Of a DNA stretch of 64,000 bases, positions 1-64,000 are shown one piece after another. The notes beneath the pieces are model-generated. The model ran no database searches and had not been told where the DNA came from. It saw nothing but the letters and a program-made list of their open reading frames with translations. Each line of letters opens with the position of its first letter. Positions within the stretch are counted from its first letter, which is position 1. The stretch comes from Piromyces finnis finn (taxonomy: Eukaryota; Fungi; Neocallimastigomycota), in the NCBI GenBank assembly GCA_002104945.1, contig MCFH01000051.1:186001-250000 (forward strand). The letters run 5' to 3'. A program made the position numbers and the translations under genes.

Positions 1-3000
1 ATTTAAGTCTAAATGTTGATGACTTTTAAGAGAGTCTTTCTCTTTCTCTTTTTTTTTTTTTAGTATACAAATAAATGAATAATATATGAGTAAAAAAAAA
101 AGTTAATAATTTATGTTTATTATGTTAACTTACTTAAATTGGTTCTTTTATCCATCTTTTTACTTTTTAATTTTATTAAATTGCTATTATTTCTTGGTAG
201 TGGTGCGATAAATGTTGACTTAAATAAATCACCATGATGACTTAAAGGTCTAAAAGCAGGGATGATTGTTGATTTTAAGGTTTTTTCTTTTGATTTTTTA
301 GTTTTTGATTGTTTTCCAGAATTATTTTCTTTATTATAATTTTCTTTCGGAACTACTAATTTATTATGGATATTTTTATTTCTTTGATGGAATTCTTTTA
401 TACTTTCTGTAAGAGTAAACGAATCGTTTTTATTATTAATAATTTTATTTTTTTTAGATTTATTATATTTTAATTTATTATCGATTTTTTCTACAGTCAA
501 AAGATTATTTTTCTTTTTACACTTCAAAATATCATCATTTTTTATTTTATTTAAATCATTTAATACATTTTCATTTCCAATATCATTATTAATAATAATC
601 TCTTCAATATTTTTACTTTCAATTACATTTTCGTTTAAATTATAGTTATTTAAAGGGTTATCAATATTACTAAAATTTAAATTATTAAAAATAGTTAAAT
701 TAGATTCATTTTCACTAAGTATCTTATCATTTGTCTGTTGTTTTCTTTTTTCCAATTTAATTTTTTCTTTTAATTTTTTATTATTTTCATAATACTTTTT
801 TATTTCATTATATCCCCAAAATTCATTTATTATATTATTGATTTCATAATTAATTTGCATACGATCTTCAAATTCCTCAGTATTTAAAATGAAATCACTT
901 TCTTTAATTTGGCTTTCTAATAAAAGACTCTTTTCATAATAATTTTTTAATTTTTCTAATTCAATTACTGATTTTCGACGATCGGAGTCTGTAACAAAAA
1001 ATGTATCTAAACTAATAAGAGATGTTGGCATTGTAGATACAATTAAATGGTAATAACAAATAAATCTTAAATTTTTAGTTTCTCCTTTTTCCACCATTAG
1101 CTCATTAAATGTTGAAAAAACATCTGGTAAAATATTGTCATTATATATATCATTTTGTTTTTGAATATCACTATAAAATGCTTTATTTACTGGATTCTCT
1201 CTATTATATATTAGTTGAATTAAAATTAAATATTTTCAATGATTATTTTATAATAATATTTATTTAATATATTAATTTCTTTTTTTAATTTATATTATTT
1301 ATCTTAAATGATTTATAAGATATTCATTATATTATATATATATATAATTATACTAACCTAATATCCAAAATTTTTAAGTTCATAAGCATTTTTAAAGTAT
1401 TTAGAAATGGAGGGAATATAACTATCATATTATTAACAAGGTAGAGTTCTTCTAAATTCTTTAAATATAATATTTCTTTTATGTTTTTTATTTTATTATT
1501 ATTTAAATTGAGGTACTTTAATTCATACATATCCTTAAAGAGACCTAACGGGATAGAATCAATATTACAAGAACTTAATATAAGGGAATTTAAATTTTTA
1601 CATAAATACAATTCTTCTAATTTTAAAATACGCCTATCTAAAAAATTTTAATTATTCAAACAATATTCAATAATAATTAGAATTTAGAAATTAAATCTTA
1701 TAAATATAATGAAAATAATTATTACTTAATATAAATAATTCTTTTATATTAGTCAAATCCGAAAATTTTATATTTAAAGGATTGCTTAAAAATAATAAAA
1801 TATTATATTAGCAAACTTAATACATTTATTCTGTATATAAATCTTAAATTTTTAATTATATATATTTATTACTTTGTAAGTGGAACCTTAGATTGGATTG
1901 ATAAAGTTTTTAAATCACTCATTAAATAGCAATTTTTAATTTGCTCAACAATACTATCGTTAATATATAATTCAGTTAAATTTGGGAAATAAAATTCATC
2001 AAATTTAATGATAAGGCTTTTATTTATATGTAGTGTTTTAAGATTTGGAATTGGTTTTTTAATACAAATATTGTATATATTATTTTTATCTTTATTTATA
2101 TTTATTATTTAAATATTTTAAAATAAGCATATTAATACTAATTTATAATATACAAATAAATACATTTTTTTTTAAATATACATACTTAATGATAGATATT
2201 TTAAATATGTAAAATTTTCTAAGTTGTTAATAATCTGAATCTTGTTATTACTTAAGTCTAATGATTCCCATAAAATTCTATATAATATTTTATATTATAA
2301 AATGATATCAATATTATAATTTAAACATAATACATTTTAAATATAGAAATAAAAATACCTTTCCCTTGATGGTTTAATAGTAATAATTTTATTATTTTTG
2401 AGACTAAGATGGATCAACTTTTTTAATGAATATAATATTGAAAAATCAGATATATTATTGTTATTTAAATATAATTCCTTCAAATTGTTCAACTTAGATA
2501 AAGGTGTCAATACTGATATATTATTATTAGATAAATCCAGATATATTAAATTTTTTAAATCCTTTAATTTTTCAATAGTTTGTAATCTATTGAAATAAAT
2601 CAAAAATCAAATATTTAATATTAAAATTATAAAGTTATAAAGTTATAATGTTTATAGAAAATTTATATATTACTTATTATTAGTAACTGATAAGTAAGTT
2701 AGTATAGGTGATGAAATTTCAATACTTTCTATTAAATTGTTATCTCTAATAAAATGTTTAAGAAAACCGTAAATATGATATATGATATTATATATATTTT
2801 ACAAAAATAATTACTTTTACATAAAAAGAATATTTATACTTACAGTCGCAACTTTTTAACATTACGTAAATTATAACTATTATTATTAAATATCATTAAG
2901 TTTTGATTAGACATATCAATAATTTCTCCATAAATTTCTGGGTTATTAGAACATTCAGTATAAGCAATTTCTGAAGGACTAATAATTTCAGTTTGAGAAT

Positions 3001-3692
3001 TATTTATTTTTCTTTCATTCGCTTTTTTATATTTTATTTCATTATTGTTCTCAATTATTTCTTCTATTTTTTATTTAATAAATTAATATATTATTAAGTA
3101 TACTAAAAAATTAAAGAATATTTTTTACCTGTATCATTTACAGTTTCTACATAATCAAATATATTATTATCGTAATCAGTATTGTTCAATTGTTCATCTT
3201 CATTGAGAAATATATTATCTATAATTCAATTTATTATGATAAAAAGTAATGAATTTATTACTTTATTTATTATTATTAGCAGTAGTAGTACTAAATAATT
3301 ATTATTATACCTTCATTAATAATTGAATTAAGAGAAATATCAATTTCTTTAAGTGATAAATGTTCATTACTTATTGAAATTTCATTTCTATCTACAAAAT
3401 TAAATTTATCTTTATGCGTTTCCTCATTTAAATTAATAATTTGTTCTTCTTCTGTTTTATAAAAAATAAATTTTATAAGAAATACTAGAATTTATAGTTT
3501 TTTTCATAAAAAATTACTATTAGAAATATTATTTATCATAATATATTTACCTAAATTTATTAATTTATTAATTTCAAAATCAAAATTTTTAAAAAATTCA
3601 TTATTTTCTCTTTCATTAATTTCATTTAAATTATATGTTCCATGATTATAAAATGAATTATTTTTCTTTTTTAAATTGTTGTACATTTCCAT
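1..3692 (-). CDS. Multi-exon leucine-rich-repeat protein (SDS22-like LRRs plus LRRcap), acidic N-terminus, low-complexity C-terminus; 3' end runs off the window start
   Basis: Minus-strand exons can be joined in frame via GT-AG introns (e.g. 3692-3551, ~3450-3311, ~3220-3130, ~3065-2845, ~2745-2674, ~2590-2360, ~1640-1359, ~1140-134). Repeated LxxLxLxxNxI motifs (LKDLKNLIYLDLSNNNISVL, LKNLEELYLVNNMI) and an LRRcap-like segment (YYHLIVSTMPTSLISLDTFFV). A gtaagt donor at ~133 and an open frame at 1-50 show the gene continues beyond base 1. Confidence 0.75.
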
Positions 3693-4208
3693 ATCAGCAT
3701 ATCATTTATAAGTACTATATTTCTTTCATTAATTATTATTATTTTATTTTTTATCAAAAAATTCTTCTAAATCGTATAGCCTTTTTTTTTTTTTTGTTAA
3801 TCCAAATAAATGGTATGTTCTATATGTAGTTTTAAATATATAGTTAACCTTTCAAATTAATAATTAAATTTTTAATTAAGCTAATTAAATTTTAAAATTT
3901 TAAATAAAAATAATTTAAAATTTATTATTAATTAAACTTTGATAAAAATGTTTTTTATATTTAACAATTAAAGTTTTAATTTATAAATTTTATTATTTTT
4001 TAATGATTATACATATATATATGTCAAAAAATCATTTAAATGATAGATTGAATTTTGTTTTTATATATAATAGTGTTTGTTATATAGAAAATATTAATTA
4101 TAAAACTTTTGATGGTTAAAAGAATTAATTAATACAATTAAATACATATTCCAATTCTATAGAAATATATATCATTTTAAATTAATAGCTTATTTTTATT
4201 TCTACGAA

Positions 4209-7200
4209 TTAATTTTTGTCATTTTTATTTTTATAAAATGAATAACTCTCTTTATGTTTTTTTTTAATATGATTTATCCTCTCTGTCGATTTTTTACTTA
4301 ATTTTAATGCTTTTTGCTTTTGTGAATAGGTCAATTCTTGGGGTTGATCTAATGGTACCCAGAATAAGCTATTTTTTTCCGAAAAATCATCATTTTCATT
4401 ACTATTAAAAGCATGATATTCTTTGTCATTTATTATAAAACAATTATTATCATAATTTCTAAAAGTATTATTTTCCAATTTATTTAAACTACTTTTCCTT
4501 AATTTTTCATTTTCAAATACATCTTGATTCCTAAGATCTCTTTTAATTTTTTCAATATTATTTGACCTTTCAAAAAGTATTCTTTCATTCTCCTTAATAT
4601 TCTTCTTTAGTTTTTTTATCATTTCATCATTATTATCATTAATTTGTTTCATAAATTCACTTCTTGATATACCATCTTGTATTAATTTTATATCTTTTTT
4701 TTTCGTATGTTTCCTTTCTTTTTGACTTTCTTTATGTGTATTTACTCTACTTTTTGGAAAAATTGGTTCATACAATTTTTTGTAATTAAAATATTTATTT
4801 GTCTCTCCTTAAATATTATATTATTTTTTAAAAATTATAATATTTATATTATTTATATTGAATAATTAGATATTAAAAATTAAAATGCAATAAGTAAAGC
4901 TTATAAATACCTTCTATTTTTTTTATGGAATATTTAATTGAATTATCTTCTCCATTATTTTTTTTTTCTCTTTCATTGCTATTACTTTTTATATCTTTTC
5001 TCATATTATCTGAATCAATATCTGAATTTTTTAGCGTAATATTTTTTAATATATTCTCAATCTTTTCTAGATCTTTATAAGTTTTATCTAGTTCTTTTTC
5101 GTTCTTTTCAAACAAATATAAATTATTAAAACAAATATCTAATGCTTCAATTGTACTATTATTTACCATGTTTTGTTCATATAAATTTAAGCTTATATTA
5201 TTCTTAATTTTATTCTTTTTTTTAGTCTCACGGTTATTTAAATTATTTGTATTGCTTTTAACATTAATATCTGAACTTTCATTTGTATATTTACTATTGT
5301 TATCTATAGTGTCTTTAGTAATGTCATCTTTACTATGAGATTCGTTATAATTATTTTTGTTTTCATTATTTTTATCATTTTTTATTTTAGTAGTTTCTTT
5401 TAAATTTTCTGACTTACTAATTTTTTCTTCAATACTATCGCCTTTTTGTTCTGATTTTAAAATATTTACAGAATCATCACTATCTTTTACTTTAATATAT
5501 GTATTTGGTAAACTACAGTTGCTAGTATTTTTTATATTTAATGATTTTTCCTCATTTGTGACTTTATCTTTTGTTTCCTCATTCATTTTTTTTACCATTT
5601 CTTCAAAAATTTTAACATCTAAATAATTAAAATATTCATTTATATTAATTAAGTTATAAATTTTCTAATATAAAAAATATATATAATTATATTTACTTTT
5701 ATTTATTGAGATAATTCTATTAAAATCACTGAGGGAATTCAAGTCATTATCAATTGTTGAAAGTAAATTAGTGAGATGTTTTTTATTTTTATTAATAACT
5801 TCCTTAATATTCTCATTTAAATTGTTATATTCAAGTTCATTAATGTTGCTTATACTATTTTGAAGGATATTTTTAAGTTTTTTAATTCTTTTCAAAGATT
5901 TATTAATTTCATTCACAGAAATAATTAAACCATCCAATACTTTCAAGCTTTCTTTAAAATTAATAATAATAAGGCTACGATAGAAAGCTCTTTCTATAAA
6001 TATTTTATCGTCTAATCCGTTACAATAATTAATATCAAGTTCTTCCCATTGCTTTACTTTATTATATTCTAATTCATTATTATTTACTATTCCAATTTCC
6101 TCTGACTGAGCTGGGATGTCGTTTTCTTTTGATTTTTTTACTTCAACAGACAATTTAATTAATTCTGTAAATTCATATGTATTCAAGTAAAAATTCCTAT
6201 TAAAAATATTGTATCTTTATATATAAAATATTTAAAAATAATTTCTACTAAAAGAGTAATTAAATATATGGTATTATTTTAAGAAAAAACATACCTTATA
6301 TCCAAGTATTCAATTGTATTATTATGTTCTAATGATTTAATCACATTATAAAAATCTTTTAATTTATTACCAACTAATAGCAATACTCTTAAATGTCTTA
6401 TTTTCTTAAGACTGTATAGCCTATCTATTTCATTATATCTTAAATCAAGTATACTTAAATTCATCAGATTATTAATAAATATTGGTGATATTTTGTGTAT
6501 ATGACATGTATTAGCAGAAAATACTTCTAAATGAATATTATTAGAGAATATTTCTAAAGAATTGATATTGTTCCCTATTTAAAAAGTAAATGAATTTTTG
6601 ATTATTAGTTTCTTTTTAATAAAAGTAATTTTTATATGATAATATATTTCGCTATTTCATTACCTGAAATGTAAATTTCCTTCAAATTAATTAGATGATC
6701 AAATTCAATTGAATTGCTTTTTTTAATAAAATAATATATAAGTGTTAATAGATGATTATAGTATTTCATAATTTAAATTAGACTATAATTATTAGACAAC
6801 AATATTTACATATCTCCATTTTTTTGATTTTGAATATAAAGCGTTTTAAGATTTGATAATCTATAAATATTTGAGATTTTGGTAATATAATTATTATCCA
6901 TATTTAAATATTCAAGATTTTCAAATGTTCTTCCATCAAAGTCGGTTATATAATTATCATTTAATATTAGTGTTTTCAAACTTGGATGAGAATATATTAA
7001 TTTAAGTTCTTCTATGCGATTAAATGCTATATATTATGTAAAATATAAAATATTATTAATAAAGATTTATTTTTAAATGAATATATATAGAAAGAGGGAT
7101 AAAAAAATCAATATCATTAATATTAATATTAATAGATACATACAACAATTAAAATACTTTAAACACTTTAAATATTCTATACCGCTTACAACTTTAATAT

Positions 7201-7603
7201 TGTTATTTTCTAAATTAAGTGATCCCCAGTAATAATTTTCACTAAATTTTATAAAAATTATCATATCCAAGCATTTAGTCAGAATAAATAAATACTACAT
7301 ATACATATTATCAAAATATTATAAAAATTAATAATTACTTATTTAAATATTCAACATTCAATATATATATATTATTATTTTTTAGACTAATGTTAATTAG
7401 TCCTTTCATATTAAATAATGGAGAAATATCAGATATGCGATTTCCATCTGCATATAAATCACGTAAATGTATAAGTGAAGTTAAGGGAGATAAATCATTA
7501 ATTGAATTATTAGATATATTAAGAAATTGAATATTTAAAAAGCATGATAAATTATCTATATGTTGTAAACTATTATTATATGACAATAATAAAATTTAGA
7601 TTA

Positions 7604-7668
<65 letters not shown>

Positions 7669-10485
7669 CAATGTAAAAATTTTCAACTCAAAAAGTAAAT
7701 ATTACCAGTTATTTATAATTGATAATTTAACTACTGTATTAGGTATTCCTTCAAATGATGTTAATCTATTATTTGATCTACGTGTAAAAAAAATGTTGTA
7801 TATATAAATATATATACATTTTTATATATTAAATAATGTTTTTATTTATATAAATATCGCTTACAAATTAATGTCTTTTAATGAAGTCAAGATTTTATTT
7901 AGACCATATATATTAGAAATATTAGCATTTGATATATTTAATCTTTCAATCTTATTTAATTCACTTTCTGTATAAACAGAGAGAATTTTCTCAAGTATTA
8001 TAGGTTGTTCTGATTGATTTAATACATAGTCAATAAATAATATATACATATATATATATAATATTAGCTAAAAGGTTTACAAGATACAAAAAATAATATG
8101 ATTGTTCATTACTTTTTGTTTCAGAATTATTTGTATCAACAATATTTTCTATTAAAAAATTAAAATAAATATTAATATTAATTATTAAATTAGAAATATA
8201 CTTAATATCTAATTACCATATAAATTATTGTTTCTATTACAATTATTATCACCTATATTACTTTTTTTTGAATTATCTAATATATTTTAATTAAATATTA
8301 ATATCTTTTATAAAAACAAAGTATTTTTGCTTATATTTACCTAATATAGATGTACTATTGAACGGTAAATTTATTTCACTTAAATTTACCTCAGGACAAC
8401 TTCTATTTTTATTAAATAATTTATTTGATGTTTTTCTTTCTCTTATATCTGTTTCTACAGAAATATATATATCATTAATAGTAAGAAAATTGATATTTTT
8501 ATAATAATAATTAAATGTATATTTATTATATTTACCACTTTTAATTTTATTTTTCATATTAATAAATTTTTTGAAATAATTAGTATTTAAAGTATCTTTT
8601 TGTTGTTCATTACTGCTACCTTTATTATATGATTTATTGTATTCTTTATTTAAATTTTTAATATTTCCTTGTAAAATTTTATAATTTAAATCACTAAAAC
8701 TGTATGTTTCTTCATGAATATTTGAGTTTTGAAATTCATTAATACTATTTTCGGTATTATATATTGTTTCATTGTAAATGTCATTATATTGAGTATTAAT
8801 ATTATTCATATTATTATTAAAATTATAATTAACATTACTGTTGTTATTAGTAATATCCAAATTATTATTTTCAATATTATTGTTTTTATTAGAGCAATCA
8901 ATTTTATTGGTATTACTATTAGGATGATTATCATTACTTGTAATGTAGTTTTCATTACAAATGTTTTCATTATAATTATTATTAAATAAAATATTTACAT
9001 CTTTATATTTATCATTATTATAGTCTATAGTATTATCACTATTATTATTATTATTGTTGTTGTTATTGTTGTTATTGTTACTCTTATTACTGTTTTTATT
9101 ATTATTATTTGTAGTAATATCAATATTAGTATTAACATTAGTATCACAATTATTAGCATTAGTATTTAAAATGATGTCATTATCAATATTAATATTATTA
9201 TTTGTGGTAGTATTAATATTAGTATTAGTATCACTATTATTAACATTAGTATGTAAGATGGCATTGTTATCAACAGTAGTAGTATTAGTATTATTAATAG
9301 AATTGATATTTAAATTGGTACCAGAATTAGTATTAATATTAATATTATTAATGAGATTACTATTGTTAGTTATTTTACTATCTTCTGTATCATTATTAAT
9401 ATTGTTGTTTCCATAGTTGTTTTTTTTGTTTTGATAATTATTGTTGCTACTGTAATAATAATTATTTTTGTTAATATTTAAATTACTAATTTGAGAATGT
9501 AATTTAGATTTTAATAACTGATTACTGATATATTTGCTACATTCATCATGATATTCAATCATGTTAATAAGTTCCTTATAAAATAATACATCGTTTATAT
9601 TTATATCATTATTATTATTTTCATTATTAATAGAAAATTGATTACTATTATTATTATATGAAACACTACTTTCACTATTTTTTGGTATAAGCTTATTATT
9701 AACAAATTCATTAAAACTTTCTTCTTCAATAACTTTTAGTTTATTCATAATATTATTATTCTTAATTAATTGACTATAATTTTCAAAACTTATTTTACTT
9801 TTATTATTTTTAATATAATTATTTAAATTCTTTAAATATAAATTACTATCGACATGGGATATCGTACGTTTAAAATTCTTATTATACTTATTGTTATTGC
9901 TAATCTGGGTATTGATATCGGAATTAAATTGATTTGTATATTTAAAATCTATATTATTATTATTAAAATTTTTATCATTAATATTCTTATCGCCATTATT
10001 ATTGTCATTGTTTGGTTGATTATCATAGTTACTATTATTATTACTAATATCATTACTACTGATGTTATTGCTATTGTTGAAATTAAAATTAGAATTAATA
10101 TTTGAAATATGGGTATTTATACTTGAATTAATATTACCATCAGCATTTGAATTTAGATCAATATTAGATTCACTAATTATAATATTATTTTCAATATTAC
10201 TTATATTTTTATTTCCTGAGCCAAAGTTATTATTATAACTATCACTGAAATTGTTTTGTTGAATATTTTCAATAATTTCAAAGTTATTCTCTCTATTTTC
10301 TTTTATTTTTTGGAGACTATTATATTTATTATTATTAGAACTATTATTACTCATATCATTATAAATATTTTCATTATTTCCACTGAAATTATTATCTAGA
10401 TCAGTATGATTAATATTGTTTAAGTCAATATTAGTCATATTTATACCTTGGATAATATCTTTATCTTTACTTTGATTCATATAAC

Positions 10486-10556
<71 letters not shown>

Positions 10557-12541
10557 GCATGATCTTGATTACTATAAGATATAGAAATCGATGGTAATAA
10601 AATCTCAGTATTATTATACATATTGTTTGTACTATTCTCTTGGTATTCAATTATATTATAATTATTATTACTGTGATTATTGATATTATTTCCGTCTCTA
10701 ATAATAATATTATTCTCATTATCTCTTTGGTACACATTTATATTATAACCATTATTGTTAGAATTATTTCTATTATCTCTTTGATACTCATTTATATTAT
10801 AATTATTGCTAATATTATTATTAGGATCAACATTATTGTTATTATTAGCATTATTTCTAATATTCTCATTCCCTTTATTTACATTATAATCATTATTGTT
10901 ATTAGAATTGTTTCTATTATCTCCTTGATATTCATTTACATTATAACTATTATTGTTATTGTTAGAACTATCTTTACTAACACCTTGATATCCATTTACA
11001 TTATAATTATTGTTGATATTACTGTTAGAATTATTTCTATTATCTTCTTGGTATTTATTTACATTATAACTAATATTGTTGTTGTTAAAATTATTTCTAT
11101 TATCTCCCTGATATTCATTTACATTATAACTATTGCTGATATTATTGTTAGAATTACTTCTATTATCTCCTTGATATTCATTTACATTATAACTATTATT
11201 GTTATTGTTAGAACTATCTCTACTAACACCTTGATATCCAGTTACATTATAATTATTGTTGATATTACAGTTAGAACTATCTCTATTATCTCCTTGATAT
11301 TCATTTACATTATAACTATTATTGTTGTTGTTAGAACTATCTTTACTAACTCCTTGATATCCATTTACATTATAATTATTGCTGAAATTATTGTTAGAAC
11401 TATCTCTACTAACACCTTGATATCCATTTACATTATAATTATTGTTAATATTACTGTTAGAATTATTTCTATTATCTCCCTGATATTCATTTACATTATA
11501 ACTATTGCTGATACTATTGTTAGAATTATTTCTATTATCTCCTTGATATTTATTTACATTATAACTATTGCTGAAATTATTGCTAAAATTATTTCTATTA
11601 TCTTCTTGGTATTCATTTACATTATAACTATTGCTAATATTATTGTTATTGCTAACATCATCATTTCTATTTTCATTCCCTTGATATCCATTTATATTAT
11701 AACTATTATTTATATTATTGTTATTATTAATATTATTATTATTATTATTATTAATATCATTTCCATTACTTCCATTTTCTTGATATTCATTTATATTATA
11801 ATTGTTGTTATTATTATTGTTAATAATATTTATATTATTTTCTTGATAATCGGTTATATTATAATTATTACTACTATTATTATTATTAGCACCAACATTA
11901 TTTATATTATTACTATCTTCATTAATACTTTTATTTTTTTGATGTTCTTGATGTTCTGGCATATTAAAATTAGTATTTTCATTAAAATTATTACTATTAA
12001 ATTTACATTCTTGATTATAATCATATTCTTGATTATTATAAGTATAATTATTTATATTATCTACAGCACTACAATTTAAACGGAAATCATTAATTGGAAG
12101 ACTAATTGACTTTAATTTTTCTTGATTTTTATCTGTTTTGATTAAATGATTAGGAAATCTTCTTTTAATATTGTTCATAATACCAGAAATACTTCCATTA
12201 CCTATGTTAGTATTATCATTACTATTATAATGATTATTGCTATTATTACAATTACTATTGTTATAATCAAAATTTCCATTATTTATATTATTAGTATTAT
12301 TATCATCATTTGATTGAAAAAGACATTCCAATGACAAAGGGGAAAACATATCTTTTAATTTTGTTTTTTTCCATGGTTCATCATATGTTTTTCCAGCTAT
12401 TGATTTTCCCAATATAGTATTATATACAGTACCTCTTGTCATTGTAGTTTTCCCACCATCATTTAAATTATGAATTTTTTCTTCCATTTCATAATCCCAT
12501 TCTTCCGATAATTCATCTTCCCAATTAGAGCTATTTAACAT
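4209..12541 (-). CDS. nud1: Nud1/Cdc11(SepK)-like septation/mitotic-exit network scaffold: N-terminal motif, very long Asn-rich region, LRR array, LRRcap, C-terminal charged extension
   Basis: N-terminal WEDELSEEWD and FSPLSLECLF resemble N-terminal motifs of fungal Cdc11/SepK. The 8291-12541 ORF has a gtaaat donor at 8340 and splices in frame through small exons (8277-8217, 8148-8114) into LRR exons at ~8010-6295, then into a Cdc11-like cap (LDDKIFIERAFYRSLII...LKVLDGLII). It continues in frame through ~6196-5697, 5618-~4913 and ~4808-4209. Orthology is recognised by motif, not by alignment. Confidence 0.7.
10625..11870 (-). repeat. Coding tandem repeat, ~19 copies of a 20-21 aa (60-63 bp) unit NxYNVNxYQGxxRxxSNNN
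   Basis: Directly visible in the 8291-12541 translation; two sub-types (YQGDNR and YQGVS[R/K]D) are interspersed. Confidence 0.9.
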
Positions 12542-13176
12542 TTTTTAATAGTAATGATAAAATAAGAGATTAAAGATATTATAAACAAATACACTTTTTC
12601 TATTTATTTTTTTTTAATATGATATATAAATAAAAGAAATTAGTGAAACTAAAATTTTATTAAAAAAAAAAAAAAGATTATAATATACCTTTCTACATAT
12701 ATTATATATTTCCTTATAAAGATAGCAGAATAAAAGTTTTATTATTATTGATTTAAAAATAATATTAATAATAGACTATATAAAGCATCTAAAAATGAGA
12801 AGTACATTCAATTGACAAGTTAAACATATAACATGCTTTATTTTTTAAACATTTATACTGAAAAAATATTAATAACAATTACACTAATGTTTAAATTATA
12901 ACAATAAAAAAAATTCAAAACTTAATTTATAATAAATACTAAAAACATTTGTGTATAATTAATTTCAATATTAAATTTTATAAACTATATACAATTTCAA
13001 TTTACATTAAAAAATATTTTACTACAAAAATTATTCATTAAAAAGCACAGATGTGTATAATAATTTAATTTATATTAAAAAGTTTAATTTATAAAATGAT
13101 TGAAAATAAAAAAAAAGAAAAAGAAAATTTTTTTTTTATTTTAATAATAAATTAATAGTTTTTTAATATTATAAAA

Positions 13177-14147
13177 ATGGGTGTATGTAAAATTATTATA
13201 AATAATATAAATAATTTTTAAACAAAAAGTATAAAAAATTTGTAATATAAAAATAAAGTTTATTAAAATTTCATTATATAATATGTATATATAAGCGTTT
13301 TCAAATTCAATGGAAGATGTATAAAGAAAATGTCAGCAAAATTAAACCTGTTGACAATGAATGGGAAATTAAAGTTAGTTTTTTCTTTAAATTTATCATC
13401 CATTAAAATATTATTTATTATTTTATCTTATTTAATTTAACTAATTTATATATTATTCAAAAAATAGTTTAAATGTGAAAAGTGTGATGAAATAAGTAAT
13501 ACATTTGCTGTTGTAGATGGTGATGAAGAAATGGAAATTCCAGGAAGTAGAGGTGTTAGTAATTTAGTTATTAAATGCAAAAGTTGCAAAAGTAATGGAA
13601 ACGTTAGTAAGTATACTTTATCAAGAAAAAAAAAATAGTAAAAAAATAATTAATTATTTCTTTATGACACGAACTTAAAAAAATAACTTTATTAAAAATT
13701 ATATAATAATAATGATAAATAAATAAAATAATTAAAACCAATACCAATAGATATTGAAAAAAATTCAATTCAAGCCTATGATGATGAAAACGAAAACTTT
13801 AAGCCATTGGTTAACATGGAATGCAGAGGTTTAATACCAGAGGAATGGAATATTTCTGTAATTATAAATATTTTAATAATGTTTTTATTTATTTAATTTA
13901 ATAATAATGATAATAACAATAATAATAATAATAATAATAAATGAATAAATAAATAAAATAAAATAAAATAAAAATTTGAATAATATATTTTTTGTGAAAA
14001 TAGGGAATGTTCGAAGGTGAAGGTTCTAGTGAAAATAAAATTGAAGAAATTGAACTTGAAGATAGGGAATGGTCCGGATATGACGAAGAAAATGATGCTG
14101 CTATTTTAATCAGTGACGTAGATTACCAAATTAAGAAAATTAAATAA
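13177..14147 (+). CDS. DUF866/UPF0587 CXXC zinc-binding protein (CZIB/C1orf123, yeast YCR090C-like), 5 exons, missed by the ORF track
   Basis: Spliced product MG|RFQIQWKMYKENVSKIKPVDNEWEIK|FKCEKCDEISNTF...IPGSRGVSNLVIKCKSCKSNGNV|...FKPLVNMECRGLIPEEWNIS|GMFEGEGSS...REWSGYDEEND...KKIK*. Two CxxC pairs plus GSRG, ECRG and EW..YDE motifs; GT-AG junctions. Confidence 0.9.
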
Positions 14148-14414
14148 ATATATATTTAACTTAAAATTTATAATAATAAATTACAAATATAAAAGAAAAC
14201 CATTAAATATAATATTTTATTTTTCAAAATAAAATGTATTTACACAGATAATAATGAAAAATAATAATAATAATAAATTGCAAATATATTAAAATATAGA
14301 AAGTTTATAAAAAAACTTTTTAATTATTTTTTTTTTATTGTGTGCTTAAATCTTTATTAATTTAAATATTCTTTATATATATATATCAATTTATTATTTG
14401 TTTATTATTCTTTC

Positions 14415-14445
<31 letters not shown>

Positions 14446-14579
14446 ATACATTTTCAAAAAAAAAAAAAAAATAAAAATAAAAATAAAAATAAAAAATAAA
14501 ATTAAAAATAAAAAAAAAAAAATAAAATAAAAAAAAAAATAAAAAAATATAAATATATAAAAACTATAAATTATAAATA

Positions 14580-15650
14580 TTATAAATATAGTGAATCCAT
14601 ATCATCAAAGTCATCATCCTTTAAATAATTTGGAATCCAATTGTATTTGTATGGTTCTTTTAATCTATGATTCGAATTTCTATTTCTATGATTCTCTAAT
14701 GGTTTTTTAACTATTGATTTCTTTTGTGTATCATAATGTAATTGATTAGATTTAGTTTTTGTTGTATAAAGTTCCCTATTATCTATGCTATTTTGATTAT
14801 CACACATTGTATTAATATATTTATTCTTGCTATTATTATCATTTCTATTGTCCATATTAATAATACCGTAATTAAATTTATTTTTATCGGGAGTTGAATA
14901 AAATATTATTCTTAAAGATGGTGAGTTTTTCTGGTATACTTCGGTATTACTATCAACAGAATTTAAATGGAATATTTTATCTCTTATATCATCATTACCA
15001 TTCTCATATATACATTGCACATTTCTATCTATTTTCATCTCTGTTTCATTATCAGAAAGTGTTGATTTCCATTCAAAACCACATGACTGCCTTTTCAAGC
15101 AATTATGTTTGTTTATTATTGTTACTTTATTTAGTTTTCCCTTATTATTCTCATTATTATATAGTCTTTTCTCTTTAGATAATTTATTTATAAATTGTGG
15201 TTGTAATTCATATGATTTTGAATCAACTTCTTTATATGAATCATTTGAAATAAAAGAATTGTTTAATACATTGTTATTATTTTTATTATTTTTGTTAATG
15301 CTTCTATTATTTCTTTGATGTTCAATATGACATGATTTGGGATTATTACTTTTATTACAATTGTTGTTATTGTTATTGTTATTGTTATTGTTATTGTTAT
15401 TGTTTATTGTTATTGTTATTTTATTGTTATTTTTTTTTTTTTGTTATTGTTATTGTTATTGTTATTGTTATTGTTATTGTTATTGTTATTGTTATTGTTA
15501 TTGTTATTGTTATTGTTATTGTTATTGTTATTGTTATTGTTATTGTTATTGTTATTGTTATTGTTATTGTTATTGTTATTGTTATTGTTATTGTTATTTT
15601 TTTTTTTTTTTTTTTTTGTTATTGTTATTGTTATTGTTATTGTTATTGTT

Positions 15651-15686
<36 letters not shown>

Positions 15687-18438
15687 ATCGTCGTTGTTAG
15701 TATTTGGTATGGTATTAACTGTGTCATTGTTTTGTGATTTTGTATTTATAGAACAATTAGTAATAGTGGTAAAAGTAGTTATTGAATTTTTTTTCGGTGT
15801 CATTAATGAATCATTCAAAGAAGATGTAGCTGTTTTAGATAACGCAATCTCTTTAGATGATTTATCGTTCTTCGGTTCCTTCCGATAAAACTGTTTTTTA
15901 TCCAAAATTTCTTCATTACCATCATAATAATAATCATTTAAACATAGTTGATCATTATCATTATAGCCAAAACGAAAATCTTTGTTAATTCGATACATAT
16001 CATCTTCTTTATTTTTTTCAATAAACTTATCAAAAGAAAAATTTATTCCTTTATATGGCATAGTAGATGGAAAACTATCATATTCTGATATTTTTTCAGT
16101 TAATAAAGGTTCTTGATATTGGAAATTATCATGGTATTGTGGCTTGACAGGAGTATTATAATTTGACTGATTTTCTTTTTCACATCCATCTTCAATATTA
16201 TCCATTTGGAAAGTAGCAATTAAATCATAGTCATTATCATCACTATTTCTATCATTAAATATTTTATCATCGTTATAAAGAATATTATTGTTTATATTTC
16301 TACCATCCACTAACAAAGAATGATTTATTAAATTTTTTTCTCTATTATGTATTAAATAATTAGAATTATTATTATATGAATTATTGGTATCATTGACTGC
16401 ATTACTTGCATAATTATGATTATGATTATTTATAATATTTTTTTTATTCTTATAAATAATATTTTGTGGATTACTTTCTTTTCTTTTAATATTAATATTA
16501 TCAATCGAATTTTTCTTTTTCTCTTTTATTAATTCACTTGATATTTCATCATTTGATTTCATTTCTCTCTTTTCATGATTTTCCTCAAAATATTCTTTTT
16601 TAAATGCTACTGAAGAACCCATCTTATCATTACTCTTTTGTAATAATACATCATCATCATTATTATGATCTGAATTCTTTATTTCATCATTATTAGATAT
16701 ATTTAACTTTTCTTTATGATTTGAATCTATTTTTTTTTTCATAAAAAATTTTTTATATGAAAAAGAAAAAAATTTATTATATATATCAGATGTTTTGTCT
16801 TTGACTTTATACTCTTTATTTAGAAGACTGGATTTTTTCAAAAATTCTTCTAAACTATCATTTTTATTTTTAGAATTCATTTTTTTTTCAGCATTACCAT
16901 AATTTTCAGAAGAAAGAGGATGATTGCTTGTCGAGGTGGTGGTATATGTTGTTGAAGCTATTACATTTGTAGCGGTTGTATTAATTGTAGATGAGGCAGT
17001 AATGGATGAACGTCTTGATAAAGCATTAGATATTAATGAATTTGAAGTAAAAGTATTCGCTGCTAAATAGCTCCCTAATAGTATTGTATTATTTTTATCA
17101 TTTTCCTTAGAGATTTCTATCATATTATGTTGAATGTCATCAGCTTTTTCTGAACCTCTTCCTAAAATAGTTTCTTCATATTCTTTCTTGTTTAGAAATT
17201 TACTACCTTCATAATTAGTTTCTTTTTGAATTCCACTAGATTCTTCTTTAATTTTAATAGATAAGTTTGAATTTAAAGTAATATTTTTAATAGAATTATT
17301 GTCACTAATTAAATTTATTACAATTACTGGTTCCTCTTTCTCATTTATGTTTTCAGGAACAACATTGTTTATATTATGGGTATCATCATAAAAATAGTTT
17401 GTATTATTAGTAGTAGTGGTAATAGTATCAATATTATTAATACTATTAAACGATTTTGTAAAATCTTCAGAATTTCTTTTATTATTGTAATTATTACAAG
17501 TACAATTGTTTTGTTGTTTTATATTTGATGTATTATACAAATTATTATCATTTTTATCATCTGAGATTGTAGTAGTTAATATACTATTTGTGTTATTTTT
17601 GTTATTTGAACTGTAAGACGTTGTAGTAGTGGTATGAATAACTGGAGGTTGATTGATTATTGTGGAATTAGTCCTATTGTAGAAGGCATAGCAACTATTA
17701 GACCGATTTAAAAATTTATGTACAGTTTTATAGGCTGTATTTAAGGTAGTTTTATTATTATTTGAGTTACAATTGATATTATTAATATTATTGTTATTAT
17801 TATTATTGATGTTGTTATTGTTGTTATTGTTGTTACTATTATTGAAATTATTATTGAGATTATTGTTTTTATAATTATTAATCGCGGTAAATTGATTTAA
17901 ACTAGTGATTTTACTATGAGATTGATGTAAAACAGCTGGGAGTGAATATCTTCTTCTGAATGGATCCCATGCTTGAGGTGGTATATTATGGCGTGGTAAA
18001 TTAAAATTAATAGCACTATATGTATTGGTAGTATTATAATTTAAGGGTATAGATGAGTTATTCACCATTGTAGCTGAAGATATAAATGATGATACAGATG
18101 ATGATAAGGATGAAGATGCAGAAAGGGTGGATGTAGTTGATGACGTTATTGAAGCTGCATCTTTAATTTGACATTCATATGAACAATATAATTTTCCCTA
18201 TTTAAATAAAAGAATATTGTATTAGTAATTTTCTAACACGTGATATTATTTCCTTTTTAATGCATAATTAATTTTTCCAAAATAAAAATATAAATAAACA
18301 ATTTAAAAAAAATAATATAAAATAAAAAAGAATCTACTACAAAATTCTTTATCGACTTTTTTATTAAAAAAAATGATTTTTTCTACTTACATCTGAAGCT
18401 CTTTTCCCACATATACACCAATCGCAGTCAATATTCAT
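14580..18438 (-). CDS. Ecl1-domain (WCxCGK...LYCSxEC) protein with long Asn/Ser-rich tail; frame interrupted inside an (AATAAC)n tract
   Basis: Exon 1 18438-18391 (MNIDCDWCICGKRASD, gtaagt donor). Exon 2 starts at 18197 (GKLYCSYECQIKD) and is in frame with ORF 15594-18068. Coding resumes in the same frame at ~15375 and runs to the stop at 14580. An acceptor-like tttacag directly precedes the ATG, suggesting a 5' UTR intron. Confidence 0.75.
15361..15686. repeat. (TTATTG)n / (TTG)n microsatellite with two embedded poly-T runs (poly-Asn on the minus strand)
   Basis: Directly visible; T-runs at ~15428-15442 and ~15597-15617. Confidence 0.95.
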
Positions 18439-18602
18439 CTGTAAATATAGTAATAAAAGAAATTATGTTTTAATAATAATTAGCATTAATAATTTAAATA
18501 ATACTATGTTTTATTATATATGGAACAATAATTTTTATTATACATATATTTAAATAATTAAAACTTCAATTTAACTCTTTAATATTTTTTATATCTTTTA
18601 CG

Positions 18603-18845
<243 letters not shown>

Positions 18846-21800
18846 CTATTATTGCATTATTTTATGTTATTGTTATGAGAAAATTCAAGACAAAAATCTC
18901 AATCTTTATTATATAATTATTATCTCATTTAATTTATTAAATAGTAATTATTTGTATTCTTTACTCAATTTATCTATAAATGAATTAAAATAATATATAT
19001 ATTACTATTATTTTTTTTTCTGGTTTGTTTTGTTTTTTGTTTTTATCATTTTTTTTTATTCATTTTTGAAATTTATTAAATATACATTTCTTCTTTATGT
19101 GTTTTCATATAAAATTAAGTATTTATTTTTTTTTTTCTTTAATTTGTTATTATTAACAATCTAAAAATCTACATTACTATTTCATAATTTCTATATTTAA
19201 TAATTTAAAAGAATGTATTAATAATATGTGTACATTTAAATTATCAAATTACCATTTATAAATTAAATTACAATATTACTGAAAATTTACAAATTAAGAA
19301 GAAAAAAAAATATTCCATTTATTTAATAAATTTATCTATAATATAAAATATCCTTTAAATATAGAATACCTTTGATAGCAATAAAATAAAAATTTTGTTA
19401 AAATTTATCGAATATTGTTTCTTTCTTAAATTTTATAATTATATTAATTTTATTCAGTTTCTCTTGCACAAATTGAAAAAAATAAAAAATGTAAATCTTC
19501 ATTGAAATTATAAATTATTTTGAAAAAGAAACAAAATAACAATTTTCATTATTATTAGTCCTCCATTGTTGAAAATATTATTTAATTGTTAAATAATAAT
19601 AATTGTTTTATTTGCTTTAAAATGCAAGTGGATAATAATAAAAATATTTAAATATTTGAGTTTGAAATTTTATAAAATGATTTTTAATTGAATATTTATA
19701 TAATAGTAATTGGTTTGAAGGCAGCTTTATATTTACTTTATATTTATTGTTATCCAAATAAATATAATTTAAGTAAAAAATAGTAAATTTTAACAATTAA
19801 ATTAAATTAACTACTTTTATATATATATATATAAATATTTATCAAAATATAGAATTTAATATTATCATATTATAATAATAATATGTATTTATTATTAATT
19901 ATTGGTATATTTATAAATGAAGGAAAAAATGTAGTAGTATATAAAAAGTTTTAAATATATATATATAGATTACAAGATATTATTAAAATTTTCTATAACA
20001 AATGTTACTATTGTAAAGATAAAAAATGAAAATTAAGAAAAGAAAAAAGTTATAATAACAAAACAGAAAAATAAAACTATTATACTATTATAGATTTTTT
20101 TTTTTTTTTTTAATTCTTGATAATACTTTTTATTAAAATTAAAATTAATATATTTAATAATAATAGTTAAATTATAAAAATTAAAATTTTTATTAAAAAA
20201 AAATAAAATTAAAATAAAAAATATAAATATGAAAAAAAAGATTATATCTAATAAATAATAGTTTTTTTTTAATTAATTTCAATATAATAAATAATGTATT
20301 TAAAATACATTATTTATATTATTTATTTAATATTAATAAAATAATTAAATATATTTATTTTGATAGGATTGTTCTTTCTTTTGAAAAAAAAAAAAAGAAA
20401 TAATAATTAATAATAAACTTTCACTTCTTATTATTATTCATAAAAACAAATATTTAAAATAATCTTAATTTTACCTTTAATATCATATAAACAAGTACTT
20501 AGATAATATACAGCAAATAGATAATACTTTATAGTAAATAAAATATTTTCTAAAGAACCTTTTATAAATTCTGTATTTTGTAGAGATTTTAATCGATTAT
20601 TTTTGAAAAAATCCTATTAATTAAATAATTTGAAATGAAGCCGCTATCCTTAATTAATATTTATTTATTTTTGATATTCTATCATTATTAATTGAACCAT
20701 TCATATTAATTTTACAGTTAAAAAGAAATTTTACATATTAAATAGAATTATTTGTATTATTTATTTTTGTTTTTGTTTTGTTTTTGTTTTTCTATTTTTT
20801 TTTTTTTTAATTAATTATTTTAAATGAAACAAAATTTTAATCATACATTACTTTTTATAGTATAATTAAAATTTAATTTTTTGTTATTATCAAAAACAAA
20901 TAAATGATAGAATAAAATATTAAACCTTTAATATTGTTATTTCTTTTAAATTAAAAAATATATATCATAGCATATAGAGTATATGTTCTATCAAACTATT
21001 GATATTTCTATGAAAAAAAAAAAAAAAAGTATTTAATATTTTTTATATTATATAAAAAATAAATTCTATATATTAGCATGCATACATAAATATAAAATAA
21101 AAAAAAATAAAGATTTATAAAATACTTTTAGTGAATAAATTATAAATTTAAAAATCTTCAATAAATTACTTCTCAAAAGTATAATTAATATAAAGGTAAA
21201 TTTTTAATGGTAATAAATAATAATTTCATATATTTTTTTATACAATTCCCATTAATTTAATTTAGTATATACTTAACATAGATTAGAAAAGTTATGAAAA
21301 ATATAAAATCTTAATAAGAAATAAAATATTTATTAGTAATAATAAAATTTTACCAATTTTATTTTTATTTATTAATTTTGATATTGTTTTTTATTATTTT
21401 TCTTTAGTACGATGTAAAAAAAAAAAAAAAGTATTATAAATTATTTTTGAAATACTATTTATTTATTAGTATATTTATGATTCAATAATATTAATATTAT
21501 AATTATATGCTACTTCAATTATTTTTTTTTAAATTAGAAAAACAAACTATTATTTCAATAAAAGATTTTAAATTTTAAATTTTTATGTTAATGATTTATA
21601 ATATATCTATTATTTAATTCAAAGAAAGAAAGAAAGAAAAAAAAAAAAAAAGGATAATAAAAGCTATTTTTTAAATTATAAATGTATGTTACAGAATATT
21701 ATTATAATAAGAATTATAATTTAATATAACTTCATTTATTAAGATGTGGTGGTGACATTTAGTTATAATGTGTAGCCCAATAGTATTTCTATCTTTTTTA

Positions 21801-22403
21801 TTTTTAAAAAAATAAAGATTAGGTTAAATACATTTTTTTAAAATTCATATATAATCATTAGTATAAAAGTAATAGATTAAGTTTTAATAATTTAATATAA
21901 CATTTGATAGTAAATATTATATTAAATGTATATCGTTATTTTAATATGATTATTTAAAAAATTAAAAGATGTAATGCCATTTTTAATTATAAATAATTGT
22001 TTTATTATCAGATATAATTATAATTATATCTAACAAATAGTAAAAAAAAATTAAGATGTAAAAGAATTGTTCTTTATATATATAAAAATAATATATATGG
22101 TATAAGACTATGAATCTTTTATTTCTTAAAAAAAAATTTTTTTTTATTTTTTTGTTGTTTTTTAATAAAATTGATAATATTACATTTTTTAATATTATTT
22201 ATATTATTTTTTTAACAGTTTATTATTAAATACATATAGTTGTGTATATGAGAGAATTCCTTAATGTATTGTAAATATGATATTTCAAATTTAATAGTAT
22301 TATACGAAATTAAGTTTTTATATTATTTTATCATTAAATTTTTATTATATAAATATTTTTGTAATCTAATTCTTTTATTTTTATTTTATTTTATTTTGCC
22401 AAT

Positions 22404-23724
22404 TTAACTGTTTCTTAATTTAGCAAGACGTTCGGTTAATAAATCTTGTTCCTTATCACCAGTAACTGAATTGATTGTAAAAATAAAATATTTATAAATA
22501 ATTATTAAAAAAATATTATATAATATTAATTATTGTTTTTGAGCATAAATTATATATATGATATAAATATATATTCTTAATTTATTAAATGCCATATAAA
22601 ATAATACTTACGAATATGATTAGAAGCACCTGGTAATTCCATGTTCAATTCTAAACCATGTTCATCAGCGACTTGTTGCATTAATGAATCAACTTCTTCT
22701 TGTGGAGTAGTTAAGGTAGTAGTTTGACCCATAGATCCTTCCATAACTTGGGTTTGAACATCGAGATCTTCGAATTGGGATTCAAATTTATCCATAATAG
22801 CTGATATCTATTTTTTTTTTATTATTTTTATTTTGATAATTTAATAATGATATTAATTGGTCAAAATAATTAACAATTATAAATAAAAATAGCGATTTTT
22901 TATTAATATTAAATTATCGTAATTCTTTTTAAGGGAAATTATAATTGAAATAAAAACATATGTTTAAATAATTAATTAATAATAATAATAATAAAAAGTA
23001 CAGTACTTGTTCAAGGTTCATACTCTTCATAGCCTTATCCATACCCTTAACTAATGTACCCATACTTTTTGAGACACTTCTCATAGTAACTGCTGTTTGA
23101 ACTCTACTAGCTACAGCATCAATACGACTAGATAAACGTAAGAAGTTTAAAGCTTCATTCTTTTTTCTAATAGCATTTGAAGCATAAATCTTAGCACCTT
23201 CAGTATTACCTTGTTGAATAGCCTTTTTTATATAATAAAATGTATTGATTTATATAAATAATTTATTTCAGAGTAATTAGCAAATGCTTTTTTTTATATT
23301 AATATTTAGTATAATTTTTCTATTTCCTTTATTATTTGTTTTTATCATTTCTTAATATACTTTTTTTTTTTTTTTATCAAAAGTACCTTCTTTAATTTAT
23401 TTTTTTCAGCTGTTTCATCTTTTTGACATTTCTTAGCATTACGTTGAAGTTGCTTTGCAGTGAACTAGAAAATTTTAATAATTATTTAAAAAATATTTAA
23501 AATTAAAATGTATTTTAATCATTAATTACTGTATATTAATTATGAAAATAACTACCTTTAATTGGAATAAAGCATCTTTTTAAATAGATAAATTAATAAC
23601 AAAACAAAATTAAAGATAAAATGTTTTATATATCCATAAAAGAAATATAGATATAATCGTGTATAAAATCTTTTATATTTTTAATTATATAAAAAAGGAT
23701 ACTTTCCATATTTTTGGAACTCAT
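22404..23724 (-). CDS. DID2: ESCRT-III associated protein Did2/Vps46 (CHMP1 family), 6 exons
   Basis: Exons 23724-23703, 23575-23556, 23464-23387, 23222-23007, 22807-22612, 22465-22404 give [31 protein letters not shown]...[32 protein letters not shown]...[15 protein letters not shown]...[11 protein letters not shown], a typical CHMP1 sequence with C-terminal MIM1 helix. Confidence 0.97.
23576..23702 (-). other. Candidate U12-type (minor spliceosome) GT-AG intron, Did2 intron 1
   Basis: Donor reads GTATCCTTTTTT on the minus strand (U12 consensus RTATCCTTT). Degenerate branch candidate TTATCTTTAAT ~35 nt upstream of the AG. Confidence 0.6.
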
Positions 23725-23797
23725 TTTGTAATTTGTTTATTATATAAAAGAATTTAAAAAAACTATTCAAATACAATATTAGAAATTAGCATTACTT

Positions 23798-23838
<41 letters not shown>

Positions 23839-24627
23839 TGCATTTTAAAACATAATATTTATAAATGTTTATTTCGTTGCTATTATAAAAAGCATCCATA
23901 AACATTAATTTCTTGTTATTTTTTGTGGTGATTTCGTTAGAAATTTGATATATATGCTTTATTAATAAATACTGTTTATAATTTTTTATGATGGTTTCAG
24001 AAACTTTTAAATTTCATTATTAGCTTTTATTATTGATTAAAATTCGATGTTTTCCGAAAATATTTTTTATATAATATTTTTAATTTTGTTATTCTTTTTT
24101 TTTTTTTTTTTTTTCCAATTTTTTTTTTCCAGATAGTTAAATGCTATTTGTTAAACTTTTGATTTTATAATGGATTTATTGTTTGTCTATCCTCCTATTA
24201 AAATAAAGATAATATATATTTACAAATATTAATTATAACAAAGTTATACCTTTTTATTTAAGTTTTCAATAGTTTTTTTTTTATTGTTTCTATTATTTTA
24301 ATTATAAGTTTATTAAAACTCTTTTTTAAATTATTGTTTTTTTTATTTTTTTTTTTTTTTAGAAAAGAAAATTTATATATATTTATTTTATAGACCTAAA
24401 TAAAAATTAATTAATTTATTTATTATATGTATAGTTTATATTAATTTATTTCATTTCACTAATTAATAACAGAAAAATCTAAAAATATAAATAAATTATA
24501 ATGTTGATATGACTATAAAAACTAATGAAATATAAAATAATAAAATAATAATAGTAAAAAAAAAAAAAATATAAAATACACAAGTTAAAATAATTAATGA
24601 TACCTAAACTATATATTTTAAATAATA

Positions 24628-24673
<46 letters not shown>

Positions 24674-25125
24674 CTATCTGTCAAAATATATTATATACTG
24701 ATTTATTAGTAATTTTTATTTAAAAAACATTTTATTGACTTTACGATAGATTATGATTACAAAAATAATATTATTTTATTAATAGATCATTGTAATAATA
24801 ATATATTGATATATTATATTGAAAATAAAACATAGATTAAAAAACATAGATTACATATATGTTAATTATCGTTTTTTTTTTATTCTCAACCATTATATTT
24901 CTAATAATAATTATGGAGTTGATTTTTTTTTTAATTTTTTTTTATTATAGCTTTGTATGTATATACAGTAATTGTAATATTAAAAAGAAAATAAAATAAT
25001 TTATATATATATATAAAGTACCATATATGTACTATTATTGATAATTTTTTAAAAAAGCAAAATAGGAGAAAAAAAATTAAAACTTAAATAAATTAGTATT
25101 AAACGTTATTCTATGGTTTTATTGA

Positions 25126-26512
25126 TTAATACTTGGCCTTTTTATCTAAAAAAAAAAAATAATAATTTTTGATAAAATATAATATTAATTAGCATTGAAA
25201 ATAGTGAAAAATTTTATTTGATAATTCTTTTACTTAAAAATGAATATAATAAACTTACTTTCAACAGATTCATGGTTTTCTTCATCCTCATGTGCTCTTT
25301 TTTTATTTGGAGAATCTTTATCATCGTTTTCGCTTTTTCCCATTGGTGTAAATGAAACTGGAAGACCAGGTGGTGGTAAGGTACCAGGAACAGATGTAAC
25401 CCCTGGGGCAACTGGAATTCCTGGTGCACCAGTTGGTATACCACCTAATGGTGGAGGTGGAAGATTTGGTGGGAAACCTGGTTTATTTAATTGTGATTGC
25501 ATACCAGGAATTGAAGCTGGCATACCTGTAGTTGGATCTATTGGTTGTGAAGGCATACCTGGTATTGGAAGTCCTGGAGCTCCTGGAGCTCCTGGAGCAC
25601 CAATCATACCAGGTGGTTTACCAAATGGTGGTATTGGGAATGGTGGTTGATTTGGATTAGCTGGTGTTGCTGGATTTGAAGCAGATGGTGGGCCTAAAGG
25701 ATTTGGTTGTTGAGATTGTTTTTGATTTTTATTTGTTCCAGGTGTAGATGGGAACTTTGGTGGTAAAACCATTCCTGGTTTAGCAAAAGGCATTAATAAT
25801 GGTGGGAAATTATAATCTATATTATTATTTTTAAAATGAAATATATTAATGTCTAATAAATAATTATGGTTTTGATATTAATATCTTTAATAAATTTTTA
25901 TTTAAAATTACCATTTTTATTTCTTGTAATTTGATCGATAACTTCTTGAATCTTATCTTTTCCTAATGCTATAGTTAAAATTAATTATTATTATTATTTT
26001 TTTTTTAAAAAAAGAAACGTAATTTTTTGATTTCTCATTTTTTAAAAATAAAATTATTTATTAATACATACCATTATAATAATTTTGAACTTGTGTTTTA
26101 TGTTTCCAACCAGCATTATGTGATTTACGTACTGAGGATGAATCATGTGTTAAAAACACATCACAATAATCTATTAAATTTAATTAAAATCATAATAATT
26201 AAATACATGAAATTAAAATTCATTAATTGATTTGATTATCTATAATATGAATAAATAGATAGAATAAAGGTAAATTATGCGAGATTGATGATTTTTAGAA
26301 TTTTAATTGATTCGTTGTATTAAATGAAAATTTTTAATTTCTATTATTTAAATATACTATATATATGTATTTATTGAGATAATATTTATATTTAAAATTT
26401 AAAATAAATTTAAAATTCAATATTTAATTTATTGCAATATTAGTTCTTGGTAAAAGATTTCATTTTTAAAATCTTTATATTTCATTTAACAATTAATTTC
26501 CTAGATTTCTTT

Positions 26513-26544
<32 letters not shown>

Positions 26545-27037
26545 GATACATTTATTAATTGTTTTGATTTATTTCTCTCTCTTTTTTTTTTTTAAATATT
26601 TCTTAACATCGCATCTAGTAAAAACCTTTTTTTTTTTTTTTTTCATAAAATATTATTTAATAATTGTATAATGAAATATTGTTTTATTATATGTTTTCTT
26701 TGACATTTTAATTGAGATTCCTATTATGATTGCTTATATATATTTCTTTTTGCTATATGAATTTGAATTTAGTTTTTATTTTTGTAAAATCAGTACTTTA
26801 ATAAAATAATTTAAGAATTGATTTGATTATATTATATATTGATTATATTTAAATTGAAATGTTTATTCCACCATATAATGCCAGAATTTCATCAAATACG
26901 ATATTTTTTTAATAAGTATCTTCTTGAGTTTTTTGCAAAATCAACATATCATCTATCCTCAGCTAATACATTAACATCCTTTTTATTAATTAATTTCATT
27001 ATTTGTTACGACATTTACCACAATAATATTTTGGCAT
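25126..27037 (-). CDS. SNRPC: U1 snRNP protein C (U1-C/SNRPC/Yhc1), 5 exons, Pro/Gly-rich C-terminus
   Basis: Exon 1 27037-27019 (MPKYYC) plus exon 2 from 26170 ([33 protein letters not shown]) form the U1-C zinc finger. Further exons at ~25968-25914, ~25817-25260 (Pro-rich) and ~25145-25126. Confidence 0.95.
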
Positions 27038-28186
27038 TATCCAAAACTTGCAAATTTTTATAATAAAGGTAAATATGAAAAAAATATTCTTTTTGTATAA
27101 TTAACATATATTAAATTTTTGTTTTTTATTACGTTTGTATACATAACTTTTTTGTTTTTGCAAAAAAAAATTTTTTTTTCAATATTACACATATAGTATA
27201 TTTTTTTACATATTAAAATTTAATTATTACAAAAGTATTACGACGCTATCTGATTTTTATGTTAAGGAATTCTTTCATAAATGATTTTTCTTATTTAATG
27301 ACGTCTTTTAAACCTTTTTTTTTTTTTTTTTAAAACATTATTATTTTTCATTAAATTTGTAAAATATCAAATTTCAACAATGAAGTGAAAAAGTTAATTT
27401 TATGTATAAGAAAAATATAATAACTTATTTTTCATATCAGTTATATATATCATATATCATTAAAAAAGATATACTCTTATAATAAATTCCTCAATAGCTA
27501 TAGTAACTCTACTTATCTCTTTCAAACGGTTTTGTTTCAAAGAGAAAAGGAATTGAAGGATAATTTTTATTAAATAAATAATAATTTTTTTTTTTTTTTG
27601 AAAAATCTTAAAAATTAATATATTTTTAATTTAATGCCATTATCAAAATTTAGGTTGCACATAATTTAATGTATTAGGTTTATAACAAATATTACTTTAG
27701 TGATTTTTCAAAAATATATGCACATATATTGATAGTATTTAAAAAACTTTAAAGATACAATATTTGAATTGTTAAACTTTTTTTTTTTTTAAATATACCA
27801 AATATAGCCAAAAAGAAAGAAAGAAAAATAATAATAAATGAAATATTAATAAAGGCTTATATATTTATAACAAGATTCTTTAATATTAATTTTTATTTTA
27901 TTTTATTTTTTATAAATTATAATTATTATCTTTATTTTTTTTTTATTTTCTTTTTTCTTTCACAAACTTTATATAGATTTTATTTTTCTACTTTTCATTT
28001 ATTTATAATTATTGATTTTTTTTCATAATATATATATATATATTATATTTTATTAATTGTTAATATGAATTCTAAGATATGTTGTTATTTGTAAATGCAA
28101 TAATTAATACATTTAAATTATTGAATATTTTCTTGAGTTTTTTATTAATAGATAAAAAATATAGATTATGAATAACTTATTTCTAT

Positions 28187-28727
28187 TTATACACTAAATG
28201 AACCTCCACAACCACAAGATTCAGTTGCATTTGGATTATCTATAATTTCAAAAGTTGAACCCATTAAGTCATCTTTGAAATTTAATGTTGCACCATCAAT
28301 ATATGGTAAAGACATTGTATCAATTACAACCTTGGCCCCATTTTTTTCAAAAATACTGTTTATATTATTTTACAATTTTATATTAATATCAATAAATTAT
28401 ATATATATTTTTTATTATTAATTACATCTATTAACACTTACATATCATCATCTGGGTCAATATTTTGAGTTAAATCAAGTAAGTATTGAAAACCATGGCA
28501 ACCACCAGCTTCAACAACTATTCTTAAATATTGAGTTGAGTTGTCATTAATTTCATTTAAACGCTATATATTTTTTAATTATACAGAATATCAATCATTG
28601 TTAATTACACTTTTTTTTAAAATGCCTTTATCATATAATATTGTTGAAACTAAATATTATTAAACTTACTTCAACAGCTGAATCTGAAATCTTAATTTTC
28701 ATATCAGTAATGTTTTTAATTTCATCA

Positions 28728-28759
<32 letters not shown>

Positions 28760-29083
28760 TACAATTTCTTTATCCTTTTCTTCTGTTTCCTTTTTGTCAT
28801 TTTCATCAGTTGGTTTATTACTTTCTGTACTGTAATATTTGTATGAATTTTGAAGTGAAGAATTATTGAAAAACGATATTAAAGAATTATTTAAAGTAAT
28901 TGATGGGACACTTGAGTTAGTTTTATTTAATAATGAAATTCTATTTGAGGTTATAAGTTTTATATTATTTTGCATGGTATATTGGCGATATGTACATTTA
29001 TTTAAATTATTTATTATTGAAATCGAGCATGATTTCTTTAATAAATCCTTTGAGATTGAATTTTTAATGATTAAACTTTCCAT
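28187..29083 (-). CDS. ISA2: A-type Fe-S cluster assembly protein Isa2 (IscA/HesB family) with long N-terminal presequence, 3 exons
   Basis: LRIVVEAGGCHGFQY and NPNATESCGCGGSFSV* motifs; two gtaagt introns; basic/Ser-rich N-terminus followed by an acidic stretch. Confidence 0.93.
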
Positions 29084-31835
29084 TTTTAGATGCTTTCATT
29101 ATTTTTAATAATAAAATATAATTTAGAATATAAATTATAATTGATTAATTATTGAGTTTCTATATATATATTTTTTGATTATTACCTTTTTTATAATTAT
29201 TTTTCTTTTTAACTTTTATAAAATTTTTTGTTCCTTTTTTTTTTTTTACTTTTTTTTTTTTTTTTTGAAAGATTAAAATTTTAATAAATAAACATATATA
29301 TTATAATATATTTAAATATATATTATTATATATTTCATACCAACATTATTCATATATTTTTATTATTAACAAATAATAATTGATATATATATTATTAATA
29401 TTTAAAATTCGATATAAAAATTTTCTTATTATCTTTGGAAACCAGGTTTTTTATCTGTATAATATTTTAAGTAATCTTTATAATTTTATTTAATAATAAA
29501 AAAAGAGAAAAATTAACACTTTTATATATTTATTAGTATATTTTATTATTTTTTTTTAATTAATATATATCAATGTTAAAAAAGGTTATAATTTAGTTTT
29601 TTATAGGCTTCATGAAAGTCTCTTTTATAATTTTGCAGAAATTAATTATGGATATGGAAATAGTTCAAATATATTGGTTGATATTTCCGTTATTTACGAA
29701 AAAAAAATTATAATTATAAAAAAGATGATAAAAAAAAATTCCATAATTAAATGTATATTATACATAAAATTATAGAAAACAAAATAAAAAATTATCAGAA
29801 ATCAAATAATAAATAGTATTTGTTATTGATTCTATTGCTACATAACATTAGTATAAATAAATAATGTTATTCTTATTATCTTAACATTAGAAATAATATT
29901 GTCTTCATTCTATGAATAAAAGCTATTCCATTTTTTCTTTTATTAAAAGTGTTGCTATTAGCAATATAAATGTAACAACCTAATTTTTATTACTATAAAT
30001 AAAACATACATTAGCTTAAGCCTAAAAGAGGAAAAATAAATATTAAAATTTACAATTACAATTTTGTTACATTATTACTATAATGATTGTATTTAATTTA
30101 ATTAGTGTAAATGAAAATTTGACATTTCTTATCATGAATAAACTATAGTTAATAAGGTTTCATTATGGTGGTACAGTTTCAAATATTAATTAATTAGAGA
30201 ATATTATAATAATAACAAAAGGATAATAATTTTTAAATGATAATTCCATTTATTTGTTTAAAAAATATATTCTTTTAAAATTTTGTAAAGATAAGACTGT
30301 TATATTAATATAAATATATAATATTCCTATTAATTATTAAAATAAATATATTTTAATAAGTTATGAACCATAGAATAGTATGGATTTAATGTAATATAGA
30401 ATAGAAATGGAAATTTGTGTAAAAAAAAAAAAAAATCCAACTAGTAATGTAAAACAATAATAAATTTCTATAATAAATAATTTAATATAAAAACATGATC
30501 TCATAAATTAATATGTGATTTGATAGAAAAAATCAATTATGCTATACTTTTAAAAAAATCAATATTTAAGCTTGGTTTTAATAAATGAAAATATATAGGA
30601 AAGTATTTTTTGTAGTTATTACATTTGTATTATTAATTAATAATATTCCCCTTACTTACTGGATATAAAGTCTTTATATATTCACACCTTTAGAAAAAAA
30701 AGTTAACTTATAGACATGATATATGTGGTTTTTTGGAATGATATACAATAAAATCTATTGGTTTCTGTATCACATAAAAATAAAAAGAAATTTTTTTAAA
30801 TTATTTATTAAAACTTTATTTATTATATAATAAAGTTTGATGTTAATTATTTTTTTTAAAATTTTAATAAAAATTGTTTTAAATTTTTTTTCTTTTCACA
30901 ATAATAATTTAAATATAAAATAAAATTATTTCCCCATTTTATTTTTTAACTATATAAAAAAAAAAAAAAAAAAGGATTATTAAAAATTAATAAAAATAAA
31001 AAGATTATACAACTTTTTTTAAAGAAAAAAAATATAAGAAAATAATAATAAACATGAAACAATCATAATATATACCTATTTTTAGTGCGTGAATATCAAT
31101 AATACTTTTTTTATACAAAAAGAGTTTAATAACTAAAGTCAATTATGTGCTTCTAATAGCTATATAAAAAATATCTTTTTAATTGATGTTTCAAATTAAA
31201 AATAAAATTAAACAATAAAAGAATAAAATATTAATTTATTGTAATGTTTTGGAATTATTATTTCAATTAATGTTCAAAAATTAATTTATTCTTTACAAGA
31301 AACAATAATAACAATAATAAATAAAATTAATATAATACCATCAATAAATTTTAGTATATATTTATAATTTAAAGTTAAATTATTTTATATTTTGTATAAT
31401 TAAAATTTAAAAGAACAACTAAATAATAATTTGTAATTGTAATATAAAAAATAATAAAACTCCTTTTCGATATTAATTTAAAAATTAGTATTTATTTATA
31501 TAAAAATACGTTAAAAATAATACAGAAATAAAAGTATATAATTTGCTGGTCAAATTTGCTGAAATTAATGTTTATTTTTTAACTTTATTTATATAAAATA
31601 ATTAATAATAATAATAAAAAAAAAAAGCATTTCGTAATAAAAATCATAATAAAATTTTGTATTCAAATTTACTAATAATAATATACCTTATATATATTAA
31701 AAGCAGTAAAAATAAATTAAAACAAACAAATAAAAAACATTAAAAAAAAATAAAAATTATAAAAAAAAAAGAGAATTAAAATATTTTAGTAATTAACCAA
31801 CACTATACCTTTTTTTTATTTAACTTATAACAACA

Positions 31836-33074
31836 ATGAAAAATATTAATTACATATTTTGTCTTATTATATTGTTTTTATTGGGATTCAATAATTCAAT
31901 GGTAATACCCAAAAAAGAAACTAATTCAAATTACTCAAATAATTATAAAAACAAAAGAGGATATAATATTGAATTTTCAGAGAAGGTAAATAATAATAAA
32001 ATGGTTTCAACTAATGAAAAAATAATATATGATTCTGATAAAAGTATAGAGAAAAATGTACATGATAATTTTGCTTTAAATAAAGAAAAAAATATTAAAG
32101 TTAATAGTAGATCCAGTATAGCACCTAAGATACAACAAGGTAAATTTTATGTAATACATTAAAAACATTAAAATATATAAATGAAAAATATTATTATTAT
32201 TTAATAAATTAACTTATTAATATTAAATTTTATTTAAATATTAGATTCTAATACTTACTTTGTTGGTGATGAATCTGTATTTATTTCACCAGTAAATCAA
32301 TCATCAAATAATAATAGTACTCCAAATAAGAGTGAAAGTAATCAAATATTGAATGATTTAAATAAACCTGATGATATTATAAATAATTCACTCAATAGTA
32401 GCGATTATAAAAAATTTAATTCCACTGAAGTTTTAATTGGAAAAATTAAAAGTGAAACGATTAAAGATAGTGATAGTAGCGATAGTATTAATATTGATAA
32501 AGCTGATAGTGCTGATAATGATATATTAAGCGAAGAAAATACAAGGGAGAAAGAAGATAGTTTGGCAAGATTATATAAGCCTGATATTGTACCAGTTACA
32601 AATATTGATGATAATAGTATTGATAATAGCAATAAGGATTCTAATACGGAAAACAATAAAGATTTAAGTGGTGAAAAAAATTTAATATATGCTTCAGGAA
32701 TGATAATGGGTATAGTTTTATTTTTTATAATAGGCAACATTATTATTAAAGTTAAAAAACCACACAACAATAAAGATATTACTTTACCAGGAAGCAGAAC
32801 TTTGAAATTAGATCGAGAGAATTTTGATAGTGTTAATATAATAGATGGCGATCTTAATTCAATTTTATCTTTGGAAACTATGGAACAATATTCAGATAAT
32901 AATCAAGTATATGTAGTTGATGAAAAAAATAATTTAAAAAATATAACAAAAATATATGAAATTAAAGGGTATAAAGACCATATCTTTGAAAGATCATGTG
33001 ATGTTGAAAGAAGTGATTCTCTTAATTCTTTATTTGATATTAGTTTTAATGAAAATAATTCCTATCGCTCATAA
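31836..33074 (+). CDS. Uncharacterised type I single-pass membrane protein (signal peptide, Asn/Ser/Asp-rich ectodomain, one TM)
   Basis: Signal-like MKNINYIFCLIILFLLGFNNS; donor caag|gtaaat at ~32140 and acceptor ttag at ~32245 join ORFs 31836-32162 and 32349-33074; TM GMIMGIVLFFIIGNIII followed by KVKK. Confidence 0.7.
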
Positions 33075-34164
33075 CCCGATAAATTAATATCCATTTTATC
33101 GAGGTTACAACACGTTATTCAATAATGGATACAAGAAAAAAAAAATTTTTTTGTATTGAAAGTAGTAAATAGTTATATTCTATATAAAAAGAAAACTAAT
33201 TAAAAATAGTTTTTATATAGTGTATATAAAATGAATATTTTAGATACCCATAAAAATTATTTATTTTTAGAGTGATTATTTATTCTTTTAATATAAAATA
33301 TATAATTAATTTATTTAAACAAAAAATAATAATAATAATAATAATAAAAATAAATATTTAATTTATAATTAAAAAATAAAAAAATAAAAAAACGAAAAGA
33401 AAATAAAAATAACAAATGAATGAAAAAAAAAATTAAATAAAAACTAATAAAACTAATAAAATAAGAAAAAAAAACATTTGATAGATATTGTAAAGTGTAA
33501 AAATATTATTTTTATTAAATACATGTTTTCATCTTTTAAAAAGGAATATTTTTAAAGAATATTTAAATACATTAAAAGATAAATAGTAAATTAGAATTAC
33601 AGTACTTTTTCATGAACAATTATAAAAATCATTATAATAAAAAAGTTAATAATTGATTGATTGGCTATAATTACTTTTTTTTTGATTTTACAAAAATGTT
33701 TTCTTAAAAAATTATTAGACTTTAATAATAAAAAAATTTTTTCTATTAATATTAATAAATATAGTAAAGAAGATAATATTTTTTTTTTTTTTAAAAAAAA
33801 GGGAAAGACAAAAAAAGATAGAAAAAAAAAATAAAAAAAAAGAAAAAAAAAAAAAAAAAAAAAAAGAAAAAAGAAAAAAAATTATTAAAAAAGAAAAAGA
33901 AAATTTAAGGTAAGAAAATTAATGTTATTACTTTATTTTTCTTTATTATTATTTATTTATTCGATTATTATTTATATATTCGCATGAAATACTATAATTA
34001 AATTGAATATAATCAAATAAAAAAAAAAAAAAAAAAAAAAAAAAATCAATAATTATAATTCTTCTTTTTCATATTTTAATAATAATATATATTCAATACT
34101 TTCATTAATTCAATATTTTCTCAAAAGTCAAAACAATCAAAATTATAATATAAGATTTTTCAAA

Positions 34165-35754
34165 ATGTCTTCATTTGACAAATTTGCAAAAAAAGTAAAA
34201 TCTAAAATCCCTTCCAAGCCCTGGTTAATTTTTATGGGATGTAGTGGTCTTGTGGCCTCAGCTATATATTATGATAAACAAGAAAAAAAAAAGATACAAA
34301 AAAGATTAATAGACCAAGTTTCATTTTATGCCAACAGACCTATTGAAACTGATACCCGTCCGAGAAAAATCATGGTTTGTATGACTGCTCCAATGGGAAC
34401 TTCCCTTAGAAAATTAAAAGTACATTTTGAAGAATATATAGAACCAAGTAAATAATATAAATGTTTTTTTTTTATTTTATTTATAATTTATATTTCAAAT
34501 TAAATATTTAATTACATTACATTACATTATAAATTTATTTTCAAAAGTGTAATAATCATAATTATATTATAATATTAATTTTTAATATAAACTTTTTTTT
34601 TTATTATTTAAAATATATTTTAATTATAACAAATTCAATAATATTCATTATAACCTTATAATAATAATTTTAATAATTATTATTCAATTAACCCTCCTTT
34701 TTTTTATTAAAAAAAAAATAAATTAAAAAGTTTTCGAAGCCGCAGCACTCGATTATGAATTAATTGAATCTAGAATTGATGGAGGAGTTAGAAATAAAAT
34801 AATTAATTTAGTACATAAAAGAAAACAAGAAGAGGCAAATCCTTCACTATATAGATTGCCAATTGAAATACCCGTTCAACCTCAAATATCTTTAACTGAA
34901 GATTTAGTTTCATTTGGAAGAGCTTCCTACAGAGAAATGTTAGAAGGTTTAAATCAAGGTTTTTTATCACAACCACCCAAAGAATATATAAAGGATATTA
35001 ATATAATTAATAAAAACAAGAAAAAACCACAGGTTAAGCCAAAACCAGTGCAGAAGAAAAAAGGATTATTCAATAGAAATAATAAAATTGAAGGTAAGAC
35101 AATATTTTAAATATAAATAATTCTCTAAACATTATATTTTCATATAAATTATAAAAAAGATAGATGTATAAAGGAAAATATATAGCAAATGATTTTATTA
35201 ATTTAATTAATTATAACATTATGTTCAATAACACCAAAATGTATTTATAATAAAAAGATAAATCAAAAGATACCAAGGTAGAAAGTCCATCAACATCAAA
35301 ACAAAAGGAAGATGATGAATTCCATTTAAAATTTTCAGAAGAATATTTACCAGATTTTGATATTACACCGGTTGTTGGTTTAATTTCATTTAATAACTTG
35401 GTAGGCAAGAAAAATTTTGGTCGTAGAGTAGTATCATGGTTTAATGAACGTAAGATAGCAGAAGAATATGGTAAACAAGCAGTTGCTGTTGTTGTGGGTA
35501 AACATGTACCTTTTGAAGTTGATAGAGATTGTCGTCTTGGCTTATTTGAAGAAAGAAGAGTAGCTAGTAAAAAGTTAGGTCCATTACCAAAAATGTATCG
35601 TATGCATGAAGAAGTTTCCAGAAGACTTCGTATCATACAAGATTTTGGTATTCCAGATGAAGATGACACCGAAAGATGGGTAGTTAATCCAAATAAAGGA
35701 CGTAAATTAGTTAATGCATTCGGAAGATTGGGTGAACCATTACAATATTATTAA
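34165..35754 (+). CDS. TIM54: Mitochondrial-type inner membrane import subunit Tim54 (TIM22 complex), 3 exons
   Basis: KIPSKPWLIF...AIYYDKQEKKKIQKR...RPRKIMVCMTAPMG...HFEEYIEP|IFEAAALDYELIESRIDGGVR matches the fungal Tim54 N-terminal signature; introns ~34448-34730 and ~35094-35257. Confidence 0.88.
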
Positions 35755-36720
35755 AATTACAAAATCATAAGAATCATAAAAACAGCAACAATAGAATTAT
35801 CTAGAAACTTATACTACAGTAATGAAAACAGTATTTATAGAATTATATACAAATTTTTATTTCTAATAAAGATAGAAATGAAGTGTTTCTAAAAGGAAAA
35901 TTTTATTCTTTTATTATTATTAATATTTTAATAATAATAATAAAATTTTTTTACATAAACTATAATATTTATTTAAAAAAAAAAAAAAGCATATAACATA
36001 AATTGAAATTATAAAAATAAATAAATAAATTAAAAAAAAAAAAAGGAAATAGTAAATCAAATTTAAATATGAAATAAATATATACATCTTTTTTTTTTTT
36101 TTTTTTTTTAAAGAAATTTTTATCCTTAGTTATTATTAATTTTAAAATAAAATAAAAAAGTCTTCCTAATGGAATATACTTAATCCCTAGACCTTAAATT
36201 TTTATTCAATATTTCATATTTCATTAATGAAAAGTTTGTTATTTTAAAAATTTTTACGATACACAATAACACACATTTCTTGTTTTAAGATGGTATAATT
36301 TCAATATCATATTTAGTTCTTTTTAATTTTATGTAATTTTTTTTTTTTACTTTCTTTTAAAATAAAAATATAAAAAAAGTTGACAATTTTCTAAGAAAGT
36401 TATTCAAGTAAATTATAACACATTTTTTATTTTTAAGGATTGAAAAATAAATGAAAAAAAAAAAAAAAAGGCAAACTCATACAAGTAGGATTTTAATTTC
36501 TTATTCAATCTTTATACTACAATTTCCCGTAGATATTTTATAATAAATATCACTATATCCTATCCTATTTATTAATATTATTACCTAAAATATTTTCTTT
36601 TTTGATATTTATCCATAATATCAATGAAATAACTTTATTAGTAAAGGCACACCATTGAGTTTTTATATTTTAAAGATCTCTTAAAAAATAATTTTTAGTT
36701 ATGAAAAATGGAATGTCTTC

Positions 36721-36900
36721 TATAATATAATATAATATAATATAATATAATATAATATAATATAATATAATATAATATAATATAATATAATATAATATAA
36801 TATAATATAATATAATATAATATAATATAATATAATATAATATAATATAATATAATATAATATAATATAATATAATATAATATAATATAATATAATATAA
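36721..36900. repeat. (TATAA)n pentanucleotide microsatellite, 36 perfect units
   Basis: Directly visible. Confidence 0.97.
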
Positions 36901-37388
36901 TAATATAAAAATTTAATTTTATTTTTAAATTCTTTTTATCAATATAATTTTATATTTATTATAACTTTCTAATTAAAAAATTTTCTTAAAAGTACACTTA
37001 ATAAATAGAATATTCTAAGCATTCTATTAATATGAATTATTTTTAACTTTACATTTGTTTATTTTTTAGTTTTATCCTTATTATAAATATATTATAATAA
37101 AAGCAGTAATGAGAATTTGTATAACACCAATGTACTTGTGAATAATGATATGATTATACTAGATTTTTAAAAATATATATAAATAGGATATTAGCTTGCT
37201 TTTTATAAATTTTTTTTTATGTATTATTACAATTTAAAAAATATTTAAACTATATATTGAATGATTAATACATATGAAAAATATTAAACTTTAATGTATC
37301 ATTAATATTTTATTTATTATAGGATTGAGTTTTTCTTAATCTTCTATTTTCAATGTGAGTAAATTTATTGCTTTTAGTAGTTAAAATA

Positions 37389-37912
37389 TTAATAATTTAA
37401 TTTTATACTAATAATAATTAAAAAGAATAGAATAAAATGAGGTGTTCTCATAGATATACTATTATTTGTTTTATCATCAGTATTTTCAACTAAATGTTGT
37501 GAGTCATCAATTACTGAAGATGATGTTTCTTCTTCTTCAATTTCTGACGTTACTGTGTATATATCACTATCTATATTTATAAAAGTATCTGTGATAGTAG
37601 GTATAGTAGTAGTAGTAGTAGTAGTAGTAGTTGTTGTTGTTGTTGTTGTTGTAGGTATAGTAGTAGTAGTAGTAGTAGTTGTTGTTGTTGTAGGTATAGT
37701 AGTAGTAGTAGTAGTAGTTGTTGTTGTTGTAGGTATAGTAGTAGTAGTAGTAGTAGTTGTTGTTGTTGTAGGTATAGTAGTTGTAGTAGTAGTAGTAGTT
37801 GTTGTTGTTGTAGGTATAGTAGTAGTAGTTGTTGTTGTTGTAGGTATAGAAGTAGTAGTAGTAGTTGTTGTTATAGGTATAGTAGTAGTAGTAGTAGTTG
37901 TTGTTGTAGGTA

Positions 37913-37949
<37 letters not shown>

Positions 37950-39510
37950 TGTTGTTGTTGTTGTTGTTGTAGGTATAGAAGTAGTAGTAGTAGTAGTAGT
38001 GGTAGTAGTAGTAGTTGTTGTTGTTGTTGTAGGTATAGAAGTAGTAGTAGTAGTAGTTGTTGTTGTTGTTGTTGTTGTTGTAGGTATAGAAGTAGTAGTA
38101 GTAATAGTAGTTGTTGTTGTTGTTGTTGTAGGTATAGTGGTAGTAGTAGCAGTTGTTATTGCTGTTACTGTAGTAATAAATGTTTTCCAATAATATATAA
38201 TATTAATATTGAAAGATATTAATATAATTGGATATTAGTAAAATAGAAATGTTTATAAAAATAATAAAAGATAATAATTTAATTATAAATATACCATCAT
38301 CAAAAGTAAAAGAATAATTAATTAAATTAATTTCTTCTTTTTCTTCGTTACTTGGAATATAATCATTTTTTTCAATATTAGGATATTCAATTAATTTTTT
38401 ATCACTAAAAGAGGAATGAAGCAGATTGCGTTCAGGATTATCAGAATATTTTATATTGTTATACAAATGGTTTGTGCCTGTTAAGAAATAATCTGTTTTT
38501 AAATTTCCATAAGAGCCAGTTGGAATATTTATATCATTTATTAAAGGATCATCAAAAGTAACATCCAATACATACCATTTGCTATTTATTTCAACAAAAT
38601 TCCATTTGTGTGTAGAACTAATTGCACTAATACAATTAATACCATATTGGCGAGCAAGATATTGAAAAGCTTCGGCATATCCTTCACAAACACATTTATT
38701 TTCAACAAGACCACCATATATTGTTCTTATATGTTTTCTATTTTCATCTAAAATATATTCATTTTTTGTAATTAAATAGTCATGGATATATCTTAAAATA
38801 CCGTAAGGAGTTTTTATTCCAGATAATGTAATTTGATTCATTATTTTATCTTTAATATCCTGTATTTCTTTATTTAGATTTGCAATGGTTTCACTTGTAT
38901 AAAAAGAAAATTCGGAATTGCTAACTATCATATAAAATATACAATATAATGCTCTATTTGAAGAAGAACATTCATATTGAATTCCATTAATCCACCATAA
39001 TTCTGGATTTTCAAAAATTAAAACTGTAAAAACTTTTTCTAAGGAATTATCAAATTCGTTAAAAAATGTATTTATATCATCAATATTATTAAAGTTAGTG
39101 ATTGAAATACCAATTTCTAAATCAGGAATTTCTTTAGCTGATTGATTATAAAATATATCGAACATTTTTTTTTCATCTTCATTTAGTTGATGATAAAAAC
39201 TAAAATCTGCAGATTCCATCAATGAACTTATATCAACATCATCGTCTATAATATTTTTTAAATTTTTTTTTTGATCTTCGGTCCAATATTTAATGGTATT
39301 AATTGAAAAATTCTTATATTTATATATAAATTCTCCATCAATATTCTTAATATTCTTTTCCGGAATATATTCAATCAAATAATCCTTATTAATTTTATTT
39401 CGTTTTTCAAAAGCCTTATAATTTAAATGCCGTTGCCATGATATCTCTATTAATTTTAATAAAATTAATGATATTTGGAATAAAAGAAATTTACTGATTA
39501 TTATATTCAT
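37389..39510 (-). CDS. Secreted transglutaminase-like (Cys-His-Asp) protein with Thr-rich stalk and GPI-anchor-like C-terminus, 2 exons
   Basis: Signal-like N-terminus; LRYIHDYL...KCVCEGYAEAFQYLARQYGI...THKWNFVEINSKWYVLDVTFDDP. A phase-1 intron (~38294-38168, gtatat...actacag) joins an exon read as VTAITTATTTTIPTTT...SEIEEEETSS...NNSISMRTPHFILFFLIIISIKLNY*, a frame the ORF track missed. Confidence 0.85.
37597..38150 (-). repeat. Coding Thr-rich repeat (T)n-[T/S]IP units, mucin-like linker
   Basis: Repeated gtaggtatag(t/a)agtagtagt...gttgttgtt blocks on the plus strand. Confidence 0.9.
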
Positions 39511-39714
39511 ATTTATTTAATTTGTTTTTTAAAAATATATATATATATATATTTTAATTTATAGAGGTGTGTGTATAAAATTTTAATAATATTTTTTTTA
39601 GGAATTTTTAAATAATAAATTTATTTTCCATAAAATAGATCTATTTTTACAAATAAAATTTATTAGTTAAAATTTAAAAAGATATTGGAAGAAAAAAAAA
39701 AAAAAGAAAAAAGA

Positions 39715-39827
39715 AAAAAAACTACAAAAATACGATATTCATTTAAAGAATGAAAAAAACTACAAAAATACTATATTCATTTAAAGAATGAAAAAAACTA
39801 CAAAAATACTATATTCATTTAAAGAAT
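39715..39827. repeat. 38-bp tandem repeat x3
   Basis: aaaaaaactacaaaaatac(g/t)atattcatttaaagaatg recurring at 38-bp spacing (ctac at 39722, 39760, 39798), ~200 bp upstream of the transglutaminase-like ATG. Confidence 0.9.
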
Positions 39828-40470
39828 AAAGTGTATATAGTTTTAATTTTTGAATTAAAAATTAATTAAATGTGTTGTTTGTATAGAAAAAAAAGAATTA
39901 ATTCAAGACTCTAAAAATTTTAATTAAAGATACATTATAAAATATAAAATCTATGATTAATAATTAAATATATAATAATAGCGTTAAAATTGATATTTTT
40001 GAACAAGATAATTTGAATTATTAGTATGAAAAGTTACTAATAGTATATTAACATAGATACTAAATACTATATTCCTTTAAATAATGAAGATTAAATAAAT
40101 TTAAAGTACACTATTTCTACTTTTTCTTATATCAGATGCAAATGTTTTTAATATTTTTTATTACATTTATTTCATTTGATCAAGTTTAATTATTATCCAA
40201 TCTTTCATAATAAATGAATTAATAATAAATAAATATATTATGATTATTGTACTTTTTTTTTTATTTTGAACATAAAAAACGCATTAAATACAAATAATTT
40301 ACTGAATCATTTCCAATATAAAGTAACTAATTAACATATTATGTCTTGAATGTATTATTCAATATTAATATTAAATGACATTTATAAAAATATAATTTTA
40401 ATTCATAACTTGTAAAATTATAAGTAAAACATATTAAGAATGAGGCTAAATAAATTAATATATTAATATC

Positions 40471-40505
<35 letters not shown>

Positions 40506-41241
40506 TAAAATAAGATATAAATTTTTATTTTATTTTATTATACATAGTAATGATATTATTATTAATATTATTATTAAAAACATTTGAAATGCTCTTTTTT
40601 TTAAAGTATTTTCTTTATATTGTTTTTTTAAATATTATTTTATAATATTGTTTATTCGTTATTATTGATTCTTTTATTGTAATTATTAATTAACTTTTGC
40701 AACTAATTCAGATTTAAATGTTTTAATTATAATTGATCATTTTTATTTTCATAATAATTACAGTTTGTATTTTTAAAAAAAAAAAAAATGCTAAGAACTA
40801 AATATATTAAGTATACACTAGAATTATATTGATAATATAAATTTAATATATACATTATATTCATAAAATATATTAAAGTTTATTTGTTAAAATTTTAATA
40901 TAACTTTTTTAAACTTTGTGACAGGTTTTAATAAATACTTATGCCAATTTTTATATTAAAATGTGTTATTAAAAATATATATAAAGAAAAGTATTTCTTG
41001 GATAATTTAATTCTTTTAAATAAAAAAAAAACTATACACATAGACTTAACAAAAATAATAACTAATAATAATTAATACATTGTTTGACAACTATTATATA
41101 TATCCATAAAAAAAGTAGCACAATATTAATAGATTTTAAATTGAAATTTCAGAAAAAAAAATATATTAATACTTTTAGCAATTAGTATTATAATATTAAA
41201 ATATAATACATAAATTACAAGAATCGTATATTTAAAGATAA

Positions 41242-43014
41242 ATGAAACTGTTTAATTTTAAAATCATAGTATTCTTTGTTTTTATACTAATCAAAAGAAT
41301 AGTAGTATGCGAAGATATTACATTAGTTCCTGGTCCAGTAACTTGTGACTATAGTAGTAAGGATAGTAATGAAAATTATGATATCAATACGGATACTAAT
41401 ATTAATTGTGAAGGTTCTTCCTGTACCGTTAATGGTAATGGTGCCACGATTTCAAATGAACAAGTAACAATTACAACAGCTGGTACTTTTATAATTAAGG
41501 GATTATTAGAAGGTCAAATTCGTATTGAAGCAGCAAAAGAAGATTTTATTCATCTTATTTTAGAAAATGCTACAATTAAAAGTAATAATGGACCAGCAAT
41601 TTATGGTGTAAGTGCTGATAAGGTTACTCTAACTCTTGTAGGTGAAAATACCTTGTCAGATTCATCTAATTATACTGTTGTTGATGAGGAACCAGATGCA
41701 TGTCTTTTTATTGACAGTGATCTTACTATAAATGGTTCTGGTAGTTTAAATGTTACAGGCAATTATAGTGATGCCATTAGATGTAAAAGTGATTTAAAGA
41801 TTGTTAATGGTAATATATCCGTTCCAAGTGCTGTTCAACGCGGTATAAAAGCTAAAAATTCAATATGTATAAAAGATGGTTCGTTATTAGATATTACATC
41901 AAATAATTCAGCTCTTAAAGTTACAAGAATGGATAATCCAGAAAAGGGATTTATTGTTATTGATGGTGGTAATATTGTCATTTCTACCACTAATGATGCT
42001 ATTCATGCAGAAAGTCACTTAACAATTAGAGGAGGTTATATTGATATAAAAAGTTGTAAAGAAGGTCTTGAAGCACAAATGATTGATATTCTTGGTGGAG
42101 AAATTCATATTGTTTCATCAGATGATGGTATTAATGCCACAAAAATAGCTAAAAAAGAGGATACAAATGGTAACAATATGTTTGGTTCTATGCCAGCCAC
42201 TGGTACAGATGGTAGTATTTATATTAATATTGTTGGAGGTAAAACTTATGTTACCATGACAGGTATGGATGTAGATGGTATAGATTCAAATGGTGTTCTT
42301 TACATTGGTAGTGAAGCTCAAGTGTATATTTCCATTGAAGGTGACATTTATGGTAATATGGCTGCATTAGATGCTGAAGGTTCTAATGCAATTACCTCTG
42401 GTTCCACTATTGTTATAGCCGCTAGTGGTATGGGTGGTATGGGTGGTATGAGAGGTGATTTTATGGATGGTGGAAATGGAAATCGTCCAAGCCAACCTCC
42501 AAATGATAGTGGAAATGGAAATCGTCCAAACCAGCTTTCAAATGATAGTGGAAATGGAAATCAACAAAATTACCCATCACCTCCAAATAATGATGGTTTT
42601 ATGAATGAAGGCAATAGAAATCCACCAAATGGAAGCAATATGAATATGACACCACAATTTGGAGAATCGGGTAAAGTTTATCAGCCATATATTAAAACCT
42701 CTATAAACACTCAAAGTGCAGGAACAGAAATTACTGTAAAAGATACTAGTGGTAACGTTATTGTTTCCTATACACCAGATGTTTCCTATTCAAATTTACT
42801 AATAACGTCTCCTTCCATGAAGGCAGGTGAAGCCTATATTATTAATTCAGGTTCTGAATCTATTACTATAAATGCATCCGAAGAAAGTGGAACAGTTAAT
42901 TCTCCATCAGTATCATCACCTCTTGGTACCATTTCTTCTAGTAGTTCATACAAAATTCAACAAAAATATATTTATACTATTCTTTTCTTTTTTGTTTTTA
43001 TAATAGTTTATTAA
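41242..43014 (+). CDS. Cthe_2159/DUF4353-type beta-helix carbohydrate-binding protein; signal peptide and GPI-like tail; intronless
   Basis: VTITTAGTFIIKG, IHLILENATI, VTLTLVGENTLSD, DLTINGSGSLNVTGNYSDAI, KEGLEA, SSDDGINA, DVDGIDSNG motifs typical of the family; Gly/Met/Pro-rich insert; ends SSSSSYKIQQKYIYTILFFFVFIIVY*. Confidence 0.85.
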   Translation: MKLFNFKIIVFFVFILIKRIVVCEDITLVPGPVTCDYSSKDSNENYDINTDTNINCEGSSCTVNGNGATISNEQVTITTAGTFIIKGLLEGQIRIEAAKEDFIHLILENATIKSNNGPAIYGVSADKVTLTLVGENTLSDSSNYTVVDEEPDACLFIDSDLTINGSGSLNVTGNYSDAIRCKSDLKIVNGNISVPSAVQRGIKAKNSICIKDGSLLDITSNNSALKVTRMDNPEKGFIVIDGGNIVISTTNDAIHAESHLTIRGGYIDIKSCKEGLEAQMIDILGGEIHIVSSDDGINATKIAKKEDTNGNNMFGSMPATGTDGSIYINIVGGKTYVTMTGMDVDGIDSNGVLYIGSEAQVYISIEGDIYGNMAALDAEGSNAITSGSTIVIAASGMGGMGGMRGDFMDGGNGNRPSQPPNDSGNGNRPNQLSNDSGNGNQQNYPSPPNNDGFMNEGNRNPPNGSNMNMTPQFGESGKVYQPYIKTSINTQSAGTEITVKDTSGNVIVSYTPDVSYSNLLITSPSMKAGEAYIINSGSESITINASEESGTVNSPSVSSPLGTISSSSSYKIQQKYIYTILFFFVFIIVY

Positions 43015-43271
43015 GTATTCATTTATATATTATATTGTATAAATATAATTTATTTCTATATGTTTGTTATTTAAATTTTGAATAGTTTTATCCCATTTTT
43101 TATTTATCAAATTTAAAATATTTATACATATAACAAGATAGTTTATATATTTTTTTTTCTCATAGATAGAAAATTGTATAATAAATATGGTAATTAATAT
43201 CAAAAAATTAAATCTCATAAAATTTTAAAAATGATAAATAAAATAATAAAAAATATACATAATAGATTTAC

Positions 43272-43334
<63 letters not shown>
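43272..43334. repeat. (ATT)n microsatellite
   Basis: Directly visible. Confidence 0.9.
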
Positions 43335-43335
<1 letters not shown>

Positions 43336-46300
43336 ATATGAAATTTTATTTTATTTAACAAAATGAAAGAATGAAATGGATTTTAAAACTACTTAAAACA
43401 CAAATATAACATATAAAATATTATATTAATCTTTTACCAGTATATTAAGAAATATCTGGTATATAGTATATATAATTAAATATAGTTTATAATTATGTAA
43501 TTTTATTTATAATATAAATAATGCCAGTTGATCAACTGGAGAATTTATTTATGATATAAAATGTTGTTAAAGAAAGAGTAATTAGTAGTATTAAGGTGAA
43601 TATAATATCCTCGTTTAAAGAAGGTTTTTAATATTAAGTGGAAACTTTATATAAACTTTAAATTTATCTACAATTTAATATATCTAAATAATGGTTAAAA
43701 ATCTTTTGTATCAAAAAGAAAAATTAGTTTCATAAATAAAACTTTATAATTGTTCAATGCTTCAAATTTTATTATAATAAATATTAAAACAATTAGTTAA
43801 ACTTTCTAAATAAAATTATAATGGTTTTTAGGATGAATTAAATATTATATTTAACTATATATTAAAGTTATTATATATATATAATCCTCATTTAAATGAA
43901 TTTAATTAATATTTATCATTGTTATTGTTATGTTGTTATGTTAGAATCTCTACATTTCATTTTCATATGAAAATTGGCAAAAAAAGAAAAAGATTTTACC
44001 ATTGAATTGTTTTTTTTTTCTTTAAGATTACTCAAAAAAAAAAAAAAAGGCACTAATAATTCTTTTTTTTTTTAATATATTTATTAATACCAAATATATA
44101 TGTTTTAAATATAAGTTTACTTTTTAAAGCATGATTAATAATATGATGAATAATGCCATGTTTTTAGTCTTATTTAATAACTATTATATAGTTTTACTTC
44201 ATTTTCTTTAGCATCAAATGAAAAACGTTTCATCGTCTTAATATAGCAATAATTAACACAAATTAAATCTAAATTTATGTCGTACAAATTTTTTTTTTAA
44301 TTAAATTTTACTTGAAGATATCAAATCAAAATTTTTTTGTCATCCTTGATAAAGCTACATCTATCAAAAACAAACCCTTGCATGCGGGCCCTTAATACAT
44401 CAACTTTTATTTCATTTATATAGAATGATATTATAATTTAATGCTATAATAGATCATTTTATTATTAAATGGTTGAATGAATAAAATATTGATTATTCTA
44501 TAATTATAATTAATATTATTTAGATTCTTCATGTATTAAATATATTATTTATATCATATATTCTCTTTCTATATCAATAAGAATGAATAATCATTTATAT
44601 TGTTACAATATAATTTATTTATTTATTATTTATCTATTCATTTATTTAGTTAGTTTTCTTTTTTTAATTCTAGAACAATTTTGACAAAACAATTTATTTT
44701 AAAAGGTAATAATATTAATAAATTGAATTAATTAAAAAATATATTATTTTTAAATTATAATTTTGTTGTACTCTTTTAGCATTATCATTTTAAACTTTCC
44801 ATGTATTGTTAAGCATTTAATTAAAATTAAAAAAAAAAAATAAAGAATAATATTAACTTTTTTTATAATTATTAATTAAATTTATATTTTTTATTAAATG
44901 AAAAGAAATTAAATAATCAATCAGCCATTTCTTTTCTTTTTTTTTTTTTTTACTAAATAATATTTTATAATATTTTCTCTTAAAACTTGTTTAAATTACT
45001 CCTCAGTTTATTATCCTATTTCCCCCTTTATTCTATGAAATCTTCTAGTCCTTTTTATTTATAAAGTCGGATATTTTTTTTCAAAAGTAAAAAAAAAAAA
45101 AAAATTAAATTTTAATAGTCAAAACTTTAATTTATTAAGCAATGATACCTTAAAAATTTTAAAATGATATGAAACAAAAAAAAACGAATGAAATTACTTT
45201 TGTAATTACCACAAAATCAACCCTTTCAAATAAAAAAATTTAAATCAAAACCAGTAAAAAGTAATTTATTTAAAAAGTATTAATTCTTAATTAGCATTAT
45301 AGCAATTTAATATTTATCATATTTTTCCTATAGGAAGATCACTGATATTCTTTTAGTATATTAAACTCTAATATTCTATTTTTTATAACATCATTATTAA
45401 TGGGTAATTCTCATAATTTTATAATTTTTTTTATATATTTACCTGTTTATAAGAATTTTTCCATCCTAAAAAATAATAATATTTTTAACTCATGCTATTT
45501 ATCATGCCATGCATTTTATTCTAATCAAAAGTTAAAACTTTTTAAAATGAAATAAAAAATTAATATAAAAAATAATTAATAAGGTTTATTATCAATACAC
45601 CAATAATATTAATTGATTTTTTTAATTAAATTAACTTTATTCAAATTAAAATCGCATTTGACTATTGGTCAACAATAAAATATTTGTACAACACCATCAA
45701 AAATTTATTCTTTATTTATTATATAATATTATATGTGTGTAGTATTAGATGAAATATATTAACTTTTAAAATTACACACTATTAACTTAATTAAAATATT
45801 TTATTATATGGAAAACCTTATTTATTAAATTATTATTAGTTAATAGAAATGATGATTTTATAATATTCCAATATATCAAAACAGTACATTTCAATATATA
45901 TAAAAAATGAATGGAAAAAAAATAAATTCTTTTTTTAATTATTATTTATTTAATCTAGAAGGATAGTATTATTAATTGCTACACAAGAGAAATAGTCATT
46001 TTTAATAGGAATTAAAGTTTATTAATAAAATAAAAAAAAAAAGTAATTTTCTCAATAATGGAAATGATTAAAAAAGTATATTGAATAGAATTTTTAATTA
46101 TGATAATTATAATAAAAATAATAAAATATTTTATATCATTTTATATCATTTTATATCCATAAATAATAATAAAAAAAAAATATAAAAATAACAATGTTTT
46201 CCTTTATTTATTAAAATTTTCACATACATAAAATAAAAAGAAAAAGAAAAATTATAATTAATTCAATAATAATTATCACGTTAATGCAGAAAATATTAAA

Positions 46301-46770
46301 AACAATGTTTGTTTTTTGCAAAGTTTCATTATTTTAATTAAAGCAATGGAACAAAAGTGATAAATGTATAAAATAATTAGAATAGTAATAACAAGAAAAA
46401 TAAACATAGACATAATAATAAAAAAAAATAAAATAAAATTAAATAATAAAAACAAAATATAAAATAATTAAATAATAAAAGCATATAATAAATTAAAATA
46501 TCCATATATATATATAATATATGAATATTAACTTATAGAATATTATAAAAAATTAAAATAGATATTTGAATAGATATATAACTTTTAGCTTTTTTAAGCT
46601 TTTATACATTATTAATCCTTAATTTATACATAAACTATTTTAGTTATTTTCATCATATCTTAAATAACATAAAGATATTGTATATCTTTTTTAAAAAAAA
46701 ATACTTATTAATTAATATTCATATATATCTATAAACAAAAAATTCCTCATTTACACTTATAATTTATATA

Positions 46771-47914
46771 ATGAATTCAGGAAATTTTCATCCCGCTATA
46801 GAATTTATATTAAACTTTGCCAATGAATTCTCGGATTCATATTTGTATGCCTATATAATACAAATAATGCTTATTGGGTATATGCATAAATGCGCAGGAA
46901 GTGGAAGATACTGGAAAATAATTTTTACGGGTTCTATTTTTGGTATGTTTGGTGCTACTATTGAACATTTAGGAACTGCTTGGATAAAAACAATTGATAA
47001 AAATCAATCAAAAGCATACTGTTGTTATTTATTGGCAGAAATCGGATGGATCATAACTGAATTCTCTATACCTTATTTAAACTTAATAAAATTAAAAGTT
47101 CTCACTCAATCAAAAATAGTAAAGACTGTTAATTGGGTTATAGGATTTCTTTTCATATTATTTGGATTATGTCGTTTTTACATTGGTTATCTTCGTTTAA
47201 TAAACAAAACATTATATAATATCAAAATATATCATTTACATGGTATAGCTTTTGGAATAATTGCAATTGCTGATGGTTTACTTTCAATTCTTATTTTTAT
47301 TGAATTGAATAAAAGTGCAAAAAGAATTAAGGAAAAGTATGGTGAAACATTCAATTTATTAAACTCCTTCAAGAAATCTTCACTTTTCATTCTTTTTGTG
47401 GTTGATTTAATGAGCGTTATCTTAGCTATTCTTTCAATTATTATTGATGTAACTATTTTTGGTAGATCAGTAAATAAATTAATTAAACCATTTCATGCTC
47501 TTAAATCCAACTTTTTATTAATTCTAGCCGTGGATTCCTTCATTTTTAAGATGAGAGCTTCTATTGATGGTTCAACAGTGGTATCACGTTATCTTCAACA
47601 ATCAAAGCTTTATTCTAATTATGGAGACCATACAGATGAAATTCCTTTATCAAACAAAAAATATAGAAATAAAAAATCATCTCAAGTACGAAGTGTTAAT
47701 AATATAACAAACAATAGTGCTAATTGCAGTTTTAATTATAGTGCTAATTGTAATACTAGTTATAATATGAATATGAGTTCAAACAGTAATTCCCCAAAAC
47801 GTATAAAAGGACATGTTAAAAGTAAAAGTAATTCCTTTGTATCGGATACTAATTATTCTATTAATATGGCTGAATTAAAAAACACTATTTCTACAGATAT
47901 TATCAATTTAAATA

Positions 47915-47945
<31 letters not shown>

Positions 47946-48267
47946 TATGAATAAAACATCTCATAGTTATTCATCAAGTAATACTTTAATTGAACCACCA
48001 ACCAATAGGGCCTATATTAAAGGGAAAAAATTACTCAATTCTAAAAAGGATGGTAATGATCGAAATAACAGTTCTCATTCTTTAAATGCTTTATCCATTA
48101 GTGCTATGACACCTATAAATAGTAATAGTAGCATATTAAAAAATAAAGCTTCATCAATTAATTCATCTTCCCTTAATGCTAACATGAATATTAATAAAAA
48201 TCCAAAAGATTATCACGAAAATAGGGATCATCAGAATAAAATTAAAAATAATAAAAATATTGTGTAA
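46771..48267 (+). CDS. Intronless seven-transmembrane (GPCR-like) protein with long Asn/Ser-rich cytoplasmic tail
   Basis: About seven hydrophobic segments in the first ~265 aa (YLYAYIIQIMLIGYM; WKIIFTGSIFGMFGA; AYCCYLLAEIGWIITEFSIPYL; VNWVIGFLFILFGLCRFYIGY; GIAFGIIAIADGLLSILIFI; LFILFVVDLMSVILAILSIII; NFLLILAVDSFIF), then a hydrophilic tail. Confidence 0.7.
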
Positions 48268-49291
48268 ATGATGATAGAAAAAAATAAAAACATGGTAAAT
48301 ATTGAATCAATCAATATATAAATAAACTTTAATATTTTTCATTTTATTAAACAAACTATAATTTAATTATTATAGATTTTGTTTAATATAAAAAATATAT
48401 ATAAAAATAAAAAAAGAAAAAGAAAAAGAAACAATAAAACAAAATATAATTTAATACAAATTAAATTAAAATCAAAGAAAAAAACATAAAAAAAATCAAT
48501 AACAAAATAGCAATTAAAAAAATATATATATATTACAAGATTATACAACATAATTGTTTATATCTTCTAATAACTATTGATTATACCAGCTTATGGAAAG
48601 TTCCATATTTAATATATAATTATTATAAACATTCCCATTTTTAAATATCTTTTAATAAATTAACATTTCATTTAATAATTAATAATTATTCCCTTTGTTA
48701 TATATTAATTAAATAAAATAAACTTTTTTAAAATAAAACTTAATAATATTAAACTATTTTTTAATTGAAAAATAATACTTTTTATTGTTAAAAGTTTATA
48801 ATGAATTTTTGTATTAAGAAACTTTTAATAATTATTATGATGATTATTTAAAGATAAAAATCAGGAACATTACTTTAATTACAACAACAACAATAATAAT
48901 AATAATAATAATAAAAATATAAAAATATATAAATAATAAAATTATATTTAAGTGTAAAGTCTTAAAATTTTAATATTTTTTGAATATTAATGTATGAAAT
49001 GTAATATTAAGATTCTTAAAAAAAAAAAAGATTTAAAATGATCCTTTGTAAGTTTATTACAATTATTTAATTTAGATTTTTATATTTACTATAATAATCT
49101 TATTTTAAAATAATTTTCTTAATTATTATTAAAAATATATATTCTTTGAAAACTTTGTTCCATTTTTTTTTAGAAAAATAATTTAAAAAAATTTTTACAT
49201 TACCAATTTTCAAAAAAAATTTTTACATTACCGATTTTCAAAAAAATTGGATAAAAAGGAAAAATTAAAGTAAATATATTTATAATTCACA

Positions 49292-50134
49292 ATGAATAAT
49301 AATCTACAATTATTAAATGATGATAATTCACCGACTAAAAAAAAAATAGTATGTATATAATTAATATTATATTATATATAACTATTAAGGAAGAACTTTT
49401 CCTTAATTTTATGAATAATTTGTACTAATACCTTTATTATGAAAAAAAAAAAAAAAGATATCGCTCTATGCATTAATGTTTACTATATCAACAAAAACAA
49501 AAATAAATACATTTACAACTTGCATTCTATTTTTACTCCAAGGTTAATTTTTTATATTAAAGAAAAAACCCTTTATATACTGGTTTTTAAAATTATTATT
49601 TATTAATTTTTTTTAAAATATTCTTTTTTATTTCCTTTATATTATTATAGATATTCAATTAGTGTATTTTCTTACTTTTGATTATTTTGCTATATCAATA
49701 AATGAAACTTTAAGATATTTTATAGGGTTCATAGCACTAGATAACGTGCAATTTTCAATATTTTGTATGATTTAATCATGTTTTTCTTTTTTTTTTTTTT
49801 TTAAAAAAAAAAAAGAAAATTAAAAAAAAAAAACTAATTCACTTTATTAAATAATTTCTAGTTCTTATTATCTTATTGACTTAATAAATTATTTTATACA
49901 AATATAAATAGCATTATTAAATTACATTTTATGTGGAATATATTGCATTGCATCTTTATTATTATGTAATGTCTAATAATATACATATTTAATATTAATA
50001 AAAAAAACTAATTTTTTTTTTTTCATGAAAATATTTATTAAGGTATAAATATTATCTTTAATAATCCTGAAAAGTAAATTGAATTTATATAAAATTTTAT
50101 TAATTTTTATTTTTTATACTAAATCATCAACCTC

Positions 50135-50223
<89 letters not shown>

Positions 50224-53200
50224 TTATATTATATTATATTTAGATTTAAAGAAAATCGTAAAATAAAGGTTTATATTAATATAAATTCTATACTATATTA
50301 AATGATGAAAACTACTACAAAACTTATTACTTTCTGATAAACTTATTAAACCCTTTTTATATATTATTTATATATGAACTTTTCTCTATTACTAAAAAAA
50401 AAGTTTATAAGATGGACATGCATATTATTTAATACGTATGTTACTTTATATATTGCTATAACATTATATAAAAAAACAATATTAAAAAAACTAAAAATTA
50501 ACCTTTTTTTATTATTTATATATATATATATATATTAATTAGTGCTTTATTTCCAATTTGTAAGTAAAATATTATTAATTAATAAATTATGATCAATAGT
50601 TAATTATATAAGCATGAAATAATTTATAGTTACACAGTCATTGCTTAAATCAATATTTTCGAAATTTGGTAATTACAATGCTTTCCCTAATACTGAAAAT
50701 AATTTAAAATCAAATAAGTAATTAATATAAAGAAATTTTAATTTTTATAATTATTATATGTATGCCAAGTAATGATATTCACATTAAATAATTTATTTTT
50801 ATATTTTAAAAATATTTCTTGTAAAGTATTACTTTGTCTATCTTTACTGGAATTTTTTATATACTTTTTCAATTCTTTGTTGTATATATCAATTTTATTT
50901 ATCTATATTTTTTTAAGAAACTATACCCAATAAAATATATTAATTGGTTTCCTTAAATATGATAATAGTTTCCATTTGTGTATGTTAATCCAACACCATT
51001 CAAAAAAACAAATCCATTATGTCAAAAATATTCTTTTTTAGGATTAATTTACCACATACTAATATTTACATTGGTACATGAAATATTATTTTTTCTCACA
51101 TATTATTAATGAAAATAAATGATCTCTTTTCATTATTAATATAAATATAATTTTCACAGAGTACACTTGTTATTGTACTCAAAGTATATTTAGGAAATAT
51201 GACAAAATATATTTGTATTTTATCGGGTATATGTATGATGTTTTTAACAACAAAACTACTAAAAACGCAACCATATTATAATAAATATATTAATTATATC
51301 AGAGCTGGAACATGGACCATGATTTCAGGAATGAGTATAGTAAATTTTATATTTTTAATAGTTGGAAAAAGAAAACCTATTTTTGGAATTTTCTTTTTTA
51401 TTATGGGTGTTTGTTCATTTGTTATTGGTGTGGTTATTTGTCGATTATCATTTAAGCACCATGTTCAAGGAATTTATAAAAGGCTTAAAGAAAAAAAAAT
51501 ATTTGATAAAAAACTATTTAATCTATAAAATGGTATTGAAAGTTCTGTTGATTCTAGAGTTTCAAAAGAAGAAAAATCACAATCATCATCTGAAAATGAA
51601 GAAGAATTAATTTCATTGGATGAAGAAAATGAAGAAGATAAAAAACAAAATAATGATGAAAATAGTGATGAAGGTGATGTAGATGAATATTCCTACAATT
51701 CTGAAGAAAATGATACTGACGAAAATAACTTTGATTTAAGTGATAGAATTTCAGAAAGAATTTCCGCATTTAGCTCAATGCATGAAATATGTAATTACTA
51801 TATTTATTAACTTTTAATTATAATTAAATATTATAGGTATATGTATATAATAATTCAAAATACTAAATTTAAATTATATAATTGCTTTTTCATCAATTCA
51901 TTGATTCTTTTTTCAGTTAACACTAAAATTCTCAATGAACGTATAATAACTTACACAAACCCTGAAGATTTCGAATTAGCTTGTAGATTTATATGGTAAT
52001 TATATTAAATTAAACCTGTATATAAAAAATATAATAATAGTAATTATTAATTAATCTATTGATTTTAAAAATTTATAGGAATAATGAAAGTAGAGAAGCT
52101 TTTCAACTAGTTGATGAACTATTTAATGAATGGTATAATTTCTCAAATAAAAAAAAAAAAAAAAGAGTTTAATATATCAAAAAATTAATATATAATATAT
52201 ATACTTTATATTAATTATGGTAACAAGTATAACTCAGTATACCAAAAATCCATTAGTAATTATTTGTTTTATATAAATTATATATGCAATTCTATAAATA
52301 CTAATAAAAAATAATAAACCTTTTTATTAATTTTCATAGATATTTACATATTATGCATATTACTTACTGTACTTTGAAGAAAAAACATATAACAAATATG
52401 AAAATGAATTAAAAAATATAAAATATTACGAAAAAGAAGAAGCTGAAGGGAAAACAAGTGAAGATGGTTTTACAGATGATAATAATGATGATGAGAATAA
52501 AGAAGAAATCAAAGAAAAATTATCATATGAAGGAAAAATAAATACTGCTGATCCAACAGGTTTATTGTCCCAAGCATTAACTTGCAAATTAAATATTTTT
52601 AAGGACTATTACGTCAGATATTTACTATATGAAATTAGAGAAAAAAAGAAAGAAGATAAGAACTACTATAAAAAGTAATATATATATATATATAATTTCA
52701 TTTTAATATATATAAATTAATAATAAAAAAATTCTTTGGTATCACTATATCAATAAATTAATATAAATTTATTAATATATACCAATTTTATATATGAAAT
52801 AAAAAATACTAAATTAATATTCAAGGGAAGCTATTGAAAAAATGATGAATTTACAACATAATGCTATAGAAAAACATATAACAATTTTAAATTTATTAAA
52901 GAAGTTCTTTAATCATATAAAGCATTCTAATTCTAATAATTTATATACAAGTTTTAATGTTGATAAATTCCTTGAAATATCATATAACTTAAAAAATTAT
53001 ACATCAAATACTTATAAAAATTTAATCGAAAATTATCCAGACGAAAAAGTATACTTATTTTTAATTAGAAAAGAAAAAAAAAAGTTAAAAATATATATAT
53101 ATTTATTATATAATAATTTTATATAGAGTACCTATCAATTGTATTCATTATTTATGAAAGATGTTATGGTAAATTCTTTTTTTTTTAAAAAAATATATAT

Positions 53201-56200
53201 ACATTATTCTAATTAAAAATAATAAACATTTAATTAATATCATTTTTTTCAATTTATTTTATTTCATATAATAATTAACAGAATTCAACAGATAGTGATG
53301 TATATATGAATAATATTTTATTATATACTATATTTTTATATTCCCATTTAATATAAATCCATTACTAATCAAATATATATATATAATTTTTATAGAAATA
53401 TACATTAAATGAAGGAGTAATTTTTTTTTCTTACATGTTATTTTAAAAAATATATAATATCTTTTAAATAATATTTTTTTTAATTATTATTGAATATTTA
53501 TCAATATACATTAGGATTCATTTATTGAATTAATGAAAATAAGCAATGTAAAATCATCAGCAAGCTCTAATGGTGGAGGATCTTCTTTTGGGGACGCTGA
53601 ATCAAAAAAAAAGAAGTTAAAGTAATAATTATATTGAAACTATTTTAATTTTATTTTTAAATGATAAATTATTATTTAAAACTTTTTAATAATAACTAAT
53701 ATAAATTAATTTATTTATTGTTTTTAATATCAAGAAATAATATGTTGGTTTCATTTACTGAAAAAAGTAAAAAATATTCAAAGACTGTATTTTCTTTATA
53801 CATCATGATAGCTATATTATATCTAATATCGTATGAATTCCTATATATATTTTCTAAATTGTATTAAAAAAATAAAGATTAATTTTTCACCATTAATATA
53901 TTTAATAGTGTAATATTTGGTTTTATTCACATTAGCAACTTTGAATCAGCAATTAATGATATTCAAATTTTAGGAGATATGGATTATCATTTAAAAGACA
54001 CTATATTAAACATTAGATTCTATAGTTTTGCAATTGCATCAAAAGATCTTGAATTTATTACACTACAAAGGGATAATTTAAAAAATAAATTAGATTACAT
54101 GATTGAGTATTATTATCCAATTTTAAAACCTTATTCCAATTCAGAAAAATCTACCACACCAGTTATTATGTATACTAATGAAATTAACAATGGTATTTTT
54201 AAGGATACTTCATATGAATATTTCAATGCTTTTGAATTAATGAATTCAATGAATATTTGGATAAAAGATATTATTACTATTACGCCGGAAGAATGGATAA
54301 AAAAGGTTGACGCCGGAATAAATGTATTATTTGATTTTAGATTTAGGTAATATAATAATAAATTTTAGTTTTACGAAATGAAATATTACAATTAGCTTAA
54401 CTAAATAATTTTAACATATATATTAAAATCAAATGTTGAATTTAAAAGAATGTTTTCAGGTATATATGTAAAAGTTAAACAAAAATATTAATAAAAGTAA
54501 GTGTCTAAAAAAAAGTTTAATATATAAAATAGATAATTCTGAAGGACATTTTGATGATGTTATATGTGAATCTATTGATAAATTGTATGATGATAACATT
54601 ACTAGAAAAAACAAGGAAATATATACTTTATATGTTTTAACAATTGGTGTTATAATCTTGTCACTTCTTATTAACTTTTTAGGTAATTTAACTTACTATT
54701 ATAATATTTGTACTTATAAATAATATATATATATATATATTTATTATCATTAACAAAATATTAATAATAAAATAAAATAAAATAAAATAAAATAAAATAA
54801 AATAATAATAATAATAATAATAGGTATAACTCCATTATATATTCACAAAAAAAAAGTACAAGATAAAACCATGAAAATGTTAAAATATATATTAAAAGGT
54901 ATTTACGAATAAGATAAAACCTAATTATTTGAAATAATAATAATAATAATAATAATAAAAGATATTTATATATTCAAATTAACCTGTATATTAAATAATA
55001 GGTTTACTAAACGAATTAATATCAAAATTTGAAATTGGTATTGAATCAATTACAGAAACATATGATATTGGAATTAATACCAAAAAAAATGAAATAGGAA
55101 AAATCGAAAATGAAAATTCAGTTTCTGATAATATAAAAAAAATTAGAGGATTTGTCATTAATATATTATTACTTTCAATGATTTTACTTTGGTCAATTCC
55201 AATTATTGTAAATATTAAATAATTTTTAAATTTCAAATTTTAATTTTTACATATTAATATTTCTAATATGACAATACATTAATACATAGAAACAAGATAA
55301 ATCAATTATAAAAAATTTGGATTATAATCTTGATATGGTATTTTTATAACTAATACAAAAGCTTTTATATGTTATTTCGAACCTAAAATGATTATAAATA
55401 TAACTTTTTAATTTTTTATATAAATAAAAAAAAAAAAAGGGTGAAAGAAAAGACAAAATATTGGATATGACTTCATTTGCATTTGAAACTTTGCTTCAAG
55501 ATCAAAGTAAAAGTGTTCCTGGAACTCAAGAATCACTCTTATATAACAAAGTTAATGATTTACGAGTAAAAATCAAATATTATTATATTATTATTTAAAA
55601 GATAAAATATAAATAAAATATTTTATTTATATTATTTTTATTATTATTAGAAATTGCAAGAAAAATTATATCAAGGAAAATTAGGTTTACCACCAACAAA
55701 TGAAATGAGATATTTGGACGATTTTATTATTAATAAAAAATGTAAATTGGATGAAGATGTATGTGAAGATTTAGAAGAAATTCCTGATATTGGTAATTAT
55801 ACATTATATACTTTATACTTTAATTTTTATTATTTAAATAAAATTTGCAACTCAAAATTATTTTAACTTTTTTAATAAAATATTTATATAAGGTTTTACA
55901 AAAAGTACTGTGAAAGCAGGAATGAATGAAATGTTAGATGAAATGGCAACAGCAGGAATGAGTATTGTTAGATCCTCTATATTAAAGAACTATAAAAATA
56001 TGGATCATTTATATAATAGTTCTGTCACACCTGAAGATGTTCTTAAAAAATGTTTTGGAAATCCAGACTTTTATTTCCTATATAAAATGCTTGATCACAG
56101 TTTAGCTGCCATGATTAAATCTGAATCAATATTATTTGAAAATATTAAAGGTTCCGTTAAAAAAATAATGATGTTATTATTATTAGCTATTTTTGGAGAT

Positions 56201-56368
56201 ATAATATTCTATATCACTTCATTTTTAATTGCTTATAAAGATATTCATACTACAAATAAAATATTAAATGAATTAGTAAATATTATATTTATTATTCCAC
56301 AAAGTACTATTAATATGATTCCTCAGTTTAAGAGATTCATAGAAACTGGAAGTTTTGAAGAAGAATAA
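49292..56368 (+). CDS. Large multi-exon polytopic membrane protein, TmcB (tiny macrocysts B)-like; 5' exon structure uncertain
   Basis: Spliceable exons from MNNNLQLLNDDNSPTKKK|ISLYALMFTIS...LLQ|GFIALDNVQFSIF through YVNPTPFKKTNPL...|STLVIVLKVYLGNMTKYIC...QPYYNKYINYIRAG, a helical region (FELACRFIW, LLYEIRE, LIENYPDEK|STYQLYSLFMKDVM) and further TM pairs, ending LVNIIFIIPQSTINMIPQFKRFIETGSFEEE*. Frame could not be resolved at ~50250-50990. Confidence 0.6.
50136..50223. repeat. (ATT)n microsatellite, probably intronic in the TmcB-like gene
   Basis: Directly visible. Confidence 0.9.
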
Positions 56369-56400
56369 AATTGTACCACATATCTATTTGCTTCAACTTA

Positions 56401-56583
56401 ATATTATTATTTTGTAAATAACATTTTAGCTATAATAATAATAATCAATTATTATTATTTTGTAAATAACATTTTAGCTATAATAATAATAATCAATTAT
56501 TATTATTTTGTAAATAACATTTTAGCCATTATAATAAAAATCAAATATTATTATTTTGTAAATAACATTTTAGCCATTATAAT
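56401..56583. repeat. 48-bp minisatellite, ~4 copies, just 3' of the TmcB-like stop
   Basis: tgtaaataacattttagc core with G at 56414, 56462, 56510, 56558 (48-bp period). Confidence 0.92.
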
Positions 56584-57665
56584 CTTATGTATTAAAAAAT
56601 ATCTTTTTTTTTTTTATTTTTTATATAACAAAGAATAATTTTTTAATATAAAAAAAAAACATATTATAATTACATATTTTTAAGCTACAAATAATTATAA
56701 TTACATTAATACAAAAAAACATTAGCCATAATAAATTTTATATCAAAATAAATAAAATTATAATTACCTTAAAATAATAGTAATAAAATTTGATAAATTA
56801 TATTTATTATTTCTTTTATTAATAAAATACAATTAATTTTAAAATTTTATTAATGACTAAAGTTTTAATAATGTAATAAATTAACTTTATTATATGAAAA
56901 AATAAATGTAGATCTTACATGGTCAAATATTATAATACGTCACACAAAATAATTAAGTTAGATAGTTAGAAAATCAAAGGTTTTAATATTTAAAGATTTT
57001 TTTACAATAAATTTCTCTACACTTTATTTTATTTAAATATAATAGGTTTTTATTGAAGTTGAATAAAAGTTTCTTCATTTGTATTTACATAGAATCAATT
57101 ATAATAAAAAAATCATTAATAATTGAATTAATTCCTTATAAATTTATTTATTTAAATGTTTTTAATTATTACTTGAATTTCTAATATTTATAAAATATAA
57201 ATTTAATTAAATAGAAATTAATTTGTGGCTTATGTTAAATTTCATTATTTAATGGGATATGTTACACAAATCATAATAATGTTTACAATATAAATAAATA
57301 ATATTTAATATAGAATTTAAAAAAAAAAACTAATATTTATATAATATGATATATGTGATTTGACCTTAAAAATCTTTCTACAAATGGTTAAAACGGTTAA
57401 AACAATAATGATATTATATTAATAATATAAAATCTAATTTTAATATTAATTAAATTATAATTAAACATTATTTCCCTTATTTTATTCGAAATGAAATAAG
57501 AAAGTAAAAAAAGAAACTTTATTAATTAATAAATTATAATTATTATTTTTTTATTTTTTTTTTTATATTTATTTACTTTTTTTTTTTTATTTATTTATTC
57601 ATAGTTTCAAATTTAAAATTCATTTATTTCAATTTTATAATATTGAAATTAATATATTTGAAAAA

Positions 57666-58966
57666 ATGAAAAGTTTATATTTTTTAACAGCACTATTACA
57701 AATTGTAGCTATATATGCTCAAAATAATTGTAATCCAAAATTTTATCAATGTGGAGGGTAATTATTAAAATAAATAATAAATATATACAATTTATTCAAA
57801 TATAAATTTGAATGTTCTCTATTTAATAAATAAAAAAAAATAAAGTAATAAAAAATATTAAAATTTAAATATGATTATATGATTCATATTTTAGACAAAC
57901 ATGGAAAGGATCAAATTGTTGTAATCCAGGATTACAATGTGTTAAAATAAATGATTACTATTCAACTTGTCTTCCTTCATCTTCATCATCCAATACTAGC
58001 AGTAATTACAATAACAACAATTACAATACTAATTATGGTAATAACAATATTAGTAACGCTTCAAATGTTCAAAATGCAAGCTCTAATTCTGGACCTATTG
58101 GTTATGCATCATTAAATGGTGGTACTACAGGAGGTCAAGGTGGTCAAACATACACAGTTTCCAACCAAAGTCAATTAGAAAGTGCTGTAAAGAAGAATGA
58201 AGCTAAAATTATCATTATAAATGGTATTATTAAGCTTACAAATGATATTACTCTTAACTCCAACACCTCACTTATTGGTGCTAATAAGAATTCTGGAATT
58301 ACTGGTGCTGGTCTTCATTTCAAAAATGTTAAAAATATTATCATTCAAAATCTTAAATTCAGTTACTGTGTTGGTAATAATAAAGATTGTATTAATGCTC
58401 AAAAATCAACAAATATTTGGATAGATCACTGTGAATTTTTCAATGACCGTAATCATGGAAAAGATTATTACGATGGTTTAGTTGATATTACTCATGCTTG
58501 TGATTACGTTACTATGTCATGGTGCTCACTTCACGATCACTACAAAGTCTCATTAATTGGACACAGTGAAAAGAATGCTGCTGAAGATACTGGTAAATTA
58601 CACATTACTTATCACCATAACTACTTCAAAAATGTTGGTTCTCGTCTTCCATCTCTTCGTTTTGGTACTGGTCACGTCTACAACAACGTCTATGAAAATG
58701 TTGAATCTTCATGTGTTAGTATTCGTATGAGCGCTCAAGCCTTAGTCGAAAATAATGTTTATCGTAACGCTAAAAGACCAATTTCAACAAATCTTGATAC
58801 ACCTGAAGAAGGATATGTTATTCAACGTAACAATGATTTTGGTAATACTGCTAATACTAATTCAATTACTAAAATTGGAAGTCTTAATACAGTTCCATAT
58901 AAATACACAGCTGATAATACCAATAGTGTTTACGATATCATTAGAAATAAAGCTGGTCCACAATAA
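57666..58966 (+). CDS. Pectate lyase family PL1 with signal peptide, N-terminal CBM1 and Asn-rich linker (copy 1)
   Basis: MKSLYFLTALLQIVAIYA; CNPKFYQCG|GQTWKGSNCCNPGLQCVKINDYYSTC (intron 57758-57894); GYASLNGGTTGG, NIIIQNL, NIWIDH, YYDGLVDI, KVSLIG, TYHHNYF, SRLPSLRFG motifs. Confidence 0.95.
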
Positions 58967-59837
58967 ATTAATGGAATATTTGTTATATTTTAGTAATAAT
59001 AAAATTTTTTATTAGTTTATGTTTTATATAGTTTAAATTATAACGATGAAAAATAAAAATAAAAAAAAATAATGATAATGTATACTACTCACATTTTTTT
59101 AATCAATATTTACAATTGATATAAAGATAAATGTGAAATATATATGTAATATAAATACAATATAGAAGTAATAAATATATTTATAAAACATTTTTAAATT
59201 TAAATATCCATATATAAATCAATTTTGTTTTTTTAAAGTGTTGTTTCTATGTTTAATAAGTATTAAATTTATAATAAGTTTCAATGTTAATAAAATATAT
59301 ATATATTAGATCTATACAGATAAAATTAATAGCTTTATCAAAAAAGTTACTTTTAATATTTATTTCATAATTTATTTTAAATAAACATTGAGAATTTATA
59401 TAATTTTATTATATTTGAATTTAATATAATTTTATAAATGGATTCATTATATTATATAATTAATATAAAATTTAAATTATTAAACAAGCAATTACACTAT
59501 TACTTAATAAAAAAAATGAAAAGAGAAAAAAAAAAAAAAAAACATCTTATAATTACTGGTAAAATGATAGGATGAATTAATAATTTTAATATGAATTTTC
59601 TAAATTTAATCATTTTAAAATCGCACTTTCAAAGAAATTTAAATCGTTTATTAGTTAAAATGAAAAAACTTTATTACTTGTAAATGAGTAAAATAATATA
59701 TATAATATAAAAATTAAAGGTATCCAATAACATAATTAAGAAAAAAAAAATATTATTGAAAAAAACATAAATATATAAATAGTTATAATTTTACTATTTT
59801 TTTTTTTTTTTCATAATTTTATTTAAAAAATAAAAAA

Positions 59838-61183
59838 ATGAAAACAGCTTTAATTATAATTGTAACAATATTAAATTATACAACAAGTTTAGCTGCAAAT
59901 TGTAGTCAGCCCTACTATCAATGTGGAGGGTATATAACTTGATTATTAATAATTCTAATTTTTACAACTATTTAATAATTATTTTTATTTTATAACATAG
60001 TTCTAGTTGGAATGGCTTAACATGTTGTACATCCGGTTATTCATGTAAAAAATTCAATGAGTTTTTTTCTCAATGTGTTCCATCTAATAATTCTTCCCCG
60101 GATTCTACTACCAAAAAAATAACAAAAAAGACAACAACAGCAACAAAAAAAGCAACAACAAAGAAAACTACAACAAAAAAAACAACTGTAAAGAAAACAT
60201 CAAAAATAACAACTACTAAGAAAACAGCAACCAAAACTACAAATATAATAAAAACCAAAAATCCATCAATTTCAAATTCTTCTTCTTTATCTAACGTAAA
60301 TATAACTGAACTTATTGGTTATGCATCATTAAATGGTGGAACTATCGGTGGTCAAGGTGGCCAAACATATACTGTCTCTAATCAAAGTCAATTAGAATCT
60401 GCACTTGCTAATAATGATAAGAAAATTATTATAGTAGATGGTATTATTAAATTAACTTCTGATATTATTGTTAATTCTAACACCTCTCTTATTGGTGCTA
60501 ATAAGAATTCTGGTTTTACTAATGGTGGTATAAAAATGAAAAACGCTAAAAATATAATTATTCAAAATCTTAAATTCAGTTACTGTTTAGGCAGTAATAA
60601 AGATTGTATTAATGCACAAAAATCAACAAATATTTGGGTAGACCACTGTGAATTTTTCAATGACCGTAATCATGGAAAAGATTATTACGATGGTTTAATT
60701 GATTTCACTCATGCTAGTGATTATATAACCATTTCATGGTGTTCAATTCATGACCATTATAAAGCTTCATTAATTGGTCATAGTGATACAAATGGTAATG
60801 AAGATACTGGTAAATTACACATTACATATCATCATAATTACTTCAAAAATGTTGGTTCTCGTCTTCCATCTCTTCGTTTTGGTACTGGACATGTCTTCAA
60901 CAATGTCTACGAAAACATTGAATCATCATGTGTCAATGTTCGTATGGGTGCTCAAGCCTTAGTTGAAAATAATGTTTTCCTTAATGCTAATAAGCCAATT
61001 TCCACAAATCTTGATTCATCTCAAGAAGGCTCTGTTATTCAACGTAACAATGATTTTGGTACAACTAGCAATACTAATTCTATTACTAGTGTTGGTACTC
61101 TTAATAGTGTTCCATACAAATACACTGTTGATAACGTTAATTCCATTTACAAAATTGTTATTAATAATGCCGGTACACATTAG
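59838..61183 (+). CDS. Pectate lyase family PL1 with CBM1 and Lys/Thr-rich linker (copy 2)
   Basis: CSQPYYQCG|GSSWNGLTCCTSGYSCKKFNEFFSQC (intron 59930-60000); NIWVDH, YYDGLIDF, KASLIG, SRLPSLRFG. Confidence 0.95.
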
Positions 61184-61374
61184 AAAAGAAAAAAACTTTT
61201 TTTTTTTGTAATACAATATTTTAATATAAAACATGTTTATATTAAAAGAAAAATATATATGTACTTAATATAATTTATTCATAAAATAATATATAAAAAT
61301 AAAAATATATAGAAATATAAATTTTGTAATATTTTCATTAATTCATTACACTACATTATTTCAATAACATTTAC

Positions 61375-61547
<173 letters not shown>

Positions 61548-61808
61548 GTAATAGTAATTATGTAGTAATAATAATAATTTTTTACTAAAATTAAATTATT
61601 ATAATGCAAGGAAATTTATTGGAGGATTAAAATTTTATGATAAATAAATACTAACATTTTTATAATTCCTTGAATTAAAGATCATTTGATTATAATTGTA
61701 ATAAATACATGTTTTTATATTTTTAAATAAATAGAATTTATGGAATATTTAACAAAACATAAGGATTTTTATTATAGTCTTGCACTAGTTTGGGTAATGA
61801 ATAATAAT

Positions 61809-62057
61809 TTTTTTTTTTTTTTTTTTTTTTAACTTCCGAGTGCATTTCTCCCATCGATCAGAGTTAGCTCCAATGGTGGTTCTTAGAGAAACGTTGGCTC
61901 ATTCCTATTGCTAGGTGGTTGTGACCCTCCTGGTCTGTCATACTGTTTCTTCAGCTTCGACGCTCACTTAATCCATGTACATTAGATGCATGTCGTTGTA
62001 CGATATTTCACAACTACAATGCTAAGCCTCTTATAGTCAATTTGATCACGTGTCAAC
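61809..62057 (-). mobile_element. Poly(A)-tailed retro-insertion (5'-truncated non-LTR retrotransposon or SINE) with 13-bp target-site duplication
   Basis: 227-bp body at ~43% GC (hand count) in very AT-rich flanks; T-run 61808-61830 (poly-A on minus strand); AATGAATAATAAT at 61796-61808 and 62058-62070. Confidence 0.85.
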
Positions 62058-62701
62058 AATGAATAATAATATATTTCAAAGGTTTAATATTATCAATTCA
62101 TAAGTAAGTCATCAATAAGAATAGTATTATTTATAAATTAGGATATTATTCATTAATTATAAATTATTATTATATATTATTAAAAAACAATTAGAGCATA
62201 ATGAATCAAAAATTATATTGTAAATTAATAATAATTAAAGTTTGATTAAAATCTAATAATTACTTAACATATTAAAATGATTAATAATTCTTTGAAATTA
62301 TTGGTTAGAATTTGAATGTCTTTATAAGTATTAAAAGTTTATTATTTATAATTATAATAAAAGATTCTATTTTTTAATTTATTATTTAATTATCTTTTTG
62401 GTAGTACAATATAGAATTAAACATTTTTTTTATTATTCATTTTAAAAATGGGAAAAATCCTTAAATATCTATATTGAAATTGAAATAGGAAAGAATTATA
62501 AAAGTTTTTTGTATATAAAATATTTATAATGGAGCTTTTAAAAAAAAATAATAATAATAATAATTTTATATTACTATTTTAAATAAAGAAAAAAAAGAAA
62601 ATTTTACACTAATATCACCATTATATCAATAACTTTAAAAGTGAAACAAATCAAAAAAAAGTGTTAAAAATAGTTAATAAAAAGTAAAAATATTAAAAAA
62701 A

Positions 62702-63885
62702 ATGAAATGTACAATATTATTAGCTGCATTGTCATTTATATCATCGTCTATTGTATATGGAAAAAATAATGCATATTATCAATGTGGAGGGTAAATATAA
62801 TGGCATTCATTAGTTAATTACTATATTTTAATTGATAAAAAAATAACAAAATAAAAAAAATTATAAATACCTATTAAAATACATATTATATTATATTACA
62901 TAGTGTTAATTGGAAAGGTCCAGAAGATTGTCCAACAGGTTATAATTGCAAAAAATACAATGACTTGTTTTCACAATGTGTTCCTGAAGAACCTAATAAT
63001 TTCCAAATAAAATCAAAACTTGAAGGTTTTGCTGAAGGCACTACAGGTGGATATAATGGTAAAGTTATAACAGTTACTAATCAATCTGAATTAGAAGGAG
63101 CAGTATCAGGAAAAGAACCAAAAATAATCAATGTTAATGGTATCATTAAACTTACAAAAGATATTACACTTCATTCAAATACATCACTTATTGGTGTTGG
63201 TAATAATTCCGGTTTAACTGGTGCCGGTATTTACTTCAAAAGTGAAAGTAATATTATTATTCAAAACTTAAAATTTAGTTATTGTTTAGGTTCAAGTAAA
63301 GATTGTATTGGTGCCAGAAGATCAAGCAATATTTGGATTGATCATTGTGAATTTTATAGTGATCTCAGTCACGACAAGGATTACTATGATGGTTTAATTG
63401 ATTTTAGTTATGCCTGTGAAAACATTACTATTTCATGGAATTATATACATGATCACTCAAAGGTTTCTTTAATTGGTCATAGTGATAATAATGAATCTAC
63501 TGACTTTGGTAAATTCCATATAACCTATCATCATAACTATTTCAAAAATTGTATTTCTCGTCTTCCATCTCTTCGTTTTGCCAATGCCCATATTTATAAT
63601 AATGTATATGAAAATATTGAATATATTGCTATTAACAGTCGTATGAAATCTCAGGTTTTAATAGAAAATAATATTTTCAGTAATGTTGCTATTCCAATTG
63701 CTACTAATCGTGAATCTATAGAAGAAGGTTTTGTTAATGAACGTAATAATGACTTTGGTAATAGTCAAAATAACAATTCTATTACTAAAATAGGTAGCTT
63801 TACTTCATTACCATATAAATATGAACTTACTAATGTTTCTGAAGTATATAAGCAAGTTACTCAAAATGTTGGACCAATAAATTAA
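62702..63885 (+). CDS. Pectate lyase family PL1 with 4-Cys CBM1 and very short linker (copy 3)
   Basis: AYYQCG|GVNWKGPEDCPTGYNCKKYNDLFSQC (intron 62791-62903); GFAEGTTGG, NIWIDH, YYDGLIDF, KVSLIG, SRLPSLRFA. Confidence 0.95.
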
Positions 63886-64000
63886 TTTAATGAAATTAAA
63901 TAATCGAGAATAGAATTTTAAACAATTCTATTTTTCTTAAAAATGTACCATAAATTAAAAAAAATCCGGAAATAGAAAAAGATTGATATTGATTATAGAA

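Follow-up and report, generated by a model that had tools for sequence, protein, structure and literature searches.

Intron 1 of CHMP1/Did2 in the gut fungus Piromyces finnis is, very probably, a true U12-type intron (we put the probability at about 0.85). We also consider it highly probable that this GT-AG intron is removed by the minor spliceosome and has been retained from the opisthokont ancestor. Because minor splicing in P. finnis has already been published (PMC10639083), intron 1 is one more example of the phenomenon and not its discovery. Minor introns, together with minor snRNAs, were described by Larue & Roy (2023) from P. finnis and Neocallimastix californiae (PMC10639083); the species and the phenomenon are the same as here, the CHMP1 gene is not named in their main text, and intron 1 is present in a public gene model of the kind that such surveys score. 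No paper linking CHMP1 to minor introns was found in the literature searched; the series of orthologous introns described below is therefore a small addition, and the P. finnis intron extends the short series of fungal minor introns by one well-supported case.

In its general features, the intron resembles U12-type GT-AG introns of animals and plants. It has an RTATCCTTT donor and a candidate T-C-C-T-T-A-A-Y-like branch motif complementary to U12, lies in phase 1 (that is, in a non-zero phase) and interrupts an old housekeeping gene.

Structure of the CHMP1/Did2 gene and the donor of intron 1

The CHMP1/Did2 gene has six exons on the minus strand and occupies positions 22404..23724 of the window, by which we mean the whole stretch of 64,000 nucleotides that was analysed. 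The window is extremely AT-rich (GC about 18%). Judged by sequence, the gene is identical to a public P. finnis model of 197 aa, ORX43634.1 (P0128 below), named charged multivesicular body protein 1b in UniRef. Its features are as follows.

23724..23703, minus strand: exon 1, 22 nt; ATG plus 19 nt, i.e., seven codons (MSSKNME) and the first base of an Asn codon
23702..23576, minus strand: intron 1, 127 nt, GT-AG, phase 1, GTATCCTTTTTT ... AAAAAG; proposed U12-type
23693..23702, minus strand: donor GTATCCTTTT, agreeing throughout with RTATCCTTT, the 5' splice-site consensus of U12-type introns
23575..23556, minus strand: exon 2, 20-nt micro-exon ATGCTTTATTCCAATTAAAG encoding (N)ALFQLK
23464..23387, minus strand: exon 3, 78 nt; translation found exactly in P0128
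23222..23007, minus strand: exon 4, 216 nt; Snf7 domain (PF03357 match), exact in P0128
22807..22612, minus strand: exon 5, 196 nt; Snf7 domain (PF03357 match), exact in P0128
22465..22404, minus strand: exon 6, ending with the stop codon TAA

The six exons add up to 594 nt, or 197 codons and a stop codon, and exons 1 and 2, as read in the window, together encode the N-terminus of the public model (MSSKNMENALFQLKFT). Intron 1 is thus already contained in the public gene model. The matches of exons 4 and 5 to PF03357 (Snf7) are each below the whole-protein cut-off, the exons being fragments. The exons of the window gene were compared one at a time, by reference, and the query for homologues was an uninterrupted ORF that occurs naturally in a transcript contig (L042:285-875). 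With this query 3507 homologues were found, all of them Snf7 proteins and many named CHMP1 or DID2.

The first-pass annotation of this DNA had placed an intron with a U12-like donor at 23576-23702, followed by exons of 20 and 78 nt. These coordinates proved exact, and both exon lengths were confirmed. The donor, read as GTATCCTTT, agrees with RTATCCTTT at all nine positions, and the terminal dinucleotides GT...AG are compatible with the U12 type (GT-AG or AT-AC). The annotation had also described the other donors in the window as lacking the CC; this holds for the four remaining donors of the CHMP1/Did2 gene, to which our comparison applies (GTAGTT, GTACTT, GTACTG and GTAAGT). The donor GTATCCTTTT can pair with AAAAAGGGCU at the 5' end of the U11 candidate described below (dG -7.2 kcal/mol).

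That an intron is needed upstream of exon 2 follows from the unspliced frame, which meets an in-frame TAA two codons away with no ATG between. The spliced junction itself, GGAAA|ATGCTTT, is carried by three transcript contigs of sister taxa (L042, L124 and L126). Among them, L042 is 97% identical to P. finnis in exon 4, and the other two come from Neocallimastix.

The mere frequency of the donor motif was rejected as evidence: RTATCCTTT occurs three times in the window and 3.0 times are expected from shuffles, so the 9-mer is at chance level. The two further sites (19348 on the plus strand and 34990 on the minus strand) are not donor-like. What is beyond chance is the presence of RTATCCTTT exactly at a donor that is confirmed by transcripts of sister taxa and invariant across three genera.

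Neither in intron 1 nor in the rest of the window did Rfam reveal an RNA gene at the gathering threshold. The CHMP1 promoter region is flanked at 23782-23836 and 24628-24670 by long (ATT)n/(AAT)n microsatellites, which are ordinary for the P. finnis genome.

The orthologous intron in gut fungi, other fungi and animals

Among gut fungi, the 10-nt donor GTATCCTTTT is invariant in P. finnis, Anaeromyces robustus, Neocallimastix constans, N. lanati and N. californiae, as well as in a tandem Neocallimastix paralogue. The intron sequence directly after the donor has diverged and cannot be aligned between the genera. Two internal islands are conserved across them, a hairpin block and, a few nucleotides downstream, the candidate branch motif.

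We fetched the genomic loci of CHMP1 orthologues and examined the same intron position, defined as phase 1, 5 nt before the Leu-Phe codons. Clearly U12-type introns were found at this site in the fungus Basidiobolus meristosporus (GTATCCTTTTAC...TGTCCTTAATC, with the donor GTATCCTTTT and a perfect TCCTTAAT), in the cnidarians Nematostella vectensis (GTATCCTTTTTA...TTCCTTGAC) and Acropora digitifera (GTATCCTTTTGT...ATCCTTGAC), and in a vertebrate chmp1b-like metagenome contig, L119 (GTATCCTTTTTC...TCTTTAAC). We take this contig to be non-human, as it is multi-exon and differs in sequence from human CHMP1B; its use was confined to reading the first intron. In position, phase and donor GTATCCTTTT these introns of CHMP1B-type genes are identical to intron 1 of P. 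finnis, and we regard them as orthologous. All of these genes but that of the vertebrate contig have a 20-nt second exon as in P. finnis, and the same micro-exon was revealed in Phycomyces and Allomyces. Unlike the P. finnis intron, the introns of Basidiobolus, Nematostella, Acropora and the vertebrate contig possess unmutated TCCTTRAY cores, except for the vertebrate one (TCTTTAAC). The exon boundaries had been suggested to match those of animal CHMP1A; the match is with animal CHMP1B-type genes, the type that was compared.

At the same site the intron is of U2 type in Spizellomyces (GTAAGT...CTAAC), Phycomyces (GTATGT), Allomyces (GTACGC) and several metagenomic fungi; Gigaspora and many Dikarya-like contigs lack it. 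The introns of the three named genera share position, phase and the micro-exon with the P. finnis intron but differ from it in their donors and in having branch sites of U2 type, which in Spizellomyces is CTAAC. These introns are examples of U12-to-U2 conversion, which gut fungi very probably did not undergo.

The first-pass annotation had suggested that the intron is ancient, and the presence of U12-type introns at the same phase-1 site in two cnidarians, the vertebrate contig and Basidiobolus bears this out. The simplest history suggested by these comparisons would be that CHMP1 intron 1 was already of U12 type in the common ancestor of animals and fungi, underwent several conversions to U2 type or losses within fungi, and was kept in gut fungi and Basidiobolus. 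It can therefore serve as a clean example for the study of U12-to-U2 conversion.

The tandem paralogue mentioned above lies on N. californiae contig MCOG01000212.1 (L133, L127). It is diverged (85% identity), keeps the donor GTATCCTTTT and the motif TTTATTCTTAAT, and has as its neighbour a gene with a zf-U1 domain. Two public N. californiae models, P0005 (YYFKFTAKQ...) and P0126 (MTISNLLKFTAKQ...), are without exon 1 and the 20-nt micro-exon; the genome contains the missing exons ahead of the annotated start, with the donor at L127:1656. Apparently, the combination of a U12 donor and a micro-exon defeated the gene predictor. The practical consequence is that such a combination breaks gene prediction, leaving the two models without their true N-terminus.

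Candidate minor spliceosome components in the genome

Whole-genome Rfam searches for U12, U6atac, U11 and U4atac yielded a single full-length match for each. The matches to U12 (66.6 bits, cut-off 53) and U6atac (52.1 bits, cut-off 33) are above the cut-offs; those to U11 (38.2 bits, cut-off 39) and U4atac (49.2 bits, cut-off 53) are just below them. The candidates have Sm sites and conserved cores. An earlier suggestion that P. finnis may retain a minor spliceosome thus agrees both with the presence of these four candidates and with the published work (PMC10639083). The coordinates of three components are as follows.

L010:1380-1618 (G000:C152, predicted start near 317393), plus strand: U11 candidate, extended; 239-nt RNA, fold z = -4.8
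L002:1501-1649 (G000:C112:211500-211648), plus strand: U6atac candidate, 52.1 bits; the sole candidate
L131:1393-1608 (G000:C1:1441045-1441119), minus strand: CHHC zinc finger exon RIVCPFNKKHIVSRKNYEKHRRRCE, Pfam zf-U11-48K, 27.9 bits

The U12 candidate retains the branch-site-binding box as GAGUAAGGAUAAU; it reads ...AAGGAU... in P. finnis vs ...AAGGAA... in human. The core of the U11 candidate, GUGCGGAAUCGAUAUCAAGAGAUUUCG...AAUUUUUGA, is nearly identical to that of animal U11, and a canonical U11 5' end, AAAAAGGGCUUAUG, is located about 120 nt before the point where the Rfam match begins. This arrangement suggests that U11 is expanded to about 236 nt and carries an AU-rich inserted hairpin, which would explain why its score falls just below the cut-off.

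The U6atac candidate is atypical. It reads GUAUGAGCCGAGAGA, and in comparison with human U6atac, which reads GUAUGAAAGGAGAGA, it has GCC in place of AAG. These bases occupy the positions that pair with nucleotides +6 to +8 of the donor, and the predicted pairing with the donor of intron 1 is weak (dG -2.9 kcal/mol). A search of the genome for a more canonical U6atac (a pattern with two mismatches, then Rfam on the two best loci) revealed none.

Of the protein components, PDCD7 (U11/U12-59K) had no Pfam match in the genome in an exon-by-exon search, which is insensitive across introns. The CHHC zinc finger exon is possibly part of a U11-48K orthologue; the fold occurs in other proteins too.

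Introns similar to intron 1 were sought with the genome-wide pattern RTATCCTTN{20,300}TCCTTRAYN{6,40}AG, which gave 295 matches vs 105 in a reversed control, a count heavily inflated by repeat families. Used qualitatively, the pattern shows that intron-like RTATCCTT...TCCTTRAY sites exist elsewhere in the genome.

A CCAATC box was observed upstream of U12 (L001, -103), U4atac (L011, -150) and U11 (L010, at about -134, on the opposite strand), and the U6atac candidate has CCAAT at about -92. The CCAATC box may be a shared promoter element, chance being an unlikely explanation at 18% GC. About 550 nt downstream of U11, at L010:2162-2325 on the minus strand, there is also a SNORD14-like C/D box snoRNA candidate (52 bits, cut-off 64).

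Branch site, acceptor and alternative readings

The signals at the 3' end of intron 1 are the following.

23629..23655, minus strand: 10-bp hairpin; the block of about 23 nt that contains it, TATCTATATYTCTTTTATRGATA, is shared by three genera and lies shortly before the branch motif
23619..23609, minus strand: candidate branch site TTATCTTTAAT, best U12 duplex window, conserved across genera
23599..23592, minus strand: TTATTAAT, a second branch candidate, nearer to the acceptor (17-18 nt away) and less complementary to U12
23576..23577, minus strand: acceptor AG; no other AG lies between it and the branch motif

The sequence TTATCTTTAAT and UAAGGAUAA of P. finnis U12 can form 9 bp, including one G-U, with the second A bulged at 23610, 34 nt from the last intron base. 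Its core, TCTTTAAT, agrees with TCCTTRAY at seven of eight positions and differs from TCCTTAAT by one C-to-T change; it is a candidate that is not significant in a single sequence. A loose branch motif was present in 29% of shuffles and the U12 duplex energy was equalled in 45%, and introns 4 and 5 of the same gene, which are of U2 type, score as well as or better than intron 1. The significance of the motif in a single sequence was therefore rejected as evidence, and the caution expressed about the branch site in the first-pass annotation stands.

In other gut-fungal genera the motif reads TTATTCTTAAT, which gives the common pattern TTATYYTTAAT. The eight orthologous introns of U12 type all have their best U12 duplex on a T[CT][CT]TT[AG]A[CT] motif and use the next AG as acceptor. 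The distance from branch to acceptor is 13 nt in the vertebrate contig, 17 nt in Nematostella, about 28 nt in Acropora and 32 nt in Basidiobolus; in gut fungi it is 33 nt in Anaeromyces, 34 nt in Piromyces and 60-73 nt in Neocallimastix.

The spacing between branch and acceptor in animal U12 introns is reportedly about 10-20 nt (work of Dietrich/Padgett and of Levine & Durbin), and the distance in P. finnis falls outside this range. A further difference from the U12-type introns of animals and plants is the C-to-T change in the branch motif, which is paired by a G-U wobble.

On the preferred reading, the donor GUAUCCUUUUUU would be recognised by the U11 5' end AAAAAGGGCU. U12 would then pair through GAGUAAGGAUAAU with UUAUCUUUA, leaving the next A bulged as the branch point at a distance of 34 nt from the acceptor. 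The 3' splice site would be the first AG that follows the branch, and catalysis would be carried out by U4atac/U6atac/U5. Both the dependence of intron 1 on the minor spliceosome and the identity of the branch adenosine are what we infer from the signals described. The distal, degenerate branch motif that is not significant singly, the atypical U6atac with its weak donor pairing and the absence of a PDCD7 match count against this reading.

As to the branch point, we lean slightly towards the distal assignment (TTATCTTTAAT) because of its conservation across genera, the first-AG regularity and the presence in Basidiobolus of TCCTTAAT at 32 nt without a proximal alternative. It is rather unlikely that the intron is of U12 type but uses the proximal TTATTAAT as its true branch, the distal TTATYYTTAAT being otherwise used or slow to diverge. 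A branch 17-18 nt from the acceptor does fit the canonical window, a similar ATATTAAC lies about 18 nt from the Neocallimastix acceptor, and the distal motif is not significant by itself. Nevertheless, the proximal sequence pairs more weakly with U12 (an A opposite G in the core) and is never among the best duplex windows; it has no clear counterpart in Anaeromyces, its equivalent in the Neocallimastix paralogue is only about 4 nt from the AG, and in Basidiobolus the perfect motif is 32 nt out with no proximal candidate, the motif of Acropora being at about 28 nt.

Two further readings dispute that intron 1 is spliced as a U12-type intron at all. According to one of them, the intron is of U12 ancestry, or resembles a U12 intron by chance, and is now spliced in gut fungi by the major (U2-type) spliceosome. 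Conversion of this kind did occur at the same site in Spizellomyces, Phycomyces, Allomyces and several metagenomic fungi, the branch motif is distant and degenerate, RTATCCTTT is at chance frequency in the window, and the donor of intron 4 pairs with the generic U1 5' end just as poorly as that of intron 1. We nevertheless consider it improbable: a converted intron would have no reason to keep the ten donor bases GTATCCTTTT across three genera and a paralogue at about 18% GC, all converted lineages altered donor positions +4 to +6, and the minor snRNAs are present. Moreover, C at +5 and +6, as found in the donor of intron 1, abolishes the contacts that a U2-type donor makes with U1 and U6. Even less credible is a wrong gene model, in which translation starts elsewhere and GTATCC is no splice donor in P. 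finnis. The junction transcripts do come from sister taxa rather than from P. finnis, and a second in-frame option, ATGA|GTTCCA giving M-N-A-L-F, exists on paper; but GTTCCA would make a poor donor, MSSKNME-N-ALFQLK is exactly what the spliced contigs of close relatives encode, the N-terminus of the public model agrees with it, and the unspliced reading stops two codons upstream of exon 2.

If the intron is of U12 type with a distal branch, a broader proposal can be made, which we put forward tentatively and at somewhat less than even odds: the minor spliceosome of gut fungi and Basidiobolus would use a branch site 30-75 nt upstream and then the first AG, i.e., a scanning-type choice of the 3' splice site, in contrast to animal U12 introns with their narrow spacing of 10-20 nt. 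The use of a distant branch may accompany the altered U6atac (GCC for AAG) and the expanded U11 of about 236 nt. If true, the distant branch and the first-AG rule would bear on how the minor spliceosome picks the 3' splice site, and this is the sole part of the analysis that might be of specialist interest.

The other conserved island of the intron, the block with its hairpin of up to 10 bp, was compared in the gut-fungal loci L122, L123, L125 and L127. The lone change in the Piromyces block, A to G, retains the pairing as G-U.
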